64,000 nucleotides of DNA from a virus: positions 1 through 64,000 of IMG/VR virus record IMGVR_UViG_3300036715_002535; one strand, 5' to 3'. The notes under the pieces are model-generated. The model was not told where the DNA came from and made no database searches. It saw only the letters and a program-made list of their open reading frames with translations. This document shows positions 1-64,000 of the stretch, piece by piece. Each line of letters begins with the position of its first letter. The first letter of the stretch is position 1. The translations under genes and the position numbers were made by a program.

Positions 1-142
1 TAGTTCCATGACTCTGAAGTTTTAACTGTCTTCTATGGTAGGTCCATCGGACGTGAATATCTATCGAACTTCCTATGTAGGATTTACCGGTAATAGTATT
101 TAAAATTCGATAAATTCCACAAAGTATAGGTCTCTTTGTCAT
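1..142 (-). CDS. GIY-YIG homing endonuclease, N-terminal part (runs off window edge)
   Basis: Manual translation from ATG at 142: MTKRPILCGIYRILNTITGKSYIGSSIDIHVRW..., with GIY and YIG motifs; similar to the 1279-2181 ORF. Not in ORF track. Confidence 0.85.
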   Translation of the reverse strand, partial: MTKRPILCGIYRILNTITGKSYIGSSIDIHVRWTYHRRQLKLQSHGT

Positions 143-152
143 TTTTCACCAA

Positions 153-1292
153 TTAAACTAGGTATCTGTACGCAAGTTTCGTGTTTAACGTATTTAATTG
201 TAAATTAAACGCACGTTGCATGAGATCCACACGGCTCATGTTCTGATTGTAGAATTGGCGGCGTACACCAACGTGAGCTACATTCTGAATCTGGCGAAGC
301 ATTAACTCTTTTGCTTTAGGAAATTCTGTATTAATTTGATTTAGAAGCGTTTCGATCGTTCCACCGATTGCCGAATCAGGAGCATAATCCAAAGTCACGG
401 TCTGGCCGCTGAACTGGAAGCCAAGCTCGCCGTACATCACAATTTGGGACTGTAAACCCCAACACGCCGCAGCGCTTACGAGGTAGCCAGAGATGTCGAA
501 GGTACCGTTATGGGAACCAGGAAAGCTGTTGATGTTCCATTGCGTGATCTGAGGTGGTACCAGATTGAGCATGGAGATACCCTTGCTCAGGTACTCGTAC
601 AGATCAGACATACTATACGACTGAACAAGTTGGCCAGGCTTGCGAACCTTATCCATGTACATCTGAAGCTGGGGCACGTAGAACCAGAAGTAGTTGGGAA
701 CGATTCTGGCAACGACGATTTCCACGTAGGTCTGACGGATGTTCGGGATCTTAGCACGAACCCGAATCATGTAGTCGCCGTTTGGGTAGGGTGTCGTATC
801 GAAGGGTAATCCGTAGATGTACCCCTTAATGGTTGAAGTGGTTTCGAAGTCCTGTAGGTTCGTTGTGGAGTACACCACGGTATCCATGTAGTTCAGAATC
901 TCGAACTCAATGCTGGACGCTTTATCCGGCAGGACAAACTCGATGGTTTCCTTACTCTTCGTGCTCAGGATTAGGGTTCTGGGTGGTAGCTCGTTGTCAT
1001 CTTCCACCACATCGAATTCTGTGATGATATCAAGGATCTGGGTACCACTCTGGAAACTCCAGTCGATTGTCCAAGAGTGCTCTACCGTGGAGAAGGGAGC
1101 ATTCGCAGGAACTACGAAGTTGTAATCGTATAATCCTGACTCGAGATTCTTGAACGCAGTACCTTGGGAGACTATATTCTGACCAGGATCTAGAATTCGA
1201 GCGTTGACCGGAACACTAAGTCCTGGCTCGACACCAGTGGAATCCTTAATATTTTTGGAAAAGACTACACTCTGGCCCCTACACAATTTCAC
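153..1292 (-). CDS. Putative virion structural protein (possibly head-tail/neck)
   Basis: 379-aa ORF, beta-rich N-half and helical C-half; near terminase. Function inferred from context only. Confidence 0.4.
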   Translation of the reverse strand: MKLCRGQSVVFSKNIKDSTGVEPGLSVPVNARILDPGQNIVSQGTAFKNLESGLYDYNFVVPANAPFSTVEHSWTIDWSFQSGTQILDIITEFDVVEDDNELPPRTLILSTKSKETIEFVLPDKASSIEFEILNYMDTVVYSTTNLQDFETTSTIKGYIYGLPFDTTPYPNGDYMIRVRAKIPNIRQTYVEIVVARIVPNYFWFYVPQLQMYMDKVRKPGQLVQSYSMSDLYEYLSKGISMLNLVPPQITQWNINSFPGSHNGTFDISGYLVSAAACWGLQSQIVMYGELGFQFSGQTVTLDYAPDSAIGGTIETLLNQINTEFPKAKELMLRQIQNVAHVGVRRQFYNQNMSRVDLMQRAFNLQLNTLNTKLAYRYLV

Positions 1293-2181
1293 TGGAGGCT
1301 CCTTTAACTTTTCTAGGGTAATGCTTACCTACATTTCTACCTTTGGCTGCAAGCCCTATTTTCTTCCTGGTTTCTTCAGAGACCACCCTTCCTCGCATCT
1401 TCTCTTTAGATTCTTCTGTCCTCTTTTTCCCTTTATGGGCCATTCTCACCGCGTCCTTATGGCCCTCGGATAGTTTTCGGCCTTTACTGGCTTCACCGAT
1501 TTTTTTCTTATGTTCTTCTGAAAGTTTTCTGCCTGTTAAAGCTTGACGGACTTTTGCGACCTGCTCTGGAGACTTGGGGGATCTCATTTTTTCTTTAGCT
1601 TCTTCGGATAATTTCCTTCCAGTGCTTGAAAGTCTCCTAGCTTCCTTTTGATCATCGGTTAGAACTTTCCCACGCATTTTTGCTCTGGTTTCTTCTGAGT
1701 GTCTTTTGAGCCTCATCTTCGATCTCTGCTCTTCTGAAACCGGTTGGCCCTTTCTATACCCCATCATCTTTCGAGTCTCGGGATCTTTTAGCATCTCTAG
1801 TCTGGTCTTGCTCATCTTTGCTCTAGCTTCCGCAGATTTCGGTTTTCTCATCTTCTGCCTAGTCTCTTCTGTAGCTCGTCGACGAACCAATCCATCTTCA
1901 AGCGTTAGAACCGTGCAGTTGTAACCATCCACGACAGAATTTAGACGATCCATCCAAAACGCCTCTAAAAAATTCAATCTTTCTTCTGTGCACTCTTGTA
2001 GAATTTTAAAATCCCACGAATCCTTACCGTATAAATCCCAGGAGTGCTGTAACTTTGGTGATGGATGTTTCTTGCACTTCAGCTGCCATTTATGATTCGC
2101 CCAACGATCTCGAATATTCACAGAACTGCCAACGTAACTTTTCCCAGTCACGGTGTTCAGTATCTGGTAAATTCCAATCAT
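1279..2181 (-). CDS. GIY-YIG homing endonuclease with NUMOD3 repeats
   Basis: GIYQI...YVGSS catalytic domain followed by repeated SEE(T/H)(R/K)xKM motifs. Confidence 0.92.
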   Translation of the reverse strand: MIGIYQILNTVTGKSYVGSSVNIRDRWANHKWQLKCKKHPSPKLQHSWDLYGKDSWDFKILQECTEERLNFLEAFWMDRLNSVVDGYNCTVLTLEDGLVRRRATEETRQKMRKPKSAEARAKMSKTRLEMLKDPETRKMMGYRKGQPVSEEQRSKMRLKRHSEETRAKMRGKVLTDDQKEARRLSSTGRKLSEEAKEKMRSPKSPEQVAKVRQALTGRKLSEEHKKKIGEASKGRKLSEGHKDAVRMAHKGKKRTEESKEKMRGRVVSEETRKKIGLAAKGRNVGKHYPRKVKGASSEIV

Positions 2182-2687
2182 TTTGTGACTCTCAATTTGA
2201 TCTTGATAGAGGATCTATGTAGACCGCTTTCCTTCTCTTTCAACCACTCTTCGAACCGGGGAACTGTCACATAGTCCGGGGCAACTTCTAAAAGTCGCTC
2301 CCATTCTTCCCGATCTCGCTCGAGTTGCGTTTTACGATTACGCTCAGAGATCATCCAACGTGTACCATTCTGGGTAATGTAACCTGCGGAGACCAATTCT
2401 TCCAGGGCCTCGAGGATCTCTGGATCCTGGTTGTCCTCGCCATCGATGTTGAGAAGGTGTTGAATCTCCTCTAGTCGCATGCCTTCACTCTTCAGGAGCT
2501 TGGGAATCTTGCGGATCAGATCTGGAATGTCTGAATAAGTTGTCGTACCAGCCTTAGCCATAATTCCTCCCGGTGGGGGTGGCACCTTCTGTGCCAACTC
2601 GAAAGTAGGAATCACCTCTTCCGTCAACGCCTTGGTGGGGTCGATCGGAATAATATAGGTGGGCCTTGTCTTGACGAAGATTTTCAC
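2178..2687 (-). CDS. Hypothetical protein (possible winged-helix segment)
   Basis: 169-aa ORF overlapping both neighbours by 4 nt. Confidence 0.6.
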   Translation of the reverse strand: MKIFVKTRPTYIIPIDPTKALTEEVIPTFELAQKVPPPPGGIMAKAGTTTYSDIPDLIRKIPKLLKSEGMRLEEIQHLLNIDGEDNQDPEILEALEELVSAGYITQNGTRWMISERNRKTQLERDREEWERLLEVAPDYVTVPRFEEWLKEKESGLHRSSIKIKLRVTK

Positions 2688-3037
2688 AGGTTGCGTCCGT
2701 GATGGTCACTACCACGTGCCCACTCATGGGCAGGTACATCTTCGTAGTCATGAGAGTTTTCATTCAGGAAGGCAACATAGTCGCCGGATGTCTTGCAGAG
2801 AATGCCTTCTTCAAGTTCCTGATCGAAGTGACCGAAGATGTCGGCATCCTCTTCGTTTGGTACTCCTTCGATTGCGTAGACAGTTAGATCATCATCGGCG
2901 CTAGGACCATTCTCAGCCACGAACATTGAAGTTTTCAGGCCACGTGCCAAAACTGCCTGCTTCCAAGATTTGTAGTCCTGGAAGGTTTCGCGGTCATTCG
3001 CTCGTCTCCAGAGATTGGCGGTTACACGGAGCTTCAT
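2684..3037 (-). CDS. Hypothetical protein with MKLRVTANL leader
   Basis: GGAGG RBS; shared N-terminal motif (see findings). Confidence 0.7.
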   Translation of the reverse strand: MKLRVTANLWRRANDRETFQDYKSWKQAVLARGLKTSMFVAENGPSADDDLTVYAIEGVPNEEDADIFGHFDQELEEGILCKTSGDYVAFLNENSHDYEDVPAHEWARGSDHHGRNL

Positions 3038-3083
3038 AGATCACCTCCCTATCCATTCTAACCGAAAAAGGTTATCAATACAT

Positions 3084-5420
3084 ATGGCGCGAAGAGAAGT
3101 AGATCCCGTAGACCTTATTGAAAAAGCATTATCGGCGAACTGGGATACGAGTGAATTAGACTCGATGAAGCTGGACATCGAGGAAGCACCGAACTCAATT
3201 CAGTACATGGTGGGATCTCAATTCCATGGTATGTCCCCGTGGCCTCGGCAGATTGAGTTCGCTCTAAAAACCTTTGAAGACTATTGTCCATACTGTAGCG
3301 ACATGACAGTAGTCAACGATTGTTGGGGTAGGTCCCTCGACTCGATTCGAAACCGGGTCCAATTCCTCGAGTTCGGTAAGTGTCCAAAATGTCGAAGAAC
3401 CCGAATTGACTTCTGGAAAGAAGAACTCCATCAGGGTCGCCAAGAACTGATTGGTGTTGCCGGGCAGAGATGCTTGGACCCAGACCTCCTGGTTCGAATG
3501 GCAGACGGCATCTTGGTGTCCCTGGCCCTTCTTAAAAAGGGGGATCTACTCCAGGATCGGAATGGTACAGTCACAGAGGTTACGAAGGTCTGGCCGGTCC
3601 AGGAGCCGGGCTACTTCGTGGTCTTTATGAATCTACCTGATGGAAAGACTATCCCTATCAAGTGTGGACATGAGCATGCCTGGGTAACCGATCGTGGAGT
3701 CATAGCCACAACCGAACTATGCTACGAGGATCGGATTGAGTTTGGTGAGAGCTGGGCAACTGTTCGTATCATCAAGAAGTACCCCGGTAAGCCAGTCAAT
3801 CTGATTGACATCGAAACCACCTCCGGAACCTTTCTCCATGTGTCCGGTCTCACTCTTCACAACTCAGGTAAGACCCTAATCACCGCAGTTTTCTCTTCGT
3901 ACATTCTCCACAAATACCTGAGCATGGATGGTCTGCCATGTAGTCGGTACGGCCTACGTAACACGGTTCTGATGGGAACCTTCATCGCAGCGGACAACAA
4001 GCAGGTATCTGAAACCACCTGGGGACAATTCGCGGCTGAAATTGAATCGTCCCCGTGGTACAAGACGTACTTCGCTTTGCTGAAGGAAGAGGAAAAGCGA
4101 ACCGGTACCGAAATGTACAAGTTCAAGCCAGAGTACGCTCTGGCGTTCATGAACAAGAAGCTTCTATTCTCCCACGCAACAGGTGACTACACTGGACTAC
4201 GTGGACGTACGAGAATCCTGGGAAGCATCGATGAGTTGGGTTGGTTCGAGAGCAACGAACGTGCTAAGAGACGAGCCGGCCTCGAAATCTACACCTCCCT
4301 GAACAACTCCCTTAAGACGATCCGTTCTGCAGCAGATCATAAGCGTATGGAAGGTCAGTACGATCTACCTACCGCGTACATGTTCAATGTATCTTCTCCA
4401 GCAGCGGAAGATGATCCGATCATGACCCTCAAGTCTAAAGCTGGTACCGCGAAGAAGACTTTCTGCTTCCATCTTCCGACCTGGGAAATCAATCCCGGTA
4501 TCTCCCTCGAGGACTTCGAGGATGATATGAAGAAGGATCCAGTTAAGATCATGAGAGACTTTGGTGCCCAGCCGGGTGCCGGTCGTAACATCTATTTGCC
4601 AAACGCAGAGATCATTCTGGCATCTGTGGATGAGAAGCGTGAGAGTGGAATGAAGTTCCACAAGGAGTTCTTGGAAATCGACATCAAGAACACGCCCTAC
4701 ACCTACGTGTATCCCAAGCTAGACCACATCATGCTGGATCGTACTACCCCTTACATTCTCGCAGGTGACGCAGGAGAGTCCGGTAACAGCTTCTCCCTGA
4801 TGCTTTGTAGCTTGGATGAGAACGTGACCATCGTGAATGCGGGTGTGGTTGTTCAGCCGGTGGGTCTTGCTTCAGGTAAGATTGCAACGGTTCACTTCCC
4901 CTCAGTTCTACAGTTCATTCTGGATCTGCGTAGGCATATCACTCTTCGTAAGGTTGTCTTTGATCGTTGGCAGTCCACTTTCGTGATCCAAGCTCTACGT
5001 GATCAGGATATTGATGCAGAGAAGTTCTCTCTTCGTTATGAACACTTCAAGCTATTTAAGCAGAGATTCTACGAAGAAAGATTCAGACTACCCAAGCCAG
5101 AAGTCAGCTTCGACAAGATTATGTTACAGCATTTAGACGACAAACAACCTTCGGCTCTGTTGATCAAGCAGCTGAGAACTGTGAGGGATAATGGTCGTCA
5201 GGTCATGAAGCCCGCTGCGGAAGATGACGATCTCTTCCGTTGCCTAGTATTGGCGGACAAGTTCCTGCAGGAGGATCCGGAGGCTTTCAGAAAGATCGAT
5301 GTGCTTCGTGGTCGTGGTGGTCACTTCGCAACCTATTCTTCGAAGGAGATCCCGAAACAGAAGTTCAATATCCAATTGAACACCGGTCGGACGTTCATCC
5401 AGAAGAAAAAGACAAGATGA
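3084..5420 (+). CDS. terL: Terminase large subunit containing an intein
   Basis: Walker A split GQR/SGKT, Walker B GSIDELG, nuclease motifs AGDAG, VVFDRWQS, DDDLF; upstream of portal. ATG 3084 preferred over TTG 3015. Confidence 0.9.
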   Translation: MARREVDPVDLIEKALSANWDTSELDSMKLDIEEAPNSIQYMVGSQFHGMSPWPRQIEFALKTFEDYCPYCSDMTVVNDCWGRSLDSIRNRVQFLEFGKCPKCRRTRIDFWKEELHQGRQELIGVAGQRCLDPDLLVRMADGILVSLALLKKGDLLQDRNGTVTEVTKVWPVQEPGYFVVFMNLPDGKTIPIKCGHEHAWVTDRGVIATTELCYEDRIEFGESWATVRIIKKYPGKPVNLIDIETTSGTFLHVSGLTLHNSGKTLITAVFSSYILHKYLSMDGLPCSRYGLRNTVLMGTFIAADNKQVSETTWGQFAAEIESSPWYKTYFALLKEEEKRTGTEMYKFKPEYALAFMNKKLLFSHATGDYTGLRGRTRILGSIDELGWFESNERAKRRAGLEIYTSLNNSLKTIRSAADHKRMEGQYDLPTAYMFNVSSPAAEDDPIMTLKSKAGTAKKTFCFHLPTWEINPGISLEDFEDDMKKDPVKIMRDFGAQPGAGRNIYLPNAEIILASVDEKRESGMKFHKEFLEIDIKNTPYTYVYPKLDHIMLDRTTPYILAGDAGESGNSFSLMLCSLDENVTIVNAGVVVQPVGLASGKIATVHFPSVLQFILDLRRHITLRKVVFDRWQSTFVIQALRDQDIDAEKFSLRYEHFKLFKQRFYEERFRLPKPEVSFDKIMLQHLDDKQPSALLIKQLRTVRDNGRQVMKPAAEDDDLFRCLVLADKFLQEDPEAFRKIDVLRGRGGHFATYSSKEIPKQKFNIQLNTGRTFIQKKKTR
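3471..3863 (+). mobile_element. Mini-intein (131 aa, no endonuclease) in terminase Walker A
   Basis: Begins CLDPDLLVRMADG, block B CGHEH, ends GLTLHN followed by Ser; removal restores GQRSGKT. Confidence 0.92.
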
Positions 5421-5451
5421 CTACCTATAATTAAGAGACCGGAGGGTTGCG

Positions 5452-6006
5452 ATGAAGTTACTGAAAGCAGTTTGGGCCGAGATGACCATCAAGGGCAAGT
5501 TCAAGGGTTCGCTCCAAGAGTTCGCGATTCGCAACGTGGACCATGGCAACAAGGTGTTCGCTGGACCCAAGCAGGTCACCAGCACCTTCGAAGCAATGGC
5601 CCTCGATCCGAACAAACTGTTCATCGATGAAGTAACCATGACCTGCTGCGAACCTAAGATCGCGGGGGAGCAAACTACTCGTGTTGGATGCGATAAAAGA
5701 GATGAAATAAAGAAGGATAAAAAGACTTCAGCTTTCAAGCCAGATGCCTCACTAAAGAAAACCGCTGGCTCTTCCATCGCAGACATCTTCTTCAACCCTG
5801 CTCAGCAGACCATCGACTGTCCTCACTGCCACCTGCCCATGAAGACCGCAACTCTGAATGGTGGCATGGGATCTCTCTTCTGCCCCAACTGCCGCCACGT
5901 AGACTACGAAGACAAAGTGAAGTCAACCGTGAATGCTGGATCCCCAAGCGTGGACAAGTCTCTTCAGTTCAAGTGCCTGGATTCTGGCAATTGCCAAATT
6001 GTATAA
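5452..6006 (+). CDS. Hypothetical protein with zinc ribbon
   Basis: CPHC...CPNC; GGAGG RBS and TATAATT upstream. Confidence 0.65.
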   Translation: MKLLKAVWAEMTIKGKFKGSLQEFAIRNVDHGNKVFAGPKQVTSTFEAMALDPNKLFIDEVTMTCCEPKIAGEQTTRVGCDKRDEIKKDKKTSAFKPDASLKKTAGSSIADIFFNPAQQTIDCPHCHLPMKTATLNGGMGSLFCPNCRHVDYEDKVKSTVNAGSPSVDKSLQFKCLDSGNCQIV

Positions 6007-6023
6007 GAGAGGGTTAGAATCTC

Positions 6024-6443
6024 ATGGCAGACTTCCAAGTTCGTCCCGTTCTAACTGACCTCGCAAGAACCAATCTTGGTTCCATGCTTGATGTCGGCTA
6101 CCCAGCATTTCAGATTACGGACTTCGCGGTCGGACTTGGTGGCTACTCTCCAGCAAATCCAACGGTGGCATTCCCACCAGACCCTTCCGCAACCGGCCTG
6201 ATCAATGAAATCTTCCGCAGCGTAAACGTATCGCGGGAGAACTTGGATCAGTTCAGCAAGGTCTTCATCGGAAATCTGGATCAGTCTGAGGGTGTAGGTG
6301 AGCTTGGAGAGGTTGGTTTATTCGCGACCTACCTCAGTGGGCCGCTTGCTGGACAGAAGTTCCTGTTCGGAAAAGCGAACTTCCCCATGAAAGTCAAGAC
6401 GGCACAAGACAAGATTAGATTCCTGATGGTGGTTCTACTGTGA
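6024..6443 (+). CDS. Tail-collar/baseplate-fibre attachment-like protein (DUF3751-like)
   Basis: LT...ITDFAVG.GG...GEVGLFA...LFGKANFP.K.K pattern. Confidence 0.55.
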   Translation: MADFQVRPVLTDLARTNLGSMLDVGYPAFQITDFAVGLGGYSPANPTVAFPPDPSATGLINEIFRSVNVSRENLDQFSKVFIGNLDQSEGVGELGEVGLFATYLSGPLAGQKFLFGKANFPMKVKTAQDKIRFLMVVLL

Positions 6444-8512
6444 AGTCTCCCCTACCAGTAAGTGCCTCTAAGAGAAAGTTCACCTTAGAAGGCATCAACT
6501 CGGCGGTAAGTGGGTCTGAGAAGACCCAGCCTACTTTTCATGTAAAATCTTCCCTCGCTGCGAAGGCAGCAGGTCAGGCCGGTGGGTCTGGAATGGGTGG
6601 CACAGTCTTCGCCCCTATGTACCAGGATTTGCTGTACAACAACATTGCAGCGTACCAGATCCCCAAGAATAAAAAGGCCCACAACAAGCTGATGTCCCAG
6701 ATCTATCACTTCGATCCCATTGCGGGACCGGCAGTTGATCTGTACGCTGAGATGCCTTGGAGTGGATTCGATCTGACCGGAATCGATGATCCGGCAATCC
6801 GCCACATCTACGAAGATGCGTTCAGCAACCTGAGGATGGAATACTACTTCCCTCAGATGACTGCGAACTATCTGGTGTACGGAAGAATCTGCTTGCACCT
6901 TCTCTTTGATCAGACAAAAGGCATCTGGACCAACTTCATTCTACACAACGATGATGATGTCGAGATCGTGCCAGTGCCATTCTTCAACGAAGATCCGCTG
7001 GTCAATTTTCTGCCTCCCCCAGAGACGAAGGAATTCATTCTTTCGAAGGATCCCCGTACGCAGGTGTATCTCCAGAACATTCCTGCGAGCATGATCCAGA
7101 TGATCAAGAGTGGTAAGTCGATTCCACTTGATGTCAGTAACACCCTTTATCTCCCACGACGCACGCTGATCAATGATCCCTCTGGAACGTCCCTGTTCTC
7201 TCGCATTATTGGCCTGATCACCCTCGAGCGCGCTTTGATGAATGCCTCGACCGTGAAGGCCCAGAGAAATGCTGGACCCATCCGCGTACTGAAGATGGGT
7301 AAAGAGGGCTGGCTCCCCACGGACGAAGAGATGGCAAACGCCATCTCGAGCATCATGATGGCAGAAGAAGATCCTGTTGCCGCAGTCGTGGGCTTCAAGG
7401 GTCAGGATACCTCCATCGATCTTATGTCTGGTTCGGGTCAGGATGGTCTCTGGAAGATCTCCGAGGAATACGATTTCATCCAGAATGCGAAGTTCAAGGC
7501 CCTGGGTATCTCCGAGCAGATGATGGCGGGTGATGCCACCTACAACAACATGGAACAGGCCCTCTCGATCTTCCTGGAGAGAATCAAGACCCTCCGTCAA
7601 AGATTCGAGCGGAAGATCCTCATTGAGAAGGTCTGCGAACCTCTTGCAAAGGCTCACGGGTTCTACAAGAAGCAGAAGGTTCTCAATCCTCGGCTCAAAC
7701 AGTCGGATACTAGAAATCTACAAGAAACTTCGGACGCTCAGTTGATTCTGCCTACCATTGGATGGCACAAGCCTCTCGAACCTCGTATGGATCAGAGCCT
7801 CGTGGATCTGTACAAAGCCGCCGAAGAAGTTGGTCTGCCGGTCACCATGCGCCAGTGGGGTGCTGCAACCGGTATCAGCCTCTCCGACATGGGTCAGAAT
7901 CTGGAAGACGATCTTCTGGTTCGCAAACAGATCAAGCAGTGGAAAGATCAGGTCGATGAAGATGGACTTGGTTCTGCTGACCTGGGTACCAGCGAAGACT
8001 TCGGTGGTGGTGACCTGGGCGGTGGCGGAGACATGGGAGATCTGGGTGGACCGGATGAAGGTGGTGGACCCGGCGGAATGGAAGATGGTAAGCCGGTAAT
8101 GGAAAAGGTCACTCCCGAAGACACCTCGGTTGTAGACAACATCCCACCCCCACCAACTGAGAGCTCCTACACCAAGTTCAAATCTTCCAGTCTGAAGGGT
8201 CATCCACTTCTTAGTGGCAGCAGATTCGGAAACGTTGCTCTGGCTAGAATCCGTGAGATTGAGGGTTTCGGACTTGCAAAGGTACGGACCTACCTGGCCG
8301 AAACAGAACTGAACTCCGTTGAAAAGGCTTGGATCAAGTACGCTGCGAGCTATTCAGATCTACGCATCACCTTGGACAAGAAGGAGATCCAACACATCGC
8401 GAGAGAACTGGCAAGACATAAGGTTCTTCGCAATAACAAAAACGTTACGCATCTGGCTCGGTTGAGTGCGATCAGCCCCGAAGCCTCACTTAATTTACTT
8501 TCAGGAAAATGA
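6440..8512 (+). CDS. Portal protein
   Basis: 690 aa downstream of terminase; DPIAGPAVDLYAE, GTSLFSRI, ALGISEQMMAGDATY motifs and Gly/acidic tail typical of large-phage portals. Confidence 0.75.
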   Translation: MKSPLPVSASKRKFTLEGINSAVSGSEKTQPTFHVKSSLAAKAAGQAGGSGMGGTVFAPMYQDLLYNNIAAYQIPKNKKAHNKLMSQIYHFDPIAGPAVDLYAEMPWSGFDLTGIDDPAIRHIYEDAFSNLRMEYYFPQMTANYLVYGRICLHLLFDQTKGIWTNFILHNDDDVEIVPVPFFNEDPLVNFLPPPETKEFILSKDPRTQVYLQNIPASMIQMIKSGKSIPLDVSNTLYLPRRTLINDPSGTSLFSRIIGLITLERALMNASTVKAQRNAGPIRVLKMGKEGWLPTDEEMANAISSIMMAEEDPVAAVVGFKGQDTSIDLMSGSGQDGLWKISEEYDFIQNAKFKALGISEQMMAGDATYNNMEQALSIFLERIKTLRQRFERKILIEKVCEPLAKAHGFYKKQKVLNPRLKQSDTRNLQETSDAQLILPTIGWHKPLEPRMDQSLVDLYKAAEEVGLPVTMRQWGAATGISLSDMGQNLEDDLLVRKQIKQWKDQVDEDGLGSADLGTSEDFGGGDLGGGGDMGDLGGPDEGGGPGGMEDGKPVMEKVTPEDTSVVDNIPPPPTESSYTKFKSSSLKGHPLLSGSRFGNVALARIREIEGFGLAKVRTYLAETELNSVEKAWIKYAASYSDLRITLDKKEIQHIARELARHKVLRNNKNVTHLARLSAISPEASLNLLSGK

Positions 8513-8539
8513 ACATTAGAATAAACCTGGGAGTACCCG

Positions 8540-9409
8540 ATGCTTAATTGGAAGAGAAAAATCGCTGCCCTGTTGGAATCGGAACCACTCAAAGCGCGTA
8601 CTTACTTCTTCGCCCAGGAAAAGATCGAAGCTCTCTCACCAGTGTTCGATGGTTTGCCGGAGGATACAAATCCTCAAGCGATTTTGACTGCCAGCGTTGA
8701 GATTGAAGCAATGATGGGTAAGGAAGGGATCTCTTTGAAGGAACTCCTGGAGAAGAAGTACCAGGAAGTCCAGAAGATTCTTCCGGTCATGGCACCCAAG
8801 ATCAAGAACGTGCTGATGAATGAAGTGACCGATGTGGATGGTCTTCAGAAGAATCTGAAGACTGTCACAGATACCCTCACCCAGAACGAAGAACAGAACG
8901 CTTCGGAATTCAAGTACACCAAGAAGAACACCAATTCAATCGCACTTTCCAACATGGCGAAATCCGTGGTGGATGGTGCAGCAGCCCAGTACCGGGACAT
9001 GATTGAGGAAATGACAGACAAGAAAGAACGTGTTCGCTTATTCCTCAGTCTTTTGGAGGACGAAGTGGTGAAGATCCTGGACGAGTTGGAACCGGCTCTT
9101 CGGGACATCTTCAACGTTAGAGTGAAAGAATTTGCAAAACAGGTCGTGATGGAACCCACATTCAGCGCTTCAAAGAACGTTCGTGCTTCCCTCAAGAAGA
9201 AAGCCATGAAGAACGTTCGTGCTTCCCTCAAGAAGAAAGCCATCAATGATATGCTCCTGGAGAACTGCTCCGGCAGTGTTGAAGGTGAAGCAGAGATCAC
9301 AGAGATTCGTGAGACTCGTCCAAGGTTCCTGGTAACCTCTCCCAAGTCCCCTCGTAAGTGGCCCAAGAAAGTCAAGCGTGGAGAGTTCAAGGAGGATCCC
9401 ATTGAGTAA
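8540..9409 (+). CDS. Helical head-assembly/scaffold-like protein (putative)
   Basis: Coiled-coil-like composition, lies between portal and protease. Confidence 0.4.
   Translation: MLNWKRKIAALLESEPLKARTYFFAQEKIEALSPVFDGLPEDTNPQAILTASVEIEAMMGKEGISLKELLEKKYQEVQKILPVMAPKIKNVLMNEVTDVDGLQKNLKTVTDTLTQNEEQNASEFKYTKKNTNSIALSNMAKSVVDGAAAQYRDMIEEMTDKKERVRLFLSLLEDEVVKILDELEPALRDIFNVRVKEFAKQVVMEPTFSASKNVRASLKKKAMKNVRASLKKKAINDMLLENCSGSVEGEAEITEIRETRPRFLVTSPKSPRKWPKKVKRGEFKEDPIE
9173..9243 (+). repeat. 36-bp in-frame tandem duplication (KNVRASLKKKAM/I x2)
   Basis: aagaacgttcgtgcttccctcaagaagaaagccat at 9173 and 9209. Confidence 0.95.
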
Positions 9410-9782
9410 CTTTCGAAAGATCGCTGAACAGCTTCCTGGCTTTGGTCAGGACGAAAATCCAATCAAGAATTTCGCAGATCAGAACGGTCTGGAAGTCGTC
9501 ACCGGGCGCCCAATGCAGATCGGAGATATAGTTCTTCTCCCTTCGGTACCCTGCGTAATGGACTTCGAAGAGCCAAACGGTCACGTTGCCATGGCGGCTC
9601 TCAAGATCGAAGTAGACAAGAACTGGATGATGGAAGGGGAGGACGGTTTACTCTACCTCGTAGTTTCCCCTAACGAAATTCAGTCCTTCGCGGATTCCCT
9701 CAAGATCCTGGCCCGCAAGGCATACAAGATCGATGAGAGACTGAAAGCCGATCCAGAAATCACCCACGCGGATGATCTATGA
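9402..9782 (+). CDS. Hypothetical protein
   Basis: TTG start with GGAGG RBS; operon-like overlaps. Confidence 0.6.
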   Translation: MSNFRKIAEQLPGFGQDENPIKNFADQNGLEVVTGRPMQIGDIVLLPSVPCVMDFEEPNGHVAMAALKIEVDKNWMMEGEDGLLYLVVSPNEIQSFADSLKILARKAYKIDERLKADPEITHADDL

Positions 9783-10141
9783 TTCACCGCCGGTTCCTCG
9801 CCTCCGAAGATCTCCTGGAACCAGGAGAAATTGATATTCTCCGAGAAGCATTCGAGGATGGGGATGCTGCGGAGCACGTTGACTTCTTGATTGATCAGTA
9901 CGTCCCTCTGGAAGATCTCTATACCAAGTTCGAGGATTACGCAAGGCTCCCCGGATTCTGGGAAGACGTTCCAAACGTTCACTTTCTGGCAATCAAGCTC
10001 TTCTATAAGTTGGTTCGCGAAGTTCCGGTCCTAGATGTAAACGGGGATTTGGATTCAAGCGTAACCTACTGGGCAAACCAAGCAAGTCCGATACTTTCCA
10101 AAATCTTGGCAGACAAGTCCCATCTGGCTTCAGTGAGGTAG
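9779..10141 (+). CDS. Hypothetical protein
   Basis: ATGA overlap with upstream gene. Confidence 0.65.
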   Translation: MIHRRFLASEDLLEPGEIDILREAFEDGDAAEHVDFLIDQYVPLEDLYTKFEDYARLPGFWEDVPNVHFLAIKLFYKLVREVPVLDVNGDLDSSVTYWANQASPILSKILADKSHLASVR

Positions 10142-10143
10142 AC

Positions 10144-10269
10144 ATGGCATTTCAGAAGTTCGGTGATGCAGTCAAACAAGACAATACGTTCGAACTGAAA
10201 GAGAAAGACGAGAAGGTCAAGACCTCTACTTCCAAGGACGAGGAAGACAAGAAAAAGAAAGAGAAGTGA
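10144..10269 (+). CDS. Small charged protein, 41 aa (MAFQKFGDAVK...)
   Basis: GAGGT RBS; fills the gap exactly; below ORF-track cutoff. Confidence 0.6.
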   Translation: MAFQKFGDAVKQDNTFELKEKDEKVKTSTSKDEEDKKKKEK

Positions 10270-10273
10270 CCCT

Positions 10274-10939
10274 TTGTTCTACATCGTTTATAAAACTACC
10301 AATCTGGTGAACGGTAAGTTCTATATCGGTGTACATGGAACTTCGAAAATCGAGGATGGCTACTTAGGTTCGGGTCTATTCATACTTCGTGCGATCAAGA
10401 AGTATGGTAGAGAAAATTTCAAACGGGAAGTTCTCTTTAGCTTTACAGACCCAAACGAAGCTTTTAGAAAAGAATCCGAACTCGTTGTTGTAGGTCATCA
10501 GAGTTACAATTTATCCCCTGGTGGTCTTGGTGGGGTAGGTAAAAAACTAACCCCGGAGCATCGAAGAAAAATTAGTGAAGGGTGCAAAAATCCTTCTTTG
10601 GAAACTCGAAGAAGAATTGGAGAGTCTGCGAAGGCTAGGTACTCTGAAGAGGATCTCAAAAGACTTCTCGAAGCCAGCAAAAGGTATACCAAGTCGGATG
10701 AAAATCGAAAAAGAATCTCAAAGATGTGGACCGGACGAACTCATTCTGAAGAGACAAAAAGAAAAATATCCGAAGCTAAGACCAACCCACCAGAAGAAAC
10801 CCGGAAGAAAATGCGTGAAGCAAAACTAGGCACTACCAAATCTGCAGAGACTCGTAGAAAGATGAGTGAGTCGCAGAAGGAAAGACAGAAAAGAAGCCGA
10901 GAATTAAAGGACCTGGAGGTTAGAAGTGTCATTTTATAG
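10274..10939 (+). CDS. GIY-YIG (Seg-like) homing endonuclease with NUMOD3 repeats
   Basis: YIVYKTTNLVNGKFYIGVH...GYLGSG; HSEETKRKIS repeats. Confidence 0.92.
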   Translation: MFYIVYKTTNLVNGKFYIGVHGTSKIEDGYLGSGLFILRAIKKYGRENFKREVLFSFTDPNEAFRKESELVVVGHQSYNLSPGGLGGVGKKLTPEHRRKISEGCKNPSLETRRRIGESAKARYSEEDLKRLLEASKRYTKSDENRKRISKMWTGRTHSEETKRKISEAKTNPPEETRKKMREAKLGTTKSAETRRKMSESQKERQKRSRELKDLEVRSVIL

Positions 10940-11642
10940 AACAGGTTCCTGGGGTACTGGTAGACAAGATGAGAGAACCTTCGGAGCGAAGGATGTCTTT
11001 GGTATCAACCGCCATGCAGCTTTGAACACCCCGATAGGGGAAGTTGATGTAAGTTGGTTGGAAGGGGCATCTGCCGAGTACAAGATCTCTCCCAATCCGT
11101 ACGATTATGTGTTCAGCATCAATCGAATTGTGGTAGCGGACCTTCCAAACCGCAACATGGATGCGTTCCCAAAAGCAGAGCTGCATAGGTTTAACCTAAC
11201 TGTGGGTAAGCCCACGTGGCAGACTTTCATGGGAAAGCCTCTGTATTTTGAGCACAACCAGGTGCCGACTGATGCTCGCGGGGTAATTTTCAAATCCTAC
11301 GTGCAGCCTGAAGGACCCTACCACATGATCGTCAATCTCGTGGGTGCGGATAAGAAAAAGGATCCGGATCTTGCAAACGCAATCGCAACGAACCAGCGCC
11401 CCTTCTTCAGTATGGGTTGCACCGCCGATTACGTCCGTTGCTCCATCTGCAACAAGACCGCATCTGAAACCAGGGAGTTCTGCTATCACCTGGCGAATCA
11501 GCTTGGTCAGCTTCTCAATGGCCGCTTGGTCTATGAGAACCTTCTTGCCATCACATTCATTGAGCAGTCGAGCGTAGCCGCCCCCGCCTATCTGGGCGCT
11601 GGTAAGGGCAATCTGAACTTAGTAAACAACATGGCACAGTGA
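10926..11642 (+). CDS. Prohead maturation protease (putative) with Zn finger
   Basis: PNRNMDAF, GKPLYFEH, FSMGC..CSIC..C.H, F.EQS.V..PA motifs; head-gene context. Confidence 0.7.
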   Translation: MSFYRTGSWGTGRQDERTFGAKDVFGINRHAALNTPIGEVDVSWLEGASAEYKISPNPYDYVFSINRIVVADLPNRNMDAFPKAELHRFNLTVGKPTWQTFMGKPLYFEHNQVPTDARGVIFKSYVQPEGPYHMIVNLVGADKKKDPDLANAIATNQRPFFSMGCTADYVRCSICNKTASETREFCYHLANQLGQLLNGRLVYENLLAITFIEQSSVAAPAYLGAGKGNLNLVNNMAQ

Positions 11643-11651
11643 GGAGAAATT

Positions 11652-12356
11652 ATGACTAAGCTAACGATTCGAATTGCTGCACCTCGCAGAGAGTTCAAAA
11701 TCGATCTGCCCACCATCCTTCAGCACAAGGATATCCACGATTTTATCGACTGGGTGAAGAAGTATAAAGAGGGAGGTCGGGCTCTTGGCGAAGCCATCGA
11801 AGCTCTGAACGATCACCAGCGCAAAGAGTACGAAGATCTCTTCCGCGAGAACGCAACAATCTTGGCTAATACCTTCCCAGGTTGCAACAACTACAGCGAC
11901 GGACCTGGCAGCTGTAGCATGGGTGTGCCATACCCTCTCGCTCCTTCATATCTAGCGAGTTCGGATATCAAAGTTCCAGCAGATTACATCTGTCAGCTTG
12001 GAATCGCTGAGATGATGGACGAATACTTTGGAATCTGCTATGTTCCAAGGCGGATTACACAGCGGTTCCAAGATGCGGATATCAAACAGAGACTTGCCGA
12101 TGCCATTCGCCATCAGACTGCTGGCCCTGAGAACCTCAACACTGTCTTCATGGGTAATGCCACAGCTCAGGATTTGATTGATCTCTATGGTCGCCAGCAG
12201 GTCAAGCAGTGGTGGCGCCGAGTGGACGAGGATCATCTGCGTAACCTCGCAGATAGCTGCCCCAACCTCTACGATGGTCTCGTGGAGATGTTTGGCGGTG
12301 GCCTGGAAGAGGATGAGGACACCATTGGTGGTCCACGTCCTCGAGTGGAGGATTAA
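11652..12356 (+). CDS. Hypothetical protein with MTKLTIRIAA leader
   Basis: GAGGAG RBS, 234 aa. Confidence 0.7.
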   Translation: MTKLTIRIAAPRREFKIDLPTILQHKDIHDFIDWVKKYKEGGRALGEAIEALNDHQRKEYEDLFRENATILANTFPGCNNYSDGPGSCSMGVPYPLAPSYLASSDIKVPADYICQLGIAEMMDEYFGICYVPRRITQRFQDADIKQRLADAIRHQTAGPENLNTVFMGNATAQDLIDLYGRQQVKQWWRRVDEDHLRNLADSCPNLYDGLVEMFGGGLEEDEDTIGGPRPRVED

Positions 12357-12659
12357 ATGAAGTTCAAGGTCGTAACAAGTTTCGATCCTATCGCGGAACC
12401 CAACCATCGAATCGGAATGGCAATCAAAGATGAGAGCCACTACATCTGGTACGAGTACACCGGAAGTGACTCAGTTCTGCTTCGAACCAAGAACGGTAAG
12501 CGCGAAGAGAACATCGTTGCTGGTTCAAAATTCGGAGTTCGAACTTCATCGAACGGTCGGGACATTCGCCTGATCACCGAGAACCTGGGACCCACCATTG
12601 TCTTCACAATAGACTTTTCGGTCTACGGAAAACTGATCAATTCGTCCAAGGAATCCTAG
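12357..12659 (+). CDS. Hypothetical protein with MKFKVV leader
   Basis: GGAGG RBS, abuts neighbours. Confidence 0.7.
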   Translation: MKFKVVTSFDPIAEPNHRIGMAIKDESHYIWYEYTGSDSVLLRTKNGKREENIVAGSKFGVRTSSNGRDIRLITENLGPTIVFTIDFSVYGKLINSSKES

Positions 12660-13192
12660 TGCGGTATGTACCAACCGTAACGAGGATCTGGAGGAGATTA
12701 GACTTAACTGGGGTGGAAGAAGTTCTTCTTACCCCAGTTGATACTGATTTACCGAAAGAACCCTCAAGTATCCTTATAGATAATGGATGTTTTAGCATCA
12801 ACCGTGATCTGAGTCTACACCCTAAGTTGAACGATCATATCGAACGTTGCCTCGAACTGAAAAAAGATCCCAGATGTATCTTCGTTCTTCCGGACATTCG
12901 ACATAGCAAAAATCTGGCAATTCACTACATCAATGTTTTCATAGAACGCGTTAGACCCAAGAAATTCGTGCTTGTAGATGTGCCACATATTCTAGAGAAC
13001 TACAAGCACCTGATTGACGACGCGGAATTCCTTGCAATTCCCTCCAACCGTGAAAAACATGCTAGTTTTGATCTGAAAAGATACCACCTCTTTGGTAGAA
13101 ATCCAACGTTTACCATGGCTAGATCCTGGGATGATCTGCTGTTCGATGCCACCCTCCCACTAAAAGATCAGGTTTTACTTCGATCTCGTTAA
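12659..13192 (+). CDS. Short TGT/DpdA-like (guanine transglycosylase fold) protein, putative
   Basis: Ordered motifs LIDNGCFS, VLPDI, YHLFG, SWD. Confidence 0.45.
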   Translation: MRYVPTVTRIWRRLDLTGVEEVLLTPVDTDLPKEPSSILIDNGCFSINRDLSLHPKLNDHIERCLELKKDPRCIFVLPDIRHSKNLAIHYINVFIERVRPKKFVLVDVPHILENYKHLIDDAEFLAIPSNREKHASFDLKRYHLFGRNPTFTMARSWDDLLFDATLPLKDQVLLRSR

Positions 13193-13198
13193 TAATTC

Positions 13199-14080
13199 AT
13201 GAAGCACATTCTCCATAAACTCATCCTCGATCCTCTGGATTTCCTAGAGTACTTCTGTCCCAACGAAGATATAGATCTTGGCACGATCCTCTTTGGATAT
13301 AGAGGTCTCAAAGACGCCCTAAAGTTCCATACCTTGGGTAAGGAGTACGCGGAGAACCTTGCGAAGAAGTACGGTTTGACCCTGGAAAGATCTTACGAAG
13401 TGGATCAAGAGGATCTCAAACGGTTCATCCACCTATGCAGTCAGAACCTTGAGGCCGTGGCCCCTTACCTAGAAGAACGGGGCTTTCCGCTCGAGTTGGC
13501 TTCTAAGTATGACTTGGGCGGCTTTTGCTTCAACACCTTTAAAAACGAAGATTTGGGAACCTTAGGTCCCTACATTCTATTCAATGGGGATGAGCTAGAT
13601 TACATCAATCACCAGATTCGTCAACAGTGCCGGTTCACCGTTGACATTAAAGAGTGTAGGTTCCTCTTGTGTCCCAGTTACGATCGAACTGGGAAAGTGA
13701 ACAATCTAGCATTTCGGGTAATCAATCCGGCCCTGGAAACTCTCGCAAAGTGGGTGTTTGCAATGGGTCGTCAGGCTACCTTTGGTCTTCAATGGGTAGA
13801 TCCAAGAGAAGAGACTTGGGTCGTGGAGGGATTTTTCGATCAGGTAGCCTGTTACGAGTGTGGAATTCAAAGTGTGGGTCTAGGATCCGCTTTTATGTCT
13901 GAGGCTCACTTAGCCTATCTGAAAGATTTGAAACTTGCCTATTTATTCGATTCGGATGAAACCGGTCGAAAATATTCGGAGATTCTAGAAAAGGATCATC
14001 ACAAAGTACTCAGACTCAGTAAGGAGTTCAAGGATCCGTGGGAGTCTTGGACTCAAACTCAACAAATTCATTTAGAATAG
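13199..14080 (+). CDS. DnaG-type primase-like Toprim protein lacking a clear Zn-binding domain
   Basis: YLEERG, VVEGFFD, LFDSDETG, KDP motifs. Confidence 0.8.
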   Translation: MKHILHKLILDPLDFLEYFCPNEDIDLGTILFGYRGLKDALKFHTLGKEYAENLAKKYGLTLERSYEVDQEDLKRFIHLCSQNLEAVAPYLEERGFPLELASKYDLGGFCFNTFKNEDLGTLGPYILFNGDELDYINHQIRQQCRFTVDIKECRFLLCPSYDRTGKVNNLAFRVINPALETLAKWVFAMGRQATFGLQWVDPREETWVVEGFFDQVACYECGIQSVGLGSAFMSEAHLAYLKDLKLAYLFDSDETGRKYSEILEKDHHKVLRLSKEFKDPWESWTQTQQIHLE

Positions 14081-14097
14081 GTATAGTGGGGGTTCGT

Positions 14098-14553
14098 ATG
14101 AAATTCCATGTTGCCACAGAAAAAGAAGCTGCGACTCCTGGTGTTTACGAGAGGCTTTGTGTAGGTCTGGAGATTGTTGCCCGGACAAACGCGCTCACCT
14201 ACCCCAGTCTAATCTCAGAAAAAGCCAGACTGGCAGTTGTTCTTCCCATCCAAATTCGTAAAGAAGACTTCGATCCGGAAGACTGGGAATTCGAGATGAA
14301 GGATGCGGATACCTTCCGCTGGATCAAATTAGATCTCAATCTGAGTGGGGATATGGCGGAAGTCTTTCTTCGTACCCCACAGATCAAAGACATCAGCTGG
14401 ATCGAAGATTGGTATATCTCTAGAGCGGAACAGCCACCGAGTCTCCTGCAACCGGAAGGGCACGCAGATTGGGATGACTCCCCCATTCTTACTTCAGAGC
14501 TGCCGAACCTGGATCTTCGACAACTAGTTGAATTCGAATTCTTTAGAGCCTAG
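14098..14553 (+). CDS. Hypothetical protein with MKFHVA leader
   Basis: ATG 14098 in the ORF-track frame 14038. Confidence 0.6.
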   Translation: MKFHVATEKEAATPGVYERLCVGLEIVARTNALTYPSLISEKARLAVVLPIQIRKEDFDPEDWEFEMKDADTFRWIKLDLNLSGDMAEVFLRTPQIKDISWIEDWYISRAEQPPSLLQPEGHADWDDSPILTSELPNLDLRQLVEFEFFRA

Positions 14554-14560
14554 GTCCAGA

Positions 14561-15211
14561 ATGAAGGTTCTCTCCCCCGTAATTCTAAGCGGTCTGACAA
14601 ATCGAAAATTCGATAGACAGCATCATGTTGATGTTGTTGATTCGAATTACACGATTACGGCAACAGACATCGTGGTTGCGGTTCGCTCAATTACGGGCCT
14701 AAGAACCTTCTCCCTTCCAGCCATCAGCGCTTGCCCAGAACAAATTCTCTGGGTAATTGATTACTCCGGTCAAGTAAATATAACGAATACCGTTCAAATC
14801 CTCGCAAACGGTACAGATCTGATCCAGGATGGATCAACTTACAACATGATGAGCCCCTTCGGTGCCGTCTGTCTTCGTAACGATGGTGTCGGTATCTGGT
14901 CTGTTCTATCTGCGAATGACGTTTCTTCTGCAGTCAAAAAACCAATTCTTCGTACTACTGCCAGCTATACGGTAACAGGTGTGGACTCCACAATCATTTG
15001 TGATGCAACAAACAACAGTATTGCAATCTTCCTGCCTGCGAATCCTGCAGCAGGGCACTATGTAACAATCAAAAAAGTTGACTCTACTTCCCACTCCATT
15101 ACCGTTGATGGAAATGGTAAACAGATTGACGGCCTGTCTTCTGTAATCATATCTAATCAATACGTATCCTACGTGCTCCAATACGATGGGCTCGTCTGGA
15201 ACATCTTATAA
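14561..15211 (+). CDS. Tail-fibre-associated protein (two beta modules)
   Basis: C-terminal module YTVT..D..I..DAT...LPA.P..G...IKKVDS...IDG shared with the 15233 gene. Confidence 0.7.
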   Translation: MKVLSPVILSGLTNRKFDRQHHVDVVDSNYTITATDIVVAVRSITGLRTFSLPAISACPEQILWVIDYSGQVNITNTVQILANGTDLIQDGSTYNMMSPFGAVCLRNDGVGIWSVLSANDVSSAVKKPILRTTASYTVTGVDSTIICDATNNSIAIFLPANPAAGHYVTIKKVDSTSHSITVDGNGKQIDGLSSVIISNQYVSYVLQYDGLVWNIL

Positions 15212-15232
15212 TTTCCGAGGGAGGAAAGTAGA

Positions 15233-17377
15233 ATGTCGTACATCTTAAACTCACCTGCGTTTACGGGCACCCCAACTGGCCCAACGCCGGCAACCGCGGA
15301 TAATACCACCAAGCTCGCGACGACTGCGTTCGTCAAGGCTCAGGGGTATCTGACCGGGAATCAGAACATCACATTCAGTGGAGATGCAACTGGTTCTGGT
15401 ACGACTGCCGTAACCCTCACCCTCGCAGCAAGCGGTGTCACTGCCGGTACTTACAAGTCCGTAACTGTGAACGCAAAGGGTCTGGTAACTGCCGGAACAA
15501 ACCCCACCACGCTCGCAGGATATGGAATCACTGACGCAGTGAATTCATCCCTACTGGGTGTAGCAAACGGAGTGGCAACTCTGGACGCAACCGGTAAGGT
15601 ACCGGTCGCACAGTTGCCTTCTTCGGTCCTGGGTGGGATGACCTACCAGGGAACTTGGAACGCAACTACGAATACTCCAGCGCTTGCTTCTGGTGTTGGA
15701 ACCAAGGGATGGTACTACAAGGTAGCAACTGCGGGTACAACCTCCATCGATGGCAATGCCAACTGGACCCTCGGGGATCTGATCGTCTTTGATGGAACGG
15801 TTTGGGAACAAGTACAGGGTGGTAGCTCTGATGTGGTTTCCGTAGCCGGCAAGGTTGGTGTGGTAACCCTGGTCGTGGGTGATGTGAGTGGTGCAGCTCC
15901 TCTGGCTTCCCCCACCTTCACCGGCACAGTCACTGCACCGACCTTCGTGGGCGCCTTGACTGGAACCGCTTCCAATGCCTCGCAGTTGAATGGTCAGTCG
16001 GCTTCGTACTACACTTCGACGACCAACATCACTGAGGGCACCAACCTCTACTTCACCAACGCTCGCGCAATCGGTGCTACACTGACCGGTTTCAGTGCAA
16101 CGGCAGGTGGTAACGTTGCGGCAACGGATACAATTCTTCAGGGCCTACAGAAGCACGAGTTCCGCCTGAACAATATCGTATCTGGTGTCTCCAGCGTCAA
16201 TGGTAGCACTGGTGCCGTGACCCTCACTACTGCAAACGTAGCTGAGAACACAAACCTGTACTTCACCAACGCTCGTGGCATCGCCGCTACCCTGACTGGC
16301 TTCATTGCCACCTCCGGAACCGTAGCAGCAACCGACTCCGTGCTGACTGCCATTCAGAAGTTGGCTTACTCAGTCAACAATGCAGTCACCGGTGTTGCCA
16401 GCGTCAATGGTGCCACCGGCGTTGTGACCCTCACTACAACGAACATTGCAGAGGGGTCCAACCTTTACTTCACCACCGGAAGAGCCCAAGCAGCTATCAC
16501 CGGAACAGCTCCGATCTCCGTCGCCGCTGGTGTGGTGAGCATTTCCCAGTCGAGCAGCACGACCAACGGTTACCTAAGTTCGACCGACTGGAGCACCTTC
16601 AATGCCAAGGCTCCTACCGCAAGCCCCACCTTCACGGGAACCCCGGTAGCACCCACAGCAGCAGTCGATACTAACACCACGCAGCTCGCCACCACCGCGT
16701 TTGTGATCGGTCAGGGTTACCTGAAGTCCTCCGTGGCTTCTACCACCTACGCACCTATCGCATCCCCGGTCTTCACTGGCACCCCGGCAGCTCCCACTCC
16801 AACTGCCGGTGATAGCTCCACCAAGCTGGCGACCACTGCGTTCGTAGCAACATCCTACGCACCTCTGGCTTCCCCGGCCCTCACTGGCAACCCAACCGCA
16901 CCGACTCCTACCGCAGGGGACAATGACACTAGCATCGCAACCACCGCGTTCGTAACCGGCGGAATTGCAACTGCGATCGCTCCTCTGGCGCCTATCGCTT
17001 CCCCGGCTCTTACCGGTAACCCCACGGCACCAACTCCTGCTGCTGGTGACAATGACACTAGCATCGCAACCACCGCGTTCGTAACTGCTGCCATTGCAGT
17101 CAACAGTAAGTCGATCGTTACCAAGAGTGCAAACTACACCGTAACGGCAACGGACTACACCATCCTGGTGGATGCAACCGCAGGCGCAGTAACCCTCACC
17201 TTGCCAGCCTCCCCACTAGTTGGTCAGGAATTGAACATCAAGAAGGTAGACTCTTCGGCCAATGCGGTAACCATCACCACAACCGCAACGATCGACGGCG
17301 CCTCCAGCTTGATCATTCCTGCCCAGTGGCAAGCCTACTACATGCAGTGGAGCGGTACTGCCTGGTACATCATGTAA
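15233..17377 (+). CDS. Tail fibre protein
   Basis: Repeated APLASPALTG.PTAPT...T.(L/I)ATTAFV and V.SVNG.TG.V.LTT units. Confidence 0.88.
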   Translation: MSYILNSPAFTGTPTGPTPATADNTTKLATTAFVKAQGYLTGNQNITFSGDATGSGTTAVTLTLAASGVTAGTYKSVTVNAKGLVTAGTNPTTLAGYGITDAVNSSLLGVANGVATLDATGKVPVAQLPSSVLGGMTYQGTWNATTNTPALASGVGTKGWYYKVATAGTTSIDGNANWTLGDLIVFDGTVWEQVQGGSSDVVSVAGKVGVVTLVVGDVSGAAPLASPTFTGTVTAPTFVGALTGTASNASQLNGQSASYYTSTTNITEGTNLYFTNARAIGATLTGFSATAGGNVAATDTILQGLQKHEFRLNNIVSGVSSVNGSTGAVTLTTANVAENTNLYFTNARGIAATLTGFIATSGTVAATDSVLTAIQKLAYSVNNAVTGVASVNGATGVVTLTTTNIAEGSNLYFTTGRAQAAITGTAPISVAAGVVSISQSSSTTNGYLSSTDWSTFNAKAPTASPTFTGTPVAPTAAVDTNTTQLATTAFVIGQGYLKSSVASTTYAPIASPVFTGTPAAPTPTAGDSSTKLATTAFVATSYAPLASPALTGNPTAPTPTAGDNDTSIATTAFVTGGIATAIAPLAPIASPALTGNPTAPTPAAGDNDTSIATTAFVTAAIAVNSKSIVTKSANYTVTATDYTILVDATAGAVTLTLPASPLVGQELNIKKVDSSANAVTITTTATIDGASSLIIPAQWQAYYMQWSGTAWYIM
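15743..15796 (+). repeat. 54-bp perfect inverted repeat, copy 1 (partner 27316-27369)
   Basis: tccatcgatggcaatgccaactggaccctcggggatctgatcgtctttgatgga. Confidence 0.92.
16921..17085 (+). repeat. Internal direct repeat in tail fibre gene
   Basis: caatgacactagcatcgcaaccaccgcgttcgtaac at 16921 and 17050. Confidence 0.9.
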
Positions 17378-17392
17378 TAGGAAGGACAGTCA

Positions 17393-19429
17393 ATGACTTA
17401 CCTGGAAGACAAAACTTCTCCAGCGTTTCTGGGATCCCCTACCGCGCCAACACCGCCGGTAGGGGATAACTCCACGCGCTTAGCCACAACGGCTTTCGTA
17501 AAGAGCCAAGGTTATGCGAGTGGAACTACCTGCTGGAGTCTTTCCGGTAACGCAGGCACCACCTCAGCCAACTTCGTCGGAACTACTGATGCCCAGCCAA
17601 TCCGTTTCCGGGTCAATAACGTTGAGCAAGGTTGGCTAGATACCAATGGTGCACTTCGTCTTGGTAACCCCACGGTCGCTGGCATCAGTGGTTCCGAACG
17701 ACTTATTCTCAATGATGCAACTGGTAACTTCTCTGACTATTCCTTCGCGGTAGCTGGAAATGGTTGGCCGGTCATCAATCTGGGATCTTCGAACGGAACC
17801 CCTACGGCAAGAACTGCTTCAGCTGCAAACGGAAATCTGGGAACTTACAACTGGTGGGGCTACGATGGCACCACCTGGATTTCTGTTGCACAGTTCAACG
17901 TAAAAACAATTACGGTTGCCGCAGGATCTATCCCTTCTCAGGGTATCTGGACAATCAACGGCACTACGGTAATGACCATGACTTCGAGCTTGGTCAACTT
18001 CCCAGTGACCGCAACTGCCACTACCCCAGCAACTTCAGATAACACAACCAAGATTGCAACAACGGCATTCGTTAAGGATCAAGGGTACCTGACTGCGAAC
18101 CAGAGCATTACTCTTACAGGGGATGCTTCCGGTACAGGTACAACTACAATCCCAGTAGTTCTAGCAAACACCGGGGTAACTGCTGGAACTTATCAAGCGG
18201 TTACAGTAGACAGTAAAGGTCGGGTAACCGCTGGATCCAACCCAACCACGCTTGCAGGATATGGAATCACTGACGCAGTCTCCACCGCCTCCCCGGCTTT
18301 TACCGGAACTCCTACTGCACCTACTGCTGCGGTTGATACCAACACTACCCAGCTTGCAACAACGGCATTCGTAATTGCTCAGGTTGCAAGTGAAGGAATA
18401 AATCAGCCGATCGGGCAAATTGTTTTTGGTAATGCAACAAGTACCGGCCTTACTAGTTCTTCTAGCTTTACATGGAACGGTACAACCGGCCTTACCGCCG
18501 CGGGAAATGCAACCTTTGGTGGAACTGGAACCTTCTTCGGTGACTTGACCATCGGCGGTAAGCTCAAGCTACCTGCCATTGCAGACCCTTCCCCAGCACC
18601 GGCAGGTTCGGGTTACCTCTACGCAAAAACAGTTGCAGGTAGAGTCGTACCCAAGTGGATTGGACCTGCTGGAATTGATGAGATTCTTCAAGCTCACATT
18701 GGTCAGGACAAGATCAATACCTGGAGCCCTGCAGGTAACTCTACTGCGGTCTCAAACCTGTTCGGTGGTGCGGTTGCCTTTACTGCGGTGGGTACTGCAA
18801 CTGCCCGGAACGTGGCAACCACCAACATGGCAACCAGAACGAGGAGACTGGGCTATGTATCCTCAACAAGTGTGGGGTCCCTTACATCCATTCGAACTGC
18901 GGCAGCTCAGTACACTCTAGGAGTTCCAGGAACTCCAAACCTGGGCGGCTTCTTCCTGATCATCCGGTTCGTACCTTCAAATCCATCGGGACAAACCGGA
19001 GAAAGATTCTTTGCGGGTCTGTGGGCAACAACTTCAGCTCCCACAAACATTGAACCCAGCACCCAGACGAACTGCATTGGAGTTGCGCAGCTTTCCTCCT
19101 CAACCAACCTTCAAATAGTGTATGGTGGTTCAGTAGCTCAAGCAGCAATAGACCTCGGTTCGAATTTCCCTGGAAATACCCTTTCAGCGGATCTTTATGA
19201 GCTGATTCTCTTCACACCACCTAACGCCAACAATACGGTCTACTACAAGGTATCTCGTCTCAATACTGCGTTCGTTGCAGAGGGATCCTTAACAGCGGCA
19301 ACTCCAGGAACTCAGTTGCCACTCAATACCACTTTACTTTCAGGTCCGGTGATCTGGAAGTCAAATAATGCGCAGAGCGGTGCGGTTGCATTTGATTTGG
19401 TTAGTGCCTATATTGGAACGGATCAATAA
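17393..19429 (+). CDS. Tail fibre protein
   Basis: ATTAFV repeats, VTVDSKGRVTAG and PTTLAGYGITDA motifs shared with 15233 gene. Confidence 0.85.
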   Translation: MTYLEDKTSPAFLGSPTAPTPPVGDNSTRLATTAFVKSQGYASGTTCWSLSGNAGTTSANFVGTTDAQPIRFRVNNVEQGWLDTNGALRLGNPTVAGISGSERLILNDATGNFSDYSFAVAGNGWPVINLGSSNGTPTARTASAANGNLGTYNWWGYDGTTWISVAQFNVKTITVAAGSIPSQGIWTINGTTVMTMTSSLVNFPVTATATTPATSDNTTKIATTAFVKDQGYLTANQSITLTGDASGTGTTTIPVVLANTGVTAGTYQAVTVDSKGRVTAGSNPTTLAGYGITDAVSTASPAFTGTPTAPTAAVDTNTTQLATTAFVIAQVASEGINQPIGQIVFGNATSTGLTSSSSFTWNGTTGLTAAGNATFGGTGTFFGDLTIGGKLKLPAIADPSPAPAGSGYLYAKTVAGRVVPKWIGPAGIDEILQAHIGQDKINTWSPAGNSTAVSNLFGGAVAFTAVGTATARNVATTNMATRTRRLGYVSSTSVGSLTSIRTAAAQYTLGVPGTPNLGGFFLIIRFVPSNPSGQTGERFFAGLWATTSAPTNIEPSTQTNCIGVAQLSSSTNLQIVYGGSVAQAAIDLGSNFPGNTLSADLYELILFTPPNANNTVYYKVSRLNTAFVAEGSLTAATPGTQLPLNTTLLSGPVIWKSNNAQSGAVAFDLVSAYIGTDQ

Positions 19430-19857
19430 TGACCTACTCATACTTCCCAGACTACGGCTCGGTGATTAGAGATTCAGACCAGAAACTCATCACACCCTGT
19501 CAGAGTACTGCAGACCAGGATTTTCTGGACTATAAAGCGTGGGTTGATGCAGGAAATTCTCCGGCACCCCCACCGCCTGCATCCGAACTGGGTGCTGCGA
19601 AAGAAACCATCATTTCAGCAGTTCAAGCTCATATGGACTACACCGCAAGTCTTCGTGGATACGATTCCATCCTTTCTCTTTGCACCTACGCGAACTCCTC
19701 CATCCCACAGTTCAAGGCTGAAGGTCAGGCGGGGGTCAACTGGAGAGATCAGTGCTGGGCAATCGGATACGGCATCATGGCCGATGTGCTTCAAGGTAGG
19801 AGAGCAATGCCCACAGCCGAGCAAGTTCTAGCTGAGATGCCATCCATTGTCTGGTAA
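19429..19857 (+). CDS. Tail fibre assembly chaperone-like protein
   Basis: Y..WV.AGN.P; RGYDSILSLCTYANS...F.AEG.A...WRD..W pattern; directly after fibre gene. Confidence 0.7.
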   Translation: MTYSYFPDYGSVIRDSDQKLITPCQSTADQDFLDYKAWVDAGNSPAPPPPASELGAAKETIISAVQAHMDYTASLRGYDSILSLCTYANSSIPQFKAEGQAGVNWRDQCWAIGYGIMADVLQGRRAMPTAEQVLAEMPSIVW

Positions 19858-19867
19858 GGAGTTAGAA

Positions 19868-20899
19868 GTGAGCAACTACTCAGTTCTGCTATACAAGAAT
19901 ACGGATAACCCAGACGGCATTCCTGGGGATTGGCCGGCAACAGTGCAGCTTCTTCCGGATGATGTTCATACGGTAGATCCTCCACATCAGATCATGTCCG
20001 ATACCGAGTACAACGAGTATATCAACAGCCCCTTTCTGGCTTCTGCAATGGCTTCTTGGAAGAATGCCGAACAGGGTATTTTTAACCCCGTAGCGAAGAT
20101 TGTTGTAACAGAAGTTACTTGCGGACTTCCAAGCTCGAATCCAGCTTTTCCAATGTTTAAGTATGAGCCTAATACTGAAAGTTGTAAAGCTTCAAAAGTT
20201 CAGATGCTCGAGAATATGCCAGTCACGGTCAAAATTCTTATCCGGGATTTAACCGACAGCTACACTCTTCCAATTACAGATGGTTTCGCTCTACCAGTTC
20301 TGGGAGAGGGGATGCCAACCCAGCTTCTTTTCGTTTCCTTCGTGAACGGAGAAGCTATGGTTAACCTCGACCTTTCAAAAACGGGTGTTTACGAAATCAC
20401 CCAAGATGATCTGAATCGTGAACTCCCTTCGGATTCAACTTTTGCGTTTGATGGCATGAAGATCTACGTTCTGAAATCTACGGCACTGGTTGACAACCAA
20501 TCTCCAACATCCTTCATTATCACAGAAGAGATTGTTTGCGAGTTGCCGGAAGGGGATCCACGAAAAGCGGTCTTCTCCTTTACCCACACCGCAGAGAATA
20601 TTCCAGACGTAGTCAAGATGCTGGAAGGTACCCCGATCGTTGTTACCGTGGCTATCAAGGATCCAACTGGAACATCCATCATTCCAGTAAATGATAGCTT
20701 TGCGCTACCTATTACAGGTGAGGGTGTTCCAACTCAATTGATTCTTGTTCGTTTCGTTGATGGAATTGCAAGAATTAATCTCAAACTAGATGTTACAGGA
20801 TTGTACGAGATCAACCAGGACATCATCAATCGAGAGTTACCTGCAGGAGCCCATTTCAAATTCTGTGGTGTGAAACTTTATGTTCTCAAGGCCGGCTGA
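19868..20899 (+). CDS. Hypothetical protein with a duplicated ~125-aa beta domain
   Basis: FALP..GEG.PTQL..V.FV.G...G.YEI.QD..NRELP occurs twice; AAGGAG RBS before GTG 19868. Confidence 0.7.
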   Translation: MSNYSVLLYKNTDNPDGIPGDWPATVQLLPDDVHTVDPPHQIMSDTEYNEYINSPFLASAMASWKNAEQGIFNPVAKIVVTEVTCGLPSSNPAFPMFKYEPNTESCKASKVQMLENMPVTVKILIRDLTDSYTLPITDGFALPVLGEGMPTQLLFVSFVNGEAMVNLDLSKTGVYEITQDDLNRELPSDSTFAFDGMKIYVLKSTALVDNQSPTSFIITEEIVCELPEGDPRKAVFSFTHTAENIPDVVKMLEGTPIVVTVAIKDPTGTSIIPVNDSFALPITGEGVPTQLILVRFVDGIARINLKLDVTGLYEINQDIINRELPAGAHFKFCGVKLYVLKAG

Positions 20900-20907
20900 G
20901 GTAAACC

Positions 20908-21306
20908 ATGATTGCTAAAGAAACTCCAGCTGCAGTTCTGGCAAACGTGCTGAATGTGATCAAAGAGAGGGAAGTTCGAATCAAGGTCATGAAGGAACTC
21001 AAGTCCTTGGTCAAGCCGGATGCTCCAATCTTCATTCAGGTCTACGAAGGTAACCGAACCGGAGTAGGGGTTGTCACTTCGAAGGGTTGGCAGGAGAACC
21101 GCCCTCTCAAGGATTACGAATCTGAAATCCACGAAGCGTTCGGCGGTGGCCGCAAGACGAATGGAATGTTCGTAATCAATGCCAGCTCAAAGGTCTGCAA
21201 GAGAAACGAAGATGGAACCGTCACGATCCAGCTTCCCTCTGGTAAGACGAAGGTCAGTTACCAGTTTGCAAGAGATCTGGTCATCGGTCTCATTGATGTC
21301 CTGTAA
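20908..21306 (+). CDS. C-terminal half of a class I SAM methyltransferase-like protein
   Basis: NVLNVI...IFIQVYEG...GWQ.NR; no GxGxG motif. Confidence 0.4.
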   Translation: MIAKETPAAVLANVLNVIKEREVRIKVMKELKSLVKPDAPIFIQVYEGNRTGVGVVTSKGWQENRPLKDYESEIHEAFGGGRKTNGMFVINASSKVCKRNEDGTVTIQLPSGKTKVSYQFARDLVIGLIDVL

Positions 21307-21315
21307 AGGGAAGAG

Positions 21316-21696
21316 ATGCTCAAGCATATTCTCAATGTTGCAAAATCCTTAGTTCGAGAACACATCACTAAGGCTACCACCCGTAGCAATGCTTGGGCCT
21401 CTATTCGTAAAGCCCATCTGAAGAAAAACCCTACCTGCGCAGCGTGCGGTGGAACCCAATTTCTTCAGGTTCATCACAAAGAACCTTTTCACCTGGATCC
21501 TTCAAAAGAATTGGATCTGACAAATCTCATCACTCTGTGTATGGGTGAATACGAGTGCCACTTGAAGATTGGTCATGGGGATAATTTCAAAGCGTATAAT
21601 CCAACGGTTGAGCCAGATTCAGAAACAGTCCGGACCCGTCCGGACAGGCGTTTCGAGATTAATGAGTTAGCAGAGAAGAATAGAAAGACTCTCTAA
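21316..21696 (+). CDS. HNH endonuclease
   Basis: CAAC...VHHKEP...NLITLC...CH..IGH. Confidence 0.85.
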   Translation: MLKHILNVAKSLVREHITKATTRSNAWASIRKAHLKKNPTCAACGGTQFLQVHHKEPFHLDPSKELDLTNLITLCMGEYECHLKIGHGDNFKAYNPTVEPDSETVRTRPDRRFEINELAEKNRKTL

Positions 21697-21714
21697 GATC
21701 TCGGTTAAATACTC

Positions 21715-22119
21715 ATGCGAATATACTTGAGCCAGCCTTTTGCCGGGTACACTAACTTCTCCGGTCTCCTCTCTCAGTTCAAACGATTCATCGAAAATCA
21801 GGGTGGGTGGGAAACCTCGGACCCTTTGGATTTCGACATCACCGGCTTGACTGACGGTCAAGTCGTACAGTTAGATGTGGACCACGTTTCCAACTGCGAT
21901 CTCATCCTAGTTGATCTCTCTACCCCTAATTTGGGTGGTGGAGTTTGGGGTGAACTGTACCACGCTTACAAGCTGGGGATTCCTATCGTGGTGATCTGCC
22001 CAGACAATGCGTGGGATAGTCCCTGGATTCGATTCCACTCAACCCATAGATTCAGAACCGGAGATACTTTCGTAGAGGAAATCTTCGAAGTCTGCAAGAA
22101 GCTCACGGAGAAAAAGTGA
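21715..22119 (+). CDS. Nucleoside 2-deoxyribosyltransferase / dNMP N-hydrolase family protein
   Basis: IYLSQP, D...V..CDLILV, G...EL..A...GIPIV, SPW motifs. Confidence 0.75.
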   Translation: MRIYLSQPFAGYTNFSGLLSQFKRFIENQGGWETSDPLDFDITGLTDGQVVQLDVDHVSNCDLILVDLSTPNLGGGVWGELYHAYKLGIPIVVICPDNAWDSPWIRFHSTHRFRTGDTFVEEIFEVCKKLTEKK

Positions 22120-22625
22120 AGATTGGATTCATTGGACAGATGCGGGCCGGCAAGGATACCGCAGCAGACTACCTTCGTGACATGCACCACGGTCAGATCA
22201 TGAAATTCGCAGATCCGATCTACGAGATTCAGAACTTTGCTTACAAGGTCACTGGCTTCCCGAAGGAGAAGGACCGCCATCTTCTTCAGTGGATTGGAAC
22301 CGAGTGGGGCAGGACCAAGGATCCAGACATCTGGGTCAAAGTTCTAGAGCGTCGTCTGAATGTTATGAGAGATGATTGCGAAGTGTATATTACGGATGTT
22401 CGCTTCCCGAATGAGATCACCATGCTCAAGAAGCAGGGTTTTACCATAGTGATGATCTACGCAGATGATGAGATCCGGGTGGCACGTGGAGCTACCCACG
22501 AAACCCATGTCTCAGAAGCATATTCTCGTACCTGCGAGGACTATGATTTCCGGATTGAAAATAATGGAACGAGGGAAGAATTCTATAGCAGACTGGAAGG
22601 TCTGCTGAAGGAGTTAGCAGCATGA
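22116..22625 (+). CDS. Deoxynucleoside monophosphate kinase
   Basis: GQMRAGKDT, FADP, R.LLQ.IGTEWGR, ITDVRFPNE, H.SE. Confidence 0.9.
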   Translation: MKIGFIGQMRAGKDTAADYLRDMHHGQIMKFADPIYEIQNFAYKVTGFPKEKDRHLLQWIGTEWGRTKDPDIWVKVLERRLNVMRDDCEVYITDVRFPNEITMLKKQGFTIVMIYADDEIRVARGATHETHVSEAYSRTCEDYDFRIENNGTREEFYSRLEGLLKELAA

Positions 22626-23698
22626 CCGCCTTCTATGCGAACGACCTACCAGAATCCAAGGCGATGTTCTGGGAACTTGATTCCTATCTTGAGGGAATCG
22701 AACTGAATGAACTGGAACTGGAAGCCGGGAACCTCCTCCTGCAATCCTTTGGCTCCCGTTCCATCTACCCGGCTATCTCTAGCATCCTCGAAGGTAAGAT
22801 GGTGGAAGATGATCGAGCCGATCGTGGTGAGCATCCAGCTGATCTAGTGATCCTAGGCTACAGCCAGCATAACAGTTGGCTGGAAGAAAGAATCATCGCA
22901 ATGACTTTCCGCTACAAGGAAATTCGGAAACACTTCAGCAAGTATCAAATGGATGGTTTCCTTCAACACTACTTCGCTTTACATGCTTTCTACCTTACCC
23001 GTATGATGGGACTGCAGATTCGTCTCAGCCAGTTTCTTCTGCAGGTTGAGGACTACATGGAGACCCCTTCTGCAATCCATACCCTCAAGTCGATGGATGA
23101 CCTCCTGGGGAATCAGATCTCCTGTTCGACCTCCAAAGAGGCGATCAGCAACCTCCTTCGAATTTTCTATGGCAACGCCCTGATCATGGGACTTCGGTTC
23201 ATTGGCTATTTCGAGAAGAATGAGGTTGAAGAGTCCTTCCAGTTCTTCCTCAATAACCTACCCGAAACCGAAGAGTCTGAATCAAAATTGGCTTTGGCAC
23301 ACCTAGATACCCTTCCCATCTTCCGTAAATGGTACCGTGATGAAGGTGAGAACCCCTTTAGTCAGGGACTTCTGAACAACGTTGTAAAGGCCATCCCCAC
23401 TCCCACCTTGCCCCTAGTACTAGACCTGGAAAGGGTGGTACCTGCCAGTGATCCGGATGGAACCGAACGGAAAACCCAGCCGGCTCCAAAGCCCAAGCCA
23501 GAAAAGAAGGCCGCAGCTAAACCAGGACCAAAGCCCAAACCAAAGAAGGAAGAGAAGCCCCATGTGGAAGAGGTAGTGGTAACCCATTCAAGTGAACCTC
23601 TAGCTGTAACCCCACCTCTTGCACCTGGTCAAGAGATGACCGTTACCGTTGAACCTCCAGCAGAGAACTTTCTGGCTTGGATGGCGACTCAAGGATGA
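22622..23698 (+). CDS. Hypothetical protein with Pro/Lys-rich tail
   Basis: 358-aa ORF, ATGA overlap. Confidence 0.7.
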   Translation: MTAFYANDLPESKAMFWELDSYLEGIELNELELEAGNLLLQSFGSRSIYPAISSILEGKMVEDDRADRGEHPADLVILGYSQHNSWLEERIIAMTFRYKEIRKHFSKYQMDGFLQHYFALHAFYLTRMMGLQIRLSQFLLQVEDYMETPSAIHTLKSMDDLLGNQISCSTSKEAISNLLRIFYGNALIMGLRFIGYFEKNEVEESFQFFLNNLPETEESESKLALAHLDTLPIFRKWYRDEGENPFSQGLLNNVVKAIPTPTLPLVLDLERVVPASDPDGTERKTQPAPKPKPEKKAAAKPGPKPKPKKEEKPHVEEVVVTHSSEPLAVTPPLAPGQEMTVTVEPPAENFLAWMATQG

Positions 23699-23739
23699 AC
23701 CTTCAACTCCACATCTGTAATCTATAATAGAAGGGTGGA

Positions 23740-24525
23740 GTGACAATGGACCCGAAATCTCTAAAGGTCAATTTTCAGTTACAGACCTTTGCGTATGGTC
23801 AGTACATCGAGAACGATTATTCGGTCAAGACACGCGTTCTTCGTTTGGATCTACGTCTGCCTTGGTCCTCGACTCAAAACGACATCGAAACCGATGCCCT
23901 ATACTATCTGAACCTTGCAACGAACTACATCCCTGAAGCGAACTTCAGCATGGGTATTTGGTATTCGGACAATGCAATCGTTCGAGTGGAAGCGGGTCTC
24001 ATTCAGCTCAAGACCAAGAACATGCCCCAACAGATGCAGCCCATGAATAGCATTCGTGGTCGCATGTCGAATCTTTCCATCGACCGCCATTTGACTAAGG
24101 GCATAGTACCTAGCACCTTAAACACTCCAAGTGGTCACACACCAGGCGCCAGGGAAGTAAGTGCTTACCAGGTCCCCTTCTCCTTTCAACTGAAACCCTA
24201 TCTTATGACCCTTGAATTAGAGTTCAAAGATTCGTGGTGGAAATTGAGCGATGAAAAGAAGAACAAGTTCCTCGTTGGACTTGATGAATACGCTGACAAG
24301 AATATGCCGGAAGTCAATACAGTTCTGGTTGATACCCCACTATCGTCCACGCCCCATACCCTCTGCATCTATGCAAATCACTACACGGATCTTCAGATTT
24401 TTGCGGCAGCAATTAGATCCTTACCTATCGCAGAACATCTAGTAGATCCAACAAAGATCCTTATTTGCAACCACACCAAGGTCCAGGTCATTGAGAGACC
24501 GCATGAGTGGGTACGAAGAGGATAG
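23740..24525 (+). CDS. Hypothetical protein (weak chlorite-dismutase-like segment)
   Basis: 261 aa; FKDSWWKLSDEKK; no evident heme-ligand His. Confidence 0.5.
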   Translation: MTMDPKSLKVNFQLQTFAYGQYIENDYSVKTRVLRLDLRLPWSSTQNDIETDALYYLNLATNYIPEANFSMGIWYSDNAIVRVEAGLIQLKTKNMPQQMQPMNSIRGRMSNLSIDRHLTKGIVPSTLNTPSGHTPGAREVSAYQVPFSFQLKPYLMTLELEFKDSWWKLSDEKKNKFLVGLDEYADKNMPEVNTVLVDTPLSSTPHTLCIYANHYTDLQIFAAAIRSLPIAEHLVDPTKILICNHTKVQVIERPHEWVRRG

Positions 24526-24595
24526 AAAAAAGTTACTCTAAAATAATTTGTGGATCCTCATTTTTACTAGTTATAATTCTAATGAGGATTTATTC

Positions 24596-25276
24596 ATGTC
24601 GGTTCGTATTCGAATCCATCTCGCAACGGACCTCCCACCGGTGGTCTTGCAGACGGTTAAAGAATGCCTTCGACTTCTAGGCGCAACAGATCTGTACGTT
24701 CCTCGGTTCCGAATTGCGAACCATCTTCACGTAAAGTGGAATGGTCTCTGCACTCACATTCAAGATGAACCTACAACTACCATCACTCTTCAAAAGAGAA
24801 TCCTGAACGATGAGAGAACCTGCGCGAGAGTGGTAGCTCACGAGATGTGCCATCACGTGGAGTTCCTTCGGGATCCTATGCTGAGGGAAGAGGGGCACGG
24901 ACCTACCTTCTTGAAGTACGCAGAGATCATCAACGCGGCTCTGGGTGCGAATTTCGTCACAACCGAATCCGACAAAGACTACGTGATCAACAATACGAAG
25001 GACTTTTACGTTCTCATCTTCCCAGTTCAAGATGGAAAGTTCGCTTGGCAGGTGGCAGGTCGTTTGACCAAGGACATGGAAGACTACGTTCGCATGTGCA
25101 AGTTCCGGTACGTGTGTAAGTTCTTCAAGACGAAAGATCGTCGTCTCTGGAGAACCCCGAACCTCGGAGCAGACAAGAACTATCTCACGATGCAGAACAA
25201 CTCCGAGATCCAGAAGATCCTAAAAGATCTGTACGGTGCAAGAGTTATGAGCGGGGTAGATCCGGACGCAGCCTAA
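24596..25276 (+). CDS. SprT-like zinc metalloprotease
   Basis: HEMCH...GHGPTF; start ATG 24596 after GAGG. Confidence 0.8.
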   Translation: MSVRIRIHLATDLPPVVLQTVKECLRLLGATDLYVPRFRIANHLHVKWNGLCTHIQDEPTTTITLQKRILNDERTCARVVAHEMCHHVEFLRDPMLREEGHGPTFLKYAEIINAALGANFVTTESDKDYVINNTKDFYVLIFPVQDGKFAWQVAGRLTKDMEDYVRMCKFRYVCKFFKTKDRRLWRTPNLGADKNYLTMQNNSEIQKILKDLYGARVMSGVDPDAA

Positions 25277-25290
25277 AGAATTTTGAACAG

Positions 25291-25326
25291 GAAAAGGGAG
25301 GATCTTTCGATCCCCCCTTTTTTTTC
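25291..25326. terminator. Bidirectional intrinsic terminator
   Basis: aaaagggaggatc-tttc-gatccccccttttttttc between convergent genes. Confidence 0.85.
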
Positions 25327-28311
25327 TTAGTTCACGGTTTCGATCTTGATCATATTGTGGGCCGGGTATTCTCCAGCAACGTATACGTGACCGTTGTCCA
25401 TCGTGAGATGATAGACATCCACGTATTCTTCCATGGGCCTGACTTCGAGAACCTTGACAGCTTCCAGAGTATTGAGTTCCATGTTATGCCACAGAATCGA
25501 ATCCCCGGTTGCCAAATCTCTTGCCGATGGGTAAGAGGGTTCGCCGTCCACCACCTTGGTGAGGCGATGGTCGTGAGAGCAAACCAGTGAGCTCTTGTCC
25601 GTAACGATGGTGAAGAGCTGACGGTTCTCGTACTTGAACGTTGCAGTAACTGTCGCAAAGATAGGTTCGAGGGTGTGCTCGTCGAATCCAATAGCAACAT
25701 CTCCAACCTTCAGGAGTTCGACTGGGATATAGCCAGTAGATGTGAGGATGAGAGTTCCTGCCGGTACGCAACCACCGCCTCCACCGCCTCCACCGCCTCC
25801 TCCACCACCGCCACTGGAGTAGACCAATTCCGAGATGGAAATTGTCTTGCTTACCGAAGTGGATCCCACGCAATTCAAAGTAACCGTTACGGTATAGGGG
25901 AAAGTTCCAAGAGCTGTAGTGCTGAAGGTCATGTTGAGCGTAGAACCGGTGATGGATGCTCCAGGTAGATTACCACCTGATAGGGTCCAGGTAAGAGCAC
26001 TTCCATTTCCGCCAGTACCACTCAAAGGTAAGGTATAAACACCGGAAGAATTCTGGATGAATGAGAAGGTGTAAGCATCCAGGTTGGTGATGACAAGGGG
26101 CTGAGTAACGAACTGATTCACTGTTACAGAAATTCCCGTTGTTACCGTATGGAGAGAGTCCACGGCTTGTAAATTGACGGTATAGACATCTGGCACCGCG
26201 CCTGGATCCGGAACTGATGCGGTTAGAAGATTGCCGGCGACGGCGGCACCTGGAAGGGTAGTTCCTGCTAACAAAGACCAAGTGACGGGACCTTGTGCGT
26301 TTGTAGCTTGAAGTGGAATTACAATGGACCAGGGATAGGTAACGGAAGCATCCGCTTGGAAGTTCTCATTGAGATTGATAATCGTCAGTGTGGATGTTGG
26401 CGCGAGCTGACCGAGGTATTTGTGGCTAAAGTGAATCAGCTGCCACCAGTAGTAGTCGTGGTTGCAAGTGATGCACAGTTTGGCACCAGCGCCCAACCAT
26501 CCAATCCAGAGGGTTGGATGCGCACAGTCGACGGATTCTCCTGGGCTATGATTGATAGTTGCATCCGAATTTAGTCTTCCCCAAGTAGCTACTGGATCCA
26601 TCATAACGTTGATTTGGAGTGAAGTGTTTGAGTTACCACCAGAGTCTCTTCCATTGTTTATCATAAGAGAACTGAGTTCATAGATTCCGGCTTTGGCTAC
26701 AGTGAAGACTCCAGTTGCAGAATCATAATCAATGTTCACCCCGCTATGATACTGTTCGGAGAACTTTACCGGATTTGAAGTCAACTTCCATATATTTCCT
26801 TGACCGTTGATGTTCGTGTAGTAACCAACGGATGCGTAAGGTTCAATGATCTGATTAATAATATCGATCTTACGAACTACCCCGGCATCTACCAAAGGTG
26901 ACTGGTTTACCACAACGCTCTGATCAAAGGTCTTCGCACCAGCAATTGACTGAGCCGTGGACTTAGTAACAAAGTCCGCTACCCGTGCTGCAGTGAAGTA
27001 AAGATTAGACCCTTCTGGAATGTTCGTTGTCGAAAGACTTACCGCTCCGGTGAAAGTATTGACGCTGGTGACGCCTGCTGTGATGTGATTGACATTGTAA
27101 TCCAACTTCTGGATGGCCTGCAGGATAGTATCCGAAGCAGTCAAAGCACCTGAGGTCGAAGTGAAACCGGATAAAGTAGCGCCGATTGCAAGTTCATTTG
27201 TGAAGTATTGATTTCCACTTTCAGGAACGTTCGCAGTGGTAAGCGTAACCACTCCTGTTAGACCGTTCACTGAAAGAATGTCTGAACTACCACCCTGGAT
27301 GAGATCCCATTTCACTCCATCAAAGACGATCAGATCCCCGAGGGTCCAGTTGGCATTGCCATCGATGGAAGTTGTTCCGGGTGTTGCTACCTTGTAGTAG
27401 TATCCCTTCGTTCCAGTTCCAGAGGAAATTGTCGGAGTATTGGTTGCTGCGTCCCAGGTTCCCTGATAATTCATCGCACCCAGAACCGCATCCGGCAAGT
27501 AGGCTGTTGAGATCTTGGTATCTGCACCCAGTGGGACGATACCGCCAGGGCTACCAACCAGAAGGTGCTGCATGATGTCAGCATCAAGGTAAGGAAGACC
27601 ATAACCGGACCAGGTAGTTGGATGGGTCTGGAGAGCAGCAAAGTCCAAAGTCTGCCAGGTCTTATCCCCTCTCCAATACTGGGTTGCCGTCCCCATCGGA
27701 TGAAGAGGTTCCTTACCAGAATCCAGAGTTGCGAGGCTGGAATCTATTTTGTTCAGATCTGCATCTGTTGCGGATCTTGGAAGAAGGTAACGTGGAGAGA
27801 TATCCCCGGGTCCGATTGCAATTCCCTTGATGCTCACTGCAGTGACGGATGGAGCATCGATTCGAATCTTGAAAGCGTTTGTAGATGCAATTGAGAAGGA
27901 CTGAGCATTGAGAATGTACCCATCGGTCTCAGTTGGAGTAGCGTTCAGAAGGAAGTTCTTCGAAGGATTGGTATCCCCATCCAGAAGGGTGACTGTGATC
28001 CATTCTGCTGTTGCGGATGAGGGTTTGTAGAAAAGTGTGATGGTGTAGGAACTAATACCCAGACCAGCACCTGGATAGGAGAACGATTGGTCCGCTTCGA
28101 TCTGCTCTAGACGACCACCACCGGGATTCAGATTGATAGTGGCAGATTCTGGTGTAGAATCTGACTTGGATCCATTGGACAAAACCCAGCCATAGATCTG
28201 AGTCGGGTCCTGAAGGTTGTGACCGAAGAAAGGATTCGCGACCAGATTTACGTTACGGTATCTCTGTTCATCCTGTAAACCGTTTAAACTAAGGTTAACG
28301 AGGCTCTTCAT
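25327..28311 (-). CDS. Large tail fibre/adhesin with Ig-like repeats, polyGly linker and C-terminal Hint domain
   Basis: Shares YQGTW.A.TNTP...GNANWTLGDLIVFDG module with 15233 gene; polyGly then CVPAGT...AHN. Confidence 0.85.
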   Translation of the reverse strand: MKSLVNLSLNGLQDEQRYRNVNLVANPFFGHNLQDPTQIYGWVLSNGSKSDSTPESATINLNPGGGRLEQIEADQSFSYPGAGLGISSYTITLFYKPSSATAEWITVTLLDGDTNPSKNFLLNATPTETDGYILNAQSFSIASTNAFKIRIDAPSVTAVSIKGIAIGPGDISPRYLLPRSATDADLNKIDSSLATLDSGKEPLHPMGTATQYWRGDKTWQTLDFAALQTHPTTWSGYGLPYLDADIMQHLLVGSPGGIVPLGADTKISTAYLPDAVLGAMNYQGTWDAATNTPTISSGTGTKGYYYKVATPGTTSIDGNANWTLGDLIVFDGVKWDLIQGGSSDILSVNGLTGVVTLTTANVPESGNQYFTNELAIGATLSGFTSTSGALTASDTILQAIQKLDYNVNHITAGVTSVNTFTGAVSLSTTNIPEGSNLYFTAARVADFVTKSTAQSIAGAKTFDQSVVVNQSPLVDAGVVRKIDIINQIIEPYASVGYYTNINGQGNIWKLTSNPVKFSEQYHSGVNIDYDSATGVFTVAKAGIYELSSLMINNGRDSGGNSNTSLQINVMMDPVATWGRLNSDATINHSPGESVDCAHPTLWIGWLGAGAKLCITCNHDYYWWQLIHFSHKYLGQLAPTSTLTIINLNENFQADASVTYPWSIVIPLQATNAQGPVTWSLLAGTTLPGAAVAGNLLTASVPDPGAVPDVYTVNLQAVDSLHTVTTGISVTVNQFVTQPLVITNLDAYTFSFIQNSSGVYTLPLSGTGGNGSALTWTLSGGNLPGASITGSTLNMTFSTTALGTFPYTVTVTLNCVGSTSVSKTISISELVYSSGGGGGGGGGGGGGGCVPAGTLILTSTGYIPVELLKVGDVAIGFDEHTLEPIFATVTATFKYENRQLFTIVTDKSSLVCSHDHRLTKVVDGEPSYPSARDLATGDSILWHNMELNTLEAVKVLEVRPMEEYVDVYHLTMDNGHVYVAGEYPAHNMIKIETVN
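25354..25770 (-). other. Hint (intein-like) autoprocessing domain, 139 aa
   Basis: CVPAGTLI..., IPVELLKVGD, CSHDH, VYHL, AHN followed by Met. Confidence 0.88.
27316..27369 (-). repeat. 54-bp perfect inverted repeat, copy 2 (partner 15743-15796)
   Basis: Exact reverse complement of 15743-15796. Confidence 0.92.
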
Positions 28312-28329
28312 GTTACTCCCATCTGGTAT

Positions 28330-28450
28330 CCTATCCTAGAAATTATGCGATACTTTTAGGTTTCGGATTTCAACCGATCCTGCCCTTTGGTAAACTTTCG
28401 CCTACCACGAGGTCTTACAGATCGTCCATCCGCAGTAACCGGTTCGCCAC
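28330..28450 (-). ncRNA. Putative TnpB omega/reRNA scaffold overlapping the tnpB 3' end (boundaries approximate)
   Basis: GCGGATGGA...GTAAGACC...GCA...TGAAATCCGAAA layout resembling IS605 3' RNAs, then an imperfect hairpin. Confidence 0.45.
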
Positions 28451-29534
28451 CGGCCATAACTCTCTTACCCTCTTCTCGCAAGTTGATCGAAGCGTTGACA
28501 TCCCGATCATGCCTTTCACCACACTTGCTACATGTCCAGAATCGATCACTAAGTGACAATTTCTGTTGGTGGTAGCACCTGTGACAGAGCTGGCTGGAAG
28601 GGAACCAACGATCAACCTTGAGAACTACTTTACCAGTCCATCTGGCTTTGTACTGGCACATAGTAACGAAGGTTGACCAGCTTGAGTCCTGAATAGCTTT
28701 TGCTAAGCAATGGTTCTGCGTCATACCTTTCACGTTCAGATCCTCGAACACTAGAACTTGGTTCTCGTTCACTAGTTTCGTGGACAGTTTATGGAGAAAA
28801 TCCTTTCGAACATTCTGGATCTTCTCGTACACTTTTGCTACTTGAATTCTTGCTTTGTCCCTCCCTTTGGAACCTTTCCGTTTTCGTGCTAAATGTCTCT
28901 GTCTTCGTTTCAGAAGTTGTTCGTATCGTTTGATGTTGGGTTTGTTGAATTTGCTACCTTCCGAAGTAGCTACAAACGTAGTCAAGCCTAGGTCAAGTCC
29001 AATTACTCTACCGTGCGTAGAAGGGGTAGGTTCTGGTTGACCATCATCTACCAAGATGGATACGAAGTACCTTCCTGAAGGTTTCTTCCGTACTGTCACG
29101 GTTTTCATCTTTCCTTCAAAGGTTCGATCTTGTACGAACCGAACTTTCCCAATCCTAGGAATCTGAATCTTCTCCCCTTCGATCCTTACCCCTTGAGGGA
29201 ACTGGATACTTTGTTCGGAAGATTTTTTCTTAAATCTTGGGTATTTAGCACGTTTCTCGAAGAAATTTATATAGGCTTGACTAAGATTTCGGCAAGTCAT
29301 CTGAAGTGCTTGGGAGTAGGTTTCTTTCAACCAGGAAGTTTCTTCGTGCTTCTTCATTTCTGGAAGTAGGTTGATCAGATCAATCCAACTCAAACTTTTC
29401 CCAGTTTCCCTGTATGTCTTCTGAGATATCTCTAGACAATGATTCCATAGCCAACGGCAAGAACCAAAATTACTTTCTAACGAAGCTCTTTGAGCTTCGG
29501 TAGGATACATTCGATATTGATACGCTTTCAGCAC
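28356..29534 (-). CDS. tnpB: RNA-guided endonuclease TnpB (IS200/IS605 family), no tnpA nearby
   Basis: N-terminal KAYQYRMYPT HTH, RuvC GLDLG / FEDL / DRDVNA all intact, CxxC...CxxC. Confidence 0.93.
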   Translation of the reverse strand: MLKAYQYRMYPTEAQRASLESNFGSCRWLWNHCLEISQKTYRETGKSLSWIDLINLLPEMKKHEETSWLKETYSQALQMTCRNLSQAYINFFEKRAKYPRFKKKSSEQSIQFPQGVRIEGEKIQIPRIGKVRFVQDRTFEGKMKTVTVRKKPSGRYFVSILVDDGQPEPTPSTHGRVIGLDLGLTTFVATSEGSKFNKPNIKRYEQLLKRRQRHLARKRKGSKGRDKARIQVAKVYEKIQNVRKDFLHKLSTKLVNENQVLVFEDLNVKGMTQNHCLAKAIQDSSWSTFVTMCQYKARWTGKVVLKVDRWFPSSQLCHRCYHQQKLSLSDRFWTCSKCGERHDRDVNASINLREEGKRVMAGGEPVTADGRSVRPRGRRKFTKGQDRLKSET

Positions 29535-29594
29535 TTTTTAATTATCAAAGACCAAACCTAATAAGAACTTTTACACTACCTCAACTTTTAACTA

Positions 29595-29625
29595 CCTTGA
29601 CATTTTAAAGAATCTCCTGTATATT
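29595..29625 (+). promoter_or_regulatory. Sigma70-like promoter, non-palindromic relative of the repeated element
   Basis: TTGACA-17 nt-TATATT. Confidence 0.75.
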
Positions 29626-29626
29626 T

Positions 29627-29902
29627 TTGAGTGGAGATGACATGGACCGCGCACCCTACTTTTTCTACGCAATCGAAGATCATGCGAAAGACAAGACGGA
29701 TCCAGTTTTCCTCAAGGGTGGGGTAGAAACCTACACGGTCTTTCGATTCAAGAAGAAACTCGAAATGACCCAGTTCGTCTCCCAAGGTGTTCGAAGAGAT
29801 TCGATTCCGGGTGCTAGCGCCCTAATCCAGAGGCAAGTACGACTTGAGTATGATTGGTTCCAAGCACCAGATGGTTTTGAATTCCTTCTCAAATCGGAGT
29901 AA
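29627..29902 (+). CDS. Hypothetical protein
   Basis: ORF after promoter; true start probably a downstream ATG. Confidence 0.55.
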   Translation: MSGDDMDRAPYFFYAIEDHAKDKTDPVFLKGGVETYTVFRFKKKLEMTQFVSQGVRRDSIPGASALIQRQVRLEYDWFQAPDGFEFLLKSE

Positions 29903-29931
29903 ATCCGGTATAATTTAGAGAAGGGTGACTC

Positions 29932-30315
29932 GTGACTGAACGTTTCAAACTGACTGGCAATGCCCAGATCGATGCGGATCACGATGAGATCTTCAAACTG
30001 TACGATGAGTACGTGGTGTTAGTGCAAGAAGGAAATTACGAGGAGATCAAGAGGGTATTCTACGAGCTCCTCGAATACCTAACTTTCCACTTTATAAGAG
30101 AAGAGGAATTGATGACCCTCATCTCCTACCCAGACATCTCAGATCATCGGCAACATCATTTTCAAATGCAAGAGATTTATCTGTCTCTTGTTCAGCCAGT
30201 TCTGAGTGGGAAAGAAACTAATGCTGAAGTACAAAAGTTCATGGAGCTGCTGAAATCCCACATCGAAAAGCAGGATTCGAAGATTTCAGAGTTCATAGAA
30301 GAACGAAACAAGTAG
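29932..30315 (+). CDS. Bacteriohemerythrin
   Basis: IDADH, HFIREE, HRQHH, HIEKQD: all di-iron ligands present. Confidence 0.88.
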   Translation: MTERFKLTGNAQIDADHDEIFKLYDEYVVLVQEGNYEEIKRVFYELLEYLTFHFIREEELMTLISYPDISDHRQHHFQMQEIYLSLVQPVLSGKETNAEVQKFMELLKSHIEKQDSKISEFIEERNK

Positions 30316-30360
30316 GTTAAATAGACTGAACCGTTTTAACCTCACCCTTCAAGGAGTGTC

Positions 30361-30873
30361 ATGACTGATCTTGCAATCGTCCCCGCCGGTCCGGCCCACG
30401 TCTTTACCCTTCTGTGCGATGACATTCGGCAGGAGATGGGCGGCAAAACTTCCCTGATGGGACTCTACGATGCGCACGTGGTAGTTCCTCAGCTTCCCTT
30501 CACCCTCCCCAAGCTGTGCTTCTTCACCCGGTTCAAGAACCTCGAAGGCAACTGGGTCTTCTCCTTCTCCATCAAGTCTCCCAGCGGAGATGCCCGCAAG
30601 GTGATCGAGGGCTCCGAAGTCGTGATGCCCGAGGGTTCCAAGGACGGTACGTTCAACGTGGTAGCTTCCCCCTTCGAAGTGACCGAAGATGGCATCTACG
30701 AGGCCGAGATGGGTCTCCAGAGCGGTGAGGATCTCCATACCTTCGTCTTCAAGTTCGCTGTGAGCGATGCCAACCGCCTCCAGGCTGAGTACATGGCCGC
30801 TCAGACCAAGGTCCAGGAAGAAGATGATGTCGAGACCACTCCGGCTCCTGAAGCAGCTCCCACCGAAGCCTAA
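30361..30873 (+). CDS. Conserved bacterial-type beta protein (DUF6941-like)
   Basis: LLCDDIRQE.GGK.SL.GLY...P..LPKL; AAGGAG RBS; GC-rich codons. Confidence 0.65.
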   Translation: MTDLAIVPAGPAHVFTLLCDDIRQEMGGKTSLMGLYDAHVVVPQLPFTLPKLCFFTRFKNLEGNWVFSFSIKSPSGDARKVIEGSEVVMPEGSKDGTFNVVASPFEVTEDGIYEAEMGLQSGEDLHTFVFKFAVSDANRLQAEYMAAQTKVQEEDDVETTPAPEAAPTEA

Positions 30874-30888
30874 GACCCCAGCGCCAAT

Positions 30889-30921
30889 GAAAACTCCCTG
30901 GAGATAATCCGGGGAGTTTTC
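30889..30921. terminator. Intrinsic terminator hairpin
   Basis: gaaaactccctgga-gataa-tccggggagttttc. Confidence 0.8.
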
Positions 30922-30972
30922 TTGTATAATTGAATCATGAGAAAAGTCGTCTGGCTGGGTGGGAACAACTAA

Positions 30973-31716
30973 ATGAAACTTCGAATCGTTGCAAGGTACG
31001 AAGCGAAGAAGTACCGGACAAAAACTGGTCTTCCTTTGGACTTCTCTGTAATCTATGACAGCGAGGGTAACAAAAATCGAGGTTGGCAAGTAGATGAGTA
31101 TACCGCATCTATTAAAGGTTCGAAGGTTGGCTACCTCAAAGTCGCTTACATTCCAAGGAAAAGATTCGAAGAGCATTTTCCGAATCTGTTCTTCTGGCTT
31201 GACAAGATCAAAGGGTGGAGTCTTGGACTTCGAACTAGGTACGAAGCGGATGAACCCGATACCTTAGATCTTAAGAGTGAGGAATTCTGGAAACGTTTCG
31301 TGACCTACGCGGACCTCTGGGAATATCGGAATGGTCCGATTCCTGATCTTAAGATTCGAATGCAAGCGATTAAGAAGGTTGAAAAGAAATACAAAAAAGA
31401 GTTTCAACAGTTCATAGACTTCCACGTGGACAAGCCCCTGGTAGATTTCATTCGTACTCGGAACGATGTTCAGTGGGAAAGTAAAGAGTGGGGAGATCAA
31501 GAACGTAAGGACTGGAGACGAAATGGAATCTCCCTGGGCCTTTACGAGTACGCAGCAAGAGAGCTTGGAACTCGTGGGTTGGTTCTTTACGCATCTAGTC
31601 TACAGCAACCAGAAGCGGCAGCGGCCTGGGAAGCTATGAAAGAGAAGGGCTACCCAGTCAAGTCTGAGATGGGGCCTTACGGGAAGATGAGATTTTTCCT
31701 GGACTACCGGCAATAA
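30973..31716 (+). CDS. GNAT-like protein with MKLRIVA leader
   Basis: WRRNGISLGLY resembles acetyl-CoA motif A, followed by ...PEAAAAWEAM. Confidence 0.55.
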   Translation: MKLRIVARYEAKKYRTKTGLPLDFSVIYDSEGNKNRGWQVDEYTASIKGSKVGYLKVAYIPRKRFEEHFPNLFFWLDKIKGWSLGLRTRYEADEPDTLDLKSEEFWKRFVTYADLWEYRNGPIPDLKIRMQAIKKVEKKYKKEFQQFIDFHVDKPLVDFIRTRNDVQWESKEWGDQERKDWRRNGISLGLYEYAARELGTRGLVLYASSLQQPEAAAAWEAMKEKGYPVKSEMGPYGKMRFFLDYRQ

Positions 31717-31766
31717 TAAAGGCTACCCGAAGAAAAAGGTGGTTCTTAATTCTTGCTGGAGGTTTC

Positions 31767-32180
31767 ATGTCCTTGTTTGGACCGAATTTTTCCTTAGGTG
31801 GTGGGCTGTTCGGATTCGGTGGTGGGGACATCACTATCAAATCCAAGCTGTCTGAGATGGTTCCAGAACTGGGAGTCGGTAAAGCCTACAAGCTCTATCT
31901 CAAGCTCAAGGGCTTTGAGAAGATGGGCATCCGGTTCGCATCTGTTAGCGACAAAGAAGACAAACGGCGCCTGTGCATGACCCTCATCGATGGAGAGCTT
32001 CATCTCATCCAAGAAGGGAATCCGGACTTCAAACCAATCGACTGGGAATCTGAAGCGTTCGAACGGTTCCTCGAACCTGCCCTGGACGAAATCAATTCTC
32101 CTCTTCAGCAGGCACTCCTCGAAGATCTACTCACGAAAATGACTGCAGCGCATCTGAAAGAGCTTCTTCGCGACCTCTAA
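31767..32180 (+). CDS. Hypothetical protein
   Basis: GGAGG RBS. Confidence 0.65.
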   Translation: MSLFGPNFSLGGGLFGFGGGDITIKSKLSEMVPELGVGKAYKLYLKLKGFEKMGIRFASVSDKEDKRRLCMTLIDGELHLIQEGNPDFKPIDWESEAFERFLEPALDEINSPLQQALLEDLLTKMTAAHLKELLRDL

Positions 32181-32207
32181 AATAGAGCCTTCCAAATTCA
32201 GAAACTG

Positions 32208-32238
32208 CCCTTGACATTTAAATCGTCAGGGGTATATT
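32208..32238 (+). promoter_or_regulatory. Palindromic promoter element
   Basis: cccttgac-atttaaatc-gtcagggg-tatatt. Confidence 0.85.
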
Positions 32239-32256
32239 TGTATCTGGAGGCCAACC

Positions 32257-32451
32257 ATGACTCATACCAAGACCGTGACCGTGACAGTCCGAATTGAAGC
32301 AGAAGATCTTCAGCAAGATATTACCCTCGATGTCCCCTTCCCAACCGCCTTCTCAGACCTGGAAATTCTGGTTCGCCAGAAGCTGGAGGCCACACTTCCG
32401 AACTTCACCTTCGAAACCCCGGCTCAGATCGAGCTACTTTCCGTCTCATAA
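32257..32451 (+). CDS. Small hypothetical protein
   Basis: GGAGG RBS directly after promoter. Confidence 0.65.
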   Translation: MTHTKTVTVTVRIEAEDLQQDITLDVPFPTAFSDLEILVRQKLEATLPNFTFETPAQIELLSVS

Positions 32452-32461
32452 AGGAGATCCC

Positions 32462-34072
32462 ATGAAAAATCTGTTCCTCGCACTTTCCATCATCGCCCTC
32501 ATCGCCTGCGGCGGAGGCGGTGGATCCACCCCTACCCCGACTCCCACGCCTACCCCGACCAAGGTTGGGGTGTTCCGCTTGCCCAAGGGAACCCCTTCGG
32601 CTTCCGTGCAGGCCAAGGAAAACGCCTACGTCGCTGCGGCCTCGGGCAATACTTCCATCCAGATGACCTACCCTCGGAAGAACCACAAGTCGGCTCTGCT
32701 CAAGCAGGGTCAGGTCCTTCTCCTGGGCGGCGAGTTCATCCTTCCTCCTGCTGGGTACGTGGGTGCCGGTCAGTACGAGGACAAGAGCTACGGAGACATC
32801 TTCGACAGCAAGACCGAGCTGTTCCATCCTTCCGCGGCCACCTTCGCCCTGAAGTACGTGTACGATCACGATACCTCCTTCGCAATGATCCCCCTTCCGG
32901 ATGGCCGGGTTGTCCTGGCGGGTGGTTCCAGCGTTCAGAATGGGGCCTACCAGAAAAATGGGTCCAACTCCATCGAGATCTACGATCCCTCGAGCGATAC
33001 TGCAACCGAGCTGACCAACGTGCTTCCGGATACAATCTGGAGTGTGGAGTCCGGCTACTACCTGAACGCTCACCAGGTGCTCCTGAATGGGTTGAAGAAG
33101 GCCAACTCGGATGAGTTCCTGACCTACTCCCTCCTGTTCGACCTCGACAGCCATAACGCAGTAACCAACGTCACCATGATCGACAATCCCTACACCTACG
33201 CGGATGGCATGAGCTTCCAGGATTCCAATGGGGATGTCTACTTCCTAGGCGGTCGGAAGTGGGATGCCTCAACCACCTACAGTGACATCGTGATGATCAG
33301 CGCTTCGGATGTCCATGCGGGTCGCGGCGCCTTCAATCGGGTCGGCAACCTCCTCACTCCCAAGTACGGCGCCGGCATTGTGGTCCTCAACAACAAGGAG
33401 GTAGGCATCTATGGTGGCTACCAGATTCAGTCTGGAACCGTCACGCGCTACGCTGAGGTTGAGGTCCTGAATACCAAGACCATGACTTCCACTTCCAAGA
33501 GTGCCCTCCTCTCCCAGGTGGGTTGGCTCACTTCCGTCCTGCTCCAGGGTGATGGCTATACCTTCCACGCTGGCGGTGTTGATGCTACCGGATTCACTGC
33601 CAACGCGGAATACGTCCACAATGCCGAGAAGAATATTTCTGGCTCGACTGGCACCATGGTGGAACCTCGCCGCTTCCATAACGTGGTCGCTCTGAACAAT
33701 GGTCAGGTGCTCATTACTGGTGGAGAAACCCAGCTGAACAACTCCAATGGGGTGGTCAGTCTGAAGAAGACCGCCGAGCTCTACGATCCCCAGTCCAAGC
33801 TCTACATCACCTTCCCCACCGACCAGATCCAGCAGAACACTACCACCCAGTTCCTTTGCGATGGTCAGCTGAACACCAATATCAACTGGTCAGTCGTTCG
33901 CGAGGATGGAGTCACCACTGGTAACGGTACGGGCACCATCGACACCAACGGCCTCTATACCGCTCCCTCGTCCGTGAGCCAGGACCGAGTGATTGTGGTG
34001 ACCGCCGCCCTCAAGGATGGTTCGTCTTCGGCTTCCATCCGCATCAAGCTGCTGGCCCCTGTCACCCTGTAA
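32462..34072 (+). CDS. Lipoprotein with kelch/galactose-oxidase-like propeller and C-terminal Ig-like domain
   Basis: MKNLFLALSIIALIA-C lipobox, (TP)n linker, repeated G.VL..GG...E.YDP; AAGGAG RBS. Confidence 0.85.
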   Translation: MKNLFLALSIIALIACGGGGGSTPTPTPTPTPTKVGVFRLPKGTPSASVQAKENAYVAAASGNTSIQMTYPRKNHKSALLKQGQVLLLGGEFILPPAGYVGAGQYEDKSYGDIFDSKTELFHPSAATFALKYVYDHDTSFAMIPLPDGRVVLAGGSSVQNGAYQKNGSNSIEIYDPSSDTATELTNVLPDTIWSVESGYYLNAHQVLLNGLKKANSDEFLTYSLLFDLDSHNAVTNVTMIDNPYTYADGMSFQDSNGDVYFLGGRKWDASTTYSDIVMISASDVHAGRGAFNRVGNLLTPKYGAGIVVLNNKEVGIYGGYQIQSGTVTRYAEVEVLNTKTMTSTSKSALLSQVGWLTSVLLQGDGYTFHAGGVDATGFTANAEYVHNAEKNISGSTGTMVEPRRFHNVVALNNGQVLITGGETQLNNSNGVVSLKKTAELYDPQSKLYITFPTDQIQQNTTTQFLCDGQLNTNINWSVVREDGVTTGNGTGTIDTNGLYTAPSSVSQDRVIVVTAALKDGSSSASIRIKLLAPVTL

Positions 34073-34086
34073 GACCCAGTTCCACA

Positions 34087-34125
34087 AAATATGCCCTTGA
34101 CATTTAAACCGTCAAGGGCATATTT
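34087..34125 (+). promoter_or_regulatory. Palindromic promoter element, extended 15-bp arms
   Basis: aaatatgcccttgac-9 nt-gtcaagggcatattt. Confidence 0.85.
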
Positions 34126-34129
34126 AATT

Positions 34130-35530
34130 ATGGTGAAATTAGAGAACGTCCAACCAGTCCTTGAAGCCATCCGGAACGCGGGTGGCATTCCTATGATCGT
34201 TGGCGGATTCGTTCGCGACCACGTGCTTGGAATAGACTCCAAAGACATCGATATCGAGGTTTACAAAATGACCTCGGACCAGCTTGCCGCCGTTTTAAGC
34301 CGGCATGGGAAGTCGGAAACCGTTGGTGCCTCATATGGGGTCATGAAGCTTTGGATGGATGGGCAGGACTACGACTTCACCCTTCCTCGGCGCGACAACA
34401 AGTGTGGTAGGAACCACAAGGACTTCACGGTCGAGATCGATCCAAATATGACATTCGAGGAGGCAGCTTCTCGACGGGACTTTACCTTCAATTCAATCTC
34501 CATGTGCCCCTTTGCCATGCGGGTCGAAGATCCTTTCAATGGCCTGGAGGATTTGGAGAAGGGTCTCATCCGTCATACTTCCATGGCCTTCGTTGAGGAC
34601 CCTCTTCGGGTTCTTCGTGGCATGCAGTTTGCTGGTCGGTTCGATTTCGAGGTGACTTCTGAAACTTCGAAACTCTGCCAGTCCATGTTCGATACCTACG
34701 ACGCTCTTGCCAAGGAGCGGGTGTGGGTCGAATGGGAAAAGTGGGCGACCAAGTCCATCAAGCCTTCCGCTGGAATTCGCTTCCTTGATCAGACTGGCTG
34801 GTTGAAGCACTTCCCTCAGATCGAAGCGCTCAAGGGTATCCCGCAGGATCCCATCTGGCACCCTGAAGGCGATGTCTTTGTGCACACCATGCACGTTGTG
34901 GATGCTGCAGCTCAGATCGCAAAGGACTTCGTTCCGGAAGAGCGCCTCATCACAGTCATGGCGGCTCTCTGCCACGACTTTGGAAAGGTCACCAACACCG
35001 CCTACTTCGGCAAGTTCTCAACCCGCGCTGATGGCACCCAGTTTGAGGTCGAAGGACCTCGTTTCCGTAGTCATGGGCACGAAGCTGCCGGTGAGGATCC
35101 CACTAAGGTGTTCCTCGAAGGTATCGGCGCTCCTCAGCACCTCATCGCAAAGATCGTCCCCCTCGTTACCAACCATCTGGCTCACTGCACCTTCCAAGGT
35201 GAAGCGCCTACTCCTCGGTCTGTTCGCCGGTTGGCCGTTCGACTTCATCCGGCTACCATCGATCAGCTCATCCCTGTCATCCACGCGGATGCCGCTGGGC
35301 GTCCACCCCTTTCGCAGGAACTCCCTACTACGGCAGTCCAGCTCCAGGAGATGGCAAAGCATGTAAGGGTCGCAGATGGTCAGCCGAAGCCGATCGTGAT
35401 GGGACGAGATCTCATCAAGGCCGGTATCAGGCCTGGACCTGAAATGGGACAGATCCTCTCCAAGTTGTACGAGTTGCAGCTTGATGGTGCCTTCGATAAC
35501 GTAGAAGACGGACTGACCTACGTTAAATAA
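34130..35530 (+). CDS. cca: CCA-adding tRNA nucleotidyltransferase with HD domain
   Basis: VGGFVRD, DIDIE, RRDFTFN, EDPLRVLR, HPEGDV, LCHDFGK. Confidence 0.92.
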   Translation: MVKLENVQPVLEAIRNAGGIPMIVGGFVRDHVLGIDSKDIDIEVYKMTSDQLAAVLSRHGKSETVGASYGVMKLWMDGQDYDFTLPRRDNKCGRNHKDFTVEIDPNMTFEEAASRRDFTFNSISMCPFAMRVEDPFNGLEDLEKGLIRHTSMAFVEDPLRVLRGMQFAGRFDFEVTSETSKLCQSMFDTYDALAKERVWVEWEKWATKSIKPSAGIRFLDQTGWLKHFPQIEALKGIPQDPIWHPEGDVFVHTMHVVDAAAQIAKDFVPEERLITVMAALCHDFGKVTNTAYFGKFSTRADGTQFEVEGPRFRSHGHEAAGEDPTKVFLEGIGAPQHLIAKIVPLVTNHLAHCTFQGEAPTPRSVRRLAVRLHPATIDQLIPVIHADAAGRPPLSQELPTTAVQLQEMAKHVRVADGQPKPIVMGRDLIKAGIRPGPEMGQILSKLYELQLDGAFDNVEDGLTYVK

Positions 35531-35568
35531 TTTGAAGGTAACGTAGAATATGAAAGGGAGGTCCTCGA

Positions 35569-35901
35569 ATGGTAAGAACTGCTGAAGACTTCAAAAAAGC
35601 TTACAACAGATTTAAAGCTCTAAGGGACCAGAACGGATTCGAGTCCTGGTGGTCCATGTACGAAATTCCGGATATGAATTCTGTTGCATTTCCGGGAAAG
35701 TACAAAGTAGCCTACGTGGATCACTGGGGAGGAAGCCCTCCGGATTCTATCTTGGTTGAAAATCCAACTTGGATGGATCTCTGGAAGGCAGCGGATACGC
35801 TAATCAAAAAATCTGGAGATGCCCACCACATCTTCATAGAAGATTTTCGGCCCGAGGTGAAAGACAATGGTAACTTCCTCTTTCTAGTGACGGGGAGCTG
35901 A
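35569..35901 (+). CDS. Hypothetical protein
   Basis: GGAGG RBS; SGDAHHIFIE. Confidence 0.65.
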   Translation: MVRTAEDFKKAYNRFKALRDQNGFESWWSMYEIPDMNSVAFPGKYKVAYVDHWGGSPPDSILVENPTWMDLWKAADTLIKKSGDAHHIFIEDFRPEVKDNGNFLFLVTGS

Positions 35902-35902
35902 G

Positions 35903-36103
35903 GTGAAATTCAAAGTTGTAGGAACTCGGAAGGTTGGAACTTGGGTAGTTCACCATGGCCCCATGAACATCGACAAGTTCAAGTCTGCAATGGATTCTAT
36001 CTTCGAAGAGTTCAAGAAGGAACACGAAGACAAGGAACTCTCATTCGATGACTGGATGCTCCGGTTTGAGAAGTGGCTCCGCAAGGAGGGACTTCTCCAG
36101 TGA
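35903..36103 (+). CDS. Small protein with MKFKVV leader
   Basis: Operon position, shared leader. Confidence 0.65.
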   Translation: MKFKVVGTRKVGTWVVHHGPMNIDKFKSAMDSIFEEFKKEHEDKELSFDDWMLRFEKWLRKEGLLQ

Positions 36104-36489
36104 AGCTTCGAATCGTCGCCAACCTCAAAAAGTCCACAGCGGAAATCCAATACGACTATATTGGTGGACCAAATGATGGCGACTGGATCTTCGATGTGGT
36201 TGATTCCCATCTCGAGGGTGGTTACGAAGTACCTGCCAGATTGCACGGTCACCCGGATTCCTGGGCACCTGCAGAAGGTAAAAATCCAACGGTTGATGCA
36301 ACTCTTCACCTTTGGGTGTGGCCTGAAGAGAAGCAGAACGTAGAGCCGGACCCCAACCGTCCAGATTACGTGATTGAAATCAAAGACGATCGAATCGTTC
36401 CAGATCGCGGTAAATATTACCCTAAAGGTGTGGAAGACTTTATCTACGAAACGATCATTCCAGGAATCATTCAAAAGGGTCTTCGATGA
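36100..36489 (+). CDS. Hypothetical protein with MKLRIVANLKKS leader
   Basis: GTGA overlap, AAGGAGG RBS. Confidence 0.7.
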   Translation: MKLRIVANLKKSTAEIQYDYIGGPNDGDWIFDVVDSHLEGGYEVPARLHGHPDSWAPAEGKNPTVDATLHLWVWPEEKQNVEPDPNRPDYVIEIKDDRIVPDRGKYYPKGVEDFIYETIIPGIIQKGLR

Positions 36490-36836
36490 AACTCCACATC
36501 AAAGCCAAGTACGTAGCCAAGTCCCCTCGCAAGCCCAAGTGGGACCCTTCGATCAAGCACAAGAAGGAAACCAAGGTCATCCTACCTGACATCCAGATCA
36601 AGGGGATCTACCAGGACCTCGTGGCCGATGTGGTGCTGGATCCAACCTCCGGCGGTTACGATGCCGTGGTGGAGATCATGGGCACCAAGGTCAAGGGCTG
36701 GGGACTGAAGATCAAAGACGCGCAGAAGGCTCTGATCGAGAACGTTGAAGAGCTTTCGAAAGAGCTGGGTTGGGACAAGGCTCCCACGACTGCTGGAATG
36801 AAGGGCATCACCATCATCTTCCGCTACCACGAGTGA
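36486..36836 (+). CDS. Hypothetical protein with MKLHIKA leader
   Basis: ATGA overlap. Confidence 0.7.
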   Translation: MKLHIKAKYVAKSPRKPKWDPSIKHKKETKVILPDIQIKGIYQDLVADVVLDPTSGGYDAVVEIMGTKVKGWGLKIKDAQKALIENVEELSKELGWDKAPTTAGMKGITIIFRYHE

Positions 36837-37144
36837 TCCGCTGGTTCTGGCTTCTACTTGCAACGGCTCTTGAGGTCTTCGCAGATTATCTTTTGAAGCG
36901 TTGGTCTCTGGGAGCTGGAACCAAGTTTGCGATCTCTGGTTTCCTAATCTACGGAATCGGCGGTATCGGTTGGGGTTACTTGCTGCGGCATGAAACTCTT
37001 CAACGTGCCATTGTTCTGTTCGTTGCTGTAAACGTATTCGCGGTCATTGTAATGGGCCACTACGTCTTTGGCGAACGTATGTCGATCAAGGAGCTTGCTG
37101 CCGCCATTCTGGTAGTCCTAGCGGTAGCTTTGACAGAATATTAA
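36833..37144 (+). CDS. SMR/DMT family small membrane transporter
   Basis: Four hydrophobic segments, membrane Glu in WLLLATALEV, G..VFGE. Confidence 0.75.
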   Translation: MIRWFWLLLATALEVFADYLLKRWSLGAGTKFAISGFLIYGIGGIGWGYLLRHETLQRAIVLFVAVNVFAVIVMGHYVFGERMSIKELAAAILVVLAVALTEY

Positions 37145-37157
37145 TTCTTCGGAATTG

Positions 37158-37188
37158 CCCTTGACATTTTTATTGTCAAGGGTATATT
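37158..37188 (+). promoter_or_regulatory. Palindromic promoter element
   Basis: cccttgac-atttttatt-gtcaaggg-tatatt. Confidence 0.88.
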
Positions 37189-37205
37189 TTTATCTGGAGG
37201 GTTTA

Positions 37206-38842
37206 ATGTTCCGAAACGTTCCCAGGAAGCAAGGACAGAAGACGCCCAAGCCGAATCGGGATCCTCTCCGCGCCATCGTTGGTCGGGAGATGAGGGAACT
37301 GAGCCCTGGTGGAACGAGCGTACCCCATGAGATCCTTGAGTGTGGGCATGCTCAGCTCCCTGTCGAGGACTTCATTGGTAAGACCAATGCCGTGCGGCGC
37401 CGTTGCTGGCAGTGTGGGAGAAACGATGGGAAGTAGGGTCATCGAACTCTCCGAAAAAGATAAGATCCGCATCTGCCGGGACCATCTCAGCAAGCTTGCA
37501 ATGATTCACCTGCGCCGTATGGAGAAGCAGTGCGGAATTGCTGACGATGAATTGCTTTCCAAGAAGTGCTATTTCTTTTACAAGGTCTCGGATCTGATCG
37601 AAACCAATTCGGAGCTTCGTAAGAGGGTTTTCAAGAAAGCCTTGGCGAAGCGCCTTTCCGATTCCTGTTACATTGACTACTGAGGTCACCGTGAAACTTC
37701 TCGGCAACGGAATCTTCTCCTGGGGAGCGGAGGAGCGGAGGAGTAACCGCTATGGGTCATTCAACCTCTGTAGTGAGTCCTACAAGGGAGAGACCCCTGG
37801 CAAGGCGCCAGAGTTCACCTCGGATCTCCACCGCCTCGTCCACAAGCGGGTGAAGCTGATGGTTCGGGTCACCGAAACTCGGCAGAGCGGTCACGTTGGG
37901 GACCTGGCCCTGAGGATCAAGCCCACGACTCCTGAGGTCGGCCAAGAGTTCATCCTGGGCGTGGGCATTCTTCAGCTCGAGCCTTGCTCCTGGGATTCCC
38001 TTTCCAGTATCGCCCTGATTCCCAAGGACCGACGATCTGATCTGTGGATCGATCCCAGGATCCTCTACCAGATCCATGATCAAACTGTCGAGCTCTACGG
38101 GGAAGAGACCGAAGAGGATTTCCACGAAGCTCCTGGGATCGAATTTGAAGAGGGTGCTATCTCTCTTGGCGAGATCGGAATTCAGGCCAAGAAGATCTGT
38201 GCCATTTCAATTCCACCCAAGATCAAGGAAATGGGTCGGGGTATGCTTGCCGTCACCTATGAAGCACCTGCCGAAGGAACCAAGATGAGGAAGGCTTCAG
38301 ATGGCCGAATCACTTGGGAACCTTAGTAAATTCTTCAACACCCGGTTATCTAAAGTGCCAGAAACTGGCAATTCTACTTACGAGGTCACAGTGAGACTTC
38401 TTTGCGTTCTACAAGGTCATCGGTTTGAGACCCTCCGAGAAGAATGGATCAAGCCAGAAGATCCCAAGGGATTTACCTCCCTCCTTCGGTTCGATGAGTG
38501 CCGCCATTGCCACGATGTGCGAGCGACCATCACCCACCCCGAAGATCACAAGTCACGCTGGAGCATCGCCAACCGCGTGGATCATCGCACCATGACCGAC
38601 GACGAGAAGGGAATGGCACCAGCATGACACGAGCAGAGAAGGTCGCGGAGCTCCTGGGTTTGGAGCACGGATTCCACTACTCCCACATCATTGGAGATGT
38701 CATCTGTGGTGTGAAGACTGATGGTGAACCCTTAGTCAAGGATCCCAAGATCTACGACTGGCTTGGAAAGAACAAGCTGAAGCTCCAGATTACCTGCCCA
38801 CGTATCGGCTTCGAGAACATTACGGTCGAAGACGATAAATAG
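37206..38842 (+). other. Operon of five small hypothetical genes (starts about 37206, 37426, 37673, 38301, 38624)
   Basis: Contiguous or overlapping ORFs behind the promoter element. Confidence 0.6.
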
Positions 38843-38873
38843 CCCTTGACATTTTAATCGTCAAGGGTATATT
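38843..38873 (+). promoter_or_regulatory. Palindromic promoter element
   Basis: cccttgac-attttaatc-gtcaaggg-tatatt. Confidence 0.88.
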
Positions 38874-38892
38874 AGTGGGAAGGAGGTAATCC

Positions 38893-39045
38893 ATGCGTTT
38901 CCTTTTCACTCTCTTGCTGATGGCAGCTTGCACAGTCGCCGGTTACCAGTACGGAGTCAATCCCAAGTTCAATCAGAAGGTTCGCGAGAACGCTTACAAG
39001 GCCAAGGTCGCAACCAAGGCCAGCATCGACAAGATCTTCTCATGA
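38893..39045 (+). CDS. 50-aa membrane-anchored peptide
   Basis: AGGAGGT RBS; MRFLFTLLLMAACTVAG...; not in ORF track. Confidence 0.7.
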   Translation: MRFLFTLLLMAACTVAGYQYGVNPKFNQKVRENAYKAKVATKASIDKIFS

Positions 39046-41139
39046 CCGCAAAAGAAGAATTCGCAAAGAAGTTCGGGATCACCCACCCATTCGTGCTGTC
39101 TCAGAAGAGCCGGTGCGATGAATGCAGTTTCTGGCGGGAGAACTACGAACCTGGCACTCAGTGCGCCGAAGGGCACCAACCCCGCTTCTACAAGCGTGGG
39201 ATGCTCAAGCCCGGTTGCATGAGGGTCTGCGAAGACTTCGATCCGATTAATCCGCCTGAAGGCGCCATCGTACATCCCATCTGAGGTTCCCATGCGTCTT
39301 GCAAGTCCTTCCACCAAGTGGTTCCGCAAGTGGACAAAGAAGCATCTTTCCTGTGGTGGTGGGTTCCGCTCACGGCAGGAGAGACAGGATCTCATGTTCC
39401 GCGCTGCCGAACTCTATCGTTTGGGTTCGACTCCTGAGGCTGCAGGCAACGCGACTGCCAAAGAGCAGTTGCTAAGAGTGGCCTACGATGTCGCACAGCT
39501 TCGTGGAAGTCTCTACTTCGGCAAGAAGAACTGGTCGATGGCGAAGTGGAATGAGATCCCCTATCGTGGGGACATGATTCAGTCACAACTCCCGGGGTTG
39601 GAATGCTGAAGAACGTAACATCTATCAATCCAGAAACCATGAACTTGCTGAATAAGCAAGTCCTGATCACAACGAATCGCAACTCGAAGTACATCGGGAA
39701 GTTGGTTCGCTTGGGGAAAGAGAAGTTCGTCCTCATGAAGGTCACTGGTCTTTCTAAGGCCGGCACCTACAAGTTCATGGAAAGCAATAACCGATCTGGG
39801 AAACGGGAATTCAACTATTCCAGCACCATCGGAATGGTAGATGCCACGAACTACAAGGAACCTGAGTACGAAATCTTAGGCCGTCCAGTCGATCGTGCCG
39901 ACGCCTGCAAGATTCTTCGAGTGCGAGATCCGGAATTGATCGTCTTCCGTCACCTTCTGGAATGCGATTCCCCTGAGCAGTTCTTCGAAGATAACAAAAA
40001 TCTGGAACCGCAAATCTGGTTCGATACCCTGCGGTTCGTATTCATTCCAGTCAAGAGGTCGTAATGCCCCTTCAGAAATTTTTCAATCTGGGTCTCCCCA
40101 AGTGGCCGTGCCTGGTCGTCGTGGGTTCGAAAGTCACCAAGGAACAGGCACAAGAGATCCTCGTTCGTACCGACAGCTGGCGCTTCATGTCAAACGACAA
40201 GGCGCTGGAGAAAGACCTTCATACTCTCGCAGGTCTTTCAGAGCCCTGGGAACCGGAACGGACACTCGCAGAGAGTCAAGCTGCCTGGGAAAAGGACGAA
40301 GAGGTCAAGAAGGTCCATGGAGTCCTGGAGCTCGAGTACCTGACCAACTCCCAGATCGTTTCCTGCTACGTGGGTGGTCCGCATGGCTGGTGCAACTGGG
40401 AAGGTGACATCTTCTGCAACAACTTCAACATTGGCAAGTGGCCTTCTACCGAAGAGGTCTACAACGAATGGTGCCTCATCGCCAAGACCTTCCCTTACCT
40501 GGATCTGCGTTGCCAGCTCATGAATGCGGAGTCCTGCGAAGAGGATCTTCGGCCGGTGATCGAGTACGTGGTGAAAGATGGCAAGGTCGAGATGCTGATT
40601 CCGACCAAGACAATCACAATTCCGGTTTCTCCAAACTTCGAAGAGCAGGCAATGAAGATTGCCTACATGTCCTCCAGAACGAGGGAGTTCGGTTGCACGA
40701 TGAGCGACTTCGCAACTGCCCTGGCTTTGACCCGTTTAAAGGTTTCGGAAGCCTAGGGTCTACCATGGTATGTTTCGCACTCAAAGCGGTCCCTACCGGC
40801 GAAAAACGTGGAGTATGGGCATGATTAGCGAACCCTTCTATGAAGCACTGAAGGTCGCCGCTGGTCCGGTCTCTACTCCACTTTTTTACGTGGATGGGAA
40901 TCCCCGAGCTATTTCCGAAACGATCCGGTAAGGTCGAAGCTCTTTTGAGCGTAGTTCGAGAGAAAAATTGGTCCACCCAGACCGCCCTTCATGGTGAGAG
41001 ATACTTCTTTCGACTGGAAAACGAAAGCCACCGCTTCACCGTTGTGATTGTTCAAGAAGATTTCGATCGAGCTCAGTACGATATCCTGGCCGAGGTTCTT
41101 TATCGTCTCTTACTCTCCTTGGACAATCTTCCGTTATAA
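39042..41139 (+). other. Run of hypothetical genes (39042, 39292, 39603, 40064, about 40894)
   Basis: Contiguous same-strand ORFs. Confidence 0.6.
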
Positions 41140-41157
41140 TTGATCAAAGGTGATCCC

Positions 41158-41484
41158 ATGAAGCTGATTGTCAAAGCGAACCTGAAGAAGTCCGAAGTGG
41201 CTTGCGACATCAACATCAAGAGAGGGGACAAGGTCAAGTCCTACGATTTCCCTGAAAATCTTGAGTTGGATCCAGAACGTGCTGAGCGAAACTACGTGGT
41301 AGGCACCGTCACAGACATCGTAGAGAAACATGATTGCCAGCACTACAAGATTCTGGTCGAATACCGCGTAGTCAGTGGGGAGAAGGAAGAGACCCCTACT
41401 GGTCAGCTTCTCTTCGTTTACCCACCGGTCAATGGAACACCGACTTGGACCGATAAGACAACTTGCGGAGTTGTGAAAGTCTAA
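41158..41484 (+). CDS. Hypothetical protein with MKLIVKANLKKS leader
   Basis: TATAATT at 41135 and AAGGTG RBS. Confidence 0.7.
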   Translation: MKLIVKANLKKSEVACDINIKRGDKVKSYDFPENLELDPERAERNYVVGTVTDIVEKHDCQHYKILVEYRVVSGEKEETPTGQLLFVYPPVNGTPTWTDKTTCGVVKV

Positions 41485-41517
41485 AGACCATCTCCAAAGT
41501 TCGTGGAGGAGGTCTTA
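41484..41517. terminator. Hairpin between convergent transcription units
   Basis: aagaccatctcca-aagttcg-tggaggaggtctt. Confidence 0.55.
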
Positions 41518-41852
41518 CTGATTGCTATGAGCATGTAATTCTTGCAATGGCTCAAGCCTACGAACTCGTTCTTGGGTGGATAGTACTCCAGAAGCTGTTG
41601 AGCTTTGCTCGGTACTCGATGTACTGGGACATGGCACGGATTCGATCATCCGTTGACATCTCATTGAGCATTTTGTTCAGCTCACGATCCGCTGGATCCA
41701 TGTTCCCACCTTCGGGAGGTATTGAGGTAGCAGAATGTATCCGGAGTAAAGTCCGAGGATTCCTAGAACTCCACTAAAAGTAACCGGAGACACAGCTTCA
41801 AATCCTAGCCGACGAACAATGAATCCAAGGAGCACGCAAACTAGAAAGATTT

Positions 41853-43493
41853 TCAATGGAAGAACCTCAGCATCTCTGGCTGGTTGGGGAGTAGCCTAAG
41901 ACTCTGAAGGTAGTTCAAGAATGCTAGGTAAACTATTGTTGCTTCATTGGGACCTTGATCGACTTTGGTTCCTCGAACGTAGAACCCTTCAGGTGTGATG
42001 CGAACGTACTCTATGTCTGCGATTGTAAAAGAAATAGTCCTCTTCTTCTCTTCATCGGTCAAGGCATCCTGAATTGGAGCTTGCTCGTAGCAAATCGGAA
42101 ACTGGCCCATCGGTTCAGGTTCTGGTTGCCACTCGAACCCATCCAAAGCTGGTTGCACGTAAATCGGTTTGGGCCGTTCCTGGACGTACAGGGTCTGTGT
42201 CATTTCAGAAAATCCTTCTTGTAGGCTTCCGCCGTAGCCGGATCAACAGGTTGAAACGGACTTTCAACTGGTGGTTCATTTGTGGTCAAATCCTTGGTCC
42301 ACACCTTAGGAGCTTCCAGATAGACTGGCTCTTTATCCTCGAGGAGGGATAAGGCAAAGATCATCCCATTCGCCATTCCATGGAAGTAGGGATCGAAGTC
42401 CCAAGTTCCTTTCATGCAGGAGATCTCAGTCATCTTGCGAAGTTCTTCGATTTTACTCTTTAGAGTGGGCTTCGCTTTGGTCATGACTTCCCCTTGTACA
42501 CGTAGTTGATCCGAACCTCTTCACCCTTTTGTAGAACTGGATCGATCGTTATCAACCCATAGTCGTCTAGTTCTATTTCAACGTTTTTGTAAAGGAATGG
42601 CAGGCGAAACCCTAGAAACTTTCTTGGGATCTGCGCCTGGACCTTCACAGAACGTCCGTGGTCTCTAGAGTGACCTTGACGGTAACGGGAGGCTGATCCG
42701 GATTCGGGAAGACCCCGCGTGGGAAATAGAGACTCAGTTTGGGTTCCCCATCGTTTTCATACACGTGGGTACCTTTCGTTGATTTACCCAGCTTGAGAGA
42801 AGTAGAAAGGATCTGCATCATGCCCTCTTGGTGATAGTGATTGCGTGTTCTCGAGCGAATTGATGGAGTTCTTGTTCAGAATCGAAAGGCCCGTACTCAT
42901 GCAACTTCTCTTTAGTGTTGCTGTTGTACCCCTTGAGAACGTAGTGATCGATGTAGTGAGGTTGAAGTAGATTGTTCTCGCTGTGCCAGTATATCGGTAC
43001 AATCACCCAAGTCTCATTCGGGCTGATTCTCTTAGCCAAGCATTTCTCCTTCTTTCATGTTTACCATTCCATCCAGAATTTCCGTGGAGGAGGGGCACCC
43101 TTTGAGATTGGGAAAGATTCCCATCATCTTCTCAATGTTACAAGTCAGATTTTGAGCGACTGCCATGGGATCTATCTGATCAAGATCCCATCCGTAGAGA
43201 TCGCTGCTCGACCAGGTTCCCTCTTCTACCTTCTTGTAGAGTTCCAGATGGAGTGGAGCACAAACCAGGATCGCCTTCACCAAGCAATCCCGAATATCCC
43301 TCATCGTTAGCCCTTCGACAAGAGTCTGCCCACGAAGACCATTGTCGGTCCAAGGTTGACCATCGTAAGGCCGTTCCCGATCATTCCTTCGAGCTGAAGG
43401 ACCCTCCGCAGCCCTCATCGCAAATTCTATGAAGGCGATGGGATCCTTCTGGAATTCTTCACCACCACTGTTCACTACCGGTAAGTTGTCCAT
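41853..43493 (-). other. Minus-strand operon of small hypothetical genes (43493, 43039, 42821, about 42648, 42484, 42203)
   Basis: Chain of ORFs with ATGA/GTGA overlaps. Confidence 0.65.
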
Positions 43494-43646
43494 GGATTGT
43501 TAACCTACGAAGGCATCAATCCACATCTATTCTCGCGAGTAGCTTTCGAGCCTCGTTACAAATAGCACAATGACAAGCTTTTGATCCGACATCTTCACTG
43601 CCATTGTTAATTGTAGGTGATTTTACTATTCGTACAAATAATTCGG

Positions 43647-43676
43647 ATTGACATTTTTATTCGTCAATAGTATATT
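43647..43676 (+). promoter_or_regulatory. Palindromic promoter element, covariant copy
   Basis: attgac-10 nt-gtcaat-ag-tatatt (17-nt spacer). Confidence 0.8.
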
Positions 43677-43692
43677 GGTCTGAGGAGAATTT

Positions 43693-43977
43693 ATGCAGAC
43701 CTACCAAGTCAAATACCTTTCGTTCCGAGAAGCGCTCGAACGGTATTGCAATCAGACGAAGGAGGATCTGAAGGAAGTCACAGAACGCTGTAAAACTTGG
43801 CAGCGAAGGTTCCACGCGGAAACCGATGGCCTAATCGTTTTGATGAACAAGAAGGAATTCGTTCACTACCTCTACCAGCTTGGTAGCCAATGGATGATCG
43901 AGAGGGATATTCACCTCTACCTCGAAGTCTACCTGAAAGAAAAAGACGTTACTTATATTTCACTGGATCTTCAATGA
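43693..43977 (+). CDS. Hypothetical protein
   Basis: GAGGAG RBS after promoter. Confidence 0.65.
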   Translation: MQTYQVKYLSFREALERYCNQTKEDLKEVTERCKTWQRRFHAETDGLIVLMNKKEFVHYLYQLGSQWMIERDIHLYLEVYLKEKDVTYISLDLQ

Positions 43978-43990
43978 GAAAGGGTTTGAC

Positions 43991-44665
43991 ATGGAAATGA
44001 CCCCAACCATGAAGCATGAGGTCGAAGCAATCGAGGCGGCTTTCAACGATGGCTACATCTCTCGTTCGGAAGCAGATTCGGCAATCAAGAGGATTCGGAC
44101 CGAACCCTACCTTTTCATCTCGGTTGATGTGGAAGCGGATGGACCCATCCCTGGTCCCCATAATATGCTCTCCCTTGGAGCAGTCGCCTTCACCATCCAC
44201 AAGGGGAACTACAAGGAGCTGGACACCTTCGAGGTGAATCTAGAGCTCCTACCTGAATCCGAACCGATGGATCCTTCGACTGCAAAGTTCTGGAAGGACA
44301 ATCAGGCTGCGTATGATGCTACGCGAGTTAATCAGAAGTCACCCAAGCAATCGATGGAGGACTTCGTCAAGTGGATGGAGACCTTTGGCCGAAAGCCAAC
44401 CTTCATCGCATACCCAGCAGGGTTCGACTTCACCTTCGTGTACTGGTATTTGATGCGGTTCATGAAGAAGAGCCCCTTCAGCTTCAGCGCGCTGGATGTC
44501 AAGACCTTTGCGTGGGCAACCATGGGTGGTGCCTACCACTATGCCATCAAGCGAAACATGCCTAAGAAGTGGTTCGAGGGCTGTGGTGAGCATACCCACG
44601 TGGCAATCGAAGATGCCCGCGAGCAGGCAATCCTCTTCACCAACATCATGAAGGATTCCAAATAG
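43991..44665 (+). CDS. DEDDh 3'-5' exoribonuclease-like protein
   Basis: SVDVEADGP, AGFDF, ALDVKT, H.A.EDA. Confidence 0.85.
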   Translation: MEMTPTMKHEVEAIEAAFNDGYISRSEADSAIKRIRTEPYLFISVDVEADGPIPGPHNMLSLGAVAFTIHKGNYKELDTFEVNLELLPESEPMDPSTAKFWKDNQAAYDATRVNQKSPKQSMEDFVKWMETFGRKPTFIAYPAGFDFTFVYWYLMRFMKKSPFSFSALDVKTFAWATMGGAYHYAIKRNMPKKWFEGCGEHTHVAIEDAREQAILFTNIMKDSK

Positions 44666-44696
44666 CCCTTGACAATTAATTCGTCAAGGGTATATT
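44666..44696 (+). promoter_or_regulatory. Palindromic promoter element
   Basis: cccttgac-aattaattc-gtcaaggg-tatatt, immediately after a stop codon. Confidence 0.88.
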
Positions 44697-44714
44697 TGTG
44701 GGGAAGAGGATAAC

Positions 44715-45239
44715 ATGAAGTATACCGAAGCAGCATTCAAAGCTCTCCGCGAAAAGGCAATCAAGCTCGCGATGGAGAAGCACTTTGGTCAGACGTATGG
44801 CAAGGACAAGCCCTACACCTGGCACCTTCGGCATGTAGCTGACAACGCAATGAAGTGGGCACCTTTTCTTCCCTACGGTGCTCCAGTCGAAGCCATCGTC
44901 ATTGCTGCCTGGCTTCATGACATCATCGAGGACGCAGGATTCACCCGCGAAGAGATCGAGTTCCACTTCGGAAGTGAGGTCGCAGAGATCGTCTGGCGCG
45001 TAACGGATGAGGAAGGTGCCAACAGGGCAGAACGGCACGAGAAGACTTACCCGAAGATTCGTGGCTCGGTCTTCTCAGTCTACCTGAAGCTGATGGACCG
45101 AATCTCCAACATCGAAGCCGGCGGCAAGGCTGGGATGTACATCAAGGAGTTCCCGGGCTTCAAGGCGGCTCTCTATAAGGCTGGGGAGTTCGATCCCATC
45201 TGGGAACATCTCGAAATCATCTTGAAGGATGCTGCATGA
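44715..45239 (+). CDS. Small alarmone hydrolase (RelA/SpoT/Mesh1 HD domain)
   Basis: PY..H, AAWLHDIIED, FG.EVA.IV..VTD, KL.DR.SN. Confidence 0.88.
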   Translation: MKYTEAAFKALREKAIKLAMEKHFGQTYGKDKPYTWHLRHVADNAMKWAPFLPYGAPVEAIVIAAWLHDIIEDAGFTREEIEFHFGSEVAEIVWRVTDEEGANRAERHEKTYPKIRGSVFSVYLKLMDRISNIEAGGKAGMYIKEFPGFKAALYKAGEFDPIWEHLEIILKDAA

Positions 45240-45607
45240 TCTTCGTATTCGGATCCAACCTCGCTGGTATGCACATGGCTGGCGCCGCTGCCTTCGCTGT
45301 TGAAAGGCACGGCGCCATCTTTGGTAAGAAGGATGGACGGCAGGGCAACTCCTACGCCATCCCAACCTGCGACAGCTTCATTGCTCCACTTACGCTGACG
45401 GAGATTCAGATGTACGTGGATGCGTTTATCAACTACACGGTCCAGATACCAGACGAAGAGTTCCAGATCACTCGAATTGGTTGCGGCATTGCCGGTTTCA
45501 CGGATGCTCAGATCGCACCACTATTCAAAGATGCGCCGGTGCTCAACTGCTTGATGCCTCCGGAGTGGGCATCCTACTACCCGAACCATCGTACCTGGAA
45601 GTTCTAG
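45236..45607 (+). CDS. Phage macrodomain-like protein (IFVFGSN family)
   Basis: IFVFGSNLAG.H..GAA, YAIPT, T.IGCGIAG. Confidence 0.75.
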   Translation: MIFVFGSNLAGMHMAGAAAFAVERHGAIFGKKDGRQGNSYAIPTCDSFIAPLTLTEIQMYVDAFINYTVQIPDEEFQITRIGCGIAGFTDAQIAPLFKDAPVLNCLMPPEWASYYPNHRTWKF

Positions 45608-45718
45608 CGCCTCCAGGCATCCTTCAATTGGTTCTTGTGGTACTCTTGTGCTAACGCCTTACCGATTGCATGTCTACGCCTTCGCTCTTCTTCGAAGACC
45701 TCACGTTGAGCATCCTTA

Positions 45719-45841
45719 TCAAAGAATGGTTTGATAACTCCCTGTTGTTATGAAGAGTAGGAGAAATAGCGGTTGTAATAACATTACGAAGAAGGCTAGA
45801 AGTGACCAGGCCGCGATTCCTACAACGAGACCGTTCTGCAT
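45719..45841 (-). CDS. 40-aa membrane peptide ending in CTT-TGA with open +1 frame
   Basis: GGAGG RBS, ATG 45841, MQNGLVVGIAAWSLLAFFVMLL... Confidence 0.5.
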   Translation of the reverse strand: MQNGLVVGIAAWSLLAFFVMLLQPLFLLLFITTGSYQTIL

Positions 45842-46571
45842 TCTTCCTCCAGGATCTTGTACTCGACCAAAACTTTTCTGATCCTCGCAGCAAGATCTGG
45901 ATATAGAGAATCGAAGTCCCAGCACGTTATGAGAAACATTTGTATACTAAAGGATGGGTAAGTATCCAGAACCTTGAGGAATTCTTGAAAAGGGACTGCC
46001 TTCTCATTGAGTACTGCAAAGTGCTGGGCAATATCTAAAGCACACATTCTCGATCGATATACAAGATCGATTCTCCGGAGCATGATAGTACAGAGAACCA
46101 TTCCGATCAGGCAAAGAAAGAGAATCTTCTCTGAACTCATTTCGCAGGCTCTGGGAAGATCAAACGCTGACCATCAGAGGTGATACCCGTCTCGTACCTT
46201 CTGGCCTGCAGCTTCTCGACCAGTTTCCGGTACCCTTCGTTGTCACCTTTTGCCATATCGCTAGCGGTATCGATGTCATCCAGCAGGCTGAAAAGAAATT
46301 CTGCCATCTCCTTGTGGGTCATCAAAGGGTTACCAGCAGGAGTGAAGAAGGTGACTCGAGCTGCCGAAGGTCTGGGAGGTGGTGGGCTTGGAAATTCCTT
46401 GATGAGAGCCTTGTTGAAGGATGGCCCGGCTTTTTCTTTACGTGCGAAAAGCAGTACGAATCCCTTTACTATGTTCGCGGACAAATCCACGCATGCAAGC
46501 GCTACCACGCAAGCAACGGGTGTTCCACAGAATGCGAACAGGTAAGGGTGTGCGAAAGCCCACGGAATCAT
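45820..46571 (-). other. Two membrane-anchored hypothetical genes (46571-46137, 46140-45820)
   Basis: N-terminal hydrophobic segments; ATGA overlap. Confidence 0.65.
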
Positions 46572-46579
46572 CGAATCTC

Positions 46580-48391
46580 CTAAGTAGAAAAGGGATCTGA
46601 CATTGGTATTGCTAAGGAGATAACCCGGTCTTTCTCTCTAAACATTAGTCCTAGATTTTCCAGTTTACGTAAAATTCCATCTACATCTCGGTAAGTAAAT
46701 CCATTCGAAAGAAGAATGGGATCCTCCGAAAGGCGGTCAAGTGAAACGATGTCCAAGCAGAGATGGTAGATGCGGCTTTCGTTTTCGTCCAAGGAGTACC
46801 GCGCGGATCTACCCGGTCTCTCATCCTCGACTACTACCTTCTCCCCAAGTCTGTAGTATCTTAGGAGCTTCTGTCCCTTCTTTTGCCGGTAGTTCTGGAT
46901 CCATTCCCTCACCACGCGAGTGAGTTCTAAACTGTAGGGTGCAGAATCAATCCCATCATAGTTGAACTTTGTCGCAATTCTATAGAGCTGTTCTCTATCA
47001 AGCGGGTACAGGAACTGGAAGATTGGTTCTGGATCTCGAATCACAATTCCATATTTCTCCGGGAAGTCGAAGAGCTGGGATCCCCTGGATAGGTAGTATT
47101 CGATCACACCATTCGGAGGATAGAGATGCTGAAGTTTGTAAGCTAGCTCGGCCATTCGCAGGTACTCAGTAGGATCCTCGGAATGGAATCCACGAATGAT
47201 GTTCCAAGTCAAAGGAATGTCCAACCACTTGCAGAACTTCAAAAATCGAACGTTCTGGATTGCTGAAACACCCTTAGAGATAAGCTCGAGGATGGGGGTA
47301 CTAAGACTTTCAATCCCTGGCTGAAGTACCCGCGCTCCGGCCCTCTTTAAAAGTTTCAGATCTTCTAGACCAGTGTTACTCTTGAGTTCGAAGAAGAGCT
47401 CTAGGTTGTACTTCGACTCAATCAACGATTCGAGAATCTTAGTCCCGTCCTTGTAATCGAGGATACTGTCGACTGCGTAGAACTTGTACACCCCATGCTG
47501 ATCTGCAAGACGAAGAACATCGGCTACAACCTTCTCCCAGTTCTTCCTTCGGTAAGGAGTAGTGAAGACATCTTCCGCACAGAATGTGCAAGGGTGCTTG
47601 AAACCCCACCAGCAACCACGACCGGTCTCGTACTGAATGTATACGTCCCGCTTGACCTCATCCAGTTTCAACCTATCGATACGTTCAAAGAACTCCTCGT
47701 GATTGGGATCCTCGAATTGATCACCCTCGACCTTGTTCGACAGGTCTGCAAAGTAGATTCCAAGATCCGAACGAATGGACGCACAGGGATGAGAGGTCAA
47801 ACCTGCCTGCAACCCCTTTACGAACTCCGGTAGAGCTACCTCAGCATCACCATGCCAGATCGCATCCAACCATCCGAAGTTTTCAAGTAGGGCTTCTCCT
47901 ACACCATGGACAAGTCCCGGTCCACCAAAGATGACCTTGATACGAGGATTCAGCTCTTTGATTCTCTTCGCCAGAACCAGGGAAGCAACGAACTGAGCAA
48001 GCACTATTGTGAAGCCCACAATCTTAGGATTTGATTCTACGATCTCAAGAGCCAGCTTCTCCACGAATTCCGGGGTTGCCGCTTTGATGTCGAAGTACAG
48101 ATCAGGAAGAATCTGCTGAAGGGTCTCAGAGTCGTCTATCCCTTTGAAGGTGGGGTTAGTGAAGACCCACTCCGCGTACTCCATGCTCTGACTGATCTCT
48201 AGGTACTGTAGCCTACTGGTTACAAGCTTTCGTTCGTACAGGAAAGAGTAGTAATCCAGGTTCGCGGAAAGAGACCCAACCTTGAGACCCGCTTTACTTA
48301 GAACGGTATGAACGATTCCAAGTTGAATACTTGGGTCCAGAGTAACCCACGGCATCGAAACCGTTAGGAAATCTAGATCCTTTGGGATCAT
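46580..48391 (-). CDS. Cobalamin-dependent radical SAM C-methyltransferase, RiPP-maturation family-like
   Basis: VSMPW...PSIQLG start, B12-binding region (IVGFT...Q...IFGG), ETGRGCWWG.KHPCTFC, QPGIESLS, WNII.GF. Confidence 0.85.
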   Translation of the reverse strand: MIPKDLDFLTVSMPWVTLDPSIQLGIVHTVLSKAGLKVGSLSANLDYYSFLYERKLVTSRLQYLEISQSMEYAEWVFTNPTFKGIDDSETLQQILPDLYFDIKAATPEFVEKLALEIVESNPKIVGFTIVLAQFVASLVLAKRIKELNPRIKVIFGGPGLVHGVGEALLENFGWLDAIWHGDAEVALPEFVKGLQAGLTSHPCASIRSDLGIYFADLSNKVEGDQFEDPNHEEFFERIDRLKLDEVKRDVYIQYETGRGCWWGFKHPCTFCAEDVFTTPYRRKNWEKVVADVLRLADQHGVYKFYAVDSILDYKDGTKILESLIESKYNLELFFELKSNTGLEDLKLLKRAGARVLQPGIESLSTPILELISKGVSAIQNVRFLKFCKWLDIPLTWNIIRGFHSEDPTEYLRMAELAYKLQHLYPPNGVIEYYLSRGSQLFDFPEKYGIVIRDPEPIFQFLYPLDREQLYRIATKFNYDGIDSAPYSLELTRVVREWIQNYRQKKGQKLLRYYRLGEKVVVEDERPGRSARYSLDENESRIYHLCLDIVSLDRLSEDPILLSNGFTYRDVDGILRKLENLGLMFREKDRVISLAIPMSDPFST

Positions 48392-49871
48392 TAGTAATCC
48401 TCGGATGGACCTATTGAAGGATGACCACCGAACTCAATAGTCGTTCCACCCTTTGGTTTGATGTCGGGGAACCGGTGTCGAAAGACTTCTGGAATTGCTA
48501 CAAGCCGTTCAATACACTCAAAGCAAAGAAGGGCATGGCGCTCCGCGTCTCCGATCAAAACGACCCGAGACTCCTGATGGCACTCACTGCACCAACCTTC
48601 AGTTACTCTCAATCAACAATCCTTCTACTGGAAGCAATCTCGTGATGAATGGACCTCCACGCATTACCAAAGTTTACGAGCAGTTCTTCAAGTCTACCTT
48701 GCCGAACCCACCACATTTTGAAGTCGTCTTCTGTGAGGGGTACATCGTTCTGAATGATTGTACGTTGATTGATTACCTCTGACTGAATAGGTTGGAAGCG
48801 ATCCTGAGAATCTTTCCCAGAGCGCCTCACGACCCTCGATCTTATATTCGGCCATTGTTGGGCTCGAGTTCTAAGTTGAGGACTCCAGTGACCGGAAGAC
48901 CCTTCCGAACCGCTTTACGATTGGCACGACGCTCTTCAGCACGCTGGCGCCTACGCTCCTGACGGTTGCCCTGATAGTGATCCAAGGGAACACGACGGGA
49001 CAGGACATGACCTTCGATCTTTAGTTCCTCAAGTCTTGCATCCATGGCTTCCCGAAGGGCGGTTTCGTTCGCAGCGTGAAAGACTTCCTGAAGGACCTTC
49101 TGTCCTTCAGTTGTGGTGTAGTGTGTCTCTTGCATTACTGTGCCTTTCCAAGGAAGCTGAGGATGCCCTTACGTGGTTTCTCTTGTTCGATATCAATCGT
49201 CTGAACCAGAGATCCGATCGAATTGAACTTGTAGTTTGGCTCCACACCCAGACACTCCTGAATGAGTGAAGGCACCGCGCCCCGAATCTCCTTCGGCATG
49301 TCCGCGAAATTGATGCAGTGAAGTGGATTCAGAATCCGATAGGCTTCGTTCTTGGGGTTGATATCTAGCATCGTAGCTACGCTATCGATTGTGCAGATAC
49401 TGAAATGCCCCTTCGACATCATGTTGTTCAGTGCAGTTATTGCTACAAGTTTTTTGATGTCGTCTGCCATGATCCCCTCTAATTAGGGTTGAAACCCGGA
49501 AATATTCCGAGGTCCTACCAAAGTGCCTTGCGCATCTCGGTAGTAAACGAACGGCTGACCAGAATTTACGTAGCAGATCTCAAGGTTCTTGAGAGTCGCA
49601 GGGTCTGTTCCGGTTGCTTTCCACGTGTAAGGTGCAAGATCGAACATGAGAACCTCCTATCTTTCTAACCCATGATACCCTTGAGAGGCTCCTGAGGATT
49701 CTCAATATCATTGAGAATGAAAGTCAAGCGCTCGATTTCCTTCAGGGGACTGAATTCTTCTAGGCTATCGTAGTCCACACCTTTCAAGGGAAGGGTGAAG
49801 ATGTAACGGACCTCACCCTGAACCATACGAGGTCCAGACCAGTGTTTGGGGTCTAAGAAAGGATTTTCCAT
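48391..49871 (-). other. Small hypothetical genes between release factor and radical SAM gene (49871, 49470, 49135, 48830, 48612)
   Basis: Contiguous minus-strand ORFs; 48612-48391 has CxxC...CxxC. Confidence 0.6.
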
Positions 49872-49887
49872 ACTGGAGTAACCAAAA

Positions 49888-50542
49888 TTACTTTCCTTTC
49901 AACCAAGAATCAAGAGGAAATTTCTGTCCTGTACGATGATCCAGGATAAGATTGTCCTGAAACCGGTAAGTTCGGATCTTGTCTCCCCTTTGCCCAGAGC
50001 CAATCTTGTCTTTTCGTTCTCGATTGATGTCTGCGTGAGCATTATTCTTTACCAGCTCCTGAAGTTTCATCTCCAACAGCTCCAATGCAACTACACGATT
50101 CCGGATCTGAGACCTGCCATCGATCCGGACTTGAAGACCGGTCGGCTTGTGGGTCGCAATAACACAGGATTCTACCTTGTTGCGGTGCTGCCCTCCAGGA
50201 CCACTGCCCCGGGTAGTTCTAACGTCTATATCCCGCAAATTTAAAGATGCCGCGCGGTTCTGGAGCTCATAACAGGCCACGGTTATGGTAGAGGTGTGAA
50301 CTCTACCCTTCTTCTCTGTAGGTGGAATACGCTGGAAGCGATGTCCTCCACTCCCTTGAAGAAATTCACCGGCGCTATCACCCTTGATGAGAAGGGAAGC
50401 GAAGCCAGGCGCCTCTTCTAAGAGTTCGGTCTCAAAGTCCCCTCCGCTCCGTCCGACGTAAATAGGCTTTCAGTTGATCCCTGACGAGTAGGACTGCATC
50501 GTCCCCACCCTCAGCAGCTCGAATCTCAAGAATGAGTTCCAT
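49888..50542 (-). CDS. prfA: Class I peptide chain release factor, RF1-type, lacking domain 1; join(50542..50435, 50433..49888) by +1 frameshift, about 217 aa
   Basis: AAGGAGG RBS; MELILEIRAAEGGDDA; after shift GGHRFQRIPPTEKKGRVHTSTITVA, GSGPGGQHRNK, GSGQRGDKIRTY...DHR. Confidence 0.9.
50431..50446 (-). promoter_or_regulatory. RF2-type programmed +1 frameshift cassette
   Basis: CGGAGG-GGA-CTT-TGA-G: internal SD, 3-nt spacer, slippery CUU, UGA stop. Confidence 0.88.
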
Positions 50543-50587
50543 GCTGCACCTCCTTGAGCAATTATAACCCCAAGATCTAAGAATCCG

Positions 50588-50617
50588 CCTTGACAATTAA
50601 ATCGTCAAGGGTATATT
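50588..50617 (+). promoter_or_regulatory. Palindromic promoter element
   Basis: ccttgac-aattaaatc-gtcaaggg-tatatt. Confidence 0.88.
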
Positions 50618-50635
50618 TGATAGTGGGAGGAACGA

Positions 50636-51969
50636 ATGCTGACCATAGTGAGCTCCATCATCTGCAGCGAATTCCGGAAGGAGTTTCAATCTCCGGAGCG
50701 TCAGAAGAATGAGGGTTTCTTGTCCGAGCCCAACAAGGCCATGATGGTTCGCTTCAAGCTGACTCCGGATTTCGAAGTCGAGGAAGGCTACCGCAATCTG
50801 AGCATCCTGATCTTCGGCGCCGGCAGAAACTACATCACCGTGATGGCGAAGCTGGACTGGACCGTGATCCAGAACGAAGACATCAACGATGATGGTGAGG
50901 GGCTCAAGAAGGGCAAGGAATACACCGAGGGTGAAACCCCTTGGGTGCACTTCAGTTGCCATGACTCCTGCTGGACCTCGGACGGCGTGGAATCCATCAT
51001 CCAGATGTTCCGCAACCGGATCAACTGCATGGATTCGCGCTTCGATCGTTGGTACGAAACGATGACCCTGACTCCCGAACAGATCAAGGATTTCAATCAG
51101 ATCACTCGCGACACTCGCGAAGGCAAGCTCACCCATTCCCGCAAGTTCGAAACCCTCGAGTTCAAGTTCCCGGTGAAGAAATGAAGGCAGTCACCCGAGA
51201 AGCGGTCCACGCCTACCAAGAGAAGTATGGTTGTGGAATCGAAACCGCCAAGCGTGGGGTTGCACACCAGAATGCCATGGAAGCAATCGAATCCGCCACA
51301 ACCGTAGAAGATCTGAAGGGTGTTCTACTTTTCCTTCTGGAGACGAAATGACCGCTCCCAAGTCGAACGAGCAGATCAGAACCAGGATCAAGAAGGTCTT
51401 CGAGAAAGTATGCCGGAACAATGGATGTACCATGGACGGACTCAGATTTTACTCTCCCAAACAGTGGAAGGAGAGGGGTGAGCGATACGGGCAGAACTCC
51501 GTCATGTCCACCATTTTCGAAGAGCATCAGGGGATGTACTACACGATGAACGCTATCGGATCCTTCAAGCTTCAGAATGAACTGGTGGAAGAGCTCGCAA
51601 AAATTGGTTACTGGTTTGAGCTGGGAAATTCCTGGTACCTGAGCATCTACGAACTGTAGGAGCGTTGTGGCAATCTTACCTCAGAGCGCCCCTTGGTTGG
51701 AGCAGTACTTTACGAATGGTCTTAAGGTGATTCGTCTGTACGCTCGTGCTTGGAAGACCGGGGAAGATCCTTACAAGGATGGTCTCTGGAGAGTCATTCT
51801 TCAACCGGTCAGCTCAAGTGGAGTGGTGCTTGCTGAACAGGCACAAGACTTCGAGTGGACCAAGAAGGACGACGCGATTCCCTGGGCTCAGAGCCAACTA
51901 GGTCCCTCCTTCAGACCCACCCATCAAAGAGTTCTCGGAAGGGCAGATCATGGTAACCGTCACCGATAA
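50636..51969 (+). other. Four hypothetical genes (50636, 51181, 51348, 51667)
   Basis: RBS and ATGA overlaps. Confidence 0.65.
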
Positions 51970-52441
51970 AGAAAAAGCACTGGATCACTTCGATGAGTCG
52001 GATCTTTTCATTTCGATTCTCGATCCTGGTTTCAAGAAGTTTCCTCTCAAAGGATCTAAGGAGAAGCACTTTATTGCTCGATTCGAGGATACAGAACATC
52101 CCTCCGAACTAGAATGGATGAAGATGAACCGAGAGGTTCGATCAATTCTCTCATGGGTTCAACATAAGAAACCTTCTGTCGATACGAAAATTCTTGTACA
52201 TTGTCACGCTGGGGTTTCAAGATCATCCGCAATTGCGTGGCTAATCCTTATCATGCAGGGAAGAGAACCTCTTGAAGCCTTCCAATCTCTTTTCAAATCG
52301 AGATCTCAAATTTGGCCGAACTTAGTTGTGCTGGGTATAGGTTCCAAATTCCTGAACCTCGATCCCGGTTTCATGAAGCTCGCAATTCAGATCGATGAAG
52401 AAATTCGTGAAGGACGTGGTCAACTATTTGGATACTGCTGA
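51950..52441 (+). CDS. CX5R protein-tyrosine/dual-specificity phosphatase-like protein
   Basis: ISILDP, FED, VHCHAGVSRS, WPN. Confidence 0.88.
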   Translation: MVTVTDKEKALDHFDESDLFISILDPGFKKFPLKGSKEKHFIARFEDTEHPSELEWMKMNREVRSILSWVQHKKPSVDTKILVHCHAGVSRSSAIAWLILIMQGREPLEAFQSLFKSRSQIWPNLVVLGIGSKFLNLDPGFMKLAIQIDEEIREGRGQLFGYC

Positions 52442-52470
52442 AGATTTCGGTTCAAAAATTTGGTAAACCA

Positions 52471-52500
52471 CCTTGACAATTTAATTGTCAAGGGTATATT
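52471..52500 (+). promoter_or_regulatory. Palindromic promoter element, 11-bp perfect arms
   Basis: ccttgacaatt-t-aattgtcaagg-g-tatatt. Confidence 0.88.
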
Positions 52501-52520
52501 TTAAAGCCTGGAGGTAATCC

Positions 52521-52763
52521 ATGGCGCTACCAGTTGTTACCCGCCCTCGTCAGTCCGTTGCCTTACCGGACAACAGCCAGTACACCAACCGTTTCGAGAT
52601 CCGCTCTGAGACTTCGAACCGGGTGTACCTCGTGGCGCAGCACAAAACCTCCCGTTGGTGGAGCTGCTCCTGCCCCGGTTGGATCCGGTTCCGCAAGTGC
52701 AAGCACCTCGCCGCCATTGGTCTTCCCGCCCAGCAGCGCCCCTACGAAGTGACGATGCGATGA
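52521..52763 (+). CDS. SWIM zinc-finger protein
   Basis: WSCSCPGW...CKH. Confidence 0.8.
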   Translation: MALPVVTRPRQSVALPDNSQYTNRFEIRSETSNRVYLVAQHKTSRWWSCSCPGWIRFRKCKHLAAIGLPAQQRPYEVTMR

Positions 52764-52807
52764 ACTTTCTTCACTCCCCAATCCGCAGTTCAACAAGAGG
52801 AAGTAAC

Positions 52808-53143
52808 ATGAAAATCCCCGACGCCATCCGAACCCAGCACGATGCCATCATGAGCGTGAAACCCATCAGCTACCGCGGCTTCACCCTCAAGCCCCTGAGC
52901 CACATCAATCAGCCGCACTGGATCGAAGGCAAGTTCGTCTACTGGGGCTGGAACGTCTGCGATGCTTCCGGCTTCGTCAACATGGGACCTGGCTGTACCT
53001 GGGGTCGGACCATCGAGCAGGCCATGGAGATCGCTGACTGCATCCTGGAAGCCGGCACCCATCCCACCGCGTACGAAGAACTGGATTCCTGGAACCGTCG
53101 TTTCTGGACCCTCATGCGCAACCCTTCTCTTCGGGCAGTCTAA
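52808..53143 (+). CDS. Hypothetical protein
   Basis: GAGG RBS, ATG 52808. Confidence 0.65.
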   Translation: MKIPDAIRTQHDAIMSVKPISYRGFTLKPLSHINQPHWIEGKFVYWGWNVCDASGFVNMGPGCTWGRTIEQAMEIADCILEAGTHPTAYEELDSWNRRFWTLMRNPSLRAV

Positions 53144-53490
53144 TGGCTACCAAGAGCTGCTTCGCCGATCTGTTCGCCCAGTACAAGACCTACGATCCCA
53201 AGACGGAGGGTTACGGTAACGCCTCTGAGTGGTCCGAGACCTTTTATGAGCGGATGGGGTTCGAAGAGGCGGAAGAGATCCTGTTCCAGAACGATGGCAC
53301 TCCTCGCGGTATCCTGGGTGTGGGTCCGAAAGCGACCTGGCCTGAGATCAAGAAGGCTTTCCGCGCTCGGGTGATGGAAGTCCACCCTGACCGCTGCGCC
53401 ATCACCGGCCTGGATCCCAAGAAGGCATCTGATGAGTTCAAGAAGGTCACCGCGGCATTCACCATTCTCCAGAGGGAGTTCAAGAAATGA
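53143..53490 (+). CDS. J-domain (DnaJ-like) protein
   Basis: ILGV...EIKKAFR...HPD...F..V..A...L. Confidence 0.85.
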   Translation: MATKSCFADLFAQYKTYDPKTEGYGNASEWSETFYERMGFEEAEEILFQNDGTPRGILGVGPKATWPEIKKAFRARVMEVHPDRCAITGLDPKKASDEFKKVTAAFTILQREFKK

Positions 53491-53927
53491 CGCACCCAAG
53501 CCATGACAGTACTTCCCAATACCCTCTGGAAAGACAAAGTGACCGGACGAATTGTCAGGGTTACTAAAGTCTACGTTCATACGTGGAACCGCTCTTCCTA
53601 CGTACAGATGTTCAACCTCACCTCCAAACGTTCCAGTGCAAAACGGTACGATTGGTTCATCAAGGAATTCGAGGAGTACCATGATCGACCCACAGACGAT
53701 GTCAGTGCAGGACTATCCTCAAGTCAAGGCTGAGCCCAAGAAGCACTTCCTGAACTTCTGCTTCTTGTTATACCATCCCTGGACTAAATGGACTTCACCC
53801 ATTCCGCGTACCTGGGGACACGACGATCCGTTCACCGGCCAGAAGGCATCAAGTGCTGTGTATCCCACCCAATTCCGGATGTGCCCTAATTGTGGCAAGC
53901 AACAAGCTCGGAAGGTTCGCTAACCAT

Positions 53928-53957
53928 CCTTGACATTTTAATTGTCAAGGGTATATT
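53928..53957 (+). promoter_or_regulatory. Palindromic promoter element
   Basis: ccttgac-attttaatt-gtcaaggg-tatatt. Confidence 0.88.
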
Positions 53958-53962
53958 GGTAA

Positions 53963-54340
53963 GTGGGAGTTATCTTGAGCGAGCAAACGAGAACGAAGAT
54001 TCTTCATACCCACGACCAACGGTTCGGCGGCTATCCAACCTACTGGAAGATCTACTTCAAGCTATGGGGAAAGATCTTCGACATCCCTTGGGAGACCCCT
54101 TGGAAGATGGCGAGGGTCCATTCCATCGTCGGTACGATCCTGAAGACTCCCTGGTGGCTGCTTATCAAGCCGCTGGGATGTCTATTCAAGCAACGAACGG
54201 TTCGTGATGGTGAGCACCTGAAGCTCGATGGCAAGCTCACCTCGTGGGACATTCGCAAGACCATTACCTGGTTCCTGGTAGGAATACCAGTAATGTGGTA
54301 TCGCTCGAAGATGACCGAGAAGGAGCTTGCGGAGCTATGA
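53963..54340 (+). CDS. Hypothetical protein
   Basis: ORF after promoter; exact start uncertain. Confidence 0.55.
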   Translation: MGVILSEQTRTKILHTHDQRFGGYPTYWKIYFKLWGKIFDIPWETPWKMARVHSIVGTILKTPWWLLIKPLGCLFKQRTVRDGEHLKLDGKLTSWDIRKTITWFLVGIPVMWYRSKMTEKELAEL

Positions 54341-54591
54341 AATGGTTCGTGTACTTGGCTCGATGTGCTGATGGAAGCATCTACTGCGGCATCTCGAATG
54401 ATGTACCAGCCAGGATTGAAACGCACAATAAGGGTAAGGGAGCAAAATACACAAGAGCCCGGCTCCCCATTGAGTTAGTGTGGACGGAAGAACATCCGGA
54501 TAAGATTGCAGCGATGCAAAGGGAATACGTAGTTAAGAATCTCACAAGAATCAAGAAATTAGAGATGATTAATGAAAAAGCCCTTTCCTAG
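54337..54591 (+). CDS. Small GIY-YIG nuclease (YhbQ/UPF0213-like)
   Basis: WFVYLARCADGSIYCG...R...HN.GKGAKYTR.R.P. Confidence 0.88.
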   Translation: MKWFVYLARCADGSIYCGISNDVPARIETHNKGKGAKYTRARLPIELVWTEEHPDKIAAMQREYVVKNLTRIKKLEMINEKALS

Positions 54592-54863
54592 AACCGTGAG
54601 TAGAGAAAATGAAAGAAGGTGAGAAATGATCACAATGAACCTGAACGACACCATCTGGGTCAAGCCCACCAAGCATGGTCTGGAAGTCTACGTGAAGTAT
54701 TGGGAGAATCAGGGTGTCAAAAATCCTTGTCCTCTTAAAGTGGACTTCGAAGGTTGGGCGAAGATGCAGCTTTGGGAAGTGATGCAGACCTTCGGCCATG
54801 CAATGTACAATGGCGGTAAGGTTCCAATCGAAACCGAAATTCGTCTTACGAATGTGTACTGAC

Positions 54864-55237
54864 ATGCTAGACATCGGAAGACTCCTCGATGAAGTTCCTA
54901 CCCGGAATATGCCTGCAAGTACTGTGGACGTATTCGTAAAGATCGAACTACGAACTGCCTTTCATGTGGCGGACACCTAGCAGAGCTCTCAGAACCCTTC
55001 ATCAAGTCCCCGGAACCCTTTTCCGTCTACAAGTACACGACGGTCTTTGGTGGGGATGGCAAGAAGGACTACCAGCTCTTTCACAATCTCAATACCTTCA
55101 ATCTCCATTGGCAGATGAACTGTGAAGATGGTTCGATCGCAATCGTGGATCATTCCATGGACAAAGTCGATATGAATTCAGTCAGCCTCCACTTTGCCGA
55201 GCCACCTCCCAGACTGAAGATTCTTCTGTTCGGCTAA
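54864..55237 (+). pseudogene. Frameshifted zinc-ribbon gene
   Basis: Frame CKYCG...CLSCGG...LLFG* has no upstream start codon; needs a shift near 54900. Confidence 0.5.
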
Positions 55238-55697
55238 AAAAACGGGTTGGATCTGGATGGAGGACTGATGGCCTGTGATAAGAGATGTTTGCAATTGCAA
55301 ATCTCACCTCCAGGACTTCCACCATTGCACAACAGTAGAAGGAAGAAAACCTTCCGAATGCTTTTGCGCGGATCCCAGAGGGTGGATCTGTACAACGGAT
55401 GGTTCCAGAGCACACTCCGGTTGGAGTGAACATGGTGAATGCGAACTCCACGATTGGAAGGGGAAGGTATGAGCTCTCGCAAGGATCTTCAGAAGACCAA
55501 GAACCGTCGTAAACGTGGAACTTCTTGGTTCCGTAAGCACTACATAGTCGTCAAGAATCTCACGACACTGTCCTACGAAATCTCACGAAAAGATAATATT
55601 TTCACCCTCAAAAACCAGATGGGTGAAGTGACCTACACCACCACCGGACGAGCTCCTAGTCATCCGGAACTCCAGAATATCAAACCAGGAGAGTAAC

Positions 55698-56366
55698 TTG
55701 GCAAAGGCAGTCGTTATCCTATCCGGCGGAATGGACTCAGTCGTTCTAGCCTACTTCCTCAAGAACCAAGGCTACGAACTCAGTTGCCTGTCGTTCAACT
55801 ACGGTCAGCGCCACGCGAAGGAACTCGGGTTCGCGGAGCAGTGCGCGAAGGATGTCCGGTCCCCTTGGCACCTGGTCGATCTCAGCACCATCCAGGGTCT
55901 TCTGCCTGGTTCATCTCTCACTGACAGCTCGATCGAGGTTCCCGAAGGGCACTTCGAAGCGGAGATCATGAAGGCCACGGTAGTGCCCAATCGGAATGCG
56001 ATCATGCTTTCGATTGCGTGGGGCCACGCAGTTGCCATCGGAGCGGATGTGGTAGCCTTTGGCGCTCACGCGGGTGACCATGCTATCTACCCTGATTGCC
56101 GTCCAGAGTTCTGGGAGAAGATCGAAGCCGGGTTCAAGTCTGGCAACGAGGGCTTTGGCAATCCAGAACTTCGACTGTACCCACCTTTCATCAAGATCAC
56201 CAAGGCGGATATCACCAAGCGTGGGTACGATCTGGGTGTCAACTACGCGTACACCTGGAGCTGCTACAAGGGTGGGGAGAAGCACTGTGGCAAGTGTGGA
56301 ACTTGCGTGGAGCGGAAGGAAGCCTTCGAGCTGGCAGGTGTTCCTGACCCAACGGTGTACGAATGA
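55698..56366 (+). CDS. queC: 7-cyano-7-deazaguanine synthase
   Basis: SGGMDS, YGQRH, VVPNRN, YPDCR, TWSCY...CGKCGTC.ER. Confidence 0.95.
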   Translation: MAKAVVILSGGMDSVVLAYFLKNQGYELSCLSFNYGQRHAKELGFAEQCAKDVRSPWHLVDLSTIQGLLPGSSLTDSSIEVPEGHFEAEIMKATVVPNRNAIMLSIAWGHAVAIGADVVAFGAHAGDHAIYPDCRPEFWEKIEAGFKSGNEGFGNPELRLYPPFIKITKADITKRGYDLGVNYAYTWSCYKGGEKHCGKCGTCVERKEAFELAGVPDPTVYE

Positions 56367-57175
56367 TCCTGAAGATCCTGGTCGCAACAGATCTGATCTT
56401 GGTTCTATTGTTCCTTCTCTTCATGGTGGTGGCTTCCCTTTCACCTAAGATGCGTGCTGAGCAAGCGGACTTCAGCCTCAAAGGTCGTAAGGACTATCGA
56501 CTAGCAAGACAGTTGCTGACTGCGTTCCTCCCTTGGGTTATGATCGGTACCCTGATCAGGGTCGCTGGAATTGCTCAAGCCAAACACCCAAGGTTCGTAG
56601 TTCCTCTCTATATTGCAGATGTTCTGATATCCATCTTGGTTCTATGCTGCTTGCTCTGGTCAATCTACTGCATCTACTACAACGCCAACCTTCGGATGAA
56701 GCATGCCACCGGTCCTAGTTAAGTACATCGCAGTAGAAGACTATCAGGACGACATTGGTAACGGGGACTACCTCGATGCGGCAGAGTTCGATGAACTTGC
56801 CGCAGCAAAGGCTTACGCGAATGCAAATTCAAAGGTCACTCACCTCGATGCGATCAAAGTAGATGGTTGTCGCATCTACTACTGGAAGATCATCTGATGG
56901 GTAGAATGTACATGTGCGAGACCCACTCCTACGGTGGAAACCTTCCGTGCCCACTGTGCGCCCAACCCGTACACGTACCGTACATTCCCTACCAGCAGAA
57001 CATTCTCCCAGATCCACGTATCAGTGAGTTCGAGGATCTGTTCAATCAGATTAAGGATCGTCACAAACCCTACTGCTACATCTGCAAACGTTATGTGGAA
57101 GATGTCGAAAATGGTAAAGTAATTTACCCTGGAATGTCCCACGCGGAAGATTGCCTACTCAAGAAGTGCCCTTGA
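56363..57175 (+). other. Membrane protein (56363-56722) and two small hypothetical genes (56703, 56897)
   Basis: Three hydrophobic segments in the first; contiguous ORFs. Confidence 0.6.
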
Positions 57176-57192
57176 CATTTTAATTGTATATT
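57169..57192 (+). promoter_or_regulatory. Deleted copy of palindromic element (lacks TCAAGGG)
   Basis: cccttgacattttaattg-tatatt. Confidence 0.75.
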
Positions 57193-57200
57193 GGACTTCT

Positions 57201-57941
57201 ATGAAACTTGGTTACTGCAGCGATGTTCACCTTGAACATCTGGACTCCATCAAACAGGTCCAGGAATATCTTCTTGCCTTGAAGCCAGAAGAGAAGCTGG
57301 ACGTGATGGTGTTCGCTGGTGACATCTGTAACATGATGGAGAAGCGTACCCTCTCTGCCATCATCAAGATCATCAAGATCTTCGCAACAACGGTCATCTA
57401 TGTAGATGGGAATCACGAATGGTATGGAACCAGTTCGGACTTGGATCGTTCAGTACATCTTCGACACCTCCAGAACCTTGGAGTTGTAGTTCTTTCTCGT
57501 TTCACGCAACCCGAGGTTACAATCTGTGGCCAGCATTTCTGTGGCACGATGTTCTGGTATCCCTGCAACGACCGGACACGGCTCGCGGTAGAAACCTGGT
57601 CCGACAATCGTGCTATCGACAGTTTCAAGAAATGGTGGCCGGGTGAGTACGAGATCGAACTGAAGATCTTGAACCGGATCGTCACAGACCAAAGTATTGT
57701 GGTGACCCACTGTCTTCCCTGCTGGGAAGCGATCCACCCAACCAAGGTTGCGAAACCTGACAACCACTTCTTCGTATCCCCTGCAATTGACATCATCCAG
57801 TGGAACGAACCCAAGGCGTGGATCTATGGGCACGCTCATACTCCCAACGAACAGACCGTCTTCAAAACGAATCTCCTGAGCAATCCCTTGGGGTACCCGA
57901 GCGAAGGGCAGGAAAGAAAGATCAAGGTGATTGAGCTATGA
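57201..57941 (+). CDS. Calcineurin-like metallophosphoesterase
   Basis: SDVH, AGD, GNHE, VVTH, GHAH, NPLGY. Confidence 0.9.
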   Translation: MKLGYCSDVHLEHLDSIKQVQEYLLALKPEEKLDVMVFAGDICNMMEKRTLSAIIKIIKIFATTVIYVDGNHEWYGTSSDLDRSVHLRHLQNLGVVVLSRFTQPEVTICGQHFCGTMFWYPCNDRTRLAVETWSDNRAIDSFKKWWPGEYEIELKILNRIVTDQSIVVTHCLPCWEAIHPTKVAKPDNHFFVSPAIDIIQWNEPKAWIYGHAHTPNEQTVFKTNLLSNPLGYPSEGQERKIKVIEL

Positions 57942-58140
57942 AGAAGTTCAAGACCTTCGAACGATGGAGAGTATTCTCATTCAGGCCCTGAAGAATTCCG
58001 GTTGCCAAGGATCGACCGCGTCAAGAGTCTTTCGTGATGGATCTCAAATACTCCCCTCTGGATGCGAAGTATACCTTCATGTCCATGTCAGTAGTCCACA
58101 ATCCGAAAAATCTCAAGTAGAATTAAAGCTGGGGGTATTC

Positions 58141-58530
58141 ATGGCTTTTATAGATTGGAATGACCGTTTTAGTGTAGGTCATGCTGAGATCGACAAACAG
58201 CACAAGAAACTCTTTAAGCTGGTCAACAACGTAGCTGACCTGGTGAAGATGGGAATTACTCCGGAACTGAAGAAAATTATCGCGGATCTTACCTCGTACA
58301 CCCTGGAGCACTTTCGTTTCGAAGAAAAGGTCATGCGGGATTCCGGCTACAAGGATCTCGCATCGCACATAAAGAAGCATGAAGATCTTGTCAAGGAAGT
58401 CTCGGCCCTACAGCTCAAACTCAAAGCCGGTGAGCGTGTGAGCATGATGTCCGTAACAAGATTCCTAGCGGATTGGCTGACGAACCACATCATGAAAGAA
58501 GATATGGAGTACAAGCCTTTCCTGAAATAG
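58141..58530 (+). CDS. Bacteriohemerythrin
   Basis: W...FSVG...ID.QH, HF..EE, H...H, WL..HI..ED; frame is open from 57931 but homology starts at ATG 58141. Confidence 0.92.
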   Translation: MAFIDWNDRFSVGHAEIDKQHKKLFKLVNNVADLVKMGITPELKKIIADLTSYTLEHFRFEEKVMRDSGYKDLASHIKKHEDLVKEVSALQLKLKAGERVSMMSVTRFLADWLTNHIMKEDMEYKPFLK

Positions 58531-58556
58531 CCTCAGAAATCCAGGATTTCCAAATC

Positions 58557-58589
58557 TACCCTTGACATTTTAATGGTCAAGGGTATATT
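58557..58589 (+). promoter_or_regulatory. Palindromic promoter element, 10-bp arms
   Basis: tacccttgac-attttaatg-gtcaagggta-tatt. Confidence 0.88.
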
Positions 58590-58609
58590 TTTAATCCTGG
58601 GAGTTAGTA

Positions 58610-61600
58610 ATGAAAGCACTGAAGATCGAAAACGAAAAGTATTTCTTTGAGGTGGATGACTACGGTCTATTTTGCATGGATTCTAAAGGTGTAGTGTGCC
58701 CTGAGGAATCTGGCTTCCACGGTAGCATCCATAATCAATCAGATCGAATTGAACTGGCCCGCTTCCTCGCGGATGTTTCGTGTGCCTTGGCAACTCCTAA
58801 GAAGGGGAAATTAAATGTCTAACGATCGCGTTTTCGAATCGCACCCCTCGTACGGGATGATGGGTTTCTTTCGTACTCAGTCAAGCGGTCGTGGACCTCG
58901 GCTGTTCCAGTCGCATACCGACAACAGCACCTTCATTCACCTGGTCATCAAGCAAGCCGAGGTGAGCCACTATCTCGGTCGAGACCGGGTCCACGGCAAG
59001 GAAGTGGTCGTGGACGTGGCTCTGTCGGCTTCTCAGTTCGCAGAGCTGCTCACCACCATGAACATGGGTGATGGAGTTCCCTGCACTATCACGAATATTG
59101 GTGGGAAGTCCATTCCGAATCCCCCGACCAGCGCTTCAGTGGCTGCGAAGGTTCGTTCCAACTTCCGTAAGGAAGTGCGGACCCAGATGGAAGGTCTGGA
59201 AAGTCTTCAGACCGAGATCGCTTCGATCTTGAGCAAGCCCAACATCCTGAAGACCGACAAGGAAAAGATCTCTTCGAAGATGACGGAGTTGATAAACCTG
59301 TTCAGCTCTCACGCTCCCTTCATGCTGGATTCGTTCGAGGAGGCTACGGAGAAGGTTGTCTCTTCTGGCAAGGCAGAGTTTGATGCCTTCCTGACTCACG
59401 CCATCAACAAGGCCGGTTTGGAAGCCTTCAAGAACAATGCTCCTTCCCTGGCCATGGATGTGGAACCCATTCAGACCCTCGAGGAGAAGAAGTGAAGTGG
59501 TCTGTCTACTACCGAACACCAATTTCTTGGGGTTACATAGATGTCGTGGCCAGCTCGAAAGAAGCTGCCGAGGCTGAAGCCCTCAAGAAGAATCCCATGA
59601 TCATCTACTCCAAGGCGTCTGAAGTATGAGGTTTCCAGTTGGGTGATCTATTCAATGCCGAACGAGGAGAAGGTCTCCTCATGAAAGTGGTTCGAAGCTT
59701 GATTGCGCTTTGCATCGCGATTTCTTTTGCAGGGGTGATGTCCTGCGTCCATTCTACTTTGGGGTTTCAATAATGCTTATCGAATCTCGCTTCGAACACA
59801 ACCTTCCGGTAGGTCAGTGGAAGATGCTTCGCAAACAGTTCTGTCACAATAATCCCAGGGTGACCGTTCGTATTGGGAGACGGTACGTCAATGTCTACGC
59901 GGACAACTTCGAAGCCTGCGAGGTTATGACCAATCTGATTCTGACTGCGCTTGCAGACTACACGAGGTAACAAATGAGAGATCTGGAATTCGAACTGAAC
60001 ATGGACCTCGTACGGCAGCGCGGGCTGACGGAGAAGGAGGTTCTTCATCTCTACGATCTGCACGAGGTTCGCGAGGAGCTATTCGAGCGCTTCGAGGCCA
60101 CAGCCGATCGGGAAGAGCTACGGGAGTTGGTCAACAAGCTGGAGACCCTCGAGTTCGAGATGCAGGTCGCGTGGAGGTTCCCAGTGGACCGCAACTTCCA
60201 CACCTGGTGGTACCGAGCGCCCAAGTGCCAGTGCCCTCAGATGGACAACATCGACGCCTTCGGCTCTGAACGCATCATCAACAAGCAGTGCCCTCTTCAC
60301 GGGGATTGAAATGGAAATCGTTCGACCCACATCTGACGACATCCAACGCGGTTGGGTCACCATGCCAGATGGCATCCACGCCTTCATTACCAGCGCCAGG
60401 GTGAAGTTCGATCGTTCGCAGAACACCTTCTGCAAGGAATGTGACTGCTACACCCTCCCGATCACTGCCATCTTCGAGAATGCTGACGGTACTGTGAATC
60501 CTCTCAACGGACGGTGAAGGTATGACCAAGAAACTTAACAACGATGTCATCGTCTACGTGAATGGAGTCATCTACAAACCCAGCGAGAACTACGCCTACC
60601 AGCTAATCTGTACGAAGACTAGTGGGTGGGAGCTATTCACCCTGAAGGAGCTCAAGCACCTCGTGCGGCTCCTCGAACCCCTGGAAGAAGCTGGCACACT
60701 CAACGTCCCCGGCCTCGCGACCCTGAACGGCGCACGGAAGGCCATCACCGAGGCGGAGGCCAAGTAACTATGGCAAAATTGAAGTACATCAACTTCGAAC
60801 ACATCGGTCTGGTCATTTTCGAGACGGCCATCGGCCACGATACCATGAAGCAGCTCGTTGGTCATACTGCCATCTCCGCGGGTTTCTGCCAGTTCCCTCA
60901 TAAGGATGAATGCGGAAACGAAGCCTCGTGCTTTGGAGAATCTGTTTCCCTGAAACTCAAAGCAACAGACGAGGATACCAAGCTCCTCCAAAGGCGCCTC
61001 AACCCTTACGGTTGGTAGGAATTTCGGGTTTCCATTAAGAGGTGTTTATGGTCTGGCTGGAGCACGCATTCGATCTCGAAGATGCGAAGAAGAAGTTCTT
61101 CGAAGCTCGGGAAGCATACATCAAGGCCAAGGACTCTCCGGTCAACAAGCCCAACTACGTGCTGGATCTTCAGGAAACCGAAGAGAAGATGAAGCTGCAG
61201 TACGAAGAACTGCAGAAGTGGAAGAACAAGAAACCCCTGACCTTTGATGTCCTGGGTCAGCTTCGACAGAATGCCCTTTCGCACCCAGATCCCAAGGTTC
61301 GAGCCAACTGTCAGATGGCAATGGCAAGTGTGGCACAAGAAATTCTGAAGTCCAAGCCTCAGAGCTTCCAGGACGCAATCAAGATCCGAACCGACATCGG
61401 AATGCTTCACCTGATGAACCTGGGCAAGACCTGGGAAGAGATCGAAGCCAGTGCAACCGAACCGAAAGACAAGATCCTCATATTCATACGTAACTTCATC
61501 GTGAAATGTTCGGAGGAGTTCAAGAAGGACGATCCGAACTTCGAACTGACACCTCCCCTTGAAATTGCAATCATCGAACGTATGGCAGCGGATCCAGAAC

Positions 61601-61626
61601 TACTTCAAATCACCCTCAATCGCTAA
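58610..61626 (+). other. Run of hypothetical phage genes (58610, 58815, 59492, 59773, 59974, 60311, 60522, 60770, about 61048)
   Basis: Contiguous same-strand ORFs with RBS or overlaps. Confidence 0.65.
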
Positions 61627-61637
61627 AGGAGCGGATC

Positions 61638-62015
61638 ATGAAGGTCTTTCTCATCATCCTCGGAGTGCTGGTTGCCCTCGTGGGTCTGCCCTGGCTGATC
61701 CAGGGAAACGACTTCTACCTCACCAAGATGTTCGCACCCAAGATGGAACAGGTCCGGTACGACACCTTCAAGCAGAGCAAGAGCCACATCGAAGGCAACA
61801 TAGATGATCTGCGCCAGGACTACCGCATCTGGATCAAGGGTGATGCCGAACAGCGTTCCATGATCCGGACCGGAGTGATCCAGAAGATGGACAAGATCGA
61901 CGAGAAGACCCTTCCGTCTGATCTGTACGAGTGGGTCCAGAAGCTCCGTCAGGAACCCACCGGTCTCGGCCAGATCAAGCCGAACCCGGTCAAGCCTCTT
62001 CAGAAGGTGCAGTAA
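61638..62015 (+). CDS. N-terminally membrane-anchored protein
   Basis: AAGGAG RBS; single hydrophobic segment. Confidence 0.75.
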   Translation: MKVFLIILGVLVALVGLPWLIQGNDFYLTKMFAPKMEQVRYDTFKQSKSHIEGNIDDLRQDYRIWIKGDAEQRSMIRTGVIQKMDKIDEKTLPSDLYEWVQKLRQEPTGLGQIKPNPVKPLQKVQ

Positions 62016-62527
62016 TGCGTAAGGCCATTCCCCTTCGTTGCCTCACCTTCCTCCTGATCTATGGACTGGGTGTTCTGACCATCGGCTGTACCCAAACGGC
62101 AGATTCAAAAGAGCGGGACATTCAAGAAGACATCCAGGCCCAGCTCTCAGCCAAGATGGGTCTCCCCTCGGTCAAGAATGGCGCCGAGATGCGTCTGATG
62201 AATCGCATCATCGAACAGCGGGATCAGAACAAGGCCACCTACACCTACGTGTGGTGCACCATGCAGGGCAAGTTCCGCTTCGTGGGCAATACGGTCGGCT
62301 TCCCAGTCCCCTATGCCACGCAGAGAACCAACCCCATGAAAGCCAGTAGCAATGGGTATGCGCTCCCTCAAGCCGACCCCAGTGGCCTGTTTTACCCGGC
62401 TAGCGCCGAAGGAACCTGGATTCTGATGAAGGATCCCAACGGTAAAGATGTTGATCCTCAGTACTTCGAGGAACGGATGAACACCCTCACCTTCAAACTG
62501 CCTCCCCGGCTTGTCATTCAGGACTGA
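62015..62527 (+). CDS. Phage lipoprotein
   Basis: TAATG coupling; LTIG-C lipobox; PQADP.GLF...SA.GTW. Confidence 0.75.
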   Translation: MRKAIPLRCLTFLLIYGLGVLTIGCTQTADSKERDIQEDIQAQLSAKMGLPSVKNGAEMRLMNRIIEQRDQNKATYTYVWCTMQGKFRFVGNTVGFPVPYATQRTNPMKASSNGYALPQADPSGLFYPASAEGTWILMKDPNGKDVDPQYFEERMNTLTFKLPPRLVIQD

Positions 62528-62731
62528 TCCTGATGTCAAGAAGGTTCTGGACTTCAATCTGAATACCCCTGTCGAGCTAACTGAGGAAACGAAGTTGGTG
62601 GATCTGCAGATGGATAGTCTGGACGACTTGGAAATGGTCATGGCCCTCGAAGAGAGGTTCGACATTCAGGTAGACGATCGGGATATAGAGAAGTTCGGGA
62701 CGTAGTGAACTGTCTTGCAAAACTCACTTGA
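62511..62731 (+). pseudogene. Acyl carrier protein-like gene, truncated/frameshifted
   Basis: DLQMDSLD.LEMVMALEERFDI; stop at 62705; last helix DVVNCLAKLT lies in another frame. Confidence 0.7.
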
Positions 62732-62745
62732 CAATTAAATTGTCA
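62727..62745 (+). promoter_or_regulatory. Degenerate palindromic element lacking -10
   Basis: cttgacaattaaattgtca then directly RBS GGAGG. Confidence 0.6.
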
Positions 62746-62763
62746 TCCGTGGAGGATCCAATC

Positions 62764-63054
62764 ATGGTATCCAGCAACAAGCGTGGTGTGATCGTACTGA
62801 ATGAGAAGTACGGCACACGTTACATCGAAGCGGATACTCCGGAACAGAAAGGTGAGGCAGCTTGCCGAATCATTCGTGAACGCATCACCAACAAGTGGTA
62901 CGATGAGCACGAAGTTGAAATGGCGAAGATGGTTCTTGACCTGGTCGATGTCGAGAAGCGCTATGCCCGTGCCTGGTCCTTCCTGAGCAAGCGAAATGGG
63001 TACGAGTACGAGGGAATCGAAATTGTTTTTCTCGAAACGGCATCGGGGGAATGA
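62764..63054 (+). CDS. Hypothetical protein
   Basis: GGAGG RBS. Confidence 0.65.
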   Translation: MVSSNKRGVIVLNEKYGTRYIEADTPEQKGEAACRIIRERITNKWYDEHEVEMAKMVLDLVDVEKRYARAWSFLSKRNGYEYEGIEIVFLETASGE

Positions 63055-63218
63055 TGTATCCCATGACCAGATTCCAGCAACGGTTGCTCAAGCGCATCTG
63101 TCGGAGACTGGTCGTACAAGGACCGGACCATCAGAAGAACATCATCATCAGATCATGGACCAAGCTGCCAAAGAGCAGTTCACAGAAGACAATGTCCCCA
63201 CCCTGAGAGGGTTCCTAC

Positions 63219-63665
63219 ATGAGTGTTTCATCCATACGTGAGAAGGTCCTCGAAGTTCTGAAGGATGGTCGTTATCGAACCACCGCTGGAGTGTGGTACG
63301 ATGGTAGGTTTCTCCCGCTCTTCCAACCAGCAGACATTCGCATTGAATTAAATCTGATGGTTGATGAGGGACTAATCTCAAAGGTTCGGGATAACTTCAT
63401 CGCCTACTTCTACATTCCCCAACCAGAGAAGCCCAAGAAAGTTCAGATCACCATCGCTGGCCTCACTGGATCCGGCAAGACCATCGTGGGGGCGATCATC
63501 GAGAAAGCACTCCGTGAAGCTGGGATCCAGGTTCAACCTTTCGTTTCCAAGGATGGAGATCAGGACTTCAAGAGGGATCTCCTCGAGGATGAGAGGATGA
63601 AAGAAGTCCTCCCCACTATCTCTGTGGTTATCGAAGAGAATCAGCTTCATAAGGGTCCTCAGTGA
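63219..63665 (+). CDS. Hypothetical protein with P-loop motif
   Basis: ITIAGLTGSGKT. Confidence 0.6.
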   Translation: MSVSSIREKVLEVLKDGRYRTTAGVWYDGRFLPLFQPADIRIELNLMVDEGLISKVRDNFIAYFYIPQPEKPKKVQITIAGLTGSGKTIVGAIIEKALREAGIQVQPFVSKDGDQDFKRDLLEDERMKEVLPTISVVIEENQLHKGPQ

Positions 63666-63883
63666 ACAAGCACCTTTCCGCAGATGTAGTCTGGTGGCTA
63701 CACGGAAAACCCATCTACGTTGATGGGGTTCAGATCGCGGAAGTGATTCGTAGTGCGGGTCACTTTACAATCCGTAACCTTCGTCCGAATGGTACAACTG
63801 GTGTCTGCTATACATCCAACACCAAGGAGGAGCTTCGTGGTTGGCTCGACAGCAACTATCCTGGTTGGAGTCAAGAGAAATGA
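63662..63883 (+). CDS. Hypothetical protein
   Basis: GTGA and ATGA overlaps. Confidence 0.6.
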   Translation: MNKHLSADVVWWLHGKPIYVDGVQIAEVIRSAGHFTIRNLRPNGTTGVCYTSNTKEELRGWLDSNYPGWSQEK

Positions 63884-64000
63884 CCTTCGCAGAGTTAGTT
63901 ACCACTCAAACCTGTTGTGGTTCCGCTCTCGAGGCCTAAGCGCTCTTCGACAACAGAGATCACTTTAGAACGAGATTCGTAAGGTCCAATCATCTTATCC

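Follow-up and report, generated by a model that had tools for sequence, protein, structure and literature searches.

Programmed +1 frameshifting in release factor genes is a textbook case that has so far been confined to RF2. A release factor gene that resembles RF1 and is split by a UGA codon in the same manner occurs in a 111.8-kb viral contig (IMG/VR record IMGVR_UViG_3300036715_002535), estimated to be 56% complete. The locus raises the question of whether this interruption is a genuine property of the gene and, if so, what a UGA gate would do in the gene of a factor expected to read UAA and UAG. Positions given below are those of the window, the stretch of 64,000 nucleotides (positions 1 to 64,000 of the record) that was analysed. 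The gene lies on its minus strand.

An RF1-type gene interrupted by a prfB-like cassette

Re-reading of the locus confirmed an RF1-type release factor gene that is interrupted by a prfB-like +1 shift cassette. Upstream of the gene, a -10-like hexamer (TATAAT, 50561–50566) and an initiation Shine-Dalgarno (SD) sequence (AAGGAGG, 50549–50555), 6 nt before an ATG at 50542, were read from the sequence; no -35 element for sigma-70 was found at canonical spacing on the gene's own strand. The ATG opens a frame of 36 codons plus TGA (ORF0, 50432–50542) that reads LEIRAAEGGDDA... and codes for the first strand and helix alpha5 of release factor domain 2. Its full translation, MELILEIRAAEGGDDAVLLVRDQLKAYLRRTERRGL, starts with MELILEIRAAEGGDDA and ends with ERRGL, and its 3' end is CGG AGG GGA CTT TGA G. 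This end contains an internal SD-like GGAGG (50441–50445), a 3-nt spacer GGA (50440–50438), and a shift site CTT TGA G (50431–50437) in which CUU (50437–50435) is the P-site codon, UGA (50434–50432) the A-site codon, and G the +4 base. The internal GGAGG forms an anti-SD duplex of -10.0 kcal/mol, and no stimulatory RNA structure was detected downstream of the shift site (z = -0.82), as in prfB.

The +1 frame (49888–50433) continues for 181 codons to a TAA (49890–49888) and codes for the rest of domain 2, domain 3 with its GGQ motif, and domain 4. It contains GGHRFQRIPPTEKKGRVHTST and GSGPGGQ. Translation and alignment with RF1 place a PPT tripeptide, the RF1-type PxT stop codon "anticodon," at 50317–50325 and the GGQ peptidyl-tRNA hydrolysis motif at 50188–50196. 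Joined to ORF0, the +1 frame yields a product of 217 amino acids, while a plain ORF listing reports just a 130-aa frame with a GTG start (49888–50280). The original prediction, made from the letters of the sequence, had described this layout from the hexamer and SD through the 36-codon frame ending in CTT-TGA to the 181-codon +1 frame and its GGQ. Every detail proved correct, including the loss of all but the last 130 residues from the ORF track and the likeness of GGAGG-GGA-CTT-TGA to the SD-3 nt-CUU-UGA cassette of prfB.

Both halves of the gene align with the same protein. ORF0 matches positions 101–134 of the Pfam PCRF model and positions 105–138 of the RF1 model; the +1 part matches PCRF at 153–194, the RF-1 domain, and RF1 models at 167–338. 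The joined protein is colinear with RF1 residues from about 105 to 335. For the +1 part, the best NCBIfam match is RF1 (prfA, TIGR00019) with 163 bits, which is below the cut-off of 423.25 for that model. The best match of the joined protein in the PDB is a single stretch of Thermus thermophilus RF1 (residues 107–319; 148.7 bits), compared with about 92 bits for RF2 and 62 bits for PrfH. Across the junction, "rgl|ete" of the joined protein stands over "mgf|ete" of T. thermophilus RF1 without an indel. Residues by which RF1 reads stop codons are kept, namely the helix tip AEGGDDA (GG..A), the Gln before the loop (RFQR), the PPT tripeptide, and VHTST; the corresponding tripeptide in RF2 is SPF. 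Domain 1 is missing, with the RF1 alignment beginning near position 105 and the start codon only four codons ahead of the domain 2 motif. The C-terminal helix is likewise absent, and the sheet of domain 2 is shortened by a small deletion. P0048, an ungated family member that shares 53% identity with the window protein, was modelled with AF2 (pLDDT 85.6). The best structural match of this model is ribosome-bound T. thermophilus RF1 (TM 0.83); TM values are about 0.75–0.79 with the majority of ribosome-bound RF2 chains and 0.63 with PrfH. The locus product is thus predicted to be a class-I release factor of RF1 type that consists of domains 2–4 only. Assignment to RF1 by the PxT motif, absence of domain 1, and a shift site in domain 2, away from the position used in prfB, had all been anticipated and agree with the PPT loop, the best matches, and the RF1 alignment.

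Rescue activity had been raised at the outset; a factor of this sort would resemble PrfH or ArfB and act on damaged or non-stop ribosomes without regard to the codon. PrfH has lost the motifs for stop codon recognition, acts on damaged ribosomes, and is paired with RtcB. The window protein shares with PrfH a length of about 200 aa, the GGQ, and the absence of domain 1. It has weak matches to the PrfH (TIGR03072, 68.8 bits) and ArfB (NF006718, 29 bits, GGQ region only) models, and its gene lies among genes of RNA-repair type, one of which codes for a CCA-adding tRNA nucleotidyltransferase (34091–35530, plus strand). However, these scores are far under the cut-offs of 166.65 and 100 bits, the 111.8-kb record contains no RtcB, and the fold of the P0048 model is nearer to RF1 than to PrfH. 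The short RF1 family strongly conserves the stop-reading elements that are absent from PrfH. Because all of these elements are kept, a rescue role is disfavoured, and we consider it very unlikely.

The phage encodes a terminase, a portal, and tail fibres, and an IS-type transposase (phrog_506, E = 4.9e-128; 28356–29534, minus strand) lies at the border of the block of structural genes. The stop codons of the phage by crude gene calls are TGA (100), TAA (63), and TAG (41), as expected for the standard code. Stop recoding was considered and rejected, given that 5 of 146 TGA-ended frames continue past the stop. Neither a tRNA or suppressor tRNA gene nor another release factor-like gene was found in the 111.8-kb record. 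The release factor gene heads a leftward string of small genes without assigned function, which closes with a 603-aa B12-binding radical SAM protein (46580–48391, minus strand), and most window neighbours of the gene have no family match. A link to translation-targeting defence, suggested earlier, finds no support at the locus.

A palindromic module with a -35-like sequence, CTTGACAATTAAATCGTCAAG (50589–50609), separates the release factor gene from a divergent ORF (50636–51184). On the plus strand, TTGACA-16-TATATT agrees with the promoter consensus at 11 of 12 positions. The pattern CTTGACA-N7-yGTCAAG has 14 matches in the window at up to two mismatches, against 3.6 expected. Copies are located at 34096, 37160, 38845, 44668, 50589, 52472, 53929, and 58561, and at 32210 with one mismatch, in intergenic spots of the non-structural half. 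By its sequence and placement, the module looks like a bidirectional promoter or operator common to many small gene modules.

Two forms of the gate in a family of short RF1 proteins

A protein search returned 2,766 relatives at E ≤ 1e-10. Most are annotated as frames of 190–205 aa with false N-termini of the form GG.F[DE], the product of a +1 reading of GGNGG..CTT TGA. Loci were taken from viral contigs and bacterial genomes (172 in total; the best 80 per collection, not a random sample). A +1 shift is needed in 60 of the 135 loci that carry the N-terminal motif, and all 60 have CTT before the stop. Removal of duplicates left 47 distinct contexts, again with CTT in every one, and an SD core (GGAGG, GGGAG, or GGGGG) lies exactly 3 nt before the CTT in 29 of them. 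The cassette is conserved in homologues, a check that the original prediction had proposed. Gate stops in this set are TGA (39) and TAG (8), never TAA. The +4 base is C in 28, G in 12, A in 5, and T in 2, so that only U is avoided; the weak stop context given by C at +4 does not apply to the window gene, which has G there. Mean anti-SD pairing energy is -6.7 kcal/mol in the shifted class versus -0.93 kcal/mol in the unshifted class with an in-frame TGA. The residues encoded at the SD vary (RG, EH, ER, GL, EC) while the G-rich core is kept, which indicates selection on the nucleotides or RNA.

Some members carry the gate about 10 residues further on, again as CTT-stop, and at least two homologous positions are used overall. 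The ORF0 segment is conserved in relatives as a frame-0 protein, with starts 4–5 codons before an EIRAAEGG motif and behind an SD. The window gene itself comes from one metagenomic assembly, where an interrupted frame could also reflect an indel made during assembly, or a pseudogene in decay, instead of a programmed event. This reading is contradicted by the same CTT-stop junction in 47 distinct, independent sequences at 40–75% protein identity, by conservation of both halves at the protein level, and by an SD with the same placement as that of prfB. For practical purposes, the shared junction and the two conserved halves exclude sequencing error and gene decay, and an artefact is hardly credible.

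Relatives that were first classed as in-frame proved to have a gate of their own. Most of them, a sister group, contain an in-frame TGA, typically within GGC TGA and with A, C, or G as the next base, one codon before the stop of the shifted genes and thus at the CTT codon of the window gene. The corresponding residue in canonical RF1 is Trp or Phe. Examples include L033–L092 and others (e.g., L035:3001–3654 and L045:3001–3648). These genes are candidates for programmed UGA readthrough in a release factor gene of bacterial type. Two other explanations were rejected. Translation with code 4 is not indicated in these phages, in which flanking frames continue past TGA in 10 of 195 cases, past TAA in 11 of 214, and past TAG in 5 of 79. 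Hosts that ignore SD sequences are not indicated either, as the start codons of these genes have SDs. When both forms are pooled, there are 90 distinct gates, none of which is TAA, and U occurs at +4 only twice. Judged from these sequences, the family appears to have two ways to gate its expression, a +1 slip and UGA readthrough at a Trp position.

Phylogenetic placement was obtained with a quick maximum-likelihood search (LG+G4) in which support values are SH-aLRT only. The short proteins group in a single clade (95) adjacent to canonical RF1, and RF2 falls outside. Gates are present in 95 of the 98 family members in the tree, and the three ungated members are sister to the 95 gated ones (97). 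The window gene groups with the viral loci L013, L014, and L016. TGA and TAG gates are interspersed, with seven changes for eight TAG rows, and close relatives can differ, as do L013 (TGA) and L016 (TAG).

Most carriers are large viral contigs of 100–450 kb. A tRNA gene occurs within 3 kb at 60 of 104 gated loci, and the total of 429 tRNAs includes one that is suppressor-like. Dense arrays, which reach 16 tRNAs within 3 kb, surround the short gene in L013, L016, L017, L019–L025, and others. The short gene is also present on chromosomes of Myxococcota (Archangium, Pyxidicoccus, and Nannocystis) and in some other bacteria. Canonical prfA has no cassette in Nannocystis exedens or Archangium gephyra. 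The prfB cassettes of these species are GGAGG-CAT-CTT-TGA-C and GGGGG-CAT-CTT-TGA-C, respectively, and their short genes have GGGAG-CAC-CTT-TGA-C and GGAGG-GGC-CTT-TAG-C. As a description of the family, the predicted UGA frameshift gate has held; TAG gates, the in-frame TGA form, and the chromosomal copies in Myxococcota had been missed.

No protein partner is universally conserved beside the release factor gene across relatives. Large "clusters" of neighbours were discarded as antisense ORFs of the release factor gene itself. A DSP-type phosphatase recurs in one clade only, as the commonest neighbour in the in-frame TGA clade (31 loci; e.g., L071:910–1401). The window has a 163-aa DSP-type Cys phosphatase (HCxAGxxRS; 51950–52441, plus strand) 1.4 kb from the release factor gene, which is of the same size and superfamily as the phosphatase of that clade, with similarity limited to the active site. 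In N. exedens, one locus (L181, G002:C1:6540714–6541334) has a PrfH-like GGQ domain that scores 162.8 bits, just under the cut-off. This domain is at the C-terminal end of an open frame of 711 codons, which may be a high-G+C artefact or a fusion.

What the gate may respond to

The probable explanation of the locus is that it codes for an RF1-type factor whose synthesis requires a programmed +1 frameshift of the prfB kind, with output that increases as RF2 activity at UGA becomes limiting. Translation would begin at the ATG at 50542 and proceed to codon 36, where tRNA-Leu would occupy the P site on CUU with UGA in the A site and the GGAGG paired to the anti-SD. Prompt reading of the UGA by host RF2 would release a 36-aa peptide. 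If the A site stayed empty, tRNA-Leu would slip from CUU to UUU, and translation in the +1 frame would give the full-length factor. The level of the factor would accordingly be low when host RF2 is plentiful and higher when RF2 is limiting. The gate is read as being set by the speed of termination at UGA because its geometry is that which, in prfB, pits the +1 slip against RF2.

The RF1 decoding residues predict that the product would terminate at UAA and UAG. Domain 1 of class-I release factors interacts with RF3 and the L11 stalk, and since the product has no domain 1, it is expected to do so independently of RF3. Work cited in a passage of PMC1586002 describes domain 1 as dispensable for peptide release and needed for RF3. 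A factor of RF1 type cannot read UGA and would therefore be no direct cure for a shortage of RF2. We infer that the benefit may lie in load sharing, in that the product would relieve host factors of UAA and UAG in the infected cell, including the UAA load that RF2 shares.

True autoregulation would provide a different purpose for the same device. In this case, the short factor would itself read its gate codon, with a specificity broadened to UGA, UAG, and UAA, and would limit its own synthesis by negative feedback as RF2 does through prfB. In its favour, the cassette closely copies the autoregulatory one in prfB. Gates are TGA or TAG, with TAA absent, and the switch between L013 and L016 would be in keeping with a factor able to read the two codons. 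The loop is also unusual, with a double proline (PPT) where canonical factors have PAT or PVT. A minority of members (L016; proteins P0008, P0011, P0013, P0028, and P0029) have SPT, a hybrid loop between RF1 PxT and RF2 SPF that occurs with TGA as well as TAG gates; by sequence, the stop codon specificity of these members may be altered or broadened. Against autoregulation, all residues known to determine RF1 specificity are RF1-like, and a factor that reads U-R-R would risk reading UGG. A match between the decoding tripeptide and the gate codon was sought as well and rejected: PPT is the dominant loop across the family with both TGA and TAG gates, and the two do not co-vary. Autoregulation is therefore unlikely, and the RF1-like decoding residues, together with a PPT loop that does not follow the gate, favour sensing of host RF2 or of termination capacity.

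The gate could also act as a fixed attenuator, which would set a low and constant yield of a factor that is harmful in excess, irrespective of release factor levels. TGA is the leakiest stop codon and the usual choice for recoding, which would fit such a role, and a frameshift and an in-frame stop would both lower the yield. Overproduction of release factors lowers fitness (PMC12421855). A weak promoter or initiation site would do the same, yet the initiation SDs of these genes are good. Additionally, 95 of 98 members retain the gate over very different hosts, and its stop is always one read by a single factor. We regard a fixed attenuator as improbable, somewhat more so than autoregulation.

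Sensing of RF2 by way of a UGA gate remains the preferred reading for the window gene. About 17% of shifted relatives use TAG, which RF1 can read, so that a single "RF2 sensor" account falls short of the whole family. A broader proposal, to which we give slightly less than an even chance, is that huge phages and myxobacteria hold a "termination-capacity sensor," that is, a minimal, RF3-independent factor of RF1 type that is induced by slow decoding of a single-factor stop. The gate codon would be UGA where RF2 is sensed and UAG where RF1 is, and a prfB-like +1 frameshift or an in-frame UGA in the position of a Trp codon would serve as the switch. In the boldest form of the proposal, some members with PPT or SPT loops would be omnipotent and autoregulating. 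If true, this would be the first recoding-controlled gene of RF1 type and a convergent reinvention of the prfB cassette.

The family is a natural setting in which to study whether termination capacity is measured by cells and phages, and cultured carriers exist (A. gephyra, Pyxidicoccus fallax, and N. exedens). It is of interest for recoding and for phage control of translation. Gene callers shorten these genes to about 130–200 aa, and as a result the true protein is missed in phage and myxobacterial annotations.

Comparison with known systems

A full-text literature search found no published description of a gated RF1-type gene. Release factors of RF1 or RF2 type have been reported from huge phages and recoded phages as part of a translation toolkit, often near tRNA genes (Al-Shayeb 2020, PMC7162821; Borges 2021 preprint), and in this respect they resemble the short genes. 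Those reports mention no frameshift, in-frame stop gate, or missing domain 1, and the window phage, unlike recoded phages, is not recoded. Compared with canonical RF1 (prfA, TIGR00019), the short proteins share the fold of domains 2–4, the GGQ, a PxT-type loop, the decoding residues, and their grouping in the tree. They differ in having GGQHRNK instead of GGQSVNTT and PPT instead of PAT or PVT, and in lacking domain 1 and the C-terminal helix. PrfH is more distant, having lost the stop motifs that are kept here.

Canonical prfA has no known recoding (PMC12421855, PMC5009743). According to a survey from 2025 that covered over 12,000 genomes, programmed frameshifting is shown for prfB and not for prfA, and TAG is absent from 8,164 prfB motifs (PMC12421855), and RF2 is the sole release factor among the entries of the GeneTack survey (PMC3711429). 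According to a 2016 review of recoding, an early in-frame stop after which the frame continues was unknown in RF2 genes, as was a UAG counterpart in RF1 (PMC5009743). The short RF1 family contradicts three of these published statements, namely that prfA has no such device, that there is no TAG gate, and that an in-frame stop is unknown in bacterial release factor genes.

The closest parallel is the prfB cassette (SD-N3-CUU-UGA-C), which has the same SD-like sequence 3 nt upstream, a CUU in the P site, a stop in the A site, and a +1 slip within a gene for a class-I release factor. The prfB cassettes of the myxobacterial carriers are nearly identical to those of their short genes. In contrast to prfB, the gene in the window is of RF1 type, its +4 base is G rather than C, and its gate stop is not predicted to be readable by the encoded factor, which combines an RF1-type loop with a UGA gate. 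TAG gates occur in about 17% of the short RF1 relatives compared with 0 of 8,164 prfB genes (PMC12421855). The site is at codon 36–37 in domain 2 rather than at codon 25–26 in domain 1, and host prfB sites are about 230 residues before the GGQ compared with about 85 in the short RF1 genes. The different gene and the different position of the site indicate that this cassette arose separately from that of prfB.
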